From: Demequina sp.
GTDB lineage: Bacteria; Actinomycetota; Actinomycetes; Actinomycetales; Demequinaceae
Length of the DNA: 64,000 nucleotides
Reading direction: 5' to 3'
Assembly: GCF_016278765.1 (NCBI RefSeq)
Contig: NZ_JADQBE010000017.1
Coordinates: 15,313 to 79,312 of the forward strand
Shown: one piece after another, positions 1 through 64,000 of the stretch
Layout: the number at the start of each line of letters is the position of its first letter
Numbering within the stretch: position 1 is the first letter of the stretch
Translations under genes and position numbers: made by a program
The notes under the pieces: model-generated
Seen by the model: the letters and a program-made list of their open reading frames with translations, nothing else
Told to the model about the DNA's origin: nothing
The model's database searches: none

Positions 1-107
1 ACCACAGCGACTCCATCGCAAAGATGTACACGTGCAACAGGGCGGCCAGGCTCCGTATCGCGAGCGGGGAAGGATCCGCGCCTCCCGCGGGTTCAACTCC
101 TGTGCCC

Positions 108-1094
108 GTGAAACTCTCTGTCCTTGACCTTGCCCCGATCGCGCCGGGCGAATCTCCTGCCGACGCCCTCGCCCACACCGTGCGGATGGCCCGCGCCGCC
201 GACGAGGCGGGCTATGCGCGCGTCTGGTACGCCGAGCACCACAACATGCCCACCATCGCGTCGTCCGCCACGAGCGTGCTCATTGCACACGTGGCGGCGC
301 ACACCGAGCGCATCCGCGTGGGTGCGGGCGGCATCATGCTTCCCAACCACTCGCCGCTGACCATTGCGGAGCAGTTCGGCACGCTCGGCGCCCTGCACCC
401 CGGCCGCATCGACCTGGGGCTGGGCCGCGCTCCCGGCGGCGACCGCGCCGTTCTTGCGGCGCTACGCCGCTCCCCCACGGATTCCGATCGCTTCCCCGCC
501 GATGTGGTCGAGCTGCGCGACTATCTCGCCGGAGCCTCCCGCGTGCCCGGAGTGCAGTCCGTGCCCGCGGCATCGTCCGCCGATGCTGTGCCGCTGTACA
601 TCCTCGGCTCCTCCCTGTTCGGCGCCCAGCTCGCGGCCGCGCTGGGCCTGCCCTACGCCTTCGCCTCGCACTTCGCTCCGGCCGCCCTGCACGAGGCCGT
701 GCGCGTCTATCGCGACACCTTCCAGCCGTCCGATGCTCTCAGCGAGCCCTACGTGATCGCGGGCGTGAGCGTCTACGCAGACGGCGACGCCGACGCTGCG
801 GCCGCCCAGTTCGCCACCTCCCGCAGGCGCAGGGTGCGAGGCATGATCCAGCGCGGGCCGGGGGCCCGCGACTATTCGGATGACGAGATCGACGCATTCC
901 TGCTGAGCCCCGCCGGCCAGCAGATCGCGCAGATGGCCACGTACACGGCCGTGGGCACGCCCGAGGAGGTGCGCGAATACCTCGAGGCCTTCGCTCTCGA
1001 GGCGCGTGCCGACGAGCTCATCACCGTGCACGGCGCGCTGGACGCGGATGACCGCGAGCAGTCCCTGCGACTCACGGCCGCGACGGCCGCCTGA
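108..1094 (+). CDS. LLM-class (luciferase-like) flavin-dependent oxidoreductase
   Basis: ORF 24..1094. '[11 protein letters not shown]...[49 protein letters not shown]' is typical of luciferase-like monooxygenase family proteins. GTG at 108 gives the family-typical MKLSVLD-type N-terminus (~328 aa). The extension back to 24 looks like non-coding read-through. Confidence 0.8.
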
Positions 1095-1097
1095 CGT

Positions 1098-2498
1098 CTA
1101 CGCCGCGCGCTCCGCGAGCACCTTGATGCCCAGCTTCATCTCTTCGGGTGGGAGGTAGAACGGCAGCCGGAAGCGATCAGCCCCGGTGCCGGGTAGTACC
1201 TCGAAGGCCGTTCCCGACGCCACCGGCGCACCCGCCTCCGCGGCGCGCGCGGCAAACCGCGCAGCCCCGCCATCGGGAAGCCTCACCCACAGGGCTGGCC
1301 CGCCGACAGGGCGCCGATACTCCCAGTCCAGCCCGTGCTCCTCGACCGCCTCATCCACCGCGTCGAGCGACTCCAACATCGAGGCGACGCGCCACGTCAG
1401 CGTCTCCTCGTAGTGCTCCGCCAGCAGCCGCGCGGCCACCCTCTGGAACAATGCGGGCGAGCCCAGGTCCATGGCCGCGCGCCGGTGCCGCAACTGAGCG
1501 GCCAGCGTGGCATTCGTATGCAACCAGCCGATGCGGAGGCCTCCCCAGAACACCTTGGACATGCCTCCCACCGTGATCACCGAGGCATCGGTGCCCATCG
1601 CCGCGAACGGCGTCAGGGCGCTGCCATCCAGCGCGAGGTCGCCGATCGTGCGGTCGTCGATCAGCGTGGTGCCCAGCGCGGCCGATGCCTCCAGCAGCAC
1701 GCGCGCGTCGTCGTCGCCGATCGCGGTGCCGGTGGGATTGTGAAACGTGGTCGTGTAGGCGAGATCGGGACGTGCGGCGCGTAGCAACTTGATCGAGCCC
1801 GCCACGTCCAGGCCGTCGGTTCCCATCGGCAAAGCGAGGGGTCGCGAGCCCGAGGCCTGCACCGCGTCGAACACCCCGGGGTACGTGACCGACTCGAGCG
1901 CGACGGGTCGCCGCGACGTGGCCAGCATCGTCACCGCGAGCCAGATCGCCTGCTGCGCTCCGGCCGTGATCACAACCTCCTCGGGCCGCGCCGGGATACC
2001 TTGGCGCCTGAGGTGCTGGGTCACGGCGAGCACCAGATCGCGATCCCCCAGCGCCGCGTAGCCGTTTCCCACCGCGGGCGAGCCGCCGAGAAAGCCGGGC
2101 AGGTCGCGCAGCGCCTCGGTCACCGCGGGCGCGGGAGGAGGCGACGCGGTGTTGAAGGCCACCACCGGCTGGCTCTCGCCCGTCAGAATCTGCACGAACC
2201 GCTCCTGGGGGCTGAGGCCGAGCACCCCGCGCGAGCTGACGCCCAGCGTGGGCGCCGCTCCGGGACGCACCTCAAGCCACCCCGCGTCCCGCAGCCGCTG
2301 GTACGCCGCCGTCACCGTGTTGCGCGACAGGTGCAGGTGGTCCGCGAGCGCGCGCTCGGAAGGCATGCGCGTGCCGTGCTCAAGCGAACCCGATTCGGCC
2401 AGAGACACGATCGCGTTGGCGAGTTGGACGTACAGGGGACCCGTGCCGGTCTGCCAGTGATCCAGCACGTCGGAGAGTTGTTCGGCCGTGGTGCGCAT
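1098..2498 (-). CDS. MocR/PdxR-like regulator (GntR-type HTH fused to an aminotransferase-like PLP domain)
   Basis: N-terminal winged HTH 'MPSERALADHLHLSRNTVTAAYQRLRDAGWLE' is followed by a ~350-aa class-I aminotransferase-like domain. The start is uncertain (ATG at 2498, 2510 or 2534). It is divergent from a PLP decarboxylase gene. Confidence 0.85.
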   Translation of the reverse strand: MRTTAEQLSDVLDHWQTGTGPLYVQLANAIVSLAESGSLEHGTRMPSERALADHLHLSRNTVTAAYQRLRDAGWLEVRPGAAPTLGVSSRGVLGLSPQERFVQILTGESQPVVAFNTASPPPAPAVTEALRDLPGFLGGSPAVGNGYAALGDRDLVLAVTQHLRRQGIPARPEEVVITAGAQQAIWLAVTMLATSRRPVALESVTYPGVFDAVQASGSRPLALPMGTDGLDVAGSIKLLRAARPDLAYTTTFHNPTGTAIGDDDARVLLEASAALGTTLIDDRTIGDLALDGSALTPFAAMGTDASVITVGGMSKVFWGGLRIGWLHTNATLAAQLRHRRAAMDLGSPALFQRVAARLLAEHYEETLTWRVASMLESLDAVDEAVEEHGLDWEYRRPVGGPALWVRLPDGGAARFAARAAEAGAPVASGTAFEVLPGTGADRFRLPFYLPPEEMKLGIKVLAERAA

Positions 2499-2517
2499 GT
2501 GGGCCAGCATGCCGCAA

Positions 2518-2579
2518 ACTGGCCCCCCACGCATAGTGCCACTGGCATCGGGGGCGGCACTGGATCAATGGGGCCAGTC
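2518..2579. promoter_or_regulatory. Candidate MocR operator / divergent promoter region (four ACTGGC-type hexamers)
   Basis: ACTGGC at 2518-2523 and 2541-2546, ACTGGA at 2559-2564, and inverted GCCAGT at 2574-2579. All lie within the ~100-bp gap between the MocR and decarboxylase starts. Confidence 0.3.
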
Positions 2580-2595
2580 CAGAAACCATAGGGGC

Positions 2596-4053
2596 ATGGC
2601 TACCGATCTGACTCAGGCACTCACCCACCCGGTCGCGCTCGCACGGTTGCGCGAGCGGATCGCCGTCACCACCGAAGCCGCGCGCAGGGCCGGCGGCTAC
2701 CTGGCCTCCGCGCCACACCGGCCCATCGCCCCCACGGACGGCGCCATTGCACGCCTCGACGCATTCCGACGCCCCCTCCAGGACTCGCCCCGCCAAGCCC
2801 ACGAGGTGCTGCGCGAGCTTGACGAGATCGGCTCGCCCGCCACCACCGTTCAGGCGATGGGCCGCTACTTCGGGTACGTCAATGGCGGCGTCGAACCGGC
2901 CGCAGCAGCCGCGGCGATCCTCGCCGGAGCGTGGGACCAAAACGTGGGATTGCCGTCGATGGCGCCCGCCGCGGCCGTGCTGGACGAGGTCGCGGCCGAA
3001 TGGATCGTGAACCTCCTGGGCCTGCCGGCGGAGGCCATCGCCACCTTCGCCGCGGGCGCCACGATGGCGAACTTCACCGGCATCGTCACCGCGCGGGACG
3101 CCCTGCTCGCCCGGGCCGGCTGGGACGTCAACGAGAACGGCCTTCTTGGTGCGCCGCCGATCCGGGTGATCGTGGGCGAGGAGGTTCACATCTCGGCGCT
3201 CAAGTCGCTGCGGCTCGCCGGACTCGCGCCGGGGCTCGTGGAGCGCGTGCCCGTAGACCAGCGTGGCGCGATCGACGCAGACTCCTTCCCCACCGACACC
3301 GACGCCCTCACCTTGGTGTTGCTGCAGGCGGGCAACGTCACGACCGGAGCGTCCGACCCGTTCGCCCGGATCATTCCGGGAGTACGCGAACGCGGCGGCT
3401 GGGTGCACGTCGACGGCGCGTTCGGGCTGTGGGCGGCCGCATCCCCGGCGCTGCGCGATCAGGTGGCGGGCGTCGAGTTGGCCGACTCCTGGGCCACGGA
3501 CGCCCACAAGTGGCTCAATGCCCCGTACGACTCTGGCGTCGTGACCGTGCGCGACGGCAACGACCTGTACCGCGCGATGGCAATGCACGCTCCCTACCTC
3601 GCGACCGCCGATGCGCGGCCGTTGATGCACCTGAGCCCCCACATGTCGCAGCGCGCCCGCGGGGTCGAGACGTGGGCGCTGCTCGCCGCCCGCGGTCGCA
3701 CGGGGATCGCAGAACTCGTGGAACATTCGTGTGCCATGACCACCCTGTTTGCCGAACTGCTGCGCGATGCGGGCGTGGACGTAGTGGTTTCGCCGTCACT
3801 CAACCAGGTGCCCGTCGCCTTCGGTCACGAGCCGGGGAGGGCCGGGGACGATGCGCTGACCGTCGCCGTCACGCAGGCCGTCCAGCGCGAGGGAACGCTG
3901 TGGGCCGGGGGAAGCGTGTGGAGGGGCCGGAAGATCTTGCGCATTTCCGTGTCCGATGCCGCCACCACGGCCGACGACGTGCGCGCCTCGGTCCGCGCCA
4001 TCATCGCGTGCTGGGAGGAGGTTCGCGCAGGCGCGATCGCCCCGCATCTGTGA
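2596..4053 (+). CDS. Pyridoxal-dependent (group II-like) amino-acid decarboxylase
   Basis: Carries the PLP-lysine motif 'SWATDAHKWLNAPYDSG'. ATG at 2596 ('MATDLTQAL') avoids overlap with the divergent MocR gene. The ORF-track start at 2488 is probably too far upstream. Confidence 0.8.
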   Translation: MATDLTQALTHPVALARLRERIAVTTEAARRAGGYLASAPHRPIAPTDGAIARLDAFRRPLQDSPRQAHEVLRELDEIGSPATTVQAMGRYFGYVNGGVEPAAAAAAILAGAWDQNVGLPSMAPAAAVLDEVAAEWIVNLLGLPAEAIATFAAGATMANFTGIVTARDALLARAGWDVNENGLLGAPPIRVIVGEEVHISALKSLRLAGLAPGLVERVPVDQRGAIDADSFPTDTDALTLVLLQAGNVTTGASDPFARIIPGVRERGGWVHVDGAFGLWAAASPALRDQVAGVELADSWATDAHKWLNAPYDSGVVTVRDGNDLYRAMAMHAPYLATADARPLMHLSPHMSQRARGVETWALLAARGRTGIAELVEHSCAMTTLFAELLRDAGVDVVVSPSLNQVPVAFGHEPGRAGDDALTVAVTQAVQREGTLWAGGSVWRGRKILRISVSDAATTADDVRASVRAIIACWEEVRAGAIAPHL

Positions 4054-4094
4054 GGGTCCACGGCATCGGCCCGCAACGACATTAGGCTGAGCCC

Positions 4095-5375
4095 ATGAGC
4101 ACGGGAACCGAGCGCGTCTATGTGGCGCGCCTCGCCGGTACCAACGTCTTCGATCCCCTTGGCGATGCGGTGGGACGCGTGCGCGACGTTGTGATCCTGA
4201 TGCGCCGGACGGGGGCCCCGAACGCCGTCGGCCTCGTGGTCGAGGTTCCGGGGCGTCGGCGCGTCTTTCTGCCTTTGACCAGGGTGACGTCGATTGCGCC
4301 CGGCCAGGTGATCTGCACGGGCGTTGTCAACCTCCGTCGGTTCCAGGCGCGCGCCTCCGAGACCCTTGCGGTCGCCGAGTTGTTCGAGCGCTCGGTCACG
4401 CTCAAAGAGGACAACTCAACGGCGTACATCGAGGACATCGCCATCGAGCGGGACCGGACCAAATCGTGGAATGTGTCCAAGCTGTATGTGCGCAAGACCG
4501 GGCGCCGCAAGGGCGTGCTGGGCTTCAGTCGCCGCGGTGAGGCCGTGGTCGTCGATGTCGACCAGGTCACGGGGCTCGCACAACGCGACAAGAACCAGGG
4601 CGCCGCACTTGTCATCCAGTCGTTCGTCGACCACAAGCCAGCCGACCTCGCCGCGGCGCTCATGGAGATGTCGCCGTCGCGGTCCGCCGAGATTGCGGCC
4701 GCCCTCGACGACGAACGGCTTGCCGACGTGCTGGAGGAACTTCCCGAAGAGGACCAGATCGCGCTCCTTGGCACCTTGCGGTCCGACCGCGCCGCGGACG
4801 TGCTCGAAGCCATGGATCCCGACGATGCTGCGGACCTTCTGGGAGACCTGCCCGAGTCCGAACGAGCGGCGCTGCTGGAGCTCATGAAGCCCGAGGACGC
4901 CAAGGCGGTGCGTCAACTGCTCACGTATGCGGATGACTCCGGCGGCGGCCTGATGACGACCGAGCCCGTCATCGTCGGGCCCGAGACCACCATCGCGACC
5001 TGCCTGGCGATGCTACGCAGGCAGGAGCTTCCCCCCGCTCTCGCTTCCATGGTGTTCGTGGTCCGGCCCCCTCTTGAGGCACCCACCGGCCGATTCATCG
5101 GCCTCGTGCATATTCAGAGGTTGCTGCGCGAAGCACCCCGCGACGCAGTCGGCAACTACGTGGACCCCGCAATCGCGCCCGTCGAACCGACGGATCACCT
5201 GTCGGAGATCGCGCGCCGCATGGCCGCGTACGACATCCTCGCCCTGCCCGTTGTCGACCCCGACCACCACCTGGTGGGCGCGATCTCGATCGACGACGTG
5301 CTCGACCACCTCCTGCCCAGCGACTGGCGCGAACACTTCGACGACGACCAAAATGCGGACGGCACTCATGGCTGA
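4095..5375 (+). CDS. Soluble MgtE-N-domain / CBS-pair protein (no membrane domain)
   Basis: Acidic helical MgtE_N-like repeat 'LEELPEEDQIALLGTLRSDRAADVLEAMDPDDAADLLGDLPESERAALLELMKPEDA' is followed by two CBS-like modules. No hydrophobic C-terminal segment is present. Confidence 0.8.
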   Translation: MSTGTERVYVARLAGTNVFDPLGDAVGRVRDVVILMRRTGAPNAVGLVVEVPGRRRVFLPLTRVTSIAPGQVICTGVVNLRRFQARASETLAVAELFERSVTLKEDNSTAYIEDIAIERDRTKSWNVSKLYVRKTGRRKGVLGFSRRGEAVVVDVDQVTGLAQRDKNQGAALVIQSFVDHKPADLAAALMEMSPSRSAEIAAALDDERLADVLEELPEEDQIALLGTLRSDRAADVLEAMDPDDAADLLGDLPESERAALLELMKPEDAKAVRQLLTYADDSGGGLMTTEPVIVGPETTIATCLAMLRRQELPPALASMVFVVRPPLEAPTGRFIGLVHIQRLLREAPRDAVGNYVDPAIAPVEPTDHLSEIARRMAAYDILALPVVDPDHHLVGAISIDDVLDHLLPSDWREHFDDDQNADGTHG

Positions 5376-5877
5376 GCGCAGGCTCGATCGTCCCAAGGGC
5401 GAGCGGCGGGGCTTTGGCATCCCTCGGCGCCAGGGCACCGACCGCTTTGGCCGCATCTCCGAGGGCATCGCCCGTTTTCTTGGCACGCCTCGATTCCTCG
5501 TCTATCTGACGGTCTTTGTCATCATCTGGTTGATCTGGAACACCTGGGCACCCACCGGACTGCGATTCGACTCCGCGTCAAACGGCTACACCGCACTGAC
5601 ACTGATGCTGTCGCTCCAAGCCTCCTACGCCGCCCCATTGATCCTGTTGGCGCAGAACCGCCAGGACGACCGCGACCGTGTGGCCGCCGAACAGGACCGA
5701 CAGCGCGCGGAGCGCTCGCTCGCGGACACCGAGTATCTGGCCCGCGAGGTCGCCGCGCTGCGCCAGGCGATCAACGAGACGGCCACCCGCGACTTTGTGC
5801 GTTCGGAACTGCGTGCGCTCCTTGATGAGTTGCGAGCGGACGACCGTGATCGCGGCGAGGAAGCGAACGCCGAGTAA
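5368..5877 (+). CDS. DUF1003-family membrane protein
   Basis: ATG at 5368 overlaps the upstream stop (ATGGCTGA). 'FGRISEGIARFLGTPRFLVYLTVFVIIWLIWN...LTLMLSLQASYAAPLILLAQNRQDDRDR' matches the DUF1003 pattern of two TM helices plus a C-terminal coiled coil. Confidence 0.7.
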   Translation: MAERRLDRPKGERRGFGIPRRQGTDRFGRISEGIARFLGTPRFLVYLTVFVIIWLIWNTWAPTGLRFDSASNGYTALTLMLSLQASYAAPLILLAQNRQDDRDRVAAEQDRQRAERSLADTEYLAREVAALRQAINETATRDFVRSELRALLDELRADDRDRGEEANAE

Positions 5878-6028
5878 CGACCGTCCGGCGCGCCAGGCTA
5901 GGACATGGTGCGGGTGGGCCCCGTTCTTCCCCCTCGAGCCTGAACGTCCTCCGTTTCACGGGTATGTGGGTGACTTCGCGTGCTCCAGCGGTGGCCGGCG
6001 GACGAACCGGCCCGCAAGCGTGCCTACG

Positions 6029-7165
6029 ATGGGTTCTATGCCTGTTATCGAAGCCCTCCAAGCCGCGCTCTCCAAAGTCATCGACCCCGAGATCCGAAGG
6101 CCGATCACCGAGATCGGCATGGTGCGTAGCATCGACGTCGACTCAGACGGGGTCGCTGTCATCGGGATCGACCTGACCATTTCCGGTTGCCCCATGCGCG
6201 AGCGCATCACGCGCGACGTCGAGGCGGCGGCAAGTGCGGTCGAGAGCGTGACCGACGTGCGAGTCGAGCTGGGTGTCATGACGGACGAGCAACGCGAAGG
6301 GTTGAAGACGGCGCTGCGCGGCGGCAAGCCCGAGCCGGTGATCCCGTTCACCCAGCCGGGGAACATGACCCGCATATACGCGATCGCCTCCGGCAAAGGC
6401 GGCGTCGGCAAGTCCACCGTGACCGCGAACCTTGCCGCAGCCATGTCCGCCGACGGCCTCAAGGTGGGAGTGCTCGATGCGGACATCTTCGGGTTCTCCA
6501 TTCCCGGCATGCTCGGGATCACCGACCAGCCGACGCGTCTCGACGACATGCTGCTCCCGCCGATCGCGCACGAGGTCAAGGCCGTCAGCATCGGCATGTT
6601 CGTCCCCCCGGGCCAGCCGGTGGTGTGGCGCGGCCCGATGCTCCACCGGGCTCTGGAACAGTTCCTGGCCGACGTCTTCTGGGGCGACCTCGACGTGCTG
6701 CTGCTGGACCTGCCTCCCGGCACCGGAGACATCGCCATCTCGGTGGCGCAATTGCTTCCTCACGCGGAACTCGTGGTGGTGACCACGCCGCAGGTTGCCG
6801 CGGCCGAGGTGGCAGAACGCGCCGGTTCGATCGCGACCCAGACGTCCCAGTCCGTGGTGGGTGTCATCGAGAACATGGCATGGCTCGATCAGCCCGACGG
6901 CAGTCGCCTGCACCTGTTCGGCGAGGGAGGCGGGCAGCGGGTGGCGGATCGTCTCAGCGAGACCCTGGGCACCACAGTGCCGCTCCTTGGCCAGATCCCG
7001 CTCGACATGAGCGCGCGCGTGGGCGGCGACGAGGGCACGCCCGTGGTCATCTCGAACCCCGAGTCGCCCGCCGCCGTCGCCATGCGTCGGATGGCGACGA
7101 CTCTGGGCGCGCGTCAGCGCGGTCTTGCCGGGCGGTCGCTCGGCGTGACCCCGGTCGCCCGCTAA
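6029..7165 (+). CDS. mrp: Mrp/NBP35 (ApbC) family Fe-S cluster carrier ATPase
   Basis: N-terminal DUF59-like 'VIDPEIRRPITEIGMV' and deviant Walker A 'ASGKGGVGKSTVTANLA'. ATG at 6029 or 6038. The ORF-track extension from 5678 overlaps the DUF1003 gene. Confidence 0.9.
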   Translation: MGSMPVIEALQAALSKVIDPEIRRPITEIGMVRSIDVDSDGVAVIGIDLTISGCPMRERITRDVEAAASAVESVTDVRVELGVMTDEQREGLKTALRGGKPEPVIPFTQPGNMTRIYAIASGKGGVGKSTVTANLAAAMSADGLKVGVLDADIFGFSIPGMLGITDQPTRLDDMLLPPIAHEVKAVSIGMFVPPGQPVVWRGPMLHRALEQFLADVFWGDLDVLLLDLPPGTGDIAISVAQLLPHAELVVVTTPQVAAAEVAERAGSIATQTSQSVVGVIENMAWLDQPDGSRLHLFGEGGGQRVADRLSETLGTTVPLLGQIPLDMSARVGGDEGTPVVISNPESPAAVAMRRMATTLGARQRGLAGRSLGVTPVAR

Positions 7166-7171
7166 GCCACG

Positions 7172-7741
7172 TTACGCGGCCGGGTCGCCCGACGTGCCGT
7201 GTCTGTCGCCACGCGGGCCCCACCCCGCGATGATCGCGGCAATCAGCCCGCACACCACGGCGCCGGTCGAAATGGCCGGAGTGGCCATCGCTCCCACAAG
7301 GGCGTCATCCCACCCAAGTCCGGACGTGAGTCCGCCGCCGAGGGGCCCCGCAAGGTCTCCCAGATTTCCGATCTGCTGGTTGACCAATCCGGTGCCGGCG
7401 AGCACGTGTACGCCGATGGCGGTCAGCCCGAATGCGGTGAGTTGGGGCGCGAGACCCCGGCGCTCGCTCAGGTAGCGCACCGTGAAGCCCACCGCGGCGG
7501 CCTCGGCAAGCCCGAGCAGCGCAAGGGCAAGCAAGAGTTGGGAGTCGGGTACCAGCACGGACAGCAACGCACCCAGCACCAGCGCCACCACCAACCCGCC
7601 CAGCACGGCACCCATGCGATTGCCACGCAGGCGCCCCAACACGGACGGTGGGGGCTGTACGGCCGACTCGGGGGTGGGTTGTGGTTCGGGGGTCGGCTGT
7701 GATTCGGGGCTGGAGGAGGGTTTCGTCTTGCGGGCGGCCAT
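7172..7741 (-). CDS. Hypothetical membrane protein with Pro/Glu-rich N-terminus
   Basis: 189-aa ORF. 'PTPEPQPTPES' low-complexity head is followed by about four hydrophobic helices. No recognisable family. Confidence 0.5.
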   Translation of the reverse strand: MAARKTKPSSSPESQPTPEPQPTPESAVQPPPSVLGRLRGNRMGAVLGGLVVALVLGALLSVLVPDSQLLLALALLGLAEAAAVGFTVRYLSERRGLAPQLTAFGLTAIGVHVLAGTGLVNQQIGNLGDLAGPLGGGLTSGLGWDDALVGAMATPAISTGAVVCGLIAAIIAGWGPRGDRHGTSGDPAA

Positions 7742-7831
7742 GTCTTAGCTCCTTGAGTGGGCGGCGATTCCTCTCTCATCATGGCATGTTCTGGGCCACG
7801 CGAGGCGTTGAGGGTTTGGCATGATGGGCGC

Positions 7832-8911
7832 ATGTCTGTGTCGCCGGATCCCTCGGCACCGCGCTGGATGGAGGCGTGGTCTCAAAACGAGGGTGAACGT
7901 CGGACCCGCGCCCAGTTGCGGCAGGCGTTGGGGGTTGATGCCCAGCATGTGTGGTCGGCGCCCGGGCTGCTGAACATCATCGGCGAGTACACGGACATCA
8001 GCGATGGCGTGGCGTTGCCAACGCCCCTCCCGCACCGCACCTTCGCGGCCGCGGCGCCACGCACCGACAACGTGGTGCGGATCAGCACTGACCCCCCCCC
8101 CCGATGACACGGGGGAACACCCTGACCACATGGGTGGGAGCCTCGACTCGCTGCGAGCGTTGGCCAGCCAGAATGACTGGGTTGCCTACCCGGCCGGGGT
8201 GCTGTGGGCACTGCTTGAACACGGGTATTCCGGCGCGGGCACGGACATTGCTTTCGCGTCCTGCGTGCCCCGCTCCGCCGGTCTCAGTTCATCCGCCGCA
8301 CTTACGGCCGCAACCGCGCTCGCCGCAAATGGGTTGTGGGGGTCTTGCCCTCAAGACCAACATCGCCGCAGTCGAACTCGCGCAGGTGTGCATGGACGCG
8401 TCGAACGACGTGGCTGGCGGCTTCACCGCGGGACTGGGCCCGCACGCTATCTTGCGCAGCTCTCCTGGACAGGCGCTTCACCTCGATTTCGCGGCGAGCC
8501 CTCCTGCCGCGACCGCGTGTCCACTGACCTTCCACGAATATGGGTTGGGTCTGCTCGTTGTCGACACCCACGTCCCACACCCGGATGAGGCGGCTGTCAT
8601 TCGGCAACGGATGGCCGAGACGCACCAAGCTGTCGCGGCACTGGACGTAGCGAGTATTGGCGCCATGCAGGGCGATGTACCGTTCGCACGCGTCCCTCGA
8701 GGTCGACTTCGACGTCAGCAACGACGCCCTTAATCTCGCCGTGGACGTCGCGTTCAACGCGGGTGCACTGGGCGCCCGGCTCGCGGGTTCGGGCCGCGGC
8801 GGATCCGTCGTGGCTTTGATTCGACACACACAGGCGGCCAGCACGGCGCAGTTGATCGACGAGGTCTTCCGCGAGGAGGGCTTCCCTCGCCCCAGCTTCG
8901 CACTCATCTAG
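7832..8911 (+). pseudogene. galK: Galactokinase (GHMP kinase) pseudogene, multiply frameshifted
   Basis: GalK-like segments occur in frames 2->0->1->2: 'WSAPGLLNIIGEYTDISDGVALP' (cf. APGRVNLIGEHTDY), 'PRSAGLSSSAALTAA' (GHMP motif), 'ELAQVCMDASNDVAG', and 'RAMYRSHASLEVDFDVS...GALGARLAGSGRGGSVVALI'. Breaks fall at a C11 run (8092-8102), a G5 run (8338-8342) and an out-of-frame deletion near 8655-8670. Confidence 0.75.
8092..8102. repeat. Homopolymeric C11 tract at the first galK frameshift
   Basis: Counted directly: 'actga' + 11 C + 'gatgac'. A 10-C tract would restore the reading frame (..RISTDPPPDDTGEH..). Confidence 0.95.
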
Positions 8912-8921
8912 ACATGGGGCG

Positions 8922-9731
8922 CTACCGCGCGCCCAGCGCGTAGTCGACCACCAGGGGCGCGTGGTCCGACCATCGGGCGCCCCACGAGGCCGCGCGGTCC
9001 ACCCGCGCCGCGGATGCGGAGGCCGCCATCTGGGGCGTCGCGTACTGATAGTCGATGCGCCAGCCGGTGTCCGTATCGAAAGCCTTCCCCCGCATCGACC
9101 ACCAGGTGTAGGGGCCGTCTTGCTCCCCCACGAGCGTGCGGTGGGTGTCGACCCAACCGGCCTCGATCCATCGGTCCAGGTAGGCGCGCTCCTCCGGCAG
9201 GAAGCCCGCCGACTTGAGGTTTCCCTTCCAGTTCCTGATGTCGCGCTGAGTGTGTGCGGTGTTGATGTCGCCCATCACCACCACGCGCTCATGCTCGGCC
9301 GCGAGCGCCGCCATGCGGGCGGTCATGAGGTCCAAGAACTCGAATTTTGCCTCCATCTTGGGCGTGCCCACCTCGCCGGAGTGGACGTACACCGAGACGA
9401 CGCGCACCGGACCGTCGGCGGACGGCACCGTGGCCTCGACCCAGCGGCCGGTATGGGCAGGATCGGTCGCCGCCTCGCCCAGTGCCTCGGCCCCTACACG
9501 CACGTCCGTGAGCGGCTCTCGCGACAGAATCGCTACGCCGGCACGGCCCTTGATCTCGCACGCCTGCTGGGCGACGTTCCAGCCCGCCGCGAAGGCGTCC
9601 TGGACAATCTCCTCCGGGGCGCGCACCTCTTGGAGGCACACCACATCGGCGTCCGCCGCGTCGAGCCACTCCTGCATGCCCTTGCGCAGGGCGGCGCGCA
9701 CCCCGTTGACGTTGACGGTGACGATCCTCAC
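8922..9731 (-). CDS. xthA: Exodeoxyribonuclease III
   Basis: '[19 protein letters not shown]...VVCLQEVR...[11 protein letters not shown]'. GTG at 9731 overlaps the folD stop by 4 nt (GTGA). The ORF-track start at 9833 lies inside folD. Confidence 0.85.
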
Positions 9732-10618
9732 GAACCCACCACCGCCGCATGCCTCTCGCTCGCCTCGACCACGTTCGCCAGGAGCATCGCCCGCGTCATG
9801 GGCCCCACGCCGCCGGGGTTCGGGGAGTACCACGACGCCTTGTCCCGGGCATCGGCCGCGATGTCGCCGACGACCTTGGATGTGCCGGTGTCGGGATCGG
9901 TCACTCGGGACACGCCCACGTCAATGAGCACGGCTCCGTCCTTGACCATGTCGCCGGCAATGATCCCCGGCACGCCCGCGGCGGCGACGATGACGTCGGC
10001 TGCTCGGGTGTGCGATGCGAGGTCCTCGGTGCCGGTGTGGCACAGCGTCACCGTGGCATTCACCGACTTGCGAGTCAGCAACAGCCCGATGCTGCGACCC
10101 ACGGTGGTGCCTCGCCCGACCACCACAATGTGCTTGCCGCCCAGCGACACACCATGCCGCTCGATCAGTTCGATGATCCCTTTGGGGGTACACGGCAGCG
10201 GGCTCGTGACGTCTCCGCTGACGCGCAAGACCAGCCGCCCCAGGTTCATCGGGTGCAGCCCATCGGCATCCTTGTCCGGATCGACGAGCTCGAGAATCCG
10301 GTTGGTGTCGACCCCTGCAGGCAGCGGCAGTTGCACGATGAATCCGGTGCATGCCGGGTTGTCGTTGAGGCGCTGGACCGCGGCCTCGATGTCGGCCTGT
10401 GTCGCCGTCTCCGGCAGGTCTTCCCTGATCGACGTGATGCCCACCTCGGCACAGTCGGCGTGCTTTCCGTTGACGTACCAGGTGGAGCCCGGGTCGCTGC
10501 CCACCAACAAAGTGCCCAGGCCGGGAACGATGCCACGCTCGGCGAGCGCCGCGACTCGTTCGGCCAGTTCGGCCTTGATGGTCGCGGCGGTCGCCTTGCC
10601 GTCGAGAACGCCCGTCAT
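9728..10618 (-). CDS. folD: Bifunctional methylene-THF dehydrogenase / methenyl-THF cyclohydrolase
   Basis: Full-length FolD-like translation, '[14 protein letters not shown]...[18 protein letters not shown]...PGGVGPMT'. Confidence 0.95.
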
Positions 10619-11917
10619 TTACTGAGCGAGGCCTGGGTAGAGCGGGAAGTCACCCGCGAGTTTGGCGACCCTGGCGCGCAACGCCGTGATGTCGGCGTCG
10701 CCCTTCAGCGCGGTGGCGATGATGTCTGCGACCTCGGCGAATTCGGCCGCACCGAGGCCGCGCGTGGCGAGGGCCGGGGTGCCGATGCGCACACCCGAGG
10801 TCACCATCGGCGGCCTGGGGTCGAACGGGACGGCGTTGCGGTTGACCGTGATCCCGACCTCGTGCAGCAGGTCTTGTGCCTGCTGGCCGTCGATCGGTGA
10901 GTTGCGGAGGTCAACAAGGACCAGGTGCACGTCGGTGCCGCCGGTCACGACGTTGATGCCCGCCTCGATCGCATCGGGAGCCGTGAGGCGCTCCGCGAGA
11001 ATCCGCGCACCCTCAAGGACGCGCTCCTGGCGCTCCTTGAACTCCGCGCCAGCCGCAATCTTGAGCGCCGTGGCCTTGGCCGCGATGACGTGCATCAGCG
11101 GGCCGCCCTGCTGACCGGGGAACACCGCAGAGTTGAGCTTCTTGGCCAGTTTCATGTCACGCGACACGATCAGTCCGGCGCGCGGGCCGCCCAATGTCTT
11201 GTGCACGGTCGTGGAGACCACGTCGGAGTGAGGGACGGGGCTCGGGTGAAGGCCAGCGGCCACCAGCCCGGCGAAGTGCGCCATGTCCGTCCAGAGCTTC
11301 GCACCCACCTCGTCGGCAACCTCACGGAACGCGGCGAAGTCGAGGTGACGGGGGTACGCGGACCAGCCCGCGATGATGACGTCCGGCCGCTCAGCGAGCG
11401 CCTGCTCGCGCACCTGCTCCATCTCGATGCGGTGGGACTGCTCGTCGAGGCCGTACGCGGCCACCTCATACAGCTTGCCGGAGAAGTTGAGTTTCATCCC
11501 GTGGGTGAGGTGCCCGCCATGCGCGAGGGAAAGGCCCATGATCTTCTGCCCGGGATTGATCAGCGCGTGAAGCACCGCGGCGTTCGCGGTGGCGCCCGAG
11601 TGGGGCTGGACATTCGCATACTCGGCGCCGAACAGACTCTTGGCTCGATCGATGGCGATCGTCTCGGCGACGTCCACCTCCTCGCACCCGCCGTAGTAGC
11701 GGCGCCCGGGGTAGCCCTCCGCGTACTTGTTGGTGAGCACCGAACCCTGCGCCTGAAGCACCGCGCGCGGAACGAAGTTTTCGGAGGCGATCATTTCCAG
11801 GTAGTCGCGCTGGCGCCCCAGCTCGCGTTCGAGGACGCCCGCGATATCGGGGTCCAGTTCGGCCAACGTCGAGTTCATGATGGCCTGCGTGGCAGAGGGG
11901 GTCGCTGGGTCAGTCAT
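10619..11917 (-). CDS. glyA: Serine hydroxymethyltransferase
   Basis: 'ELIASENF'-type '[14 protein letters not shown]' and PLP-lysine region '[16 protein letters not shown]'. It lies immediately upstream of folD. Confidence 0.95.
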
Positions 11918-11971
11918 CGCGGATCCTTCGCGTCAGTCGGCGCGCGCGGCGCCGAGGTGAGTGTTCGGCGA

Positions 11972-12085
11972 CCGTGGCCCAGGCGGAACGACCGTGGTCG
12001 GCGGGCAGACCACGTGGCGGCCAACCTGCCATGTCGCTTCCTCGCGGTGAACCGCGTGCGCCAGTCGCGACCGCGTCAGTCTATC
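11972..12085 (-). promoter_or_regulatory. ZTP (pfl-motif) riboswitch in the glyA leader
   Basis: The minus-strand RNA reads '..GCGGUCGCGACUGGCGCACGCGGUUCACCGCGAG...GACCACGGUCGUUCCGCCUGGGCC..'. Both hallmark blocks are present in the right order (GGUCG[U/C]GACUGGCG and CCGCCUGGGC), about 60 nt upstream of the glyA SD/ATG. ZTP riboswitches are known to control glyA/folD/purH in Actinobacteria. Confidence 0.75.
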
Positions 12086-12140
12086 GGATGCGGCAACCGG
12101 CCACCACGCGGGTCCCCGGCATAGCGAGGCCCCGCAGGTG

Positions 12141-12644
12141 TCAGGCATCGTCGACGATGTTGCCAGCCTCAAGAATCTTCCGCAGGTAGGCGTACGTGAG
12201 GTCACCGGACACGTCATCGAACTGGTGCTCGTAGCCCGCCTTGTTGTACAGCTCAATGTTGTGCTTCGAGTTCTGCCCCGTGAAGACCCACACCTCGGTG
12301 GTGTTGTCGGGCAGGTAGGCCAGCACCGCGAACAGCAATTGCGTCCCGATACCCCGGGACTGCATGTCGGGGACCACCGCCAGGCGACCGATCGTGGCCT
12401 TCTGCCCCTCGATCCCCACCCGGATGGAGCCGACGAGCCGGGGCCCGTGCCACGCGCCCAGCGTCACGACGTCGTCGCTTGCCAGATCCTCCTCGAGCTC
12501 TTCGAGCGTCTGGGTGAGCGCGGGAATGTGAGGATCGTTGTACAACTGCGCCTCGGCCACGAAGGCTGCCCGGCGCACGGTGAGCAACTCGCCCGCGTGA
12601 TCGTGGTCGATGCGGTCAATGCGCACGTCAAGGTCGTCGCTCAT
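12141..12644 (-). CDS. GNAT-family N-acetyltransferase
   Basis: 167 aa. Acetyl-CoA motif A 'VVPDMQSRGIGTQLL'. Confidence 0.8.
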   Translation of the reverse strand: MSDDLDVRIDRIDHDHAGELLTVRRAAFVAEAQLYNDPHIPALTQTLEELEEDLASDDVVTLGAWHGPRLVGSIRVGIEGQKATIGRLAVVPDMQSRGIGTQLLFAVLAYLPDNTTEVWVFTGQNSKHNIELYNKAGYEHQFDDVSGDLTYAYLRKILEAGNIVDDA

Positions 12645-12687
12645 GGGTCCATGGTGTCAGGATTTTGACCCAAACACGACTAGCCTT

Positions 12688-13548
12688 GTGGCCGTGTCCA
12701 CCGAACAGACTGCCTGGGTGCTGTCTTTGTCGTGCCCCGACCGCCCGGGCATCGTCCACGCCGTCTCCGGATTGCTCGCAGAACACGGCGGCAACATCAC
12801 CGAATCGCAGCAGTTTGGGGACCCCGACACAGGCCTGTTCTTCATGCGCGTCGAGGTCACCGCTCCCACACCGCGGGTCGAGTTGGAGTCGGCGTTCGGC
12901 GCACTCGCCGAAAGTTTCGACATGACCTGGAGCCTCGATGTGGCGGGCAGACGGATGCGCACCGTGGTGTTGGTGTCCAAGGCCGACCACTGCGTGAACG
13001 ATCTGTTGGTCCGCGAACGGGCTGGCACCCTACCCGTCGACATCGTCGCCGTGGTGGGAAATCACGAACACCTCCGTGATCTTGCCCAGTTCTACGGCAA
13101 GCGCTTTGTGCATATCCCCGTCGCCGCCGACACCAAGCCCGCTTCAGAGACCGCACTGCTGGACCTGGTTGGCGAGTTGGACACAGAACTCGTGGTGCTG
13201 GCGCGGTACATGCAAATCCTGTCGCCCGACCTATCGCGTGCTCTGTACGGGCGGGCCATCAACATCCACCATTCGTTCCTTCCCAGCTTCAAGGGCGCCC
13301 GTCCGTACTTCCAGGCACACGACCGTGGCGTAAAACTCATCGGGGCGACCGCGCACTACGTCACGGCGGACCTGGACGACGGGCCGATCATCGAGCAGGA
13401 CGTGGAGCGCGTGGATCACACCTTCACGCCCGAATCGCTCACCGCGATCGGCGCCGACGTGGAGCGGCGCGCTTTGGCGCGTGCAGTCCGGTGGCACGCC
13501 GAGCACCGGGTGCTCCTCGACGGTCACAGGACGATCGTCTTCAGGTAG
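12688..13548 (+). CDS. purU: Formyltetrahydrofolate deformylase
   Basis: N-terminal ACT domain 'WVLSLSCPDRPGIVHAVSGLLAEHGGNI' plus formyltransferase core 'INIHHSFLPSFKGARPY'. The start is uncertain (GTG 12688/12694 or ATG 12643). Confidence 0.9.
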   Translation: MAVSTEQTAWVLSLSCPDRPGIVHAVSGLLAEHGGNITESQQFGDPDTGLFFMRVEVTAPTPRVELESAFGALAESFDMTWSLDVAGRRMRTVVLVSKADHCVNDLLVRERAGTLPVDIVAVVGNHEHLRDLAQFYGKRFVHIPVAADTKPASETALLDLVGELDTELVVLARYMQILSPDLSRALYGRAINIHHSFLPSFKGARPYFQAHDRGVKLIGATAHYVTADLDDGPIIEQDVERVDHTFTPESLTAIGADVERRALARAVRWHAEHRVLLDGHRTIVFR

Positions 13549-13559
13549 TGAAGCGCGAG

Positions 13560-14426
13560 TTAGCGACCCAACACTCGCGCGGGCGTCTCGGTAGCCGCAG
13601 CCATCGCTGCTTCTCGAGGCACTCCGGCGTCGACGCACACCTCCACCGCCCTGTCCATGGTCAACGCGGAGCCGGCAAGCGTGTCCGTGCCCGCGATGAC
13701 GGCCCGGCCGTCCACCACATCCACCGCGAGGCTGCCAAGCATGTAACGACCCGGCGCCGCGGCCGCAGCGGCCATGGCGTCGGTCATCAGGACGATGCGC
13801 CCGGGAGCGGCGTTGAACAGCATCGCGATCAGGCGGGGGTCCACATGGATGCCGTCCGCGATGACTTCGAGACTCACGCGCCGGTCCGCGATGGCCGTGC
13901 CCACGGGGCCGGGGGTGCGTCCCGTGATGCCAGGCATGGCGTTGAAGGCGTGCGTGAGCAGGGTCGCGCCGCGATCAAAAGCGGCACTCGCCGTTTCGGC
14001 ATCGGCCTCCGTGTGGCCCACGGCGACCACCACGCCCGCCTCGACAAACCGCTCAATCGCGTCGAGCGCGTGCGGCAGTTCCGGGGCAAGTGTGATCTGG
14101 CGGACGATGCCGTCGGCCGCGTCGAGCAAGGCGTCGACGACATCGGGCGTGGGGATCGCAAGGGCCGACGCGTCGTGCGCCCCCTTTCGGCCAGGCGCCA
14201 AGAAGGGGCCCTCGAGGTGGACGCCCAGGAGCCCCGCATCCAAGGCCATCGCCTGCCGGATGACGTCCATGGCGGCTGCGGTGCGCTCGAGAGGCTCGGA
14301 CACCAACGACGCGACCACGCGCCCGGTCCCGTGCGCGCGATGAGCCGCGAACGCTGCGAGCGTGCCCTCGACCGTGTCGCCAAAGGAGTGGCCGCCGCCA
14401 CCGTGGCAGTGAATATCGGTGTACAC
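13560..14426 (-). CDS. nagA: N-acetylglucosamine-6-phosphate deacetylase, short TIM-barrel-only form
   Basis: Catalytic motifs are present: 'DIHCHGGGG', 'VHLEGPFL', 'AVGHTEA', 'THAFNAM', 'MTDAMAAA'. At 288 aa it starts directly at the HxH strand, one nt after the nagB stop. Confidence 0.75.
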   Translation of the reverse strand: MYTDIHCHGGGGHSFGDTVEGTLAAFAAHRAHGTGRVVASLVSEPLERTAAAMDVIRQAMALDAGLLGVHLEGPFLAPGRKGAHDASALAIPTPDVVDALLDAADGIVRQITLAPELPHALDAIERFVEAGVVVAVGHTEADAETASAAFDRGATLLTHAFNAMPGITGRTPGPVGTAIADRRVSLEVIADGIHVDPRLIAMLFNAAPGRIVLMTDAMAAAAAAPGRYMLGSLAVDVVDGRAVIAGTDTLAGSALTMDRAVEVCVDAGVPREAAMAAATETPARVLGR

Positions 14427-14427
14427 G

Positions 14428-15210
14428 TCAGAGGCCCTGCCAGGCGGGCTTGTGGTCCCGAGCCCACCGGTAGTAGTCGGCGTGTTCGAGCCGCGATGCG
14501 GCGGCCCCGTCCACCACCACGGTGACGTGCGGGTGTAGTTGGATCGCCGAACCAGGCACAGACGCGGTCACGGGGCCCTCCACCGCGGCCGCGACGGCCG
14601 TCGCCTTTGCCTCGCCGAACGCCAAGAGCACCAGGTGGCGAGCCCGCAGGATCGTCCCGAGACCCTGCGTGACACAGTGAATCGGCACGTCCTCCAAGGA
14701 GTCGAAGAACCGCGCGTTGTCGGCGCGGGTCTGTTCGGTCAGGGTCTTGACACGGGTCAGGGAAGCGAAACTCGATCCAGGCTCGTTGAAGCCGATATGC
14801 CCCGTGGTGCCGATGCCAAGCAACTGAAGGTCGACACCGCCATGCGCGTGAAGAGCCGCCTCATAGCGCTCTCCCGTGGTCTCAATGTCGCCGTCCCCGC
14901 CATCGGGCACGTTGACATGTGAGCGATCAAAGCCAAGCGGCACGGTGACCTCCCGGTCGATGACGGCGCGATAGCTCTGGGGGTGACCCTCGGGCAGCCC
15001 AACATACTCGTCGAGCGCGAAGGCCCACGCGCGGCTGAAGTCGACGCCCCGCGAGTGGCGCCGAGCAAGCTCGCGATACACGGGAAGCGGGGTGGACCCG
15101 GTGGCCACTCCCAACACCATGTCCGGCCTAATCTGGACCAGCCCAACGATGTGGTCGGAAACCAGCCTGCCCGCGGCCTCGCCGCCTTCGACGATCAGCA
15201 CTTCAGCCAC
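14428..15210 (-). CDS. nagB: Glucosamine-6-phosphate deaminase
   Basis: 'LGVATGSTPLPVY' and 'LGIGTTGHIGFNEPGSSF' signatures. 260 aa. Confidence 0.9.
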   Translation of the reverse strand: MAEVLIVEGGEAAGRLVSDHIVGLVQIRPDMVLGVATGSTPLPVYRELARRHSRGVDFSRAWAFALDEYVGLPEGHPQSYRAVIDREVTVPLGFDRSHVNVPDGGDGDIETTGERYEAALHAHGGVDLQLLGIGTTGHIGFNEPGSSFASLTRVKTLTEQTRADNARFFDSLEDVPIHCVTQGLGTILRARHLVLLAFGEAKATAVAAAVEGPVTASVPGSAIQLHPHVTVVVDGAAASRLEHADYYRWARDHKPAWQGL

Positions 15211-16099
15211 GTCCTGCTCCTCTCATTGCGGCCCCGATGGCCGCGAGCGGCACATCCGGATCGAGCATTCGCGTCCGCGAGGTCAGGTCGACGGACGCCA
15301 TGAACTCGCTGCGACGCTCCCAGTCGCGCATCACTCGCCGCGCCCCCTCGATCAGGTCGGGGCCCATGCGGGTGAGCCCGCCACCGAGCAGTACTTCCTC
15401 CACGTCGAGCGTGAGGATCAGGATCCTGACCGCCGTGGCCACCGCCTGAAACATGCGCTCGCGAATCAGGGCCGCGTCCGCATCGACATCGGCCCTGGCC
15501 AAGACCGACGAGGCTGCCTCCCCGCCCGCCTGCCATGCGATCCCGCTGCCGGACGCGCACGTCTCAATCCCGCCGGGAATACCGTCGGGCCCTTCCGGCC
15601 CGGCCGGATCGAACGAGATCATGCCGATCTCCCCCACGGTGCCGCGCGCACCCTGCCACAGTTTCCCGTCGAGAATGATTCCTGCCGCGAGTCCCGTACC
15701 CAGGTTGAGGAATGCGGTTGCGTCGCGCCGCGCGCCTGATGTCACCCATGCGCCCACGGCCGCGGCGTTGACGTCGTTGTCGACCGTGGGGCGCGTACCC
15801 CACGTTTGAGTCAGGACATGGCCAAGGTCAAGCCGCGAAATGCCAAGGTTGAGAGCATAGGTGACCACGCCATCAAGCACCGAGCCGGGCACGCCCACCC
15901 CGATTGAAGCCGCGTCACCCGGCTCAATCCCCGCCTCGGCGCACACGACGTCGACCGCCCCTGTGACGTTTGCGAGGACCGCCTCCTCACCGCGGCCCGA
16001 CGGTCGCACATGCCGATACAGCACATCGCCAGCATCGTCGACGATCACCGCGTCGACCTTCGTTCCGCCGATGTCCACTCCGAGCCGCACGGTCACCAC
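15203..16099 (-). CDS. ROK-family sugar kinase (probable GlcNAc/glucose kinase)
   Basis: 'LGVDIGGTKVDAVIVD' ATP-binding start, with ROK core 'LNLGTGLAAGIILDGKLWQGARGTVGEIG'. No HTH domain. Confidence 0.8.
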   Translation of the reverse strand: MVTVRLGVDIGGTKVDAVIVDDAGDVLYRHVRPSGRGEEAVLANVTGAVDVVCAEAGIEPGDAASIGVGVPGSVLDGVVTYALNLGISRLDLGHVLTQTWGTRPTVDNDVNAAAVGAWVTSGARRDATAFLNLGTGLAAGIILDGKLWQGARGTVGEIGMISFDPAGPEGPDGIPGGIETCASGSGIAWQAGGEAASSVLARADVDADAALIRERMFQAVATAVRILILTLDVEEVLLGGGLTRMGPDLIEGARRVMRDWERRSEFMASVDLTSRTRMLDPDVPLAAIGAAMRGAGRG

Positions 16100-17538
16100 C
16101 CCACCAGGCCGAGCAGGGCCTCGCCTGCCAGGCGAGACGCCCCAAAGGTGGCAATGTCGGCCAGCCCGGCCTCAGTGTCGGGCCAGCCCATGTCGACCAC
16201 AACGACGTCGTGACGGGCCTTCAGCGCGTCCACCACCGGGCGGGCCACCGCGTGACGATGGTTGTCTCGACCGACCACGACGGCCAGCGAACGCACCGGA
16301 ACGGCGTCGGCGATGTCCTGGGGATCGGTCTTCGGGGTCGCGGTCACGATGACTTCCACGCCGGGCACGGCGAAGGGCCCCCACGGAGAGGCACCCACTG
16401 CGGCGGAGGGGGCAGTCTCCAAGCGGATCAGGCTGATCGGGGTGTTCTGGCCCAAGAAGACCTTTGCGTGCGGCGACACCTCGAAAGCGCTCGCCACCAC
16501 CGCCGCCGTCACCCCTGGCACGACGCCCCGCTTCAACGGACCCGACTCCGGTGCGGCGCTCCTCGCGTGAGCCATGCGCTCTCCCAGGGTGGCGACCCGG
16601 CCTGCCGCGGCGCTCGCCTCAGCCTCGTCGACCTCACCCGCGTTCACGGCGTCCTCCACGGCGGCGGCGATCGCTCTCAGCTGCTCGCCTGTGTTGGCCG
16701 TGCCGATGCACAGCAGGTCGCAACCACCGTGTAGCGCGGCCACGGCTGCGGCCGGGATTCCGCGACTCGCGCTGGCGCCCGCCATGTCCAGGGCGTCCGA
16801 CACCACCACCCCTGTGAAGCCCATGCGACCTCGCAGGAGGTCGCGCAGAATGGGCCGCGAGAACGTCGCGGGGAACTCCGGATCGAGCGCGGGGACCACG
16901 ATGTGCGCAGTCATGATGGCCTGCGTGCCCGCCGCGATCGCCGCGACGAAGGGCGGCAGTTCTCGCGCCTCAAGCGTCTGGGCGTCGACGTCGATCCGAG
17001 GCGCGGCGAGGTGAGAGTCCAGCACCGTGCTGCCGTGCCCGGGAAAGTGTTTGGCACACGACGCCACGCCCGTCGACTCGACGCCGCGCACCCACGCGGC
17101 GGTATGACGGGCCACCACGCCCACGTCTGCGCCAAAACTTCGCGTGCCGATGATGGGGTTGAGGGCGGTGCTGTTCACGTCGGCGTCGGGCGCGAGCGTC
17201 ATCCCGACGCCCACGGCGCCGAGTTCCCGTCCCACCTGCTCACCCACCGCGGCGGTGAGCGACTCGTCATCGAGCCTGCCCAAGATGGCGTTGCCGGGGA
17301 ACGGCGAACCGGAAGATTGGTAGAGCCGCGTGACGTCCCCGCCTTCCTCGTCAATCGTCACCACCGCGTGGGGGTTCCCGGCGTAGATGGCGGAGGTGAG
17401 TTCCCTCAACTGCTCGGGAGACTCGATGTTGGTGGCGAACAGGCAGACTCCCGCGAGCCCCTCACGCAACAGCGTGTCGACCCACTCCGGCAGCGTGCTG
17501 CCCTCAAACCCGGGCATCAGGACGGCAAGGGGGTTCAC
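16093..17538 (-). CDS. Glycoside hydrolase family 3 protein (NagZ-like beta-N-acetylhexosaminidase), cytoplasmic
   Basis: 'DEEGGDVTRL' and 'KHFPGHGSTVLDSH' GH3 N-domain motifs. No signal peptide. Extra ~150-aa C-terminal domain. Confidence 0.8.
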   Translation of the reverse strand: MNPLAVLMPGFEGSTLPEWVDTLLREGLAGVCLFATNIESPEQLRELTSAIYAGNPHAVVTIDEEGGDVTRLYQSSGSPFPGNAILGRLDDESLTAAVGEQVGRELGAVGVGMTLAPDADVNSTALNPIIGTRSFGADVGVVARHTAAWVRGVESTGVASCAKHFPGHGSTVLDSHLAAPRIDVDAQTLEARELPPFVAAIAAGTQAIMTAHIVVPALDPEFPATFSRPILRDLLRGRMGFTGVVVSDALDMAGASASRGIPAAAVAALHGGCDLLCIGTANTGEQLRAIAAAVEDAVNAGEVDEAEASAAAGRVATLGERMAHARSAAPESGPLKRGVVPGVTAAVVASAFEVSPHAKVFLGQNTPISLIRLETAPSAAVGASPWGPFAVPGVEVIVTATPKTDPQDIADAVPVRSLAVVVGRDNHRHAVARPVVDALKARHDVVVVDMGWPDTEAGLADIATFGASRLAGEALLGLVGW

Positions 17539-18728
17539 GAGACCCCCAGTTGGCCCATGAGGACCATCACGGCCGCACCGAGCACGACGATGTCTCCGCC
17601 CAGCCCCGTGAGACGCACGTCCGAGCCGCCGTGAATTTCCGGCAGGGTACGTCCGCGCAGCGTGGCGACGGCGCTATCGAGCAGCGCCCCTGCAAGCATG
17701 TCGCGGGGTCCGGCAAGGACCACCTCGCGAAGATTGAGCGCACCCACCACGGGCGCGATCACGATGCCAAGGCGCTCGCCCGCTGCCACGAGGAGGCCGT
17801 CGCGTTCGTCGGCGTCCGCCGCGTGGGCGAGCCGTTCAGTGAGCCGCGGGATGGCCAGCCACGTCTCGAGGCAGCCGTCCCTGCCGCACACGCAGGTGTC
17901 GCCGCCGTCGGTACCGACCACCACGTGGCCGATCTCGCCGGCTGCCGAGTTGGCACCCTGAACCAGGGCTCCTCCCACGACGATCCCGGCGCCCACGCCG
18001 CGCCCGATACGAATGAGCATCATGTCGTCGTCACCCGTGCCGAACGTGCGCTCTGCGAGCGCTGCCGCGTTGGCGTCGTTGGCCACCACCACCGCGAGGC
18101 CGCTGTGGCGCTCAAGCACGTCCTGGAGAGGCACGTCGGCCCAGCCGAGGTCGGGGGCGCGAAGCACCACGCCCCGGGCATCGACGATGCCGGGCGAGCC
18201 CACCCCTACCCCCAGCACGGGCACCGTCGCCGCGGCGACAAGCGCGTCGAGGACGGCGACGACGGCATCGATCGCGGCCTGGCCCGTGAGGCCCGTGACG
18301 TCTACCTCGTGACGGTGGAGCACCGTGCCGTCGAGGTCGGTGACGGCGCCACCGAATGTCGCATCCTTCGACAGGTCCAATGCGATGACGTTGAATCCGG
18401 CGCGATTGAGGTCAACCACGGTGGCCGGCTTGCCGGGCCGTGAATCGGCGCGAGTTCCCAGTTCCACGATGAGGCCCTCGGCGACGAGGTCGGCAACGAG
18501 GTCGGAGATCGTGACCCGCGCGAGGCCCACCTCCCTGGCGAGGTCGGCGCGGCTGAGACCCTCGCCGCGATACAGCGCCCGCAGGACGAGCGCACGATGG
18601 TGGCGCCGAGCATGCTCGGGCGTGAGGCGGGCCCCGCCGTGCACAGTGGCGGCCAGCGCCCGCCTCCGCGCCGGGACGCTTCCGGCGTGGGATGCCGGCT
18701 CCGTGGGGGCGCTCTGCACCGGGTTCAT
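17535..18728 (-). CDS. ROK-family transcriptional regulator (NagC-like)
   Basis: N-terminal wHTH 'LSRADLAREVGLARVTISDLVADLVAEGLI' plus ROK domain with Zn motif 'CVCGRDGCLE'. It is the first gene of the nag operon. Confidence 0.85.
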   Translation of the reverse strand: MNPVQSAPTEPASHAGSVPARRRALAATVHGGARLTPEHARRHHRALVLRALYRGEGLSRADLAREVGLARVTISDLVADLVAEGLIVELGTRADSRPGKPATVVDLNRAGFNVIALDLSKDATFGGAVTDLDGTVLHRHEVDVTGLTGQAAIDAVVAVLDALVAAATVPVLGVGVGSPGIVDARGVVLRAPDLGWADVPLQDVLERHSGLAVVVANDANAAALAERTFGTGDDDMMLIRIGRGVGAGIVVGGALVQGANSAAGEIGHVVVGTDGGDTCVCGRDGCLETWLAIPRLTERLAHAADADERDGLLVAAGERLGIVIAPVVGALNLREVVLAGPRDMLAGALLDSAVATLRGRTLPEIHGGSDVRLTGLGGDIVVLGAAVMVLMGQLGVS

Positions 18729-18754
18729 ATTTGTTAGTCAACCTTACAAACATG
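18726..18754. promoter_or_regulatory. AT-rich near-palindrome overlapping the ROK regulator start codon (candidate operator)
   Basis: CATATTTGTTAGTCAACCTTACAAACATG. 10 of 14 arm positions are complementary around centre 18740. It is the only markedly AT-rich patch in this intergenic region. Confidence 0.4.
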
Positions 18755-18812
18755 ACTCTTGGCAAGCCACCAAAGCGAAATTCCGGCCGCTCGTTGCCAC
18801 TCAACCGTCACG

Positions 18813-18842
18813 GGAGGGCCATCGCACCGGCGACGGCCCTCC
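18813..18842. terminator. Hairpin downstream of mdh (candidate terminator)
   Basis: GGAGGGCC-N14-GGCCCTCC, an 8-bp GC stem, 23 nt after the mdh stop. No U-tract. Confidence 0.3.
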
Positions 18843-18864
18843 ATTGATGGTGCGGCGGGTCGCG

Positions 18865-21118
<2,254 letters not shown>

Positions 21119-21262
21119 GCGGCGGCTCTCCTCAACAACGCGGCGTGGATGATGAAACCAGGCTAGTCCACCCACGACACTCGAACGTCCCTCACCACCT
21201 TTGTGGTTGCGCATGCCAGGATGCGTTGGAGGACGTTCGTTCCCGGACACACGAGGAGAGAC

Positions 21263-22096
21263 ATGCCAGACGAGACAACACCGGTCGAGTCCGACGACTT
21301 CACCGAAGACCTGACCACGGAAACCTGGCCCGCCGACCTCGCGGGACCGGGTCTTGTCGCCCGCCTGGCTGCGGAGGCGACGGGCACATTCATTCTGGTG
21401 CTCATCGGCGCGGGGACCGCCGCGATGGCGGCCGTCACCGGAAGAGGCCCCCTCGACGTGGGCCTCGCCTACGGCATCGCGTTGATGATAGGGATCGTCG
21501 CGTGGCGGAGCGTCTCGGGGGCGCACTTCAATCCGGCTGTGACCGTCGGCGCGTGGCTGTCCGGGCGCTTCCCCGGCATGGACGTGGTGCCATACATCCT
21601 CGCGCAGGTGGTCGGGGGCATCCTCGCGGCGGGGATCGTGCGGATCGGCGTCGGCTCTCTTGAGGCGGTCACGAGTGACTCGGCCATGAGTCTCATGGGT
21701 GCCGTCTCCGCCGGGTACGGTGAGCACGCACCTCTCGCTTCCTCCGGACTGAACTTTAGTGTCGCCGTCGCGTTGACTGTGGAGGCCCTCGCCGCCGGGC
21801 TGCTGACGCTCGTGGTGTTGGGCGCCGCTGCCAAGCGGACCACCCGCACGGTAGCCCCGTTCGCCATCGGCCTCACCTTTGCCGTCCTCATGATGTGGGC
21901 CATTCCGTTCACCAACGGAGCGCTCAACCCGGCGCGCGCGACGGCCACCGCCCTGTTCTCCGACACGTGGGCTCTTCAGCAGCTGTGGGCGTGGTGGCTC
22001 GCGCCGGTGGTGGGCGCGGCGATCGTGGGACTGCTGTACAGGATCTACGGGTCCGTCGAGGAACCTGAGGTCGCAGAGGAGTCCGCCGAGGCGTGA
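21263..22096 (+). CDS. MIP-family channel (aquaporin/aquaglyceroporin)
   Basis: Two NPA boxes, 'HFNPAVT' and 'LNPARA'. ATG at 21263 is preceded by AGGAGAG. Confidence 0.85.
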
Positions 22097-22108
22097 GCGC
22101 GCGGCTCG

Positions 22109-22546
22109 TCAGCCGTCTTGTGCACCCACCGGCGTGATGCCCAGTTCGTCGAGCAGCGCAAGGACGCGGTCGCGGATCTCGTCGCGGATCGGACGGACCG
22201 CGCCGATTCCCTGCCCCGCAGGGTCGTCCAGCGCCCAGTCCTCGTACCGCTTGCCCGGGAAGACCGGGCAGACGTCGCCGCAGCCCATCGTGATCACAAC
22301 GTCCGACGCCTGGACCGCCTCCGTCGTGAGCACCTTGGGCTGCTCGGCGCGGATGTCGATCCCGACCTCGAGCATCGCCTCGACGGCGGTCGGGTTGATG
22401 TGGTCGGCGGGCATCGAGCCAGCCGAGCGCACCTCCACCGCGCCGCCCGACAGAACGCGCAGGAAGCCCGCGGCCATCTGGGAACGGCCGGCATTGTGGA
22501 CGCACACGAAGAGGGCTGATGGGGTGACGGCGGTTTTCTCACTCAT
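22109..22546 (-). CDS. arsC: Arsenate reductase, LMW-phosphatase type
   Basis: CX5R P-loop 'VCVHNAGRSQMAAG' and 'ITMGCGDVCP'. 145 aa. Confidence 0.85.
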   Translation of the reverse strand: MSEKTAVTPSALFVCVHNAGRSQMAAGFLRVLSGGAVEVRSAGSMPADHINPTAVEAMLEVGIDIRAEQPKVLTTEAVQASDVVITMGCGDVCPVFPGKRYEDWALDDPAGQGIGAVRPIRDEIRDRVLALLDELGITPVGAQDG

Positions 22547-22576
22547 GGTCTCTCCAGGAGATGTTGGCGGGGTGGG

Positions 22577-23587
22577 TCAGGCGGGCAGGTCGAGGCCGGG
22601 TAGGAGGCTGGCAAGGAGCGCGCGCACGCGGACATCGAGCTCGTCGCGGATCGCGGCGATCCCCTCAGGGGACGCCAGTGCCGGGTCTCCCACGAGCCAA
22701 TCCTCGTACCGGATGCCAGGAAGGACCGGACACACGTCGCCGCAGCCCATCGTGACCACGACGTCGGCGGCGCGGATGGCATCGTCCGTCAACGGCTTGG
22801 GGAACGCCTCTTCGCCGACTCCGAGCTCGGCAAGGATGGGGCGCACGCCGGCGTGGACGTCGGCGGCTGGCGTCGAGCCCGCGGAGCGGACGACGACCCG
22901 CTCGCCCGCGTAGCGGCGCACCAGGGCGGCGGCGAGCTGGGACCTCCCGGCGTTCGCGACGCACACGAACAGCACCTGCGGCCGGGCGTCGACGGGACGC
23001 GTCGCGTCGGCGAGGCGCTGCCGAGCAAACCGTTCCGTCAGGGTCAGGAGGTGCGCGGACACCTTCGCCGACCGGGCGAGCGCGGTGTACGACTCCCGCA
23101 CGATCCCCCGCACGGCGTCCGCGCGCACGTCAGGGAATCGTGGGGCGAGGCTCTCGGTCAGGCGGTCAAGGGAGGCATCGGCGTCCTCGAGGCCGGTCAT
23201 GTGATGGGGTTCGCGCACCGACGCCAGTGCCGCGGGAGCGAACGACTCGAGCAGCGTGGACACCGCACCCGTGAAGCCAGGGGCGATGCGGTACCAGACC
23301 CATGTCCCTCGGCGCTGCGACGTCAGCACTCCGACGTCGCGAAGGACCTTGAGGTGATGCGAGACCGTGGGTTGAGACACGTTCGCCAGTGCGGCAAGAT
23401 CACACACGCATGCCTCGCCGGCCGGAGCGGTCGCGATGAACGACAGCATGCGCAGACGCAGTGGCTCGGCGAGGGCCTTGAGCGTCGTCGCGACACCTTC
23501 CGCGACCCCGGTGTCGATAGCGTGCGACTCGACCTGCGGAGTGCACGTCAGGTCGACGTCGGCCCGCGGTGCGTCGATGGCGCTCAT
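22577..23587 (-). CDS. ArsR-family metalloregulator fused to an LMW-phosphatase-type arsenate reductase
   Basis: N-terminus: 'LAEPLRLRMLSFIA...ACVCDLAALANVSQPTVSHHLKVLRDVGVL' (ArsR HTH with CVC site). A ~100-aa helical linker follows. C-terminus: 'LFVCVANAGRSQLAAA...VTMGCGDVCP'. Confidence 0.8.
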   Translation of the reverse strand: MSAIDAPRADVDLTCTPQVESHAIDTGVAEGVATTLKALAEPLRLRMLSFIATAPAGEACVCDLAALANVSQPTVSHHLKVLRDVGVLTSQRRGTWVWYRIAPGFTGAVSTLLESFAPAALASVREPHHMTGLEDADASLDRLTESLAPRFPDVRADAVRGIVRESYTALARSAKVSAHLLTLTERFARQRLADATRPVDARPQVLFVCVANAGRSQLAAALVRRYAGERVVVRSAGSTPAADVHAGVRPILAELGVGEEAFPKPLTDDAIRAADVVVTMGCGDVCPVLPGIRYEDWLVGDPALASPEGIAAIRDELDVRVRALLASLLPGLDLPA

Positions 23588-24708
23588 CGCCTCGCCTCAT
23601 CCAGAGCCTTGGGGGCGGCGGCGGTGTTTGGATCGACCGCGAACCATCGGCGCGCGAGCCACAGGGATACGTACACGAGCCCGACCAGCACGGGAACCTC
23701 GATGAGGGGCCCCACGACACCGGCCAGCGCCTGACCCGACGTCGCCCCGAACGTCCCGATCGCGACCGCAATCGCCAACTCAAAGTTGTTCCCCGCTGCG
23801 GTGAAGGCCAGCGTGGTCGACCGCGGATAGCCGAGTCCCAGCGCCTTGCCCGCGACCATCCCCACCACCCACATGACCGAGAAGTAGACCAGGAGCGGGA
23901 GCGCGATGCGCGCCACGTCGAGCGGGTGGGAGGTCACCGCTTCTCCCTGGAGCGCGAACAGCAGGACGATCGTGAAGAGCAGTCCGTACAGGGCCCAGGG
24001 GCCGACCCGGGGGAGGAACCTCGACTCATACCAGGCGCGGCCCTTGGCCCGCTCTCCGACCCACCGTGACGCGAACCCCGCGACCAGGGGGATTCCCAGG
24101 AAGACCAACACGTTGACAGCGATCTGCGTTATCGACACCTCAAGCCCTTGCGTGTCCAGGCCGAGCCACCCCGGAAGGACGGTGAGGTAGAAGTACCCCA
24201 GCAGAGAGAACGCGACAACCTGGAACACGGAATTGATTGCGACCAGCACCGCAGCGGCCTCGCGGTCCCCGCAGGCGAGGTCGTTCCAAATGACGACCAT
24301 GGCGATGCACCGGGCGAGACCGACGATGATCAGTCCCGTGCGGTACTCGGGCAGGTCTGGAAGGAACGTCCAGGCGAGGGTGAACATCAGCGCCGGGCCC
24401 ACGAGCCAGTTCAACACCAGGGATGAGACGAGGAGTCTCGTATCGCCGGTGACCGCGGCGACCTTGTCGTATCGAACTTTGGCCAGGACCGGGTACATCA
24501 TCACCAGGAGGCCGAGGGCGATCGGCATGGAGATCCCGCCGACCTCCGTCGATGCCAGCACGTCCGAGATGCTCGGGATGAAGCGCCCGAGACCCACTCC
24601 ACCGACCATGGCGATCCCGATCCACAGCGGGAGCCAACGATCGAGGGTGGACAGTCGGCGGCCAGTGTCGGGCGCGGTGACGACCAGATTGCTCGGTTGC
24701 ATCGACAT
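23584..24708 (-). CDS. acr3: ACR3-family arsenite efflux transporter
   Basis: 374-aa polytopic protein. 'LSTLDRWLPLWIGIAMVGGVGLGRF..' and overall similarity to the ACR3/ArsB(Acr3) family. 4-nt overlap with the arsR-arsC gene. Confidence 0.9.
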   Translation of the reverse strand: MSMQPSNLVVTAPDTGRRLSTLDRWLPLWIGIAMVGGVGLGRFIPSISDVLASTEVGGISMPIALGLLVMMYPVLAKVRYDKVAAVTGDTRLLVSSLVLNWLVGPALMFTLAWTFLPDLPEYRTGLIIVGLARCIAMVVIWNDLACGDREAAAVLVAINSVFQVVAFSLLGYFYLTVLPGWLGLDTQGLEVSITQIAVNVLVFLGIPLVAGFASRWVGERAKGRAWYESRFLPRVGPWALYGLLFTIVLLFALQGEAVTSHPLDVARIALPLLVYFSVMWVVGMVAGKALGLGYPRSTTLAFTAAGNNFELAIAVAIGTFGATSGQALAGVVGPLIEVPVLVGLVYVSLWLARRWFAVDPNTAAAPKALDEARR

Positions 24709-24753
24709 GCGTCTATATTGACATTCTTCGATGCAAAGGGCAACTCGCGAGCC

Positions 24754-25023
24754 CTACCCCAAGGCGGCCGTCAGCCCAAGGTAGCCAAGCGCGAGTCCCA
24801 ACGCCGACAACACGACGATGTCGACCGCGCGCTCGCGCACCACGAACGCGCGACGCAGCGGTGCCGCGGTGCGGGCGGCGGCCCCCGCCAGCGCGAAGAC
24901 GGCCATCCCAAGAACGGCGACTGCCGGAGAAACAACGAGCGACAACAGCACCAGCACCCAGACGGCGGCGAGTGCGGCGACAGCGACGCCCCGGGAAGTC
25001 AGGTGATTGTGGCTCATGGGCAT
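24754..25023 (-). CDS. Small two-helix membrane protein (hypothetical)
   Basis: 89-aa hydrophobic ORF '[31 protein letters not shown]...'. Its start shares one nt with the purH stop (TGATG). The longer ORF-track version overlaps purH. Confidence 0.45.
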   Translation of the reverse strand: MPMSHNHLTSRGVAVAALAAVWVLVLLSLVVSPAVAVLGMAVFALAGAAARTAAPLRRAFVVRERAVDIVVLSALGLALGYLGLTAALG

Positions 25024-26582
25024 CAGTGGAAGAAGTGCCTGGTACCGGTGTGGAACAGGGCGATGCCTGCAGCATCGGCGGCCGCGATGACCTCGGCGTC
25101 GCGGATCGATCCCCCCGGAGACACCACGGCGGTGACTCCCGCGTCGATCAGTACTTGGAGTCCGTCGGCGAAGGGGAAGAACGCGTCCGATGCCCCCACG
25201 GAGCCTGCGGCACGGTCGGCCCCCGCTCGTTCCACCGCGAGCCGGCACGAGTCCACCCTGTTGACCTGCCCCATGCCGATCCCGACGGCCGCGCCGTCCT
25301 TGGCCAGCAGAATCGCGTTCGATTTCACCGAGCGGCACGACCTCCACGCGAACTCGAGGTCCGCGAGGACCTCAGCCGAAACAGGGCTTCCCGCAACCTG
25401 CGTCCACGTCTCGGCGGGGTCGCCCGGCGCGTCGATGGCATCGGCCGCCTGGACCAAGAGACCCCCGGAGATGCGCCGCGCCTCGCCCGCCAGGGGCGTG
25501 TGAACCACCTCAAGAATGCGTAGGCTCTTCTTGGCCTGGAGAATCTCGATGGCCTCCGGCTCAAACGCAGGGGCCGCCACGACCTCGGTGAAGATCTCCG
25601 CGATCTGCCGCGCGGCCTCGGCCGTCACCGTCGCGTTGGTGGCGACCACGCCTCCGAATGCCGAGACCGGGTCCGTCGCGTGCGCCTTGCGGTGGGCCTC
25701 CGCCACGCTGTCCGCCACTGCGATTCCACACGGGTTTGCATGCTTGACGACCGCCACCGCCGTGCCTGCATGGTCGTACGCCGCCCTGACCGCAGCGTCG
25801 GCGTCCACGTAGTTGTTGTAACTCATTTCCTTGCCGTGCAGTTGGCGAGCGTGCGCCAGGCCGCCGGGCACCAAAGGGTCGCCGTACACGGCAGCGCGCT
25901 GGTGAGGATTCTCGCCGTACCGCAAGGTGCCGATGCGCTCGTAGGACGCCGCCATCCAACCGGGAAAGCCGGAGCCGTCGTCGTCCGGAGCCAAGACGTT
26001 GCCCATCCACGAGGCGACATGGATGTCATAGTCGGCGGTGTGACGGAAGGCCTTCGCCGCGAGTTCGCGACGCTGCTCGAGCGTGAAGCCGCCCTCACGG
26101 ACGGCATCCAGAGCGGCGTCATAGTGGGCGGGGTCCACGACAACAGCCACCGAGGGGTGGTTCTTGGCGGCGGCGCGCACCATCGACGGCCCGCCGATGT
26201 CGATCTGCTCCACAATTTCGCCCTCGGACGCCCCCGAGGCGACCGTCGCCGCGAACGGGTAGAGGTTGACCACCACGAGGTCGAAGGGCTCGATGCCCAG
26301 TTCGTCGAGTTGCGCACGGTGAGACTCAAGCCTGCGGTCGGCCAAGATGCCGGCGTGGATGCGCGGGTGAAGCGTCTTCACGCGCCCGTCGAGGCACTCG
26401 GGGAAGTCCGTCACTTCCTCCACGGCGGTGACGGGGACCCCTGCCTCGGCGAGGCGCGTGGCGGTGGACCCCGTCGACACGATCTGAACTCCAGCGGCCG
26501 CCAAGCCCTTCGCCAGGGTCTCGATGCCCGTCTTGTCGTAGACGGATACCAGGGCGCGCCGTACCGGCTGCCGCTCGCTCAT
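25023..26582 (-). CDS. purH: Bifunctional AICAR formyltransferase / IMP cyclohydrolase
   Basis: '[11 protein letters not shown]' MGS-like start and '[10 protein letters not shown]'. Full-length, 519 aa. Confidence 0.95.
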
Positions 26583-27217
26583 TCTTTGTCCCTTCCCGTG
26601 TGCTGCCCAAGCCTTGTGATGCGACCGTCGACCGCCCAGCCCGCTCGCACCATGGTGCCCACAGTTGAGACGACGAGGTCGCGCTCTACGTTCTTGATGC
26701 GGTCGTGCAGTGTGGCCCTCGTGTCATCGTCTCTGACCTCGACCGCCGCTTGCGCGAGGATCGGGCCGGTGTCGACGCCCTCGTCGACCAGCATGACAGT
26801 GCATCCCGTGACCTTCACGCCTGCCGCGAGCGCATCGGCAACCGCCTTGGCGCCCGGAAACGCCGGCAAGAGAGCAGGGTGGGTGTTCACGATGCGACCG
26901 GCGTGGGCGGCGAGCGTGGGCTCCCCCAGCAGCTTCATGAATCCCGCACAGACGACGAGGTCGGGCTCAAACGCGTCGATCGTGCGGGCAAGCGCGCGGT
27001 CCCACGTGAGGCGATCGGGGAAGTCCGCGAGCGCGACGACGGCGGTCGGGATGCCGGCGGCGGCGGCGACGCTCAGCCCGCCCGCGTTGGGGTTTTCCGT
27101 CACCACTGCGGCAACTGTGGCGCCGAATCCTACGTCGCGTGCGGCGTCCACCAGGGCGGACATGATGGAGCCCGCCCCCGAGATGAGCACCACGAGGCGC
27201 GCCGGCCGGTTTGTCAC
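26579..27217 (-). CDS. purN: Phosphoribosylglycinamide formyltransferase
   Basis: '[10 protein letters not shown]', '[12 protein letters not shown]'. 4-nt overlap with purH. Confidence 0.95.
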
Positions 27218-27265
27218 AGACAGACCCTATCGGCATGCTGGGAACGTGATGAAACGGATCAGCGC

Positions 27266-27670
27266 ATGACCGAGCCCGCAAAGGGCGCCGCTCCCATGCC
27301 CGCGACCCTGCGCCGCTACTCGCTCCTGCTGGTGCTTTCCCTGCTGGTCGCGTGGATCGCATCGTCAATGCCATTCCCCTACCGCTTCGCCGTGTTGCCT
27401 GCGGCTTTCGCGTCCGGGATCTTTGTGACGCTCGCGCTGGTGGCCACCATTGGCGTGGGCCGCGTGGCGGTGCTGAGGGTGCTGCTGGCCATGGGTGGCG
27501 TGTTTTCCATCATGCTGTCGATCGCCGGCGTGGCGTGGGTGGTGTTTGCCCAGGAGTCAGCGGCACACGACCAATGCCTGCGTTCAGCCCTCACCCATCG
27601 GGGCGAACTTCAGTGCGAACAGGAGTATCGGGACGCTCTGGAGAGCCGCTACGGGATAAGCCTGCCCTAG
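27266..27670 (+). CDS. Small membrane protein (hypothetical)
   Basis: ATG at 27266. Four predicted hydrophobic helices, then the soluble tail 'HDQCLRSALTHRGELQCEQEYRDALESRYGISLP'. No family recognised. Confidence 0.45.
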   Translation: MTEPAKGAAPMPATLRRYSLLLVLSLLVAWIASSMPFPYRFAVLPAAFASGIFVTLALVATIGVGRVAVLRVLLAMGGVFSIMLSIAGVAWVVFAQESAAHDQCLRSALTHRGELQCEQEYRDALESRYGISLP

Positions 27671-28862
27671 CGGTCGGCCGCGCGACATGTGCGAATGCTC
27701 GCAAGAGCGCCCATGCGACAACGGCTCCCAGCGCAAGTTCTGACGCCGCCAAGACCGCGGCGACGACCGCCTGCGGACCCACCGAGGCGAGCACGCCAGG
27801 GCCCATCGCGCCGTGCGCGAAGCCCGACGCCACGCCGATCGCCGAGCCCGCCAAGACCACGCCGATGCCGATGGTTCCCAGCGGCCGCCATCCGGATCCG
27901 AGCCGAGACCGTATGGCAATCACCACGATCGCTCCGAGCACCATGACGGCCACGGGACTCCACGCGAGCCATCCCCCCGATGCATGAGGTAGCGACCACA
28001 GCAAAGGCACCGCGGGCATGGTGTCCGGAAGCGGTTGCGCCGAGGATACGTCGACTCCCGCCAGCGAGAAGCCCGCCCCGGTGAGCCACGACACCGCCCA
28101 CACGACCAGCGTGAGCGCGTACAGCGTCTCGACAAAGGCCAGCGCCGCTCCCCCGGCAGAATCCACTCCCAAGCCGGTGGCGGCGTCCGCAAACTGGTGC
28201 CGCGAGGCAACGGTGGACACCATGAGGACGATCGCCCCCAGCGCCACCACCCCCGCGGTCATGGCCGTGCCGATTCTCACGCCGCCGCGCACCGTGCCGG
28301 GGACGCGCGCCAGCCACGCCATCGTCGCGCCGTGTTGCCTGAGAAGGCCCCACGCCACGGCAGGAATCGCGAGCAGGACCGCCCACACGACGGCCCCCGC
28401 CATGCGGGAGCGGGTGTCATCGACGCCCGCCCACGCCAGCGTCGTGGCGAAGCCCACGGTGGCGGCGAACGCGGCGACCGCCGCGAAGCCCGCTACCCAG
28501 GTGGCCGCCGCGAATCTCCGTGCCAACTGCGCCAACATGATGGCGGTCAACGCGGAGAGTCCCAAGGGCGCGAGTGTGATCGTCACGCCGTCGACGGCCC
28601 AAGGCACGCCGAACGCAAGCAGCCAGATCCGCGTCGCCGTACCACTTGACTGGCCCCACGAGACGTTCGCGTCGGCCACCGCCGCCGATGCGACCCACAC
28701 CGGAATGAGCACGAGCGCGAGAGAGAACAGCGCGGCCTGGAGGCCCGCGAGCGCGCCGCCGACCCAGCCGGGCGCGGCGGCACGGACGCGCGCGACCGAC
28801 TCCGTCACCGCATGGGCGGTGGCGGTCGTGGCGCGACTGACCGGCGTGGCCTGAGTGGTCAT
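27591..28862 (-). CDS. Large polytopic membrane protein, PerM-like (DUF6350-type) by synteny
   Basis: About 420 aa with more than 10 hydrophobic helices. Its position next to purN-purH mirrors M. tuberculosis perM (Rv0955)-purN-purH. ATG at 28862. The family assignment rests on synteny and topology only. Confidence 0.55.
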   Translation of the reverse strand: MTTQATPVSRATTATAHAVTESVARVRAAAPGWVGGALAGLQAALFSLALVLIPVWVASAAVADANVSWGQSSGTATRIWLLAFGVPWAVDGVTITLAPLGLSALTAIMLAQLARRFAAATWVAGFAAVAAFAATVGFATTLAWAGVDDTRSRMAGAVVWAVLLAIPAVAWGLLRQHGATMAWLARVPGTVRGGVRIGTAMTAGVVALGAIVLMVSTVASRHQFADAATGLGVDSAGGAALAFVETLYALTLVVWAVSWLTGAGFSLAGVDVSSAQPLPDTMPAVPLLWSLPHASGGWLAWSPVAVMVLGAIVVIAIRSRLGSGWRPLGTIGIGVVLAGSAIGVASGFAHGAMGPGVLASVGPQAVVAAVLAASELALGAVVAWALLRAFAHVARPTARAGLSRSGSPERPDTPVRTEVRPDG

Positions 28863-28949
28863 GCCGCTATGGTCACCCGGCGCGAGCCCCGCGGCGAGGA
28901 CCGGCGCGCCACGGACCTTCACGTGAGCCCGCGCGTCACACGGCACACC

Positions 28950-31367
28950 TCAGGCCGGTTCTGCGATTCGCAGCCTGGTGCCTGCTGCGTTCTTGGCTGC
29001 GGCCGCCGTCGGCGCTGCGATCGCGGCGGCTGCCGCGCTCGCGCACGCTTCGGCGGTGACTCCACGGAGAACCCTCGCAACACCAGGAATGAGTCGAGGG
29101 CTCATCGAGAGGCTCGTGACACCCAAACCCACCAAGACGGCCGCGTAGTCGGGCCAGCTCGCTGACTCGCCGCACACTCCCACCGGAGTTCCCGTCTCGA
29201 GACCCACTGCCGCGATGGCGGCAAGGGTACGCAACACCGCTGGCTGCCAGGGATCGGTCAGGTCTGCGAGATCGGGTGACATGCGATCGGCAGCCATCAC
29301 GTACTGGGCAAGATCATTGGTCCCGACGCTCACGAAGTCGACCACATCGCAGAGTTCCCTGGCCATCGTCGCCGCTGAAGGCGTCTCAATCATGACTCCC
29401 ACCTGGTCGAGCCCTGCCGATCGCGCGAGGTCAACGAAGCTCGTGGCTTCTTCCACCGTCGAAATCATGGGAGCCATGACCCACGGCGAACTGCCGCTAC
29501 GTCGCGCGGCAGTCACAATTGCCTCAAGTTGGCGATTCAGAGCGCCTGGATGGATGCGGGTCGTCCGATAACCACGCACACCGAGCGACGGGTTGGGTTC
29601 CCGCTCGGGTGTGAGGAAGGGCAGTGGTTTGTCGCTCCCAGCGTCAAGGGTGCGAATCACCACGCGCTGGTTCGCGAAGGCGTTCAGCACCGTCGCGTAG
29701 TGGTCCACTTGCTCCTCGACAGACGGTTCGCCAGCACGATCCAGGAAGCAGAACTCGGTCCGAAACAGGCCGACGCCCTCGGCCCCCCGTTGGGCCGCAC
29801 CGGCGGCGTCGTGCGAGGCCCCGACATTCGCTCCCAACAGAATGCGGCGACCGTCGTCGAGCACACAAGGCCCCTCGAAGGGCTCAGGACTGTCTGCAGC
29901 CTTCACCGCCGCAATCACTTCAGCGGCTGGGTCCACGATGACCTCACCCGTCGACCCATCGACGAGCACCGTGACTCCATCAGCGAGCTCGAGGGCCCCC
30001 TCGAAACCCACCACAGCGGGAATCCCCAACTCCCTCGCCAGAATCGCGGTGTGAGAAGTCGCCGAGCCCTTCTCAGTCAAGATCGCCCGACACACAGTGG
30101 GATCGAGCAAAGCAGTGTCGGCAGGGGCGAGGTCCGAGGCGACAAGGACGAAGGGGTCACCGGACTGGGGAAGTCCACCCACGGACTGTCCCGTCAGGGC
30201 GGCGATCAGGCGATCCCTCACATCAAGCAGGTCCGCGACCCTCCCAGCGAGCAATCCCCCTGCGGCCTCGTACCTGACCACGAGTCCGCGCATCACATCC
30301 CACACCGCCCGTGCCGACCCCATCCCCTCGCGAATCCTCCGTGCGGCGCCGTCGACGATCGTCGGGTCGGTCGCCATCATTGCGGTGGCTTCCATGACCT
30401 GCGCAGCCTGCCCGGTCACCATCGACGCACGGTCGCGGTAGGCGGCGGCGACCTGGTGTCCGGCAGCCTTCACCGCCGCAATCTCTTCGTCGACTCGCTC
30501 GGGAGCCGTGTAGGTCGCCGCAGGAGGTTCCTGTGTCGCTCGCCGCATTACGTGGACGGGGCCAACGGCACGACCCGTCGACACTCCCAGCCTCGTGGCT
30601 CCAGACCGTGGGGCGCGCGGGGCAGCTTGCTGCAGCACATCGACGACTTCCTCGCCGAATCCAGCGGCAATCGCCGAGCCGAGCGCGGCCACCGCCTCCT
30701 CGGCATCTTCCCCCCACGCCTCAAGTGTCACCACGGCCCCAAGCCTTGCATCGAGCGCTGCGAGAGCAAGGGGGCTCCGTGCGTCGGCGCGCGAATTCGA
30801 TGCGGAGACGAGCGAACGCGCGCCGAACGCTGCGGCCACGGCCGCGAGTGCGGCGGCTGGACGGGCGTGCAGCCCGTCGACGTTCACGATGGTCGCGGTC
30901 GCCGTGGCATCCGGGGGCTCCGTCACCTTCACGTCGCTCTGCATGGGGGGCGCCGAATCGTCCCCGAGGTGACTCGTCTTGGGCGACAACGCCGCACGAG
31001 CCTCGTCTGCAACGTCCTCAAGCGTCGCACCTGCGGCAGCCCGCACCACTGCGGCGACGAGCCCCTCGACGAAAGGCGCCCCCACCAGCACTGCACGCGT
31101 GTCAGGGGGGCAGAACTCGAGAGCAAGTTCCGCGCTCAAGATGGCGGAGCCAAGATCCATGAGCACCACCACGCCCGCACCTTCATCTGCCGACTGAATC
31201 GCCTCGGCAACACGCGCAGCATCGGTGCCCGTGCCTCCGTCAGCGGTTCCAGCGGCCAATTCAATAGGGGGAGGGTCGCCCGCCACCATCTCCAACGCGA
31301 GGTCAAGAGCGGCTCTCGCCAGTGGCGCCGAGTGAGAGACGACGACGAGGCCAACCCGAGGACTCAT
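28950..31367 (-). CDS. dhaM: Multiphosphoryl transfer protein: EIIA(Man)-like DhaM domain + HPr domain + full-length PTS Enzyme I
   Basis: ATG at 31367 (ATGA overlap with dhaL). 'VGLVVVSHSAPLARAA..VLMDLGSA' (EIIA-Man/DhaM), 'GLHARPAAALA' (HPr His site) and 'GSATSHTAILARELGIPAVVG...SVGTNDLAQY' (EI). ~805 aa. Confidence 0.85.
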   Translation of the reverse strand: MSPRVGLVVVSHSAPLARAALDLALEMVAGDPPPIELAAGTADGGTGTDAARVAEAIQSADEGAGVVVLMDLGSAILSAELALEFCPPDTRAVLVGAPFVEGLVAAVVRAAAGATLEDVADEARAALSPKTSHLGDDSAPPMQSDVKVTEPPDATATATIVNVDGLHARPAAALAAVAAAFGARSLVSASNSRADARSPLALAALDARLGAVVTLEAWGEDAEEAVAALGSAIAAGFGEEVVDVLQQAAPRAPRSGATRLGVSTGRAVGPVHVMRRATQEPPAATYTAPERVDEEIAAVKAAGHQVAAAYRDRASMVTGQAAQVMEATAMMATDPTIVDGAARRIREGMGSARAVWDVMRGLVVRYEAAGGLLAGRVADLLDVRDRLIAALTGQSVGGLPQSGDPFVLVASDLAPADTALLDPTVCRAILTEKGSATSHTAILARELGIPAVVGFEGALELADGVTVLVDGSTGEVIVDPAAEVIAAVKAADSPEPFEGPCVLDDGRRILLGANVGASHDAAGAAQRGAEGVGLFRTEFCFLDRAGEPSVEEQVDHYATVLNAFANQRVVIRTLDAGSDKPLPFLTPEREPNPSLGVRGYRTTRIHPGALNRQLEAIVTAARRSGSSPWVMAPMISTVEEATSFVDLARSAGLDQVGVMIETPSAATMARELCDVVDFVSVGTNDLAQYVMAADRMSPDLADLTDPWQPAVLRTLAAIAAVGLETGTPVGVCGESASWPDYAAVLVGLGVTSLSMSPRLIPGVARVLRGVTAEACASAAAAAIAAPTAAAAKNAAGTRLRIAEPA

Positions 31368-32008
31368 GCGATAGTGTCCGCGAGCGCGTCGAAAAGCATT
31401 GCCGTAGACGTCGCGCCCGGATCCATGTGCCCCTTGGAGCGTTCTCCGAGATAGCTGGCGCGACCTTTGCGTGCGACGAGGTCCACCGTGGCGTCCCTGC
31501 CCACCGCCGCGGCGTCGCGTGCGGCCGCGGTGCACTCCTGAAGCGACCGACCTGAGGCGAGCGCGGCGTCGAAGGCGTCGAGCGCGGGCGCCATCGCATC
31601 AAACATGGTCTTGTCCTGCAACTCGGCCTTGCCTCTGGCGACGAGCCCGCCAAGGCCCGCTCGCAGGCTGGCCGCCAAACCGGCGCCGTCACACGAGGAG
31701 ACGGCGCCGATCGACGTGCCAATCCGAAGAAAGAAGGTTCCATAGAGAGGACCGCTCGCGCCGCCCACGCTCGTCACGAGCGTCATGCCGACGCTCTTGA
31801 AGAGTTCGTCGAGGGTCGGAGGAGTTGTGGTCTCGAGTTTGGCCATCACCGCGGTCATCCCTCGAGCCATATTGATCCCGTGGTCGGCATCGCCGATCGC
31901 AGAGTCCAACTCGGTGAGGTATGCCTTCTGCTCGGTGACCTGGTGGGCAAAATTGTCCAGCCAGGCCAGAGCACTGTCGATGGTCATGGTTCCTTCAGTC
32001 ACGGTCAT
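31364..32008 (-). CDS. dhaL: Dihydroxyacetone kinase, ADP-binding subunit L
   Basis: 'YLTELDSAIGDADHGINMARG' signature. The start is ATG 32008 or 31987, just after the dhaK stop. Confidence 0.9.
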   Translation of the reverse strand: MTVTEGTMTIDSALAWLDNFAHQVTEQKAYLTELDSAIGDADHGINMARGMTAVMAKLETTTPPTLDELFKSVGMTLVTSVGGASGPLYGTFFLRIGTSIGAVSSCDGAGLAASLRAGLGGLVARGKAELQDKTMFDAMAPALDAFDAALASGRSLQECTAAARDAAAVGRDATVDLVARKGRASYLGERSKGHMDPGATSTAMLFDALADTIA

Positions 32009-32015
32009 TCCCTTT

Positions 32016-33014
32016 CTAGCGGCCCCAGCGAAGGCCTGCGGTGTGAACGGGGGCGTCCCACAGACCCAGCATCTCGTCGTCGGCCTTGAGTACCGTGACC
32101 GAACAACCTGCCATGTCGAGGGACGTGATGTAGTTGCCCACAAGAGTGCGAGCAACCTTGACGCCTGCCTTCTCCAGAAGGGCCGCCACCTCGCCGTACA
32201 TGAGGTAGAGCTCAATCTGAGGAGTGCCTCCCATCCCATTGAGCATGACGATCGCTGGCGCTCCTGTCATGTCAAGGTCGTCGAGAATCGGCTCGACGAG
32301 TTGCGCGGCAATCTCCTTGGCAGGGGCCAGATCGACACGGTGCCTTCCGGGCTCACCGTGAATGCCGACACCAATCTCCATCTGGTCGTCGGGCAGGTCG
32401 AACGTGGGCTTTCCGGCGGCAGGCACTGTGCAACTCGTCAGCGCCATTCCCATGGATCGACCATGCGCATTGACCCGTTCGGCGAGTTCCTTGACCGCTG
32501 CGAGGTCGCGCCCCTCTTCGGCGGCCGCACCCACAATCTTCTCGAGCAGCACGGTGATTCCCACGCCGCGGCGACCCGCCGTGTACAGCGAGTCCTTGAC
32601 AGCCACGTCGTCGTTGGTGACGACCGCAGCGACCTCGACTCCGGCTTCGGCAGCCGCGAGTTCCGCTGCCATCTCGAAGTTCATGACGTCGCCGGTGTAG
32701 TTCTTGACGATGTGGAGCACTCCGGCGCCTCGGTCGACCACCTTCGTGGCCTCCTGCATCTGGTCGGGCGTAGGTGAGGTGAAGACCTCGCCCGCGCACG
32801 CGGCGTCGAGCATTCCCACACCGACGAATCCCCCGTGAAGTGGTTCGTGGCCTGAGCCACCACCTGACACCAGGGCAACCTTGCCGTCGGCCTTGGGGGT
32901 CGCGCGGTAGATCACACGGTTGACGTGGTCGACCCGAACGTTGGGGTCGCCCGCCTCAATACCCTTGAGGGCGTCTGCGAGCACCGTCTCCGGTGCGTTG
33001 ATGAGCTTCTTCAT
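32016..33014 (-). CDS. dhaK: Dihydroxyacetone kinase, DHA-binding subunit K
   Basis: '[16 protein letters not shown]..' and '[17 protein letters not shown]'. Confidence 0.95.
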
Positions 33015-33023
33015 TGAATTCTC

Positions 33024-33752
33024 CTAAGCCTCAGCCACAGCCTTGTCGGCCTTGGTGTGTGCGATGAGCCCGAAGGCGAGTGCTGCGAGGACGCCAGCGA
33101 GGAGTTCGGCCCCCACATAGATGGGCCACTGCTCCCAGAGGACCTCGCCGCCGAGCAGTTGCTGGACGAGCATGGGGCCCGAGGTACGCGCAGGGTTGAT
33201 GGATGCTCCCGTTGCCGGGGCAACCGGGATGATGGCCGCGAAAACGACCAGACCGATTGCCATGCCTGCCCAGCCTGCGGCCGCCTTGCGGTAGATCACG
33301 CCGAACACGCCGAACACCAGAATGAAGGTGCCCACGAACTCGGCAAAGAATGCCTGGTACCACGGGATACCGCCGTAGGCGGCGATGCCGAGGCCCACAT
33401 CCGATGCCGTCATGCCGAGCACACCCACGATCGCGAAGGCTCCAGCAGTGCCGCCGAGCACCTGCGCGGCCACATACTCGGGGACCTGCTTCCAGGGGAA
33501 CTTACCCGTCGCTGCCAGGCCAAACGTCACGGCCGGGTTGATGTGGTTGCCCGAGATGTAACCAAACACGTAGACCGTCACCATCACGATCGTGCCAAAC
33601 GCAAGGGAGATCATGCCAAGGTCCGCCATCGTGAATGGCGCGTCACCATTGACCATGAGCGTTGCGGGCACCGAGCCGACTCCAACAAAGACGAGGAAGG
33701 CTGTGCCCAAGAATTCGGCGGCGAGTTTCTGCCACCGGCTGTTGTCATCCAT
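33024..33752 (-). CDS. glpF: Glycerol/DHA uptake facilitator (MIP family)
   Basis: NPA boxes 'HINPAVTFG' and 'SINPARTSG'. ATG at 33752 is preceded by GGAGTG. Confidence 0.9.
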   Translation of the reverse strand: MDDNSRWQKLAAEFLGTAFLVFVGVGSVPATLMVNGDAPFTMADLGMISLAFGTIVMVTVYVFGYISGNHINPAVTFGLAATGKFPWKQVPEYVAAQVLGGTAGAFAIVGVLGMTASDVGLGIAAYGGIPWYQAFFAEFVGTFILVFGVFGVIYRKAAAGWAGMAIGLVVFAAIIPVAPATGASINPARTSGPMLVQQLLGGEVLWEQWPIYVGAELLAGVLAALAFGLIAHTKADKAVAEA

Positions 33753-33812
33753 CTGCACTCCTTTGAACAGCAGGATTCGCCGATGCGACCGATGGCCGCG
33801 ACGTTCCACCTT

Positions 33813-33847
33813 TGGAACATCATTCGACATTATCGAATATACTTCCA
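33813..33847. promoter_or_regulatory. Composite palindrome in the glpF/iclR divergent region (candidate IclR operator)
   Basis: TGGAAcatcATTCGAcattaTCGAATatacTTCCA, centred on 33830. Inner 6-bp arms and outer 5-bp arms are perfectly complementary, within an AT-rich patch. Confidence 0.4.
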
Positions 33848-33919
33848 ATATCCCCGGTGTCAAGGTCTGGGGCGTGTCGCGATCCAGGCAATAATGGATC
33901 TCACCTCGGAGGGCTGAGC

Positions 33920-34690
33920 ATGATCCAAGCGATTGACCGCGCGGCGCGCGTGCTGCAAGCGCTTCAGGGTGCCCGCCACCTCGGTATCACCGAGCTGGCA
34001 GCCGAGCTCAACCTTGCCCCATCGACCGTTCACGGCATCGTCAAATCGCTCGCGGAGCACGGACTCGTTGCCAAGGAGCCGGGCTCAAATCGATATCGGC
34101 TCGGTCCCGCCCTCCTGAAACTTTCGAACGTCTACCTGGACACCCACGAGGTGCGGGCCCGCGCTATGCGGTGGACCCGCGAACTCGCCCGCCGCACAGG
34201 CTTTTCGACGAGGCTCGGTGTCACGCTGTTCGATGAGGTACTGATCATTCACCACAACCGTCGGCCGGACGGTGGACAGCACATGTACGAAACGGGACTC
34301 ACCATCCCCGCCCACGCATCTGCACTCGGCAAGGTGCTGCTCGCGTACGACCCGCCTTGGGCCACGGAGTTGTTGGCGGGAGGGTTGCGGAGCCTCACGG
34401 GAGACACCATCGTCGATTCCGCAGAGCTCACCGCCGAGCTTGCCGTCATCGCCAAGAATGCCAGCGCCTCGGAACGGGACGAGGCGGTGCTCGGCGAATC
34501 GTGCATGGCGGCACCTATCGCGGATCGTTCAGGAGCAGTAATCGCCGCCATTGGCGTCGTGATGCCCACCACGGAATTTCCCCCATCGGACGCCGTCCTC
34601 GACCACCTGCGTGAGGCCGCGAGGACGATCTCCCGTGAGCTCGGTTCGTCGGACTGGCCGCCGCGCAGGAGGGACGACGAGTCCCTCTAG
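33920..34690 (+). CDS. IclR-family transcriptional regulator
   Basis: ATG at 33920. 'IQAIDRAARVLQAL...ITELAAELNLAPSTVHGIVKSL' HTH plus an IclR effector domain. Confidence 0.85.
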   Translation: MIQAIDRAARVLQALQGARHLGITELAAELNLAPSTVHGIVKSLAEHGLVAKEPGSNRYRLGPALLKLSNVYLDTHEVRARAMRWTRELARRTGFSTRLGVTLFDEVLIIHHNRRPDGGQHMYETGLTIPAHASALGKVLLAYDPPWATELLAGGLRSLTGDTIVDSAELTAELAVIAKNASASERDEAVLGESCMAAPIADRSGAVIAAIGVVMPTTEFPPSDAVLDHLREAARTISRELGSSDWPPRRRDDESL

Positions 34691-34700
34691 TTTTGACGAA

Positions 34701-35591
34701 CTACCGGTCTAGGACGTCCCTCATCAACTGCGCGGTCTCGGACGGCGTCTTGCCCACCTTCACACCTGCGGCCTCGAGGGCCTCCTTCTTGGCCTGAGCG
34801 GTTCCGGCCGAGCCGGACACGATCGCGCCGGCGTGGCCCATCGTCTTGCCCTCGGGCGCCTCGAAGCCGGCGACGTAGCCCACCACGGGCTTCGTGACGT
34901 GGTCCTTGATGTAGGCGGCCGCGCGTTCCTCGGCGTCTCCGCCGATCTCGCCGATCATCACGATCGCCACCGTATCGGGGTCGTTCTGGAACGCCTCGAG
35001 GCAATCGATGTGGGTGGTGCCGACGATGGGGTCGCCGCCGATGCCCACCGCGGTGGAGAAGCCGATGTCGCGCAGCTCGAACAGCATCTGATAGGTCAGG
35101 GTGCCGGACTTGGACACGAGCCCGATCTTGCCCGGGCCCGTGATGGTGGCAGGGGTGATGCCCACGTTGGACTGGCCCGGGGTGATGAGTCCGGGGCAGT
35201 TGGGGCCGATCAGGCGGGTGCCCTTGGACTGCGCATACGTGAAGAACTCGGCGGTGTCCTTGACGGGGACGCCTTCGGTGATGATCACGGCGAGGGGCAT
35301 TCCCGCGTCCACCGCCTCCATGACGGCGGTCTTGGTGAACGGCGGCGGCACGAACAGCACCGAGACATCGGCGCCCGTCGTGGCCATCGCCTCGGCGACG
35401 GAGCCGAACACCGGAATGGACACGGTTGCGCCGTCGATGTCGAAGTCGACCGTGGTGCCGGCCTTGCGCGGGTTGACGCCGCCGACGATCTTGGTTCCCG
35501 AGGCGAGCATGCGCGTGGTGTGCTTCATGCCCTCCGTGCCGGTCATGCCCTGGACGATGACCTTGGATGCTGCGGTGAGGAAGATTGCCAT
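34701..35591 (-). CDS. sucD: Succinyl-CoA ligase subunit alpha
   Basis: '[18 protein letters not shown]..' and phospho-His region '[11 protein letters not shown]'. Confidence 0.95.
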
Positions 35592-35601
35592 GAGTTGCTC
35601 C

Positions 35602-36774
35602 TTAGGCGGCCGCGGCGGCAAGTTCGGCGGCCTTGGCCGCGGCGCCGTCCATGGTGGCTTCGATGGTCACGAGCGGGTGATTGGCGGCCGCCAGGATGGC
35701 GCGGCCCTCCTCCACGGAGTTGCCGTCGAGTCGCACGACGAGCGGCTTCGTGGCCTCGTCGCCGATCGCCTCAAGCGCGCCGACGATGCCGTTGGCCACC
35801 TCGATGCACGAGGTAATGCCGCCGAAGACGTTGACGAACACGCTCTTGACCTGAGGATCGTGGAGGATGACGTGCAGCCCGTTCGCCATCACGGTCGCGG
35901 ACGCGCCGCCACCGATGTCGAGGAAGTTGGCGGGCTTGATCCCGCCGTACTGCTCGCCGGCGTACGCCACCACATCGAGCGTGGACATCACGAGCCCCGC
36001 ACCGTTGCCGATGATGCCCACGGCGCCGTCGAGCTTCACGTAGTTGAGGTTCAGGGCCCTGGCCTGCGCCTCGAGCGGGTCGGCGGCGTCCTTGTCCTCG
36101 AGCGCCGCGTGATCAGCCTGGCGGAAGCCAGCGTTCTCGTCGATCGTGACCTTGCCGTCGAGCGCGATCACCTCGCCGGACTCGGTCAGCACCAGCGGGT
36201 TCACCTCCACCAGGGTGGCGTCCTCCTCCCGATACACCGTCCACAGCTTCTCGATCGCGTGGGCGACGGGGCCCGCGAGCTCCGCCGAGAACCCTGCGGT
36301 CGCGACGATCTCGGCGGCCTTGGCCGCGTCGATGCCCACGAGCGGATCGATCGCAACCTTGGCGAGCGCCTCGGGACGCTCGACCGCGAGCTCTTCGATC
36401 TCCATGCCGCCCTCGACGGAACACATCGCGAGATAGCGCCGCTCGGAGCGATCCAGCAGCACGGAGAAGTAGAACTCCTGCGCGATCTTGGCGCCGGCGG
36501 CGATCATCACCTTGTGGACCGTGTGACCCTTGATGTCCATGCCCAGGATCGCCTGGGCGGCCGCCTCGGCGTCGGCGGGGTTGTGCACCACCTTGACGCC
36601 GCCGGCCTTGCCGCGGCCTCCAGTCTTGACCTGGGCCTTGACGACGACGGTGCCGCCTCCGAGGCTCTCGGCCGCGGCCCTCGCCTGGGCGGGGGTGGTG
36701 GCGACGATGCCCGGGAGCACGGGCACGCCGTGCTTGTCAAACATGTCGCGCGCTTGGTATTCGAAGAGGTCCAT
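35602..36774 (-). CDS. sucC: Succinyl-CoA ligase subunit beta
   Basis: '[19 protein letters not shown]' ATP-grasp start. 390 aa. Confidence 0.95.
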
Positions 36775-36877
36775 CGGATTCCTTGACGCTTTGGGGCGCG
36801 CGGTCAGCGCGACCAGGGGGACGATGCCCCCAGCCTAGCCTCGACTGGGGCGGCGCCTGTCCGGGCCTCGTTTCCGC

Positions 36878-37537
36878 TCAGCGCGACTCCGCATCGTCGC
36901 CGGTGCCCGGGGACACGAAGCCGCTCTCGTAGGCGGCGATCACCGCCTGGGTGCGGTCGCGCACCCCCAGTTTGGTGAGGATCGACGCGACATGGGACTT
37001 CACGGTCTCTACCGAGACAAACAGTTCGACCGCGATCTCGCCGTTGGACAGGCCCCGCGCCAAGAGCCGCAGCACGTCGCCCTCCCGTTCGGTCAGGTCG
37101 GGCATGCTGGCAACGCTGGTGGGTGTGGCAAAGCGCTCGATCACCCGGCGGGTTGACGACGGGAACAGCATCGACTCGCCCGCTGCGACCACCCGCACGG
37201 CCTCGATCAACTCGGCGGGTGGCACGCGCTTGAGCACGAAACCTGACGCCCCGGCGCGCATCGCCTCGAACACGTACTCGTCCACCTCGAAGGTGGTGAG
37301 CACGATCACCTTGGCGCCCGACGCCCCCGCGGTGATTTCCCGGGTTGCCTCGAGGCCGTCCATGTGCGGCATGCGGATGTCCATGAGCACGACGTCCGGA
37401 CGATGCTCATCCACCAGGGCGAGCGCCTCCCGGCCGTCCCCCGCCTCGGCCACGACGTCCCAGCCCGCCTCCGAACCGACGATGGCCCTGAGTCCCATGC
37501 GGACCAAGGGGTCGTCGTCCACGATGACGATTCTCAC
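36878..37537 (-). CDS. NarL/LuxR-family response regulator
   Basis: REC domain ('IVIVDDDPLVR..DVVLMDIRMP') plus a C-terminal LuxR HTH ('LTEREGDVLRLLARGLSNGEIA'). Confidence 0.9.
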   Translation of the reverse strand: MRIVIVDDDPLVRMGLRAIVGSEAGWDVVAEAGDGREALALVDEHRPDVVLMDIRMPHMDGLEATREITAGASGAKVIVLTTFEVDEYVFEAMRAGASGFVLKRVPPAELIEAVRVVAAGESMLFPSSTRRVIERFATPTSVASMPDLTEREGDVLRLLARGLSNGEIAVELFVSVETVKSHVASILTKLGVRDRTQAVIAAYESGFVSPGTGDDAESR

Positions 37538-38913
37538 GCGGTCACCCTCTCACGCAGCGACGCCCATGGCGAGGAAGGGTCGGCAGAGTTTTCTGACAAG
37601 GTGGCCTGCAGCGGCAGCAGCGCGCGCACGGCAAAGCCTCCGTTCTCCGCACCTGCGGATGACCTGCCCCCCAGCAAAGTGACGCGGTCGCGGATCCCTG
37701 ACAGGCCGCGCCCGCCCCCGCCGTGGGGACGCCCCGCGCCAGCGGAGGGCTTTCCATTGAGAACCTCGATTCCCAAGGCGTCGGCGTCTTGCGCGATCCT
37801 TACCGTCACGGTGGCGCCTGGAGCGTGGCGGGCCACGTTGGTGAGCGCCTCCCGGACCACCGTGAAGGCCGCCCGCCCCACGGCGGCAGGCGCCTGGGGG
37901 AACTCCGCAGCGTAGGACACGTCCATACCCGCTGCACGCGACTCCTCGATGAGCCGTCCGATGTCGTTGATGCCAGGGAGCGGTGCGCGACTCTCGTGCT
38001 GGTCACCTCGAATGGCGGCAATGATGCGGTCGAGTTCGCCCATGGCGGCCCGCCCCCTCTCCTCAATGGTCTTGAGGGCTTGGCGCGCGAACTCGGGGTC
38101 GGTGTCGAACACGTGGGCGCCCGCTCCGGCCTGAATGATGTTCATGGTGATCATGTGGCCGATCGAGTCGTGCAGCTCCTGGTCGATGCGGATCTGCTGT
38201 TCCGCGAGCTCAGCCCGCTCGGTGGCGGCCTGCACCATCTGGTCCGCCCCTGGGCCAAGTGCCCAGCGCCCCAACACGCGATGCGTGATGGCGAGACCTC
38301 GCACCATCCACGCCAGCGTTGGCACCGCGAATACGATCGCTGGCGAACCCACAGCGACCCAGTACGCGACGGTGTCGATGACCTCGACGAGGGCCTGGTT
38401 GTCCCCGTTCACAGCGACGATGCCGGCGACGCGCGCCACGGCAACAGCGACAGCGCCCACCACAGCGAACGGAACCACCACGGCCACCACCGCGAGCACG
38501 AAACTTACCGGGCCCAGCACGATTCGCGCCATGATCCAGATCAGGGCGCGCCACCGCGCCCCGTCGCGCCAAAGGTTCAGGATCCACACGCGCCATCGCT
38601 CGGTCACGGCGACACTGTGATCGGCTGCAGCCGGCACCCGCCCGACCACGGGCGGCACACCTGCATCCAAGAGCGTATTGATCGACCTTCGCTCGACCGC
38701 GCCGATGGGACGCAAGGTCCATTGCGCGAAGATCAGGATGGGTACCCCCACCCACACGATCGCGAGCGACAGGCCAACCGAGTACATCACCACCGCGTAG
38801 GTGAACCACAGGATCGACATGGGAAGGCCGAGCACGAGGTACGTGATTGCGGTCCACGTGTGCGCATCCCATACCGGGGCGAAGTAGCTGCGAAGCGCGG
38901 TCATACTCCCCAT
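37534..38913 (-). CDS. Sensor histidine kinase (HisKA_3 type) with N-terminal membrane sensor region
   Basis: 'ELHDSIGHMITM' H-box and HATPase 'GGGRGLSGIRDRV'. 4-nt overlap with the response regulator gene. Confidence 0.85.
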   Translation of the reverse strand: MGSMTALRSYFAPVWDAHTWTAITYLVLGLPMSILWFTYAVVMYSVGLSLAIVWVGVPILIFAQWTLRPIGAVERRSINTLLDAGVPPVVGRVPAAADHSVAVTERWRVWILNLWRDGARWRALIWIMARIVLGPVSFVLAVVAVVVPFAVVGAVAVAVARVAGIVAVNGDNQALVEVIDTVAYWVAVGSPAIVFAVPTLAWMVRGLAITHRVLGRWALGPGADQMVQAATERAELAEQQIRIDQELHDSIGHMITMNIIQAGAGAHVFDTDPEFARQALKTIEERGRAAMGELDRIIAAIRGDQHESRAPLPGINDIGRLIEESRAAGMDVSYAAEFPQAPAAVGRAAFTVVREALTNVARHAPGATVTVRIAQDADALGIEVLNGKPSAGAGRPHGGGGRGLSGIRDRVTLLGGRSSAGAENGGFAVRALLPLQATLSENSADPSSPWASLRERVTA

Positions 38914-38994
38914 CGTGCCCGCTCGGGCGCCTCATGCCCACCATCGAACGCTCGGCCTCGTAGGTTCGCGCGCCCCCCACGTGCGCGCTCGCGG

Positions 38995-40005
38995 CTACCT
39001 CGCGGCGCCGAAACGCTCCGCGACCTCCCGAATCGATCGCGCGGAGGCCTCGAGGCCCGAGCGCTCTGCCTCGTTCATCCGCACGTCCACCCGGTGCTTG
39101 ACGCCGCTGCGGCCCACCACGGCGGGCAGGGACATGCAGACCTCGCCGACGCCGGGGTAGTCGACCAAAGTCGAGATGGGCAGCACCCGGTGCTGGTCGC
39201 CAAGAACCGCCTCGACGATGCGTACGCCCGCGATGCCGATCGCGTAGTTGGTCGCGCCCTTGCCCTCGATGATCTGGTAGGCCGAACGAGTCACGTCGTG
39301 ATGAATCCGGTCGCACACCTCGGGCGTCATGATGACCCGACCATCGGCATCGTGCCACTCGGTGAGCGGCACCCCGCCGATGCTCGCTGACGACCACAGC
39401 GCCACCTCCGAGTCGCCGTGCTCCCCAGCGATATAGGCGTGGACGTTACCCACCGCCACGCCGCACTCGCGCGCGATCTGGTGACGCAAGCGCGAAGAAT
39501 CGAGCACCGTGCCGGAGCCGAACATCTGCGCCGGGCTCATGCCGGAGGCCTTGAGGGCGGCGTACGTCACCACGTCGACCGGGTTGGTCACCAGGATGTA
39601 GATGGCGTGCGGGGACACCTCGATCAGCGGGAGAATGATCTTGTCCATGAGGCCGATGGTCGCCTCGGCCAACTCGAGTCTCGACTGTCCGGGCTGCTGC
39701 TTCGCACCTGCCGTGATGACCACGACGTCAGAGTCGGCACACACGGCCACGTCGTTCGAGCCGATGACGTGGGCTTCCGGCATGAACTGGATGCCCTGGG
39801 ACAGGTCGAGCGCCTCCGCCTCGACCTTCGCCTTGTCGACGTCGTACAACGCGACCGTGCGTGCGAAACCGCGCATGAGGCCCGCGTACGCGAGCGTGGA
39901 GCCCACCGCACCCGCACCTACGATCGATACCTTGGACGTCCTGCTTTCCACCGCAGATCCTTTCGTGGAGACAAGGTCCCAGACTACTGGCGGGGCACAC
40001 CCCAC
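38995..40005 (-). CDS. ldh: L-lactate dehydrogenase
   Basis: 'VSIVGAGAVGSTLAY' and 'IAGEHGDSEVALWS'. The true start may be GTG near 39951. Confidence 0.9.
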   Translation of the reverse strand: MGCAPPVVWDLVSTKGSAVESRTSKVSIVGAGAVGSTLAYAGLMRGFARTVALYDVDKAKVEAEALDLSQGIQFMPEAHVIGSNDVAVCADSDVVVITAGAKQQPGQSRLELAEATIGLMDKIILPLIEVSPHAIYILVTNPVDVVTYAALKASGMSPAQMFGSGTVLDSSRLRHQIARECGVAVGNVHAYIAGEHGDSEVALWSSASIGGVPLTEWHDADGRVIMTPEVCDRIHHDVTRSAYQIIEGKGATNYAIGIAGVRIVEAVLGDQHRVLPISTLVDYPGVGEVCMSLPAVVGRSGVKHRVDVRMNEAERSGLEASARSIREVAERFGAAR

Positions 40006-40046
40006 GCGGGTCGGCCACCAGGCCGGTTGGGGGCGGTGCGCACTGA

Positions 40047-42410
40047 CTACAACTTGGTGATCGCGTTGAACCGCAGGGCCAGCCGCTTGACACCGGCAGC
40101 CCCGAAGTCGACCTTGACCACCGCGTGACGGCCGGCACCTTCGGTGCCGACCACCTTGCCCATTCCGAAGCTGTCGTGGGTGACGCGGTCTCCCACCTCA
40201 AAGCCCGCGTCGCCGGCCGGAGTACCGGGCGGGCTGGGGGGGACGCGCCGGGACCTCACGGCGCCAGCCTTCGCGTACGTGTTGCCATCCTCGCGATCTT
40301 GACTTCCTCCGTAGGCCCCGCCGCCGTACGTACTCGACCAGCCGCCATCTCCGCGCCGCTGGGTTCGTGCGCGCAGCGACGACATCGATGTCTCCGAGCG
40401 CTTCCACTCAACAAGGTCGGCCGGAATCTCCTCCGCGAAGCGAGACACGGGCAGATACTGCGGCGCGCCCCACGCTGAACGCACCTCGGCGCGGGTCAGG
40501 TACAGGCGCTCGCGGGCCCGCGTGAAACCCACGTAGGCGAGCCTGCGCTCCTCCTCCAGGTCCTTCACGTCGCCGGACTCAATGGACCGCATGTGCGGGA
40601 AGGTGCCGTCCTCAAGGCCCACCACAAACACCACAGGGAACTCCAGCCCCTTGGCCGTGTGCAGCGTCATGAGGGTGACGACGCCGCCCGAACCGTCGTC
40701 GTCGGGAAGTTGATCGGCGTCGGCGACGAGCGCGACCTTCTCCAGAAAGTCGGCCAACGTCCCGTCAGGGTTCTCCTCGGTGAACTCTCTGCCTACCGCG
40801 ACCAACTCCATGATGTTCTCGATGCGGCCCTCGTCTTGAGTGTCCTCGCTTGAGCGCATCTGGCGCAGCATCCCCGAGCGGTCGGCGATAGCGTCGAGCA
40901 CTCCCGCGGGTCCGTTGTCGGCCGCGAGCGAGCGCAAGTCGTCCATGAGCGACACGAATTCGGCCACCGGTCGCGCGGAGCGGGTCGCGAGGCTGAGGTT
41001 CTCCGCCTGGCGCAGCGCCGCGCCAAAGCTCACCCCTGGTTGGCCCATTCGCCGCGCCTCGAGCGTGAGGTCGCGTCTCAGCCCTTCTATGGCTTCGACG
41101 GTGGTGTCGCCGATGCCGCGCTTGGGCGTGTTGATCACGCGCCGGGTGGCCACGTCGTCGTCCTCGTTCACGACGGCCGCCAGGTATGCCAGCATGTCTT
41201 TGATCTCGCGCCGCTCGTAGAAGCGTGTCCCGCCCACCACCTTGTAGGGGATCTCCGCGCGAATGAAACGCTCCTCGATGGCACGCGACTGCGCATTCGC
41301 CCGGTACATGATCGCGATGTCGGCGGGTGCCACGTCCTCGGCCGTCGTGAGCCTCTTGATCTCATCGGCGATGAATACGGCCTCATCCTGCTCGGTGTCG
41401 CCCGCATAGCCGATGATGCGCTCGCCCGCCCCGGCATCGGTCCAGAGATTCTTCGAGGGTCGACCTGCGTTGTGGGAGATCACGGCGTTGGCGGCGGTCA
41501 GGATGTTCTGCGTGGACCGGTAGTTGCGCTCAAGCCGGATCACCTCGGCGTGCGGGTAGTCCTTCTCGAACTCGAGGATGTTGCGGATCGTGGCGCCGCG
41601 GAACGCGTAGATCGACTGGTCTGCGTCACCGACAACCGTCAGGTTGCCGCTGTCCCCCACCAGTTCGCGCACCAGCACGTATTGGGCATGGTTGGTGTCC
41701 TGGTACTCGTCGACGAGCACGTGGCGGAACTGGGCGCGATATCGGGCCGCCACGGCGGGATGGTTCTGGACCAGGCGCACGGTCTTCACGATGATGTCGT
41801 CAAAGTCGACGGCGTTGGCGGCCTCGAGGCGGCGCTGGTAGGCGCCATACGCCATGCCAGCCGCGTGGTCGATTGAGTAGCGCGAAGCGGCCTCGCCCGC
41901 CGCGGCCGCCATCTCGGGGTCGATCAGCTCATCCTTGAAGCTTCCGACGCGGCCCAAGAGCGCCTTGGGCGTGAACTTCTTGGGATCGATGTCAAGTTCC
42001 CTCATCACCAGCTTCATGACCGCCACCGAGTCGGCGGTGTCGTAGATTGAAAAGGTGGATTTGAGGCCCGCCAGCTCGTGGTCGCGCCGCAGCATGCGCA
42101 CGCACGCAGAGTGGAACGTCGACACCCACATCTGACGCGCCTCGGGGCCCACGAGCGCCTGGACACGTGCGCGCATCTCAGCGGCGGCCTTGTTGGTGAA
42201 CGTGATGGCCAGCACCTCGTGCGGACGGGCCCTTCCGGACTCAAGAAGGTGGGCAATGCGGTGAGTGAGTACGCGCGTCTTGCCGGACCCGGCCCCCGCG
42301 AAGATCAGGAGTGCGGGTCCGTCATACACCACGGCCTGAGCCTGCTCAGGGTTGAGGCCCTCGATCAAGGGGGACGACCCGGCGGACGCGATGTCGAAGA
42401 GTGCATCCAT
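40047..42410 (-). CDS. pcrA: ATP-dependent DNA helicase PcrA/UvrD1
   Basis: 'LNPEQAQAV', Walker A 'AGAGSGKTRVLTHRIA', and 'VDEYQDTN'. 787 aa. Confidence 0.9.
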   Translation of the reverse strand: MDALFDIASAGSSPLIEGLNPEQAQAVVYDGPALLIFAGAGSGKTRVLTHRIAHLLESGRARPHEVLAITFTNKAAAEMRARVQALVGPEARQMWVSTFHSACVRMLRRDHELAGLKSTFSIYDTADSVAVMKLVMRELDIDPKKFTPKALLGRVGSFKDELIDPEMAAAAGEAASRYSIDHAAGMAYGAYQRRLEAANAVDFDDIIVKTVRLVQNHPAVAARYRAQFRHVLVDEYQDTNHAQYVLVRELVGDSGNLTVVGDADQSIYAFRGATIRNILEFEKDYPHAEVIRLERNYRSTQNILTAANAVISHNAGRPSKNLWTDAGAGERIIGYAGDTEQDEAVFIADEIKRLTTAEDVAPADIAIMYRANAQSRAIEERFIRAEIPYKVVGGTRFYERREIKDMLAYLAAVVNEDDDVATRRVINTPKRGIGDTTVEAIEGLRRDLTLEARRMGQPGVSFGAALRQAENLSLATRSARPVAEFVSLMDDLRSLAADNGPAGVLDAIADRSGMLRQMRSSEDTQDEGRIENIMELVAVGREFTEENPDGTLADFLEKVALVADADQLPDDDGSGGVVTLMTLHTAKGLEFPVVFVVGLEDGTFPHMRSIESGDVKDLEEERRLAYVGFTRARERLYLTRAEVRSAWGAPQYLPVSRFAEEIPADLVEWKRSETSMSSLRARTQRRGDGGWSSTYGGGAYGGSQDREDGNTYAKAGAVRSRRVPPSPPGTPAGDAGFEVGDRVTHDSFGMGKVVGTEGAGRHAVVKVDFGAAGVKRLALRFNAITKL

Positions 42411-42465
42411 GGCTGCACCAGTCTAGGTCCCACGGCCGACGCGCGGGTCCCGCAGCGTCGAGGCG

Positions 42466-43674
42466 CTACTGGCGGTGCACGGGTCCCGAGGGCGGAGCAA
42501 AGGTGTCGTCCGCAGGCGGCCGACCCTGCGCCTGTGTGGCTCGACTCACCCCCACCGCTATCACCTTGTCACGGCCCTCCGCCTTGGCGCGGTAGAGCGC
42601 GTGGTCGGCGGCAGCGATGCACTCGTCCGACGTCTGACCGATGGCGCCCATCGACGCGCCGATCGACACCGTGACATGGTGTACGTGGTCCCCGCAGCGT
42701 TCCTCGATCAGAGTGATCGTGCGGCGCAAACGCTGAAGCATCGGCACAAGATCGAAGTGCCGAACGCCGGGCATCAGCACCAGGAACTCGTCGCCACCCC
42801 AACGGCTCACCATGTCGGAATTGCGGAAGTGACTGCGGAGGGTCAGAGCCACCGTCTGGAGCACCGTGTCGCCGCAGTTGTGGCCATACTCGTCGTTAAT
42901 CGTCTTGAAGTGGTCGAGGTCGATCAGCGCGATCGCGTAGTTGCCGCGACCCCGCTCCGCCCATTCGCTCAGTTGTGCAATGATCGGGCGGCGGTTGAAG
43001 ACACCCGTCAACTCGTCCGTGGTGGCGCGCACTTCGCCGTATCGGGCCGCACCCTCGAGAATCCGCCGCGTGGTCGACATGTTCCGCTGAAGGATCACCA
43101 GCAACACCAGGAGACTGATGGCCGCGGTGACGCGGTTTCCCCTCGCGAAGGCCTCAGCGACGTTCCCGACGAGAGGACGTGGCGCCGAGCCCTCGGGAAA
43201 GACAAGCTCACACACCACGTACACAACAATGGCGAACGACGCCAGCGCGAGCCGCAGCGCTGGCAGATCTCGGCGGATTATCACGAACGGCGCAAGCGCG
43301 ATCGGAAACAGGATCGACTCGACGCTCACGGCCGCAGAGATCTGGGAGCACAGGAAAAGGATGTGCACGCTGGACACGACGAGGGCCAGAACCACGCCAT
43401 GCAACTCGCGACCATCGCGGACCAAGTAGTAGGCGAAGGCGAACAGCACCGCGCCGAGGATCGTGATCCCCAGGATCAGCTTGTACTCTTGCGCGTCGAT
43501 CGATCCGAAGAGCGCCGCATCCGCACCCGCTCCGACAAGGCAGACCAGTAGGAACATCTTGACAAGGTGGACGCCCCTGGCGTCCTGGCGGTCGCGCAAG
43601 ACCTGAACGTGGGCAGGAGTCAGCACAGCGGGCTCCGAGTCGCCGACCTGGCTCCTCTTTCTCCAACGCTTCAT
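42466..43674 (-). CDS. Membrane-anchored diguanylate cyclase (GGDEF)
   Basis: About 6 N-terminal TM helices. Active site 'SRWGGDEFLVLM' with an RxxD I-site 'RNSD' just upstream. ATG at 43674 is preceded by CCAGGAGGC. Confidence 0.85.
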   Translation of the reverse strand: MKRWRKRSQVGDSEPAVLTPAHVQVLRDRQDARGVHLVKMFLLVCLVGAGADAALFGSIDAQEYKLILGITILGAVLFAFAYYLVRDGRELHGVVLALVVSSVHILFLCSQISAAVSVESILFPIALAPFVIIRRDLPALRLALASFAIVVYVVCELVFPEGSAPRPLVGNVAEAFARGNRVTAAISLLVLLVILQRNMSTTRRILEGAARYGEVRATTDELTGVFNRRPIIAQLSEWAERGRGNYAIALIDLDHFKTINDEYGHNCGDTVLQTVALTLRSHFRNSDMVSRWGGDEFLVLMPGVRHFDLVPMLQRLRRTITLIEERCGDHVHHVTVSIGASMGAIGQTSDECIAAADHALYRAKAEGRDKVIAVGVSRATQAQGRPPADDTFAPPSGPVHRQ

Positions 43675-43887
43675 ACCCTTGCCTCCTGGCTCGTCCCGGC
43701 GCAACCACGCCGGGGCGCGTTTCATGAGGTTAATCGGCACGCTCGCGTCCGATACGAGACATGGCTGCCCCCCTCTTTGGGGGCATTCGGCGCCCCGTCC
43801 ACCCACGCCCCCAGCCTGCGCTCAGACTGTGCGGCACATCACACCACGAGGCCCTGTGCAATTCTTCACACCGCGGCGAGTGGTGGC

Positions 43888-44538
43888 CTAGACAATGCGT
43901 CTTTGCGCGGCCCACCGCGCCAATTCGTGACGGTTGGACAGCTGCAATTTGTGAAGCACCTTGCCCACGTGAGTCTCGACGGTCTTGATGGAGATAAACA
44001 GCTTCTCGCCAACCTCGCGATACGTGTAGCCGCGCGCGATGAGCCGCATGACCTCCTGCTCGCGCACCGTCAGCTTATCGAGGTCCTCGTCCGCCTCAGC
44101 AACCTCGCCTCCCGCCGCATTGAAGGCGTCGAGCACAAAACCGGCAAGACGCGGCGAGAACACCGCGTCTCCTGAATTCACGCGCCTGACGGCGTCAGAG
44201 AGGTCAGGACCGGAAATGGACTTGGTGACGTAACCGCGGGCCCCCGCCCGCACCACGGCCACCACGTCGTCGGCGGCGTCTGACACTGACAGGGCCAGGA
44301 CCTTGGGGGCATCAGCGGTGCCGAGGATCTCGGCGAGCACATCAAGCGCCCCACCGCCGGTGCCGCCGGGAAGGTGGACGTCGAGGATCACCACGTCCGG
44401 GTGATGCTGACGCACCGACTCGACCGCCGACTCGACGTCGCGCCCCTCACCCACCACCTCGATGTCGGCGTCGAGAGACTCCCGCACGCCTACTCGAATC
44501 ACGTCATGGTCATCGACAATCACGACTCGAACACTCAT
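43888..44538 (-). CDS. NarL/LuxR-family response regulator
   Basis: REC ('VVIVDDHDVIR..DVVILDVHLP') plus LuxR HTH ('LTVREQEVMRLIARGYTYREVG'). Confidence 0.9.
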   Translation of the reverse strand: MSVRVVIVDDHDVIRVGVRESLDADIEVVGEGRDVESAVESVRQHHPDVVILDVHLPGGTGGGALDVLAEILGTADAPKVLALSVSDAADDVVAVVRAGARGYVTKSISGPDLSDAVRRVNSGDAVFSPRLAGFVLDAFNAAGGEVAEADEDLDKLTVREQEVMRLIARGYTYREVGEKLFISIKTVETHVGKVLHKLQLSNRHELARWAAQRRIV

Positions 44539-45596
44539 CGCTGTTCCCTCCTGGGCATGGTGATGGAGACTTCGGTGCGGGCTCCCGGCGCCGACGCCAC
44601 GGACGCCGTTCCCCCGTGGCGTTCCACGCGGCCGACGATCGAGTGGCGGATGCCGGCCCGATCGGGATCCACCGTGGAAGGGTCGAAGCCGGGGCCGGAG
44701 TCGCGCACGAAGACGTCGTACGCGGAGTCCGTCAGCTCCGCGTAGACGCTGATCGGTTCGCTGCCATGCCTGGCCGCATTTGTTGCCGCTTCGCGGGTGG
44801 CGTGCACCACGGCTCGCAGTGAGTCGGACGTGGGGGCGTCCCCCACGTGCACCACCTCAATCGCGACCCCGTGGGTGTCCTCCACCTCCGACATCGCCGT
44901 CGTGAGCGCTGTCGCCACCGAGTCGGCCTCGGAATGGCGGTCCTGATACAGGTAGGCGCGCAAGTCGCGTTCCTGGGCTCGGGCCAGGCGGGCGACGGTC
45001 TCGGGCTCCTGAGACTTGGCACGGATCAGGGTCAGTGTCTGCAGCACGGAATCGTGCAGGTGGGCGGCGATCTCTGCGCGCTCGAACTCCCGCACGCGCT
45101 GCTCCCGTTCAACGGCCACCTGTCGAATCAGCCGCATCCACCACGGCGCCAGAACCAGGGCGGCGGCGCCCACAGTGGCCGCCGGGACCACCATGGCGCG
45201 CAGCAAGGGGCGGTTGCCGAAGTCCCACTGGGCCAACCATGCAAGCGCCACGATCGACAGCACGACCCCCACTACCACGCGCGCCCATGCGTCGCGGGAA
45301 AACAGGCTCACAACATCGGGTCGGCGCGGATCCGACTGGACGGCATCGTCGAGGGGGCTCCACACCAACACGAGTGCCGCGATGAAGACGATCGTCGGCA
45401 ACGCCCAGGGCGCCAGCTCGTCCATCCCGTGCCGCCTGGCCAACAGCGCGAGCGCGGAAGCCACCATGAGCATGCCCAGCAGGGCGCGCCACCACTGCGC
45501 TGGCTGCGCCGCTCGACGCAACGGGCGCGCGATCCTCGTGCTGTCGCTCACGTCGCTATCGTCACACACCGCCCCACTGTCCTGCCTCCCCCACAC
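44535..45596 (-). CDS. Sensor histidine kinase (HisKA_3), partner of the PspC-domain protein
   Basis: Hydrophobic N-terminal half, H-box 'AAHLHDSVLQTLTLI', and a HATPase tail. Divergent from the PspC gene. Confidence 0.8.
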   Translation of the reverse strand: MWGRQDSGAVCDDSDVSDSTRIARPLRRAAQPAQWWRALLGMLMVASALALLARRHGMDELAPWALPTIVFIAALVLVWSPLDDAVQSDPRRPDVVSLFSRDAWARVVVGVVLSIVALAWLAQWDFGNRPLLRAMVVPAATVGAAALVLAPWWMRLIRQVAVEREQRVREFERAEIAAHLHDSVLQTLTLIRAKSQEPETVARLARAQERDLRAYLYQDRHSEADSVATALTTAMSEVEDTHGVAIEVVHVGDAPTSDSLRAVVHATREAATNAARHGSEPISVYAELTDSAYDVFVRDSGPGFDPSTVDPDRAGIRHSIVGRVERHGGTASVASAPGARTEVSITMPRREQR

Positions 45597-45714
45597 GGCC
45601 GATCCCCTCCCCGGGCGGCCGCCGCCGGAAATCAGGGGAGAAATCAGGTGCTTCCCTCATGGCGCGACACACATCTCGACCGGGAGCATGGAGGCAACAT
45701 CACAGGAGGATTCC

Positions 45715-47217
45715 ATGACCAGCCCATCTGAGCAGCAGCCCCGCGAGGCCGGGTTCTTCCGCGCCATTCGCGAGTGGGGCCTCACACGCGGAGACAACGG
45801 CTTTCTCGGCGGCGTCGTCGACGGCCTCGCGCAACGAGTCGGCATGGCCACCGGCCCGGCCCGCCTCATCGTGGTCATCGCCGCAATCGTCCTCAACGGC
45901 CTCATGCTGCTGGCGTACGCCGCCGCGTGGGGACTGCTGCCGGACCGGCGGGGCAACATCATCATTCAGAACTTTGGCCGCGGCGTGCCCAACGTAGGCG
46001 CGTTGGTCGGCATCGCCGTACTCACTCTGTTCGGCATAGGAGGCCTTGACGGATCGGGCCCGTTCACCAGCGGAGTCTTCCGCGTGGGGAACCTCTCCTT
46101 CTCCGACGCGACTCCGTGGACGATCGTGCCCGTCATCGCGAGCGTGCTGGTTTCCCTCGCGTTCGTCGGCGGACTGGTGTGGTTCATCATCGCGATGGCA
46201 CGGCGCTCTCAGAACCCGTCGCCCGGTCAGCCGGCTGCTGCCGGCGGGCCGCGGCCCGCCCCCGCGGCTGACGCACCGACCCCCTCCGAGGCGCCCACTT
46301 CTCCCGTCGGGCGGGACGATGTGACGGCGCCGACTCCTGCTGCGCAGGCAAGCCATGAGACGCCTGCGACGCCCGTATACGCGGCGATGCCGCCCAGCGC
46401 CGCGGCGGCGTCGGCGCCCACCCCCGCCCCGCACGCTTCGCCAGCCCAGCCCACGTCCTACCACTCGGCCCCGCCTGCGAAGCCGCGCGTGCCCGGACCG
46501 GGTCGCGGCTTCTCCTTGGCCGGGCTCGCGTGGATCATCCTGTCAGGGGCCGCAGTGGGCCTGTTGGATCGTGAGGATCAGCTCGCGGTTCACCCTGTGG
46601 TCGCCTGGTTTGTCGTCATGGTGACCGGCCTGGGAGTACTCCTGATGATCGTCAGCCTTGCAGGCCGCAAGCTGGGATTCATGGGTTTCATGGCGATTGT
46701 CTTGGCCCTTCCGCTGCCGTTGATCACCGCCGGGGCCGACGAGTTGCGCGACACCTACGCGAACGACGGCGACCTGGTGAACATCAACATTGGCGACGTC
46801 GCACGGCAGCTCGACTCCCTTGACGCGAACGCGGACTCTATCGATGCCACCACTGATTTTGTCGATGTCTACACCGAGGTGCTCATCAACGGCGATTGCC
46901 GCAACGACGCAACGGTGCCGACCAATCCCGCCAGCACCACTCGCCTGTCATTCGCGTCACTGGAGGCGGATACGTCCGTCGATGTGGTGTCGCAAGTGAC
47001 GTACGTGACCATCAGCGAGGGCACCGACCTCAACGTCGTGGGACGCGGCGATGCCCAGGCGCACGTCGTATGGCCAGACCGGGGCATCACGTGCGACTTC
47101 TGGAACGCCCGCGACCAGCACCTGTCGCTCAAGAACAACGTCGGCCCCGCCGTCACCTTGGCGGTCCACGACGACGCCTACTCCAACACCATCGTCATTA
47201 CGGAGGTCTCATCATGA
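45715..47217 (+). CDS. PspC-domain membrane protein with Pro/Ala-rich linker and large C-terminal domain
   Basis: ATG at 45715 after AGGAGGA. PspC motif 'FFRAIREWGLTRGDNGFLGGVVDGLAQRVG', several TM helices, and a 'PAAAGGPRPAPAADAPTPSEAPTSP' linker. Confidence 0.8.
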   Translation: MTSPSEQQPREAGFFRAIREWGLTRGDNGFLGGVVDGLAQRVGMATGPARLIVVIAAIVLNGLMLLAYAAAWGLLPDRRGNIIIQNFGRGVPNVGALVGIAVLTLFGIGGLDGSGPFTSGVFRVGNLSFSDATPWTIVPVIASVLVSLAFVGGLVWFIIAMARRSQNPSPGQPAAAGGPRPAPAADAPTPSEAPTSPVGRDDVTAPTPAAQASHETPATPVYAAMPPSAAAASAPTPAPHASPAQPTSYHSAPPAKPRVPGPGRGFSLAGLAWIILSGAAVGLLDREDQLAVHPVVAWFVVMVTGLGVLLMIVSLAGRKLGFMGFMAIVLALPLPLITAGADELRDTYANDGDLVNINIGDVARQLDSLDANADSIDATTDFVDVYTEVLINGDCRNDATVPTNPASTTRLSFASLEADTSVDVVSQVTYVTISEGTDLNVVGRGDAQAHVVWPDRGITCDFWNARDQHLSLKNNVGPAVTLAVHDDAYSNTIVITEVSS

Positions 47218-47483
47218 TCCGCCGACGCCCTGTGCAACGCCTGACGTCCATGCTCGTGGGAGCCACCATCGCGGCCCTAGGAGCGATCACCATCGCCGTG
47301 TTGTCCGGCAAGAGCATCGACGTGGAACTCGTCTGGATCATCGGCCTGGCGGCGGTCGGCGGCTGGCTGTTGCTGACCGCCGTCATCGCTGGCATGCGCG
47401 GCGACAACACCACCCGGACGCCCAGTCTCGGCACTGACCACGGCGAACCGCGCGACCTCTCCGAGGCGGCCTCAGGGAACTAG
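47214..47483 (+). CDS. Small two-helix membrane protein translationally coupled to the PspC gene
   Basis: ATG at 47214 overlaps the PspC stop (ATGA). 89 aa, 'LVGATIAALGAITIAVL...IIGLAAVGGWLLLTAVIAG'. Confidence 0.5.
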   Translation: MIRRRPVQRLTSMLVGATIAALGAITIAVLSGKSIDVELVWIIGLAAVGGWLLLTAVIAGMRGDNTTRTPSLGTDHGEPRDLSEAASGN

Positions 47484-47502
47484 CAGCGCTGCTGCCCGCT
47501 CA

Positions 47503-47650
47503 CTCCCACTCGTCCGCTCACGCGGCCGAGTGCCACCCTGCCACACCCGAGTGTCCGTAGCCTTCGGCTACTCCCACTCGTCCGCTCACGCGGCCGAGTG
47601 CCACCCTGCCACACCCGAGTGTCCGTAGCCTTCGGCTACTCCCACTCGAT
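47503..47650. repeat. Perfect 68-bp direct tandem repeat (2 full copies plus a 12-nt third start) including the guaA stop codon
   Basis: Copies at 47503-47570 and 47571-47638 are identical. The third copy starts at 47639 and runs into the guaA end (..IEWE*). Each unit carries the hairpin GTAGCC-TTC-GGCTAC. Confidence 0.95.
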
Positions 47651-49201
47651 CGTGCCGGGAGGCTTGCTCGTGACGTCCAGCACCACGCGATTGACCTCCG
47701 CCACCTCGTTGGTGATGCGGTTGGAAATGTGGGCCAACACGTCGTAGGGAACACGGGTCCAGTCGGCGGTCATCGCGTCCTCTGAAGAGACGGGGCGCAG
47801 CACCACCGGGTGGCCATAGGTGCGGCCGTCGCCCTGCACTCCCACGGAGCGGACATCGGCAAGCAGCACCACGGGGCACTGCCAGATGTCGCGATCGAGC
47901 CCTGCCGTGGACAGTTCCTCACGCGCGATGGCGTCGGCCGCCCTCAGGATCTCTAGCCGGGCGGCCGACACCGCGCCGATGATCCTGATGCCCAGTCCGG
48001 GGCCGGGGAAAGGCTGGCGCCACACGATCTCTTCCGGAAGGCCGAGCTCGAGCCCCACGGCGCGGACCTCGTCCTTGAACAGCGCGCGCAGCGGTTCGAC
48101 CAGGTCAAACTTGAGGTCGTCCGGCAACCCGCCGACGTTGTGATGGCTCTTGATGTTGGCGGCGCCTTCGCCGCCACCCGACTCCACGACATCGGGGTAC
48201 AGCGTGCCCTGCACCAGGAAGCGAACCTCCTCGCCCAGCCCCGCATCGTGCACGAGTTTGCGTGCCTCGGCCTCGAACGATCGAATGAACTCGCGGCCGA
48301 TGATCTTGCGCTTGGTTTCGGGATCCGTGACGCCAGCGAGTGCGTCGAGGAACCGGTCGCGTTCATCCGCCACCACCAGCCGTACCCCCGTCGCCGCGAC
48401 AAAGTCGCGCTCGACTTGCTCGGCTTCACCCTGGCGCAGCAGGCCGTGGTCCACGAAGACGCACGTCAGCTGGTCACCCACGGCCTTCTGGACGATGGCC
48501 GCAGCGACGGCGGAGTCGACGCCGCCGGACAGTCCGCAGATCACATGGCCGGAGCCCACCTGCGCGCGGATTCGCTCGACCTGTTCGTCGATCACACTCG
48601 AGCTTGTCCAGTCGGGGGCCAGCCCCGCCACGCGGTACAGAAAGTTCTCCAGCGCCGCCTGCCCCAACGGCGTGTGCTTGACCTCGGGGTGCCACTGCAC
48701 CCCGGCGAGGCGGCGCTCCGCGTCCTCGAATGCGGCAACCGGAGCGCCTTCCGTGGACGCGAGCACCGCGAAACCCGAGGGTGCTCGCAGCACGGAGTCG
48801 CCGTGACTCATCCACACGGTTTGCACGTCGGGGCTGCCCGACAGGGTGACGCCGACGTCGGACACCGCTGCGGCCGTGCGGCCGTACTCGCGCAGACCCG
48901 TCTTCGCGACCGTCCCTCCGAGTGCTTGCGCCATCAACTGGAAGCCGTAGCAAATGCCCATCACGGGCACGCCGGCGCCGTAGATCGCGGGGTCGACGGT
49001 GGGTGCGCCCTCCTCGTAGACGGAGGACGGGCCGCCGGACAGGATAATCGCGGCGGGATTCTTCGAGAGCATGTCGGCGGCACTCATCGAGTGAGGCACG
49101 ATCTCGGAGTACAGGTTCGCCTCGCGCACACGGCGCGCGATCAGCTGAGCATATTGGGCGCCGCAGTCAACGACGAGGACGGGGCGATGCGCGGTAGTCA
49201 C
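47636..49201 (-). CDS. guaA: GMP synthase (glutamine-hydrolysing)
   Basis: GATase 'GICYGFQLM', ATP-PPase 'GLSGGVDS', and the C-terminal 'KPPGTIEWE'. Confidence 0.97.
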
Positions 49202-49542
49202 GGGTTAAGGCTAGCGGCCACTTCGCGGGAAATCCGGCGCTCCATCACGAAGGACATGCCCGGGACCACCCCGCCGAGGACCATCGTGACGAGGCGACCA
49301 AACGCCCACTTCATGCGCATCCACAGAAAGGCGCACGCCGCGACGTAGACGATGAAGATCCAGCCATGGATGATGCCGACGAGCGTCGCGAAGCTCCAGA
49401 AGCCCTCGCTGTCCCAACCGACCGCGAGACCGATGTACTTGACGAGCGTCACCGCGGTCAACAGCAGCAGGAACGAGCCGGTGATGTACGCCATGACCCG
49501 GTAACGGGTGAGCGTGCCGTTCAGGGGGGATTCGATGGTCAC
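49198..49542 (-). CDS. DUF3817-family membrane protein
   Basis: GTG at 49542 after AAGGAG, with a GTGA overlap on the upstream stop. '[19 protein letters not shown]...[12 protein letters not shown]' is DUF3817-like. Confidence 0.7.
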
Positions 49543-50321
49543 TCGGTCTCCTTTTCGGCGTCTGTTACGCGACCATTGTCGCGTATCCATCGGACGGCCA
49601 GGGCCGCGCCAAACCCGCCAAAGAGCCACCACTCGGCCGCGTACGTGAGGGAGCGAATGTCGAGGCGACTACGATCCGCGGGCGCCGGCATCGGATTCCA
49701 GCCCGCCGCTGGCGTGTCTGCCACCACCAGGTACGAGTACACGGGGGCGGGCCACTCCTGCGCCAGTGCCGCGGTCGCCATGGAACCCACCCAGATGGCC
49801 GAGCCGACCGGCTCGAGGTCTGGGGGCGCAAGGTAGCCTTCCCCACCCCGCACATAGCCGGACACCCTCGCCTCGCCACCGGCGCGCGGCACGGCGGCCA
49901 CGTCGGCGACCTCGACGGCAGGCTGCCATCCCATCAGTACCGGCAGCGTCGCTGCCTGACCGGTTCCCGTCAGCGCAGCGGGAACGAACAGCGGCATGAC
50001 AAGCAGCACCGCGTCGGTGCCGTCGACTTCCTTGCCGGGCACCAGTGCGACCGCGGCGTCAGCCCACGTTCCCGTGACCTCCACCAACCGTCCCTCGCCG
50101 CGTCCTGGCTGCGCCGGGCGCATCACGTCGGCCAACGGCGCGGGCGGGTCCGGCTCGGTGGCGGACGCCTGCTGGTGCGCGCGATCCCATTGCCACGTGC
50201 CCAGCAGCCCGCCGATGATGAGGGCGGCCGCTCCGAGCAGACCTGCCGTGGCAACCGCGGCCCACCGCACGTCACGCGAGCGACGGCGCGTGCCCTGAGG
50301 GCCGCCTTCGGCGGTTGTCAC
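49539..50321 (-). CDS. SURF1-family (cytochrome oxidase assembly) membrane protein
   Basis: N-terminal TM with 'LGTWQWDRAHQ' (SURF1 GxWQxxR motif) and C-terminal TM 'YAAEWWLFGGFGAAL'. Confidence 0.75.
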   Translation of the reverse strand: MTTAEGGPQGTRRRSRDVRWAAVATAGLLGAAALIIGGLLGTWQWDRAHQQASATEPDPPAPLADVMRPAQPGRGEGRLVEVTGTWADAAVALVPGKEVDGTDAVLLVMPLFVPAALTGTGQAATLPVLMGWQPAVEVADVAAVPRAGGEARVSGYVRGGEGYLAPPDLEPVGSAIWVGSMATAALAQEWPAPVYSYLVVADTPAAGWNPMPAPADRSRLDIRSLTYAAEWWLFGGFGAALAVRWIRDNGRVTDAEKETE

Positions 50322-50491
50322 GGAAAGACTCCTTCGCGGGCGCTACGCGGCAGCGGTCTCGAAAGGGCGCGAGCGCACCACGTTGCGCCCCTCCACCTTG
50401 GCATCGTAGGGCGCATCGTCTGCCTATGGTGACGCGCGCCCCGAACGCGCCTGGTCTCAAGGTCCCGGCCAAGACGTGGAATGCTTAGGGG

Positions 50492-52573
50492 GTGACACGT
50501 AGCATCTACATCGCATCCGTCGAGGGAGATACGGGCAAGTCAACGATCGCCCTCGGCATCACCGCGCTCCTCGCGCGCACCGTCACGAAGGTGGGTATCT
50601 TCAGGCCCGTCGCGCGCGTCTCGACCGGATCCGACTACGTCCTGCGGCTCCTCCTGGGCTACGACGGCGTCGACCTGGACTACGACGAGTGCGTGGGCGT
50701 CACCTACGAGGAGATCCACGCGGACCCCGAAGCGGCCCTCTCGCGCATCGTGACGCGCTACCACGAGGTCGCGCGCAAGTGCGATGCCGTCGTGATCGTC
50801 GGCACCGACTACACGGACGTCGCGGGTCCGGCGGAGTTTGAGCTGAACGCCAAGGTCGCCGCGAACCTGGGCGCGCCCGTCGCGCTCGTGATCCGCGGCG
50901 CCGACCGCTCGCCATCCGACATTGCGGACGTGCTCGTGCAGGCACGCAGCACCATGGAGGACCATCACGCGAAGGTGGTCGCCGTCTTCGCGAACCGATG
51001 TGAGCCCAACGACGTCGAAGCCATCCGGAAAGCCCTTCCCGCAGACATTGGCGTTGCGGCGCTCCCCGAAGAGCCACTGCTGTACGCGCCGACGCTCGGG
51101 GCACTGCGCGACGCCATCGACGGCGAGATGATCGCGGGAGATGAGGCTCTCCTGTCGCGCGAGGTGCGCGCCATCTCGATCGGCGCCATGACGGTGGAGC
51201 ACCTGCTGGACCGTCTCGAAGAGGGCGCCCTCATCATCGCCCCCGGCGACAGGTCCGACACCCTGCTCGCCGCGCTGACGGCACACTCCGCCACGGGATT
51301 CCCCGCGCTGGCCGGCATCGTGGTCAACGGCGGCTTCCTGCCGCCCCCGTCGGTCCAGCGCCTCCTCGACGGCTTGGGTCCCACCCTGCCGATCATCGCG
51401 ACCAAGCTGGGCACGTTTGAGACGGCGCAGCGGTGTTGGAACACCCGCGGCCGCTTGTCTCGCGAGTCCGTCCTCAAGGTCGACATGGCGCTCAGCATGT
51501 TTGAGAACTACGTCGATGGTTCACAGCTCACGGATCGACTGAACCTGGCGGAAACCGACGTGGTGACGCCGCTGATGTTCGAGTACGCCTTACTCGACAG
51601 GGCACGCACCAAACGCCAGCGCATCGTCCTTCCCGAAGGCGAAGACGATCGCATTCTTCGCGCTGCGGGCACCCTGCTGACCCGCAACGTGGTGGATCTC
51701 ACCATCTTGGGCGATCCGGCCGCGATCACGACGAGGGCCGGAGAACTGGGCATCGACCTGTCCGCGGCGCAACTGCTGTCACCGTCGGACCCCGAGCACG
51801 TCGACCGCTTCGCCGCCGAGTACTACGAGATGCGCAAGCACAAGGGCATGACCCCTGAGGCGGCGCGCGACCGGGTCCAGGACGTCAGTTACTTCGGCAC
51901 CATGATGGTGGAGCTCGGGCTCGCGGACGGCATGGTGTCAGGGGCGGCGCACACCACGGCCCACACCATCGTGCCGTCGTTCCAGATCATCAAGACGAAG
52001 CCGGGTGTCTCGGTCGTGTCGTCGGTATTCCTCATGTGTCTCGCCGACCGCGTCCTCGTCTACGGCGACTGCGCGGTGAACCCCGACCCCACGGCCGAAC
52101 AGCTCGCCGACATCGCCATCTCGTCCGCCGAGACGGCGCAGCAGTTCAACATTGAGCCCCGCATCGCCATGCTGTCGTATTCGACCGGCGAGTCCGGAAC
52201 GGGATCCGATGTCGACAAGGTCCGCGAGGCCACCCGGTTGGTGCGCGAGCGGCGCCCGGATCTGCTGATCGACGGGCCGATTCAATATGACGCCGCAGTG
52301 GAACCGTCGGTCGCCAGGTCGAAGGCACCCAACTCCCCGGTGGCCGGACGCGCAACCGTGCTGATCTTCCCCGACCTCAACACGGGAAACAACACCTACA
52401 AGGCCGTGCAACGTAGCGCAGGCGCGGTTGCCGTTGGCCCGGTCCTGCAGGGTCTCAGGAAGCCCGTCAACGACCTCAGCCGCGGTGCACTGATCCAGGA
52501 CATCGTCAATACCGTGGCCATCACGGCCATTCAGGCACAGCAGATGAGCGCGGACAACGCGGCGGAGGGATAA
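50492..52573 (+). CDS. pta: Phosphate acetyltransferase (long form with N-terminal P-loop/DRTGG region)
   Basis: 693 aa. The C-terminal PTA_PTB core includes 'IVLPEGEDDRILRAA' and 'ANLLIFPDLNTGN'-type 'TVLIFPDLNTGNNTYK'. Confidence 0.95.
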   Translation: MTRSIYIASVEGDTGKSTIALGITALLARTVTKVGIFRPVARVSTGSDYVLRLLLGYDGVDLDYDECVGVTYEEIHADPEAALSRIVTRYHEVARKCDAVVIVGTDYTDVAGPAEFELNAKVAANLGAPVALVIRGADRSPSDIADVLVQARSTMEDHHAKVVAVFANRCEPNDVEAIRKALPADIGVAALPEEPLLYAPTLGALRDAIDGEMIAGDEALLSREVRAISIGAMTVEHLLDRLEEGALIIAPGDRSDTLLAALTAHSATGFPALAGIVVNGGFLPPPSVQRLLDGLGPTLPIIATKLGTFETAQRCWNTRGRLSRESVLKVDMALSMFENYVDGSQLTDRLNLAETDVVTPLMFEYALLDRARTKRQRIVLPEGEDDRILRAAGTLLTRNVVDLTILGDPAAITTRAGELGIDLSAAQLLSPSDPEHVDRFAAEYYEMRKHKGMTPEAARDRVQDVSYFGTMMVELGLADGMVSGAAHTTAHTIVPSFQIIKTKPGVSVVSSVFLMCLADRVLVYGDCAVNPDPTAEQLADIAISSAETAQQFNIEPRIAMLSYSTGESGTGSDVDKVREATRLVRERRPDLLIDGPIQYDAAVEPSVARSKAPNSPVAGRATVLIFPDLNTGNNTYKAVQRSAGAVAVGPVLQGLRKPVNDLSRGALIQDIVNTVAITAIQAQQMSADNAAEG

Positions 52574-52578
52574 CCCCA

Positions 52579-53715
52579 GTGGCAGTGAACTACATCGGAT
52601 TGGCACTCGTCCTCAACTGTGGCTCGAGTTCCGTCAAGTATCAGGTGGTCGACACCACCCTTGACGCGCCCCTCGCGTCCGGGCTGATCGAGCGCGTAAC
52701 GGACCACGGCCTCGCGATCCGCGAGGTGATTGAACGCCTCGGCGCTCCAGAGTCCGGCATCGACCTCAGTCAGATCAGCGCCGTGGGTCACCGCGTTCTG
52801 CACGGCGGCGAGGAGTTCTCCGCCCCCACCATCATCGACGACGAGGTGGAGCGCAAGATCGCACTGCTGGCGCCGCTCGGTCCGCTCCACATCCCGGCAA
52901 ACCTGGCGGGCATCACCGCCGCCCGTCAGGCGTTCCCCCACACGCCTCACGTGGCCAACTTCGACACCGCGTTCTTCCAGACCATGTCCGAAGCCGCGTA
53001 TACGTACGCGATCGACAGGAACGTCGCGGCCGAGAACGCGATTCGGAAGTACGGATTCCACGGCACCAGCTACGCATACCTGGCTCACGAGGCACCGCGG
53101 GTCATGGGAAAGCGCCCCGACGAGGTCAACATCATCGCCCTGCACCTGGGCAACGGAGCCTCCGCGTGCGCCATGCGCGCCGGGCGAGCGATCGACACGT
53201 CGATGGGCCTCACCCCACTCGCGGGCCTCGTGATGGGCACCAGGACCGGCGACATTGACCCCGCCATCGCATTCCACCTGGGCCGCAGCGCCGGAATGAC
53301 GCTCGACGAGATCGACCACCTCTTCAACCGCCAGTCGGGGATGCTGGGCCTCACCGGCTACTCGGACATGCGGGATGTCGAAAAGGCCGCAGCCGACGGC
53401 GACCACGACGCCCAACTGGGCCTCGAGATCTACTGCCGCCGCATCCGCGGCTACGTGGGTCAGTACTACGCGCAATTGGGTCACCTCGACGCGATCGTGT
53501 TCACCGCGGGCGTGGGCGAAAACTCCGACGTGGTGCGTCTGCAGTCACTCGTGGGCTTGAGTGAATTGGGCATCATCATCGACCCCGAACGCAATGCTGG
53601 CCGAAAGAAGCAGGCCGCGTTGGTCAGCGCGGACGAGTCCGCTGTCGAGGTCTGGGTAGTCCCAACGAACGAGGAACGCGAGATCGCACTCCAGTCGATC
53701 GCGGCCGTCTCGTAG
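52579..53715 (+). CDS. ackA: Acetate kinase
   Basis: GTG start. 'VLNCGSSSVKYQV', 'GFHGTSY', 'IVFTAGVGENS'. Confidence 0.95.
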   Translation: MAVNYIGLALVLNCGSSSVKYQVVDTTLDAPLASGLIERVTDHGLAIREVIERLGAPESGIDLSQISAVGHRVLHGGEEFSAPTIIDDEVERKIALLAPLGPLHIPANLAGITAARQAFPHTPHVANFDTAFFQTMSEAAYTYAIDRNVAAENAIRKYGFHGTSYAYLAHEAPRVMGKRPDEVNIIALHLGNGASACAMRAGRAIDTSMGLTPLAGLVMGTRTGDIDPAIAFHLGRSAGMTLDEIDHLFNRQSGMLGLTGYSDMRDVEKAAADGDHDAQLGLEIYCRRIRGYVGQYYAQLGHLDAIVFTAGVGENSDVVRLQSLVGLSELGIIIDPERNAGRKKQAALVSADESAVEVWVVPTNEEREIALQSIAAVS

Positions 53716-53909
53716 GACACCCCAAGCGGGAGGCGACCTCCGCTGACCGCCCGCGACGCCGAGGGTTTCGACGGCGCGGTGCATCACGTGGGGCCCGTCT
53801 TGGCAAAGTTGCTCATCACACGCCGTTGTTGGCCGATAAGCACACTGACACGCAAGCGAGCCGCGTGGGCACCTGTGACCGCGCGGCTGGAGTGAGGCGA
53901 GAGGACAAC

Positions 53910-54659
53910 ATGGCGACAACGTCGAGTTGGGTGGCGCACGCATCTCGCGAGCCCAACGCCGGGATGATTCGTGCTCTTCACGAGTGGATCGATGACTCGG
54001 TGAGACTCGCTGCCGCCACACCCGGATCCTGCCCGTTCTTGGCTGATGCGGTCTTCGCCGGAATCGTTGCCCATACCGACAGGGCGCTCCACAAGCGCCG
54101 TCAGCGCCCAACGTTCCTGTCCTCTCACCCATGCGGATTGCAGTCCCTCGCGGCTCACGGCCTACGCCCCATGTGCGACGTGATCGACCACGACGAATTC
54201 GGCCCCGAAGAGTTGCTGGTCGAGCACACTGGGGGCACGTCCACGTTGGCCGAAGCCATCGCGAGCGCGGCCGGGGCCGACATGTCGGCCTTCGTTCCCG
54301 TCTTCACCGAGTCCGAGTTCATGGACGCCGATCTGTTCCACCTGCACAACGCGCAGCTTCTCAATCCGCGCCACGGAGGCGTCGTGATCCCGTTCATGAT
54401 CGTTCCCGTCGGAGACTCGGAGCAGGAAACGCAGGACCGTGAGGACATCGTCCGTGCAATGGGTTTCACCAGCTATACCTTCGAATGCGATTGGGATGAC
54501 TTCACGCTGGAGGATCACACGCGCCTGGCGCTTTTGATGGAAGATGTCCTTGACGAGATCGTTCAGATCAAGTCGGACGCGGAGGCGAGGCTACTCAGCC
54601 GTCCGCCGCTGTGGCCGCTCGTCGAGATGCGTGCAAGCCCCGGTGAGGGGTTCAGGTGA
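53910..54659 (+). CDS. Acidic hypothetical protein, paralog 1; distant phosphoketolase N-domain (XFP_N)-like, with catalytic motifs lost
   Basis: ATG at 53910 after GAGGCGAGAGGA. 249 aa. Colinear with the next ORF. 'AFVPVFTESEFMDADLF..LLNPRHGGVVIPFMIV..REDIVRAMGFTSYTF..DHTRLALLMEDVLDEIVQIKSDAEA..PPLWPLV' parallels the Xfp segments '[78 protein letters not shown]'. Confidence 0.6.
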   Translation: MATTSSWVAHASREPNAGMIRALHEWIDDSVRLAAATPGSCPFLADAVFAGIVAHTDRALHKRRQRPTFLSSHPCGLQSLAAHGLRPMCDVIDHDEFGPEELLVEHTGGTSTLAEAIASAAGADMSAFVPVFTESEFMDADLFHLHNAQLLNPRHGGVVIPFMIVPVGDSEQETQDREDIVRAMGFTSYTFECDWDDFTLEDHTRLALLMEDVLDEIVQIKSDAEARLLSRPPLWPLVEMRASPGEGFR

Positions 54660-54711
54660 GGTCCACCGCGCACTGTCTGCTGAGCCGCACGCACGAGGTA
54701 GGTGACTTGAC

Positions 54712-55515
54712 ATGAAAACTCCCATCTCCAGTTGGGTCACGCACGCGGGCCGCGAGCCTGCGGAGGTAGTGGTGAACGCGATGGACGAGTGGTGGCGCAA
54801 CACTCGCACACCACGCGCGGCTGAGGTGCCGTGCCATTGGCGCCGCGACGCGTTGCACTCACTGGTGCTTGTCCACGTCGACCGCGCCGCACACAAACGC
54901 CGCCACCAGCCCACCTTCGTCTCCGCGGCCCCGTGCGACTCTCCCGGCGAGGATCACGGCCTGACGCCCATGAGCGCGATTGTCCGGGATGACACGTATG
55001 GGCCCCAACCTGTGCGCATCGTCCACGCGAACCCCGAATCGGCGGTCGGCCGCGCGATCACCATGGTCAGGGGTGAAGAGGGCACGTTGGCCGTGGCCCT
55101 CGCGACCGAGACGGAATTCGACGACGCCGACTTCTTTGACGCGCATCGCGCCTCGCTCGTCAACCCCCTGCGGGACGGAGTGGCGCTAGCGATCATTCAC
55201 GCGGAACTGCAGGGTCCGGAGGCGGCACACCAGGTGATGGAGCGGGAGGACCTGCTGCGTGCGGCGGGCTACGCGGCCTACACGATCGACCTCGACGGCG
55301 ACGACGACGACCACACGGTGCACCGCCATCTCGCCGGGCTGCTCGAGGACGTCTTTGACGAAGTCGCGGGCATCAAAGCCGACGCCGCCGCCCGTGTCCT
55401 GTCGAGCACTCCGCTGTGGCCGGCATTGGTGATTCGCACCTTCCCCCTGTGGCGGCAGAGGCACAGCGCACTCACCGCACATGCTGCCGAACTTCCCCTG
55501 AAGAGAAGCCGCTAG
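54712..55515 (+). CDS. Acidic hypothetical protein, paralog 2; distant phosphoketolase N-domain (XFP_N)-like, with catalytic motifs lost
   Basis: 267 aa. 'LAVALATETEFDDADFF..SLVNPLRDGVALAIIHAELQG..REDLLRAAGYAAYTI..DDDHTVHRHLAGLLEDVFDEVAGIKADAAA..TPLWPALVIRTFPLW'. Shares 'SSWV[AT]HA[SG]REP' and 'H[TV]DRA[LA]HKRR..PTF' with paralog 1. Confidence 0.6.
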   Translation: MKTPISSWVTHAGREPAEVVVNAMDEWWRNTRTPRAAEVPCHWRRDALHSLVLVHVDRAAHKRRHQPTFVSAAPCDSPGEDHGLTPMSAIVRDDTYGPQPVRIVHANPESAVGRAITMVRGEEGTLAVALATETEFDDADFFDAHRASLVNPLRDGVALAIIHAELQGPEAAHQVMEREDLLRAAGYAAYTIDLDGDDDDHTVHRHLAGLLEDVFDEVAGIKADAAARVLSSTPLWPALVIRTFPLWRQRHSALTAHAAELPLKRSR

Positions 55516-55720
55516 CGTCGAGCCACGCGCGTAGCGAGCGGACGCTCGCGCTGGCCGCGCTCGACACCGCCAAGCGCCATCGCCCTGAGCTGCGCCCCAA
55601 GCAGATGCCGAGGGTGTGCAGGTCCGATGCGGCAAGGGTATCCGCGGCGACGTTGACGGACGTGCCCCTGTGGCCCCACCGCAGTCGAATCGGGGGCGCC
55701 AGAACGTCTACCCTTGGCGG

Positions 55721-57640
55721 GTGGCACATCTGATCGGCGCAGAGGGTCTCGGCGTCGATTTCGGCACCGGCCCCGTTCTCGACGGTGTCACGCTCGGCCT
55801 GGAAGACGGCGATCGCATCGGCGTCGTCGGCGCCAACGGCGCCGGCAAGTCCACCCTCATCTCCGTCTTGGCTGGCCTCAGGCCCGCGCACGCCGGTCGC
55901 GTGACGCGCGCCACGGGCGTGCGCGTCGGCGTGGTCGACCAAGGGGACGCCTTTACGCCGGGTGCCACCGTGCTCGACGCGATCGTTGGCGACGCGGCGA
56001 GGCACGAGTGGGCCGGCGACCCACGGGTTCGGGACATCATGGCTGGCCTGGTCCCGGATCTGGACGCCGATGCCCTCGTGGGTTCGCTGTCGGGCGGACA
56101 ACGTCGCCGCGTCGCGTTGGCGCGCACGCTCGTGGACGACGACGACGTGCTGGTGCTCGACGAGCCCACGAATCACCTGGATATCGACGGCGTCGCGTGG
56201 CTGGCATCGCACCTGCGGCGCCGGTGGGCCACCAACCGGGGCGCGCTCCTGGTGGTGACCCACGACCGCTGGTTCCTCGACGAGGTCACCTCGCGCACCT
56301 GGGAAGTGGTCGACGCCGGGGTCGAGCAATACGAGGGCGGCTACGCCGAGTACATTCTCCAACGCCTGGAACGCAACCGCATCTCCGCCGTGACGGAGCA
56401 GCGTCGGCAGAACCTGCTGCGCAAGGAACTCGCCTGGCTGCACCGCGGCGCGAAGGCACGCAGCACCAAGCCCAAGTTCCGCATCGACGCGGCGAATGCG
56501 CTCATCGCGGACGTGCCCGAAGTGCGCGACCCCATCAAGCTTCAGCGCATGACCGCCGCCCGACTCGGCAAGGAGGTCGTGAGCCTCATCAACACTCACG
56601 TCACCTACCCTGGCCCGCCGCCCATGGAGGTGCTGAAGGACGTGACCTGGCTCATCGGGCCGGGCGAGCGCACCGGGATTCTGGGCCCCAACGGCGCCGG
56701 AAAGTCGACGCTGTTGAAACTGATCACGGGTGAGGTCCAGGCGACGCAGGGCTACGTCAAGCGCGGCTTGACCGTCAAGGTCGCCGCGCTGTCGCAGCAC
56801 CTCGTGGAGCTCGACGAATGGGCGGGTCACAGGGTCGCCACCGTGCTCAGGCAGTATTCGTCCATCAAGCTCGCCGACGGCACCGAGCTCACGCCCGGCC
56901 AATTGCTGGAGCGGGTGGGCTTCAATCCCTCCCAACTCAAGACCCAGGTGAGCGCGTTGTCCGGGGGTCAGCGTCGTCGGCTGCAGCTACTGGTGGTGCT
57001 GCTCAGCGAGCCGAACGTGCTTGTGCTCGACGAGCCCACCAACGACCTCGACACGGACATGCTCGCGGCGCTCGAGGACCTGCTCGACTCGTGGCCGGGA
57101 ACGCTCATTGTGGTAAGCCACGACCGGTACCTGATGGAGCGCGTCACGGACCAGCAGTACGCGGTGATGGACGGCGGCCTGCGGCACCTGCCCGGCGGCA
57201 TCGACGAGTACATTTCGCTCGCGCAAGGCATGTCCCGCGTCGGCGGCGGCGTGGGCACGTTCGGGCCCGATGCTGCCGACGGCGGCGGCGCGTCGCCCTC
57301 CCCCGCCGACGCTGCGAACCTTTCGGATACTGGACGCGCGGGCGCAAGCGCCAGTGAGGCCGGTAGAGAGGGCGCGTCGACTGCGACGCCGGTTCGTAGC
57401 GTCAACGGTGCGGCGCTATCGGGCGCGGGCCTGAGAGCGGCGCAGAAGGAACTGGCGGCAGTCGAGCGGCGGCTCAAGAAGGTTCTTCAGCAGAAGGCAG
57501 AGCTCGACACCAGGATGTCGGCTCACGACCCGACGGACTACCCGGGACTCGCCGCCCTCGCGGCGCGACTTCCTGTGCTCGACGCCAAGGCGACCGAGCT
57601 CGAGGAGCGGTGGCTCGAACTGAGCGAGGCCCTCGGCTAG
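55721..57640 (+). CDS. ABC-F family ATPase (Uup-like, no membrane domain)
   Basis: GTG at 55721 gives 'VAHLIGAEGLGVDFG'. Two Walker A motifs ('GANGAGKST', 'GPNGAGKST'), two 'LSGGQRRR' signatures, and a C-terminal coiled coil. Confidence 0.9.
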   Translation: MAHLIGAEGLGVDFGTGPVLDGVTLGLEDGDRIGVVGANGAGKSTLISVLAGLRPAHAGRVTRATGVRVGVVDQGDAFTPGATVLDAIVGDAARHEWAGDPRVRDIMAGLVPDLDADALVGSLSGGQRRRVALARTLVDDDDVLVLDEPTNHLDIDGVAWLASHLRRRWATNRGALLVVTHDRWFLDEVTSRTWEVVDAGVEQYEGGYAEYILQRLERNRISAVTEQRRQNLLRKELAWLHRGAKARSTKPKFRIDAANALIADVPEVRDPIKLQRMTAARLGKEVVSLINTHVTYPGPPPMEVLKDVTWLIGPGERTGILGPNGAGKSTLLKLITGEVQATQGYVKRGLTVKVAALSQHLVELDEWAGHRVATVLRQYSSIKLADGTELTPGQLLERVGFNPSQLKTQVSALSGGQRRRLQLLVVLLSEPNVLVLDEPTNDLDTDMLAALEDLLDSWPGTLIVVSHDRYLMERVTDQQYAVMDGGLRHLPGGIDEYISLAQGMSRVGGGVGTFGPDAADGGGASPSPADAANLSDTGRAGASASEAGREGASTATPVRSVNGAALSGAGLRAAQKELAAVERRLKKVLQQKAELDTRMSAHDPTDYPGLAALAARLPVLDAKATELEERWLELSEALG

Positions 57641-57803
57641 CTGCCGCCTGAACGCGACCCCCACCTGCGCCCAGACCACTGCGAACTCACCTCCGTCCCG
57701 ATCGCGGTGAGTGTTGAGATGGCCCTCGTGACGGGCCACACCACCTCACGGATTCGTTCGCCACGTGGCATGCGGGCAAGTACCCCACAAGGAGGAGGTC
57801 GGT

Positions 57804-58718
57804 GTGCCGCCGCACCCTTGGAGCTACCACCCTGCCGACATCGCAAGCAGCGAAGACGTCGCGGCCATCGACCGGTGGTGGCGCGCCACCACCTACCTGA
57901 GCGTCGGCCAGATCTACCTGCTCGACAACCCCGTGCTACGCGAGCCGCTTCGCCGCGATCACGTGAAGCCGCGCCTGGTGGGCCACTGGGGAACCACCGC
58001 CGGCCTGCGTTCGCGCGACTACGTGAACGTGGTGGTCGCCGGCAAGCAGCCGCAGGCCTCATGGCTCACCATGAACGAGGCGATCGACCACTGCACGCGC
58101 GGCATCGGCATCTGGGGCTTCGCGTCCACCGTGCCGCTGGGCGAGAAACCCGACGCCGTGATGGGCGCCGCGGGCGATGTGCCCACACTCGAAGTCCTGG
58201 CGGCTATCGACATCATCCGCAAGGAACTTCCGCGCCTCAAGGTGCGCATGATCAACGTGGTTGACCTCATGCGGTTGCAACCCGAGAAGGAGCACCCCCG
58301 CGGCCTATCCGACCGGGACTTCGATCAGCTGTTCACCACGGACAAGCCCATCATCTTCAATGACCACGGCTACCCGTGGCTCATCCACCGGCTCACCCAC
58401 CGCAGGACCGGCCACGCCAACCTGCACGCGCGCGGCTACAAGGAAGAGGGCACCACCACCCCGTTCGACATCGCGATGATGAATGATATTGACAGGTATC
58501 ACCTGGTAATCGACGTCATCGACCGGGTTCCCGGGCTGGGAACTCGCGCGGCGTCACTGCGTCAGAAGCTGTTCGACATGCGCCTGGGGGCCCGCCGTGA
58601 TGCCCGCGAATTCGGCGAAGATCAGCCGCAAGTGGCGGATTGGGTCTGGCCAGACGCCCGCGGTTTGGTTGACAATGCTGTGGACGCTGTCGCCGCCACC
58701 GGCGGTGACAACAAGTAG
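57804..58718 (+). pseudogene. xfp: Phosphoketolase with a large in-frame internal deletion (N-terminal ~70 aa joined to C-terminal ~240 aa)
   Basis: GTG at 57804 after GGAGGAGG. '[44 protein letters not shown]' joins (around 58008-58019) directly to '[21 protein letters not shown]...[40 protein letters not shown]'. Full-length Xfp is ~800 aa, and the TPP-binding PP and Pyr domains are absent. The ORF itself is intact. Confidence 0.65.
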
Positions 58719-58782
58719 GTGGCGCGATGCTGGCGTTCGATGCCGGGCCCACGGTGGTGAGGTTCGTGTCACGTGGGTACGT

Positions 58783-58802
58783 GGGCTCGTATTTTCGAGC
58801 CC
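58783..58802. terminator. Hairpin between convergent xfp remnant and oxidoreductase genes
   Basis: GGGCTCG-TATTTT-CGAGCCC, a 7-bp stem. Confidence 0.3.
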
Positions 58803-58922
58803 TGGATCAATGTGCCAGGGGTCCGTCGTTTGACGGTGCTGCGACGTCCGTAAGTAGCCCTCGGGCAACGCACCGCTCATGAGTTGAGCGTTCTTGCTGA
58901 AAGAAGTCTGTTCCGCTTGCGG

Positions 58923-59948
58923 TCAGGGCCCTGTCATCATGACCGGGTGACCCGATGACGCAGACTCGTAAGCCGCCAGCACCAGTTGCAGAGTGCGGTA
59001 GCCGACGTCCCCGTCGGGCTGTGCGGAGCGTCCGGACCGCACGCACGACAGGAACTCATCGAGCATAAGTGCGTCCAAGTTCACGCCGACCGCATCCCAA
59101 CGAAGGCCCCCGCTGCGGTCATCGAAGACCTCGACGTTCTCCGCGAAGGCATCAAGCCGTGCGCTGCCTAGGTCTCCTTCAACGGCCAACGTCAAACCGC
59201 CCCAGCTGGGGTAACTCGAGGGGGCACTCCAACTGCAGTCAATGGTGGCTACGGTGCCGTTGGCGTACGTCATCGCCAAAAGCCCGCCGGTCTCGACCGA
59301 CACCTCATCGGCGTGAATGACCCGGTTTACCTGGGCATAGACCTGTTCTGGACTGACATTCAGCAGATTGTCGAGAAGGTCGGCGACGTGAACGGTATGG
59401 TCCATCAAGGCGCCGCCACCCGCAAGTTCGGGATCGAGGAACCAGCGCCGCGAGGCGAGGGGAGCCTGGCCGTTGTTGGTACCGGTGATGGCCAGTATCC
59501 GACCAAGATCACCGCGCTGAATGGCTTCCCGCATGGCACAGAAGCCGGGATGGAACCGCACTGGGTATGCAACCATGAGAATGACGTTGGCTTGCGCGCA
59601 CGCGCGCAGCATCGCCTCTGCGTCGTCGAGCCGCGTTGCTAAGGGCTTCTCACACAACACGTGGACCCCGGCCTCCGCCGCCTGCTCCACCACGTCTCGG
59701 TGACGCGAATTTTCCGTGCAGACGACGACGGCGTCCAGGCCCTCGGAAAACATCGCGTCATAAGAAGGCACGAGTCTCACCCCGAGTTCGGTCGCCAGCG
59801 ACGCTCCGCGCACTTCATCGGGGGGTGCTGTCAGTGCGTCGGGATCGGTCGCCACAAGCTCAACGTCAGCTCGGTCACGCAGGATCGCCGCGTAGCTGGA
59901 AGCGTGCACGTGGGCGAAGGACGCGATCCCTACTCGAAGCTTCTTCAC
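58923..59948 (-). CDS. Gfo/Idh/MocA-family oxidoreductase
   Basis: N-terminal Rossmann fold 'LRVGIASFAHVHASSYA' and 'HVLCEKPLA' motif. 341 aa. Confidence 0.85.
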   Translation of the reverse strand: MKKLRVGIASFAHVHASSYAAILRDRADVELVATDPDALTAPPDEVRGASLATELGVRLVPSYDAMFSEGLDAVVVCTENSRHRDVVEQAAEAGVHVLCEKPLATRLDDAEAMLRACAQANVILMVAYPVRFHPGFCAMREAIQRGDLGRILAITGTNNGQAPLASRRWFLDPELAGGGALMDHTVHVADLLDNLLNVSPEQVYAQVNRVIHADEVSVETGGLLAMTYANGTVATIDCSWSAPSSYPSWGGLTLAVEGDLGSARLDAFAENVEVFDDRSGGLRWDAVGVNLDALMLDEFLSCVRSGRSAQPDGDVGYRTLQLVLAAYESASSGHPVMMTGP

Positions 59949-60931
59949 AGGACACCTTCCTCAAGTCGCACGGGCAGGCCGGTCTCAGCTGACCTGGATG
60001 CGGCGGACGCAATGGCAAGAGCGGCCAAACTATCTGCAGCTGTAATGCGCGGCGTCGGTCCGCCCGAACATGACGCCAAGAACTCCCCGAGTTCAGCGAC
60101 AAAAGGTGAGCGTCCACGTGGCCCCAATGGGATCAGTTCACCGCGCGCCGGGCTGGCTCCCGGTATGGACCACGAGAGCGACTCGGCTTCGGTACTCGAG
60201 TGTCGCAGTAGCCCGTGGGCGCCGGCGATGGAAAAGGATGTCCGGAATTTCTCTTCTGGATGTCCCCATCCGCCCACGAGATGAGTCAGCGCACCGCTGC
60301 TGTGCGTCAGGACGGCGATGCCGATCGTCGGACCGGGGGCTGAGCCGACCACCGACGCATAGACCTGAGTCACGTCGCCAGCAATCCATCGGGCAAAATC
60401 AAAGTCGTGAATCATCTGGTCAATCAAAATGCCTCCCGACTTCGCGGACTCGGCGAACCACGACCGCTCGGGCCGGGCTCCACGACGAGTGAGTCGCAGG
60501 ACCGCGGGCGCGCCTATCCTGCCGGCGTCAACGGCCGTCTTCGCCGCTACGTACTCCGGGAAGTAACGCACTACGTGACCGGGGTGCAATTGAACGCCGG
60601 CTGCGGCACAGGCCTCAATCATCTCAACCGCCTCATGGCGAGTGTGTGAGAGTGGCTTCTCGCAGATGACGTGCCGGCCGGCCGCAGCGGCGGAAAGCAC
60701 AATATCGTGGTGGGTAAACGTGGGCGTACAGACATCGACGACGTCGCACTGCCCAAGAAGTTCGTCAAGGTGCGCCACACTGCGCGCGCCATATTGACGT
60801 GCCGCCGCCGCGGCACCCTCGTCTGAGTGCACAACGACGGGAACGCCGAGATATCGCCACGCAGCCAGATGGGGGTGCGCAATTCCCCCTGCCCCGACCA
60901 CGCCGACGGTCAACGGTTGAGTCGAAGTCAT
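59945..60931 (-). CDS. Gfo/Idh/MocA-family oxidoreductase
   Basis: 'LTVGVVGAGGIAHPHL' and 'HVICEKPLS'. 4-nt overlaps with both neighbours. Confidence 0.85.
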   Translation of the reverse strand: MTSTQPLTVGVVGAGGIAHPHLAAWRYLGVPVVVHSDEGAAAAARQYGARSVAHLDELLGQCDVVDVCTPTFTHHDIVLSAAAAGRHVICEKPLSHTRHEAVEMIEACAAAGVQLHPGHVVRYFPEYVAAKTAVDAGRIGAPAVLRLTRRGARPERSWFAESAKSGGILIDQMIHDFDFARWIAGDVTQVYASVVGSAPGPTIGIAVLTHSSGALTHLVGGWGHPEEKFRTSFSIAGAHGLLRHSSTEAESLSWSIPGASPARGELIPLGPRGRSPFVAELGEFLASCSGGPTPRITAADSLAALAIASAASRSAETGLPVRLEEGVL

Positions 60932-61752
60932 CCTTTCACCGCCCCTTCAAGCATGCCGCTGATGAACTTCCGTTGGAACACCAGGTACGTCAAGAGGATC
61001 GGAAGGATGACGATCAGCGTGCCCGCTGCCAGGACGGGGATGTCGCTTGAGTGCTGACCAACGAAGAAACCGAGCCCAGCGGGGGCTGTGCGTTGGTTCG
61101 GATCTTGGATCAGTACGAGCACCAGGAGGAACTGGTTCCACGACCACATGAAGAACAAGACCGCCATGGTCGACAATGCGGGCACAGAGATCGGCAGCAG
61201 TACACGGCGTAGCGTCACCATGGGCGTGGCGCCGTCGAGTTCAGCGGCCTCGATGATTTCACGCGGGGTTGACAGGAAGTGGGTTCGCATCCAGAAAATG
61301 CCGAATGGCATGAAGAGCCCGCACTCCGCCAGGATCACGGCCCACGGGGTATTGGTCAGTCCGATCCCACGCAGGTCGAAATAGAGCGGGATGACGATCA
61401 ACTCGACGGGAAGCGTGAGGCCGAGCAGAAACACCACGAAGATGGCTGAACGACCGGGCACCTTCAGCGTCGCGAGGGCGTATGCGGCAAGCGTCGCGGA
61501 TATCACCGAGATCGGGACGACTGCGGCACAGATCTTGATGCTCGACCACAGGAGGTTTCCGAATGAAGCGGTCGTCCACGCCGCACCGAAACTCTCGAAA
61601 CTCGGCTCCTGAGGTATTGAGATTCCGGATACCAAGGTACCGGGCGGTTGAAGCGCCGCCAGAAAGATGCTCACGAAGGGCAGGAGCGTGATCACGGCCA
61701 TAGCCGTCATGACGGCGTAGGCAACAACACTGCTGGAGTGACTCGGCTTCAC
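60928..61752 (-). CDS. Carbohydrate ABC transporter permease
   Basis: Six TM helices. EAA loop 'IIEAAELDGATPMVTLRRVLLPI'. Confidence 0.9.
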   Translation of the reverse strand: MKPSHSSSVVAYAVMTAMAVITLLPFVSIFLAALQPPGTLVSGISIPQEPSFESFGAAWTTASFGNLLWSSIKICAAVVPISVISATLAAYALATLKVPGRSAIFVVFLLGLTLPVELIVIPLYFDLRGIGLTNTPWAVILAECGLFMPFGIFWMRTHFLSTPREIIEAAELDGATPMVTLRRVLLPISVPALSTMAVLFFMWSWNQFLLVLVLIQDPNQRTAPAGLGFFVGQHSSDIPVLAAGTLIVILPILLTYLVFQRKFISGMLEGAVKG

Positions 61753-62702
61753 TTCGTCTCCCGGGTCAGACGTTGTATGAACAGAACGATGGTGACGATC
61801 AGTGCGGTGAGGGTGACAGCAAGTGCGGAGGCGACTCCCACTTGGCCATCAGTGAAGGCCAGACGGTATACCAGCAGGCCCGGGACGGTGGTGGTGTTGC
61901 CAGGCGATCCATTCGTTGTCACGTAGACAATGTCGAAGCTGGCGAGCGCGGCAACCACCGTGATCGTCAAAGCAACCGCGATCTCGCCACGCAGTGCGGG
62001 TAGCGTGACAGCGAAGAACTCGCGTACAGCTCCTGCGCCATCCATCCGAGCCGCCTCGTAGAGCGAATTGTCGATCTTCTGTGCTCCGCTGAGGAAGAGC
62101 ACAAAGCAGAGACCTGACAGCGCCCATGTGCCGATCAACCCCACCGCAGGCAATGCGAGCGTGAAGTTGCCCAACCACGCCTGTGTGATCGAGTCGAGTC
62201 CCACGGCCCTCAGGATCTGGTTGACCGCCCCATTCTCGGTGTACATCCATCGCCACGTGATGCCAACCGCCACCATCGGCACGACCTGAGGAAGGAAGAA
62301 GACAACCCTGTAGAACGTCATGCCACGTCGACGATGTCGCCCAAGAATGGCGGCCATGAGTAGTCCGACGGCGATCGAGAACCCCGAAAAGAAGACCACC
62401 AGGACAAATGCGTGCACCACGGCGCCCCGGAGCAGAGGATTTTCCGCGACGGCCCGGTAGTTGTCCACTCCAGCCCACGTCCCCACCGTCACTCCGTCCC
62501 AGCGAAATAGCGACAGCCACAGTGTGTGCATACCGGGAACGAGCACGAACAGCAGGTACAGCGTCCCTGCGGGCGCGAGGTACGCGAATCCGATCCAGCG
62601 AGGTCGACGCACCCGCCGCGCAGCGCCTGGGCGGCGTGACGAGACCCGTGTGGGGGTCTCGTCACGCCGCCCTTGGACGACGCCGTCGGCGTCAGCCGCC
62701 AT
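61749..62702 (-). CDS. Carbohydrate ABC transporter permease
   Basis: EAA loop 'LYEAARMDGAGAVREFFAVTLP'. The ATG at 62702 overlaps the binding-protein gene end by 11 nt, so the start is uncertain. Confidence 0.85.
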   Translation of the reverse strand: MAADADGVVQGRRDETPTRVSSRRPGAARRVRRPRWIGFAYLAPAGTLYLLFVLVPGMHTLWLSLFRWDGVTVGTWAGVDNYRAVAENPLLRGAVVHAFVLVVFFSGFSIAVGLLMAAILGRHRRRGMTFYRVVFFLPQVVPMVAVGITWRWMYTENGAVNQILRAVGLDSITQAWLGNFTLALPAVGLIGTWALSGLCFVLFLSGAQKIDNSLYEAARMDGAGAVREFFAVTLPALRGEIAVALTITVVAALASFDIVYVTTNGSPGNTTTVPGLLVYRLAFTDGQVGVASALAVTLTALIVTIVLFIQRLTRETK

Positions 62703-64000
62703 GATAGGCAGTCCACACCTTCTGCAGCGATTCCAAGAACTCCTTCGGCTCCATGCGACCGGCGACAACCTGCTGCAAGCCTGAGGTCAGACTGTCGAGC
62801 ATTGCGGGCGCGGCGAAGTCAGGGAAGGGAGTCAGCCCGTCATCGGAGACGATCGTCTCGTTCGCTGCCTTGAGGTCGGCCTGAATGCCGGTGGCCGGAG
62901 GAGCGGCCTTCGCGTTCGGAGGAAGGAACCCCCCGTTGCTTTCGATGACGGCGGCCTCGGGGCTGCTCAGGAAGTCGAGGAACGCGGCTGCAGCGGCCTG
63001 ATTCTCGCTCTTCGAGGAGATCATGTACGAGACGCTGAACCCGGTACCGACTGCCTTGTTGCTGTTGGAGTTCGGAGGGAAGACCGTGAATCCGACATTG
63101 TCGCCCATCGTCTCTCCGATAGCAGCAGCGTCCCAGTTGCCGTCGACGAGGAACAGTCCATCGCCCTTCGCGAACGCCACAGCAGAGTCGGCCTCGGTCG
63201 TGCCGTTCGCCGACTCGGGGAAGTACCCCTTCTTCGCCCAGTCGGCAAACAGGGTGGTCGCGGCGATAGCGTCGGCAGTCACGATGTCAGCCCCCCCTTT
63301 GCCGTTGATCCAGTCACGCCAGTCGGAAGTGTTCGTCATGGAGTTCATGAGACCCGCCCAGGCGTGGAGCGAGCCATAGTCGAGTCCGCCCAGCGACAAA
63401 CCGGTGATACCAGCGGCTTTAGCCTTCTCGAGATCGACAGTGAGTTCGTCGACCGACGTTGGCGGCGCGCTGATGCCAGCCTGCTCCATCAAGTCCTTGT
63501 TGTAGTAAAGACCCACCAAAGAGAGTCCACCTGGAACCGCGATCAGGCTGCCGGTTCCCAGGATCTTGCCGGTCTCGTCGACCCGCAGCATGTCAAGCGC
63601 GGACTTGGGGAATTTCGTGTCCCAGCCGTACGCATTCTCGTAATCTGTCAGGTCAACGACGAGTCCGGCCGCTGACAGATCCTTGAGCGCCGCGTTGTAC
63701 TGCGCAATGTCCGGTGCGGAGTCCGAGCTCATCGAGAGCCTGAGGGACTTGACGTAGTCGGCGAACTGAGTGAACTGGGTCTCGATCGTCACTTGGGGGT
63801 ACTTCTCGTGGAAGGCAGCCGCGAGCGCGTCGGTCATCTCGGGATTGTCAGTGAACGCCAGCGTGAGCGTGACCGGGTCGCTGGGAACCGCCGTCGACAC
63901 CTCCCCCCCAGTCGCAGAAGACTGGTCAGATGGGGTGGGTTTGGCCGTTCCGGGGGTACAGCCCGCAATCAGCAGTGCGATACCTATCGTTCCAGCGGCC
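62692..64000 (-). CDS. Extracellular solute-binding lipoprotein of a sugar ABC transporter (5' end beyond the window)
   Basis: The frame stays open to the window edge. The upstream in-frame translation '..AAGTIGIALLIAGCTPGT..' gives a lipobox (Cys codon 63958-63960). The body is typical of family-1 sugar-binding proteins. Confidence 0.85.
   Translation of the reverse strand, partial: AAGTIGIALLIAGCTPGTAKPTPSDQSSATGGEVSTAVPSDPVTLTLAFTDNPEMTDALAAAFHEKYPQVTIETQFTQFADYVKSLRLSMSSDSAPDIAQYNAALKDLSAAGLVVDLTDYENAYGWDTKFPKSALDMLRVDETGKILGTGSLIAVPGGLSLVGLYYNKDLMEQAGISAPPTSVDELTVDLEKAKAAGITGLSLGGLDYGSLHAWAGLMNSMTNTSDWRDWINGKGGADIVTADAIAATTLFADWAKKGYFPESANGTTEADSAVAFAKGDGLFLVDGNWDAAAIGETMGDNVGFTVFPPNSNSNKAVGTGFSVSYMISSKSENQAAAAAFLDFLSSPEAAVIESNGGFLPPNAKAAPPATGIQADLKAANETIVSDDGLTPFPDFAAPAMLDSLTSGLQQVVAGRMEPKEFLESLQKVWTAYHGG

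Follow-up and report, generated by a model that had tools for sequence, protein, structure and literature searches.

The genes that follow pta and ackA in the 64,000-nucleotide stretch of Demequina DNA analyzed here (the window) raise the question of what two adjacent reading frames related to part of a phosphoketolase (Xfp) encode, and whether they are genes at all. P1 (53910..54659, + strand) encodes 249 residues and is a stand-alone paralog of the phosphoketolase N-terminal (PP) domain without its ThDP motif, and P2 (54712..55515, + strand), a paralog of P1 with 267 residues, matches the same Pfam domain, XFP_N. BLASTP aligned the two with 39% identity over 242 residues, four gap positions and an E-value of 1e-53, which places them far past chance similarity and agrees with the tandem, colinear paralogs proposed in the preliminary description of the locus. 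P1 is the slower-evolving copy, and the C-terminal ~18 residues of P2 are variable and of low confidence in its AF2 model. The same description had also reported an excess of Asp and Glu; with pI values of 4.75 and 5.77, P1 and P2 are no more acidic than Pta (4.9) and AckA (5.2). The lower GC content at third codon positions that it reported is real (0.77 and 0.82 against 0.855–0.86), but the difference is modest.

Both proteins scored above the gathering threshold of Pfam XFP_N (PF09364; 23.7 bits), P1 with 29.4 bits and P2 with 37.7 bits over profile positions 180–284, and a profile of the family retrieved the phosphoketolase chains of B. breve (E 3e-15) and B. longum (E 4.5e-13), covering positions 160–304 of the latter. 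The C-terminal resemblance to Xfp first seen by eye was thus upheld. The accompanying view of a weakly similar N-terminal half, and of the proteins as fragments, was not: profile–profile alignment with hhalign placed P2 7–249 colinear with Xfp 9–304 (99.3%, E 1e-20), so that the whole protein is homologous and corresponds to a trimmed yet complete PP-domain fold. XFP_N is the only one of the three phosphoketolase domains present (XFP_N, XFP (PYR) and XFP_C, ~800 residues together), and the best NCBIfam phosphoketolase score for either protein, 43 bits, was below the cut-offs of 777–1518. The family is monophyletic in our tree, with a long stem separating it from Xfp. We conclude that it descends from the PP domain, the N-terminal ThDP-binding part of phosphoketolase. 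Most likely, part of xfp, which is found two or three genes further downstream, was duplicated and the copy then diverged in a burst.

Structure prediction gave a consistent picture. The AF2 models were confident (pLDDT 92.9 for P1; pLDDT 91.2 and pTM 0.89 for P2) and contain six β-strands. In Foldseek searches of the PDB, phosphoketolases alone occupied the top 19 matches of P1 and the top 20 of P2 (TMq ~0.62), with a probability of 1.0 to phosphoketolase PP domains and TMq values of 0.44–0.69 among the matches listed. Other PP domains followed, including those of E1α, MenD, DXS and TK; the stand-alone PP subunits matched after phosphoketolases were BCKD E1α, split transketolase (further down the ranking) and RhiEF for P1, and BCKD E1α, AzcBC and RhiEF for P2. 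The predicted fold is that of a trimmed PP domain with a six-stranded parallel α/β core. P1 and P2 thus share the α/β PP fold of Xfp/Xpk (EC 4.1.2.9 / 4.1.2.22; 3AHC, 3AI7, 8IO8), to which they are homologous and colinear over residues 9–304, and their genes share a genomic neighborhood with xfp. They differ in length (249–267 against ~820 residues), in the absence of the XFP (PYR) and XFP_C domains, in the deletion of three active-site or cofactor loops, and in divergence: the family is ~25% identical to Xfp, while Xfp orthologues remain >73% identical to one another.

The cofactor site is lost. The GDGE motif (G181-D182-G183-E184 in B. longum) is replaced by T132-E133-T134-E135 in P2 and by TESE (residues 133–136) in P1, and the Asn of HLNGYK (Xfp N215) by Glu in P2 and Pro in P1, in line with the loss of the ThDP/Mg motif noted earlier. 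The HEGGELG loop (Xfp residues 148–159) is deleted, and the segment equivalent to Xfp 33–55 is lost as well. With the GDG…N motif, this loop, this segment and the PYR domain all absent, the family is incapable of ThDP chemistry. The catalytic residues of Xfp are His64, His97, His142, His320, Glu479 and His553 (PMC10547157), and this set is incomplete in P1 and P2: His142 has an invariant equivalent, H105, the position of His64 is variable, and His320, Glu479 and His553 fall in regions that are missing. His97 pairs with either H82 or C75, as two hhalign runs disagree. Loss of catalytic and cofactor residues, combined with purifying selection (dN/dS 0.02–0.38), makes P1 and P2 pseudoenzymes in the operational sense; the invariant His, Arg, Asp and Cys residues leave room for a new activity, in which case they would be neo-enzymes and not pseudoenzymes in the strict sense of having no catalysis at all.

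Homologues were readily found in related genomes. The P1 search returned 46 orthologue clusters with 57–89% identity and the P2 search 63 homologue clusters, giving ~100 sequence clusters in all, every one from Demequinaceae and ~245–270 residues long. No member outside Demequinaceae appeared in a scan of 1.84 billion (1.84e9) protein representatives; Xfp, by contrast, is 73–87% conserved across neighboring families. One candidate for a distant member, P0183 (273 residues, DEDEA in place of GDGEA), was rejected as closer to ordinary Xfp; it sits on a 1.3-kb contig beside a membrane protein gene. Computed at saturated dS, dN/dS was 0.02–0.24 for P1, 0.04–0.38 for P2 and 0.02–0.37 for ackA, and the values of P1 and P2 are comparable to, or at most a few-fold above, those of pta and ackA. 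The purifying selection suspected from colinearity is therefore borne out, and P1 and P2 are functional genes, members of a protein family specific to Demequinaceae. Of the outcomes that the preliminary description had named as refuting it, a missing XFP_N or PP-fold signal, a lack of homologues in related genomes and a dN/dS near 1 were each contradicted by the results. We likewise found no described family to which they belong: the generic XFP_N domain was the sole match, the assigned names read 'hypothetical protein', and literature searches for phosphoketolase pseudoenzymes, Demequina phosphoketolase, and XFP_N/PF09364/truncated phosphoketolase yielded nothing relevant.

Alignment of 60 members revealed 31 invariant columns, among them six His, one Cys, six Arg and four Asp; counting two near-invariant positions with the six strict ones, eight His are conserved. 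The invariant polar set comprises H55, H61, H82, H105, H145, H204, C41, D57, D213, D216 and D224 together with the basic residues R58, R63, R64, R178, R228 and K62, whereas C75 is present in at least 90% of the sequences. Every invariant residue occurs in both P1 and P2. The two motifs singled out in the preliminary description, SSWVxHAxREP (S6, W8, H11, R14, E15, P16) and the one ending in HKRR (H55, D57, R58, H61, K62, R63, R64), are invariant or nearly so. SSWVxHAxREP and HKRR are the family's own relative to Xfp, but within the second motif 'H-x-D-R' is not family-specific, since it corresponds to the invariant H77-x-N79-R80 of Xfp. Several family residues, namely H55, R58, H204, D216, K222, P234, P237 and R242, are shared as invariant positions with Xfp; the structural residues common to both are, in Xfp numbering, H77, R80, H260, D272, K278, P289, P292 and R297. 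A metal site formed by C41, H55, H61 and C75 had been suggested; by homology, a candidate site where the active site used to be, comprising C41, H105 and either C75 or H82, appears at least as plausible.

The genomic setting of the family is constant on one side. In the window, pta (50492–52573, + strand) and ackA (52579–53715, + strand) precede P1, and in a tblastn synteny map one or two family genes directly follow pta-ackA in 16/16 distinct related loci, adjacency to ackA being judged in loci that reach far enough upstream. Locus neighbors are pta, ackA, a class-I GATase, ABC-F and xfp; those that vary among loci are GGDEF, GATase, inserts and xfp. None of the loci mapped contains a PYR-type or PYR-only gene. 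The ackA–P1 spacer (53716..53909, + strand) is 194 nt long in the window and 128–271 nt across loci. Alignment of eight orthologous spacers identified two blocks conserved across Demequina, CTCAy at ~53812 and GnCGAT at ~53832–53837, 70–100 nt upstream of the P1 ATG, as well as a conserved Shine-Dalgarno sequence at 53900–53905; orthologues keep both this AGAGGA element and the ATG start. Its length and its own conserved blocks suggest that the pair is transcribed separately from ackA, and the spacer may hold its promoter or operator. A consensus scan detected no sigma-70-like promoter or terminator between ackA, P1, P2 and ABC-F, and Rfam gave no match in 53500–55900 at E up to 1, so we can only infer what these blocks do.

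The xfp gene itself is broken in the window. A phosphoketolase remnant at 57765..58718 (+ strand) matches Pfam XFP_N positions 3–57 and XFP_C positions 1–202, and alignment with intact Demequina Xfp resolved it as residues ~1–71 fused in frame to ~586–824. The deletion (~72–585) takes out the PP core and the entire PYR domain, and an independent assembly shows the same 304-residue gene call. It is presumed to be the parental or paralogous enzyme gene of the family, dead in this lineage. Three deletions have occurred locally and xfp has lost its catalytic core, yet both P1 and P2 remain intact. In most Demequina loci an intact xfp lies 2–8 kb downstream of the family, and in HGW-Actinobacteria-4 the single-copy family gene is intact although synteny shows xfp to be missing from its slot between ABC-F and IMPDH. 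This absence refers to the syntenic slot, and xfp could lie elsewhere in such genomes; moreover, the deletion in the window looks recent, as the C-terminal part of the remnant still shows dN/dS values of ~0.1 (0.08–0.19), like intact orthologues. For both reasons, we treat independence of Xfp as tentative.

Persistence of the family where xfp is broken or absent from its slot nevertheless makes a role at the acetyl-phosphate node that does not depend on Xfp our best guess. We tentatively propose, with a probability of about 0.4, that P1 and P2 are cofactor-free accessory proteins that act at the Pta-AckA acetyl-phosphate node rather than with Xfp; gene order shared within a single bacterial family is weak evidence for such coupling to pta-ackA. 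From the strand topology of the models, a remodeled cofactor cleft would lie at the C-terminal ends of the β-strands and would retain the invariant H82-G83 and H105 (equivalent to Xfp His142), E133 where Xfp has Asp182, D138 and H145. The probable ligand of this cleft is a metal ion or a small phosphorylated molecule. On the other side of the sheet, at its N-terminal edge, would lie a set of invariant basic residues peculiar to the family (H61-K62-R63-R64, R178, R183 and R228), the probable contact for an anionic partner; both Pta and AckA are acidic proteins. The protein may form a homodimer in single-copy species and a P1–P2 heterodimer after duplication. A narrower version, which we consider unlikely, is that a cofactor-free sensor of a metal or phospho-ligand, or a neo-enzyme acting on acetyl phosphate, was built from remnants of the phosphoketolase cleft and works with Pta-AckA without phosphoketolase. 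The remnants in question are the His142 equivalent, a new Cys and the acidic loop replacing GDG. The allosteric ATP site of cyanobacterial Xfp was rejected as a retained ligand site, as it lies in the C-terminal domain (PMC10365998).

A different kind of pseudoenzyme would bind and regulate full-length phosphoketolase, for example at its PYR-domain face or at the N-domain oligomerisation surface, by analogy with dead paralogs that modulate active relatives. Xfp homodimers are obligate, because their subunits share the active site, and would leave a competing PP domain little room. The universal neighbor is ackA and not xfp, and both the constrained, intact pair in a lineage whose Xfp lacks ~72–585 and the retained single-copy gene of HGW-Actinobacteria-4, with its empty xfp slot, argue against such a partnership. 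We therefore regard it as doubtful, even though P1 and P2 are paralogous to the Xfp N domain, most Demequina loci carry an intact xfp nearby, and the B. longum XPK octamer is built on contacts between dimers through their N-terminal subdomains (PMC10365998). We give similarly little credence to the cleft catalyzing a ThDP-independent, possibly metal-dependent reaction at the acetyl-phosphate or pentose-phosphate node, such as acetyl-phosphate hydrolysis or transfer. The invariant polar residues are unusually many for a scaffold, the full set is present in both paralogs, the equivalent of His142 is kept in both alignments, and that of His97 is probably kept as well; however, no catalytic motif or family match besides XFP_N was found, and the eight residues that are invariant in Xfp as well may for that reason be structural. 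In addition, most of the residues that a cluster model of Xfp lists as binding substrate and phosphate lie beyond residue 320 (PMC10547157), in domains absent here.

Two further explanations fare worse. P1 and P2 could be PP subunits that pair with a separate PYR subunit, as in E1α/E1β or split transketolase, and stand-alone PP subunits are indeed the Foldseek matches after phosphoketolases. Such subunits (E1α, the N-subunit of split transketolase, sulfopyruvate/phosphonopyruvate decarboxylase) are likewise separately encoded PP-type folds, but they keep GDG…N, bind ThDP and adjoin the gene of their PYR partner, whereas P1 and P2 have neither motif nor partner gene: [ST]-E-x stands in place of GDG, neither the Mg-binding Asn nor the HEGGELG loop remains, and no locus carries a PYR-type gene. 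A split ThDP enzyme is thus very improbable. Pseudogene debris or chance high-GC reading frames would fit the decay of xfp in this lineage, a GC3 slightly below that of neighboring genes and the splitting of P1 by some gene callers, but the dN/dS values, the length kept across ~100 clusters, the conserved starts and Shine-Dalgarno sequences and the confident AF2 models rule this out.

ThDP enzymes are a textbook example of a fold defined by its cofactor. Human TKTL1, which is paralogous to transketolase and lacks 38 residues of the PP domain, is reportedly discussed as non-canonical or regulatory. Like TKTL1, P1 and P2 are retained paralogs of a ThDP enzyme of the transketolase superfamily without cofactor-contacting residues of the PP domain, but TKTL1 has all three domains and most motifs, whereas P1 and P2 are bacterial proteins of one domain, have diverged much further and are duplicated in tandem. 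As far as we could find, retained stand-alone PP domains that lack the cofactor motif and are under strong purifying selection are undescribed.

In databases, genes of this family are named 'hypothetical protein' or, misleadingly, 'phosphoketolase', and some gene callers split or shorten P1. Owing to the misleading labels and shortened calls, a phosphoketolase pathway could be credited in error to Demequina MAGs when their metabolism is reconstructed. The family is confined to one family of Micrococcales, and its immediate impact is accordingly limited. If it modulates the Pta-AckA acetyl-phosphate switch, it would be a new player at a node through which actinobacteria control ATP yield, protein acetylation and the supply of acetyl-CoA, and would also provide a clean, recent case of an enzyme domain gaining a function after partial gene duplication.

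P1 (53910-54659, +; 249 aa) and P2 (54712-55515, +; 267 aa) occupy a row of genes that begins with pta (50492-52573, +) and ackA (52579-53715, +) and continues through an ABC-F ATPase gene (true start near 55721, +) to a 317-aa phosphoketolase (Xfp) remnant (57765-58718, +). Spacers of 194 and 52 nt separate ackA from P1 and P1 from P2, respectively, and a Shine-Dalgarno sequence precedes both starts; orthologues keep the start of P1 together with its AGAGGA box. The two proteins share 39% identity across 242 aligned residues, with gaps at four positions (E 1e-53), bearing out the preliminary description of colinear paralogs. Within the ackA-P1 spacer (53803-53850), the blocks CTCAy ... GnCGAT, ~70-100 nt 5' of the P1 start, are kept in eight Demequina loci amid otherwise diverged sequence; they match neither the sigma-70 consensus nor Rfam, and may represent a promoter or operator. 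The mechanical ABC-F ORF (55616-57640, +; 674 aa) opens at a GTG at 55616, ~35 codons beyond orthologue length; the start near 55721, placed by alignment with orthologues, leaves a non-coding gap of ~200 nt after P2, containing a glutamine amidotransferase relic. Several public assemblies of the window genotype mis-call P1: in contig L021 it is cut to 162 aa (5460-5948, +) and a 195-aa antisense ORF is called over its start (4834-5421, -; window 53545-54132, -), likewise in L022 and L023. Both conservation among orthologues and dN/dS favour the sense frame of 249 aa.

P1 and P2 are homologous to the N-terminal ThDP-binding (PP) domain of phosphoketolase. Pfam XFP_N (PF09364; gathering score 23.7) matched P1 at 29.4 bits and P2 at 37.7 bits over profile positions 180-284; NCBIfam returned phosphoketolase models only, at scores far under their cut-offs. 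A 60-member family profile retrieved the phosphoketolase chains of B. breve (E 3e-15) and B. longum (E 4.5e-13), in agreement with the homology proposed earlier. The N-terminal half had been judged weakly Xfp-like; this view was overturned by profile-profile comparison with an Xfp N-domain alignment, which carried P2 7-249 onto Xfp 9-304 (probability 99.3%, E 1e-20), indicating homology across the whole protein. AlphaFold2 models built on family alignments were confident (P2, pLDDT 91.2, pTM 0.89; P1, pLDDT 92.9, pTM 0.90) and displayed the six-stranded alpha/beta layout of the PP domain. Foldseek searches of the PDB gave only phosphoketolases among the best 20 matches for P2 (TMq 0.53-0.62) and the best 19 for P1 (TMq 0.44-0.69), all with probability 1.0, followed by other ThDP PP domains: MenD and BCKD E1alpha, then DXS and transketolases, with a split transketolase for P1 only.

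Xfp residues are numbered on a B. longum sequence, which gives H64, H97, H142, D182, N215, H320, E479 and H553 at their literature positions and agrees with the PDB match coordinates. As previously noted, the GDGE and Asn motifs are gone: alignment places T132-E133-T134-E135 of P2 (TESE in P1) on G181-D182-G183-E184, and the Mg ligand Asn215 is Glu in P2 and Pro in P1. Residues 33-55, part of 100-120 and 148-159 (the HEGGELG loop) are deleted, and the partner (PYR) and C-terminal domains are absent. A 273-aa stand-alone XFP_N-like protein unrelated to this family, P0183 (140-961 of the 1.3-kb metagenome contig L027), carries DEDEA in place of GDGEA and ends near Xfp residue 375, with a membrane-protein gene next; this could be a second, independent instance, in another organism, of a short phosphoketolase N-domain without the cofactor motif.

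H55, R58, H204, D216, K222, P234, P237 and R242 are invariant in 60 family sequences and in Xfp, and are probably structural. H105 corresponds to the active-site His142 and E133 occupies the place of Asp182; the His97 equivalent is ambiguous, one alignment placing H82-G83 on His97-Gly98 and another C75 on His97. The His64 position is variable, next to conserved C41 (invariant) and W43. Invariant in the family only are S6, W8, H11, R14, E15, P16, C41, D57, H61-K62-R63-R64, R178, R183, D213, D224 and R228, and both paralogs carry the full set of invariant residues. Of the motifs reported as absent from Xfp, the one spanning S6-P16 and the HKRR part of the other are family-specific, whereas H55 and R58 are shared with Xfp. 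Strand topology of the models would place H82/G83, H105, E133, D138 and H145 at the C-terminal strand ends, in the former cofactor cleft, and HKRR, R183 and R228 on the other face, where the strands have their N-terminal ends.

P1 and P2 are genuine, constrained genes restricted to Demequinaceae. Searches for orthologues found 63 homologue clusters for P2 (37-78% identity) and 46 for P1 (57-89%), nearly all of 240-280 aa, the named ones all from Demequina, Demequinaceae or related MAGs. Pairwise dN/dS (Nei-Gojobori) was 0.02-0.24 for P1, 0.04-0.38 for P2 and 0.19-0.42 for single-copy forms, compared with 0.02-0.37 for ackA, 0.02-0.15 for pta and 0.09-0.12 for xfp, consistent with the purifying selection suggested at the outset. 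Among 1.84 billion cluster representatives searched with the family HMM, only ~10 belonged to the family; all others matched profile positions 109-250 only and were ordinary, often fragmentary, phosphoketolases. The search found no short family member in Cellulomonas, Isoptericola or Sanguibacter, although Xfp is 73-87% identical across these genera and Demequina. In a neighbour-joining tree the family was monophyletic, with a long stem separating it from Xfp, and comprised single-copy clades, one P1 clade and one P2 clade, which places the tandem duplication inside Demequinaceae.

The comparison covered 16 distinct loci related to this one, drawn from 15 GTDB species genomes plus complete genomes and MAG contigs, along with several assemblies of the window genotype made independently. 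The family gene or pair lies directly 3' of pta-ackA in every locus reaching upstream. The gene is duplicated in the window, in Demequina sp. TTPB684, in D. lutea and in several MAGs, and single in D. aestuarii, in NBRC 110051, 110055 and 110057, in D. litorisediminis and in HGW-Actinobacteria-4. In two further MAGs the sole copy found is P1-like: L017 (contig ending inside the gene) and L018. In D. litorisediminis NBRC 112299 (L020, 6611-10731), pta, ackA and the family gene each appear split into several frames, more likely through frameshifts introduced by assembly or sequencing than through true gene decay. Variable features are a MASE7-GGDEF gene lying before pta, a class-I glutamine amidotransferase gene that is convergent with P2 and overlaps its 3' end, and inserts separating ABC-F from xfp. 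Most loci have an intact xfp 2-8 kb downstream. In two lineages the family is retained while the syntenic slot holds no working xfp. The xfp of the window has an in-frame deletion of ~513 codons (residues ~72-585) that joins ~1-71 to ~586-824, and an independent ENA assembly has the same truncated gene; the C-terminal part shows dN/dS of 0.08-0.19, similar to intact orthologues, so the deletion may be recent or the remnant still used. In HGW-Actinobacteria-4, IMPDH and RNase T come straight after ABC-F, where elsewhere xfp stands between ABC-F and IMPDH. These absences concern the syntenic slot, and either genome could hold a copy elsewhere. The window also contains relics of the MASE7-GGDEF gene (50337-50423, -; the 29 C-terminal aa, lying between SURF1 and pta) and of the amidotransferase gene (55545-55633, -; 20 + 13 aa, between P2 and ABC-F), both intact in related Demequina. 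P1 and P2 have thus outlasted three nearby deletions; three independent losses within 10 kb point to reductive evolution of the lineage.

Tentatively (probability about 0.4), we propose that P1 and P2 would be cofactor-free proteins with an accessory or ligand-sensing role at the acetyl-phosphate node that does not depend on Xfp, with the remodelled cleft and conserved basic face as working surfaces and a homodimer or P1:P2 heterodimer as the working form. A regulatory pseudoenzyme directed at Xfp seems unlikely: although intact xfp lies nearby in most loci, the family persists in two lineages without it at that site. We are equally doubtful of a neo-enzyme built on the invariant His, Cys and acidic residues, several of which are family-specific and others shared with Xfp. 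The GDG...N motif and the PYR-domain glutamate have an established role in all ThDP enzymes; with the motif and the PYR domain lost, ThDP catalysis appears excluded, and a split enzyme still dependent on ThDP is very improbable despite the retained PP fold. Pseudogene debris, a reading that the decay of xfp in this lineage might invite, is hardly credible beside the dN/dS values.

The narrow taxonomic range limits the reach of the finding. The XFP_N domain is already annotated in databases, where the proteins are nevertheless called 'hypothetical' or, mistakenly, 'phosphoketolase', and our literature search found no paper describing these short XFP_N proteins, in keeping with the initial impression of an undescribed family. 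P1, P2 and their homologues are a stand-alone XFP_N subfamily without the ThDP motif, newly recognised here.
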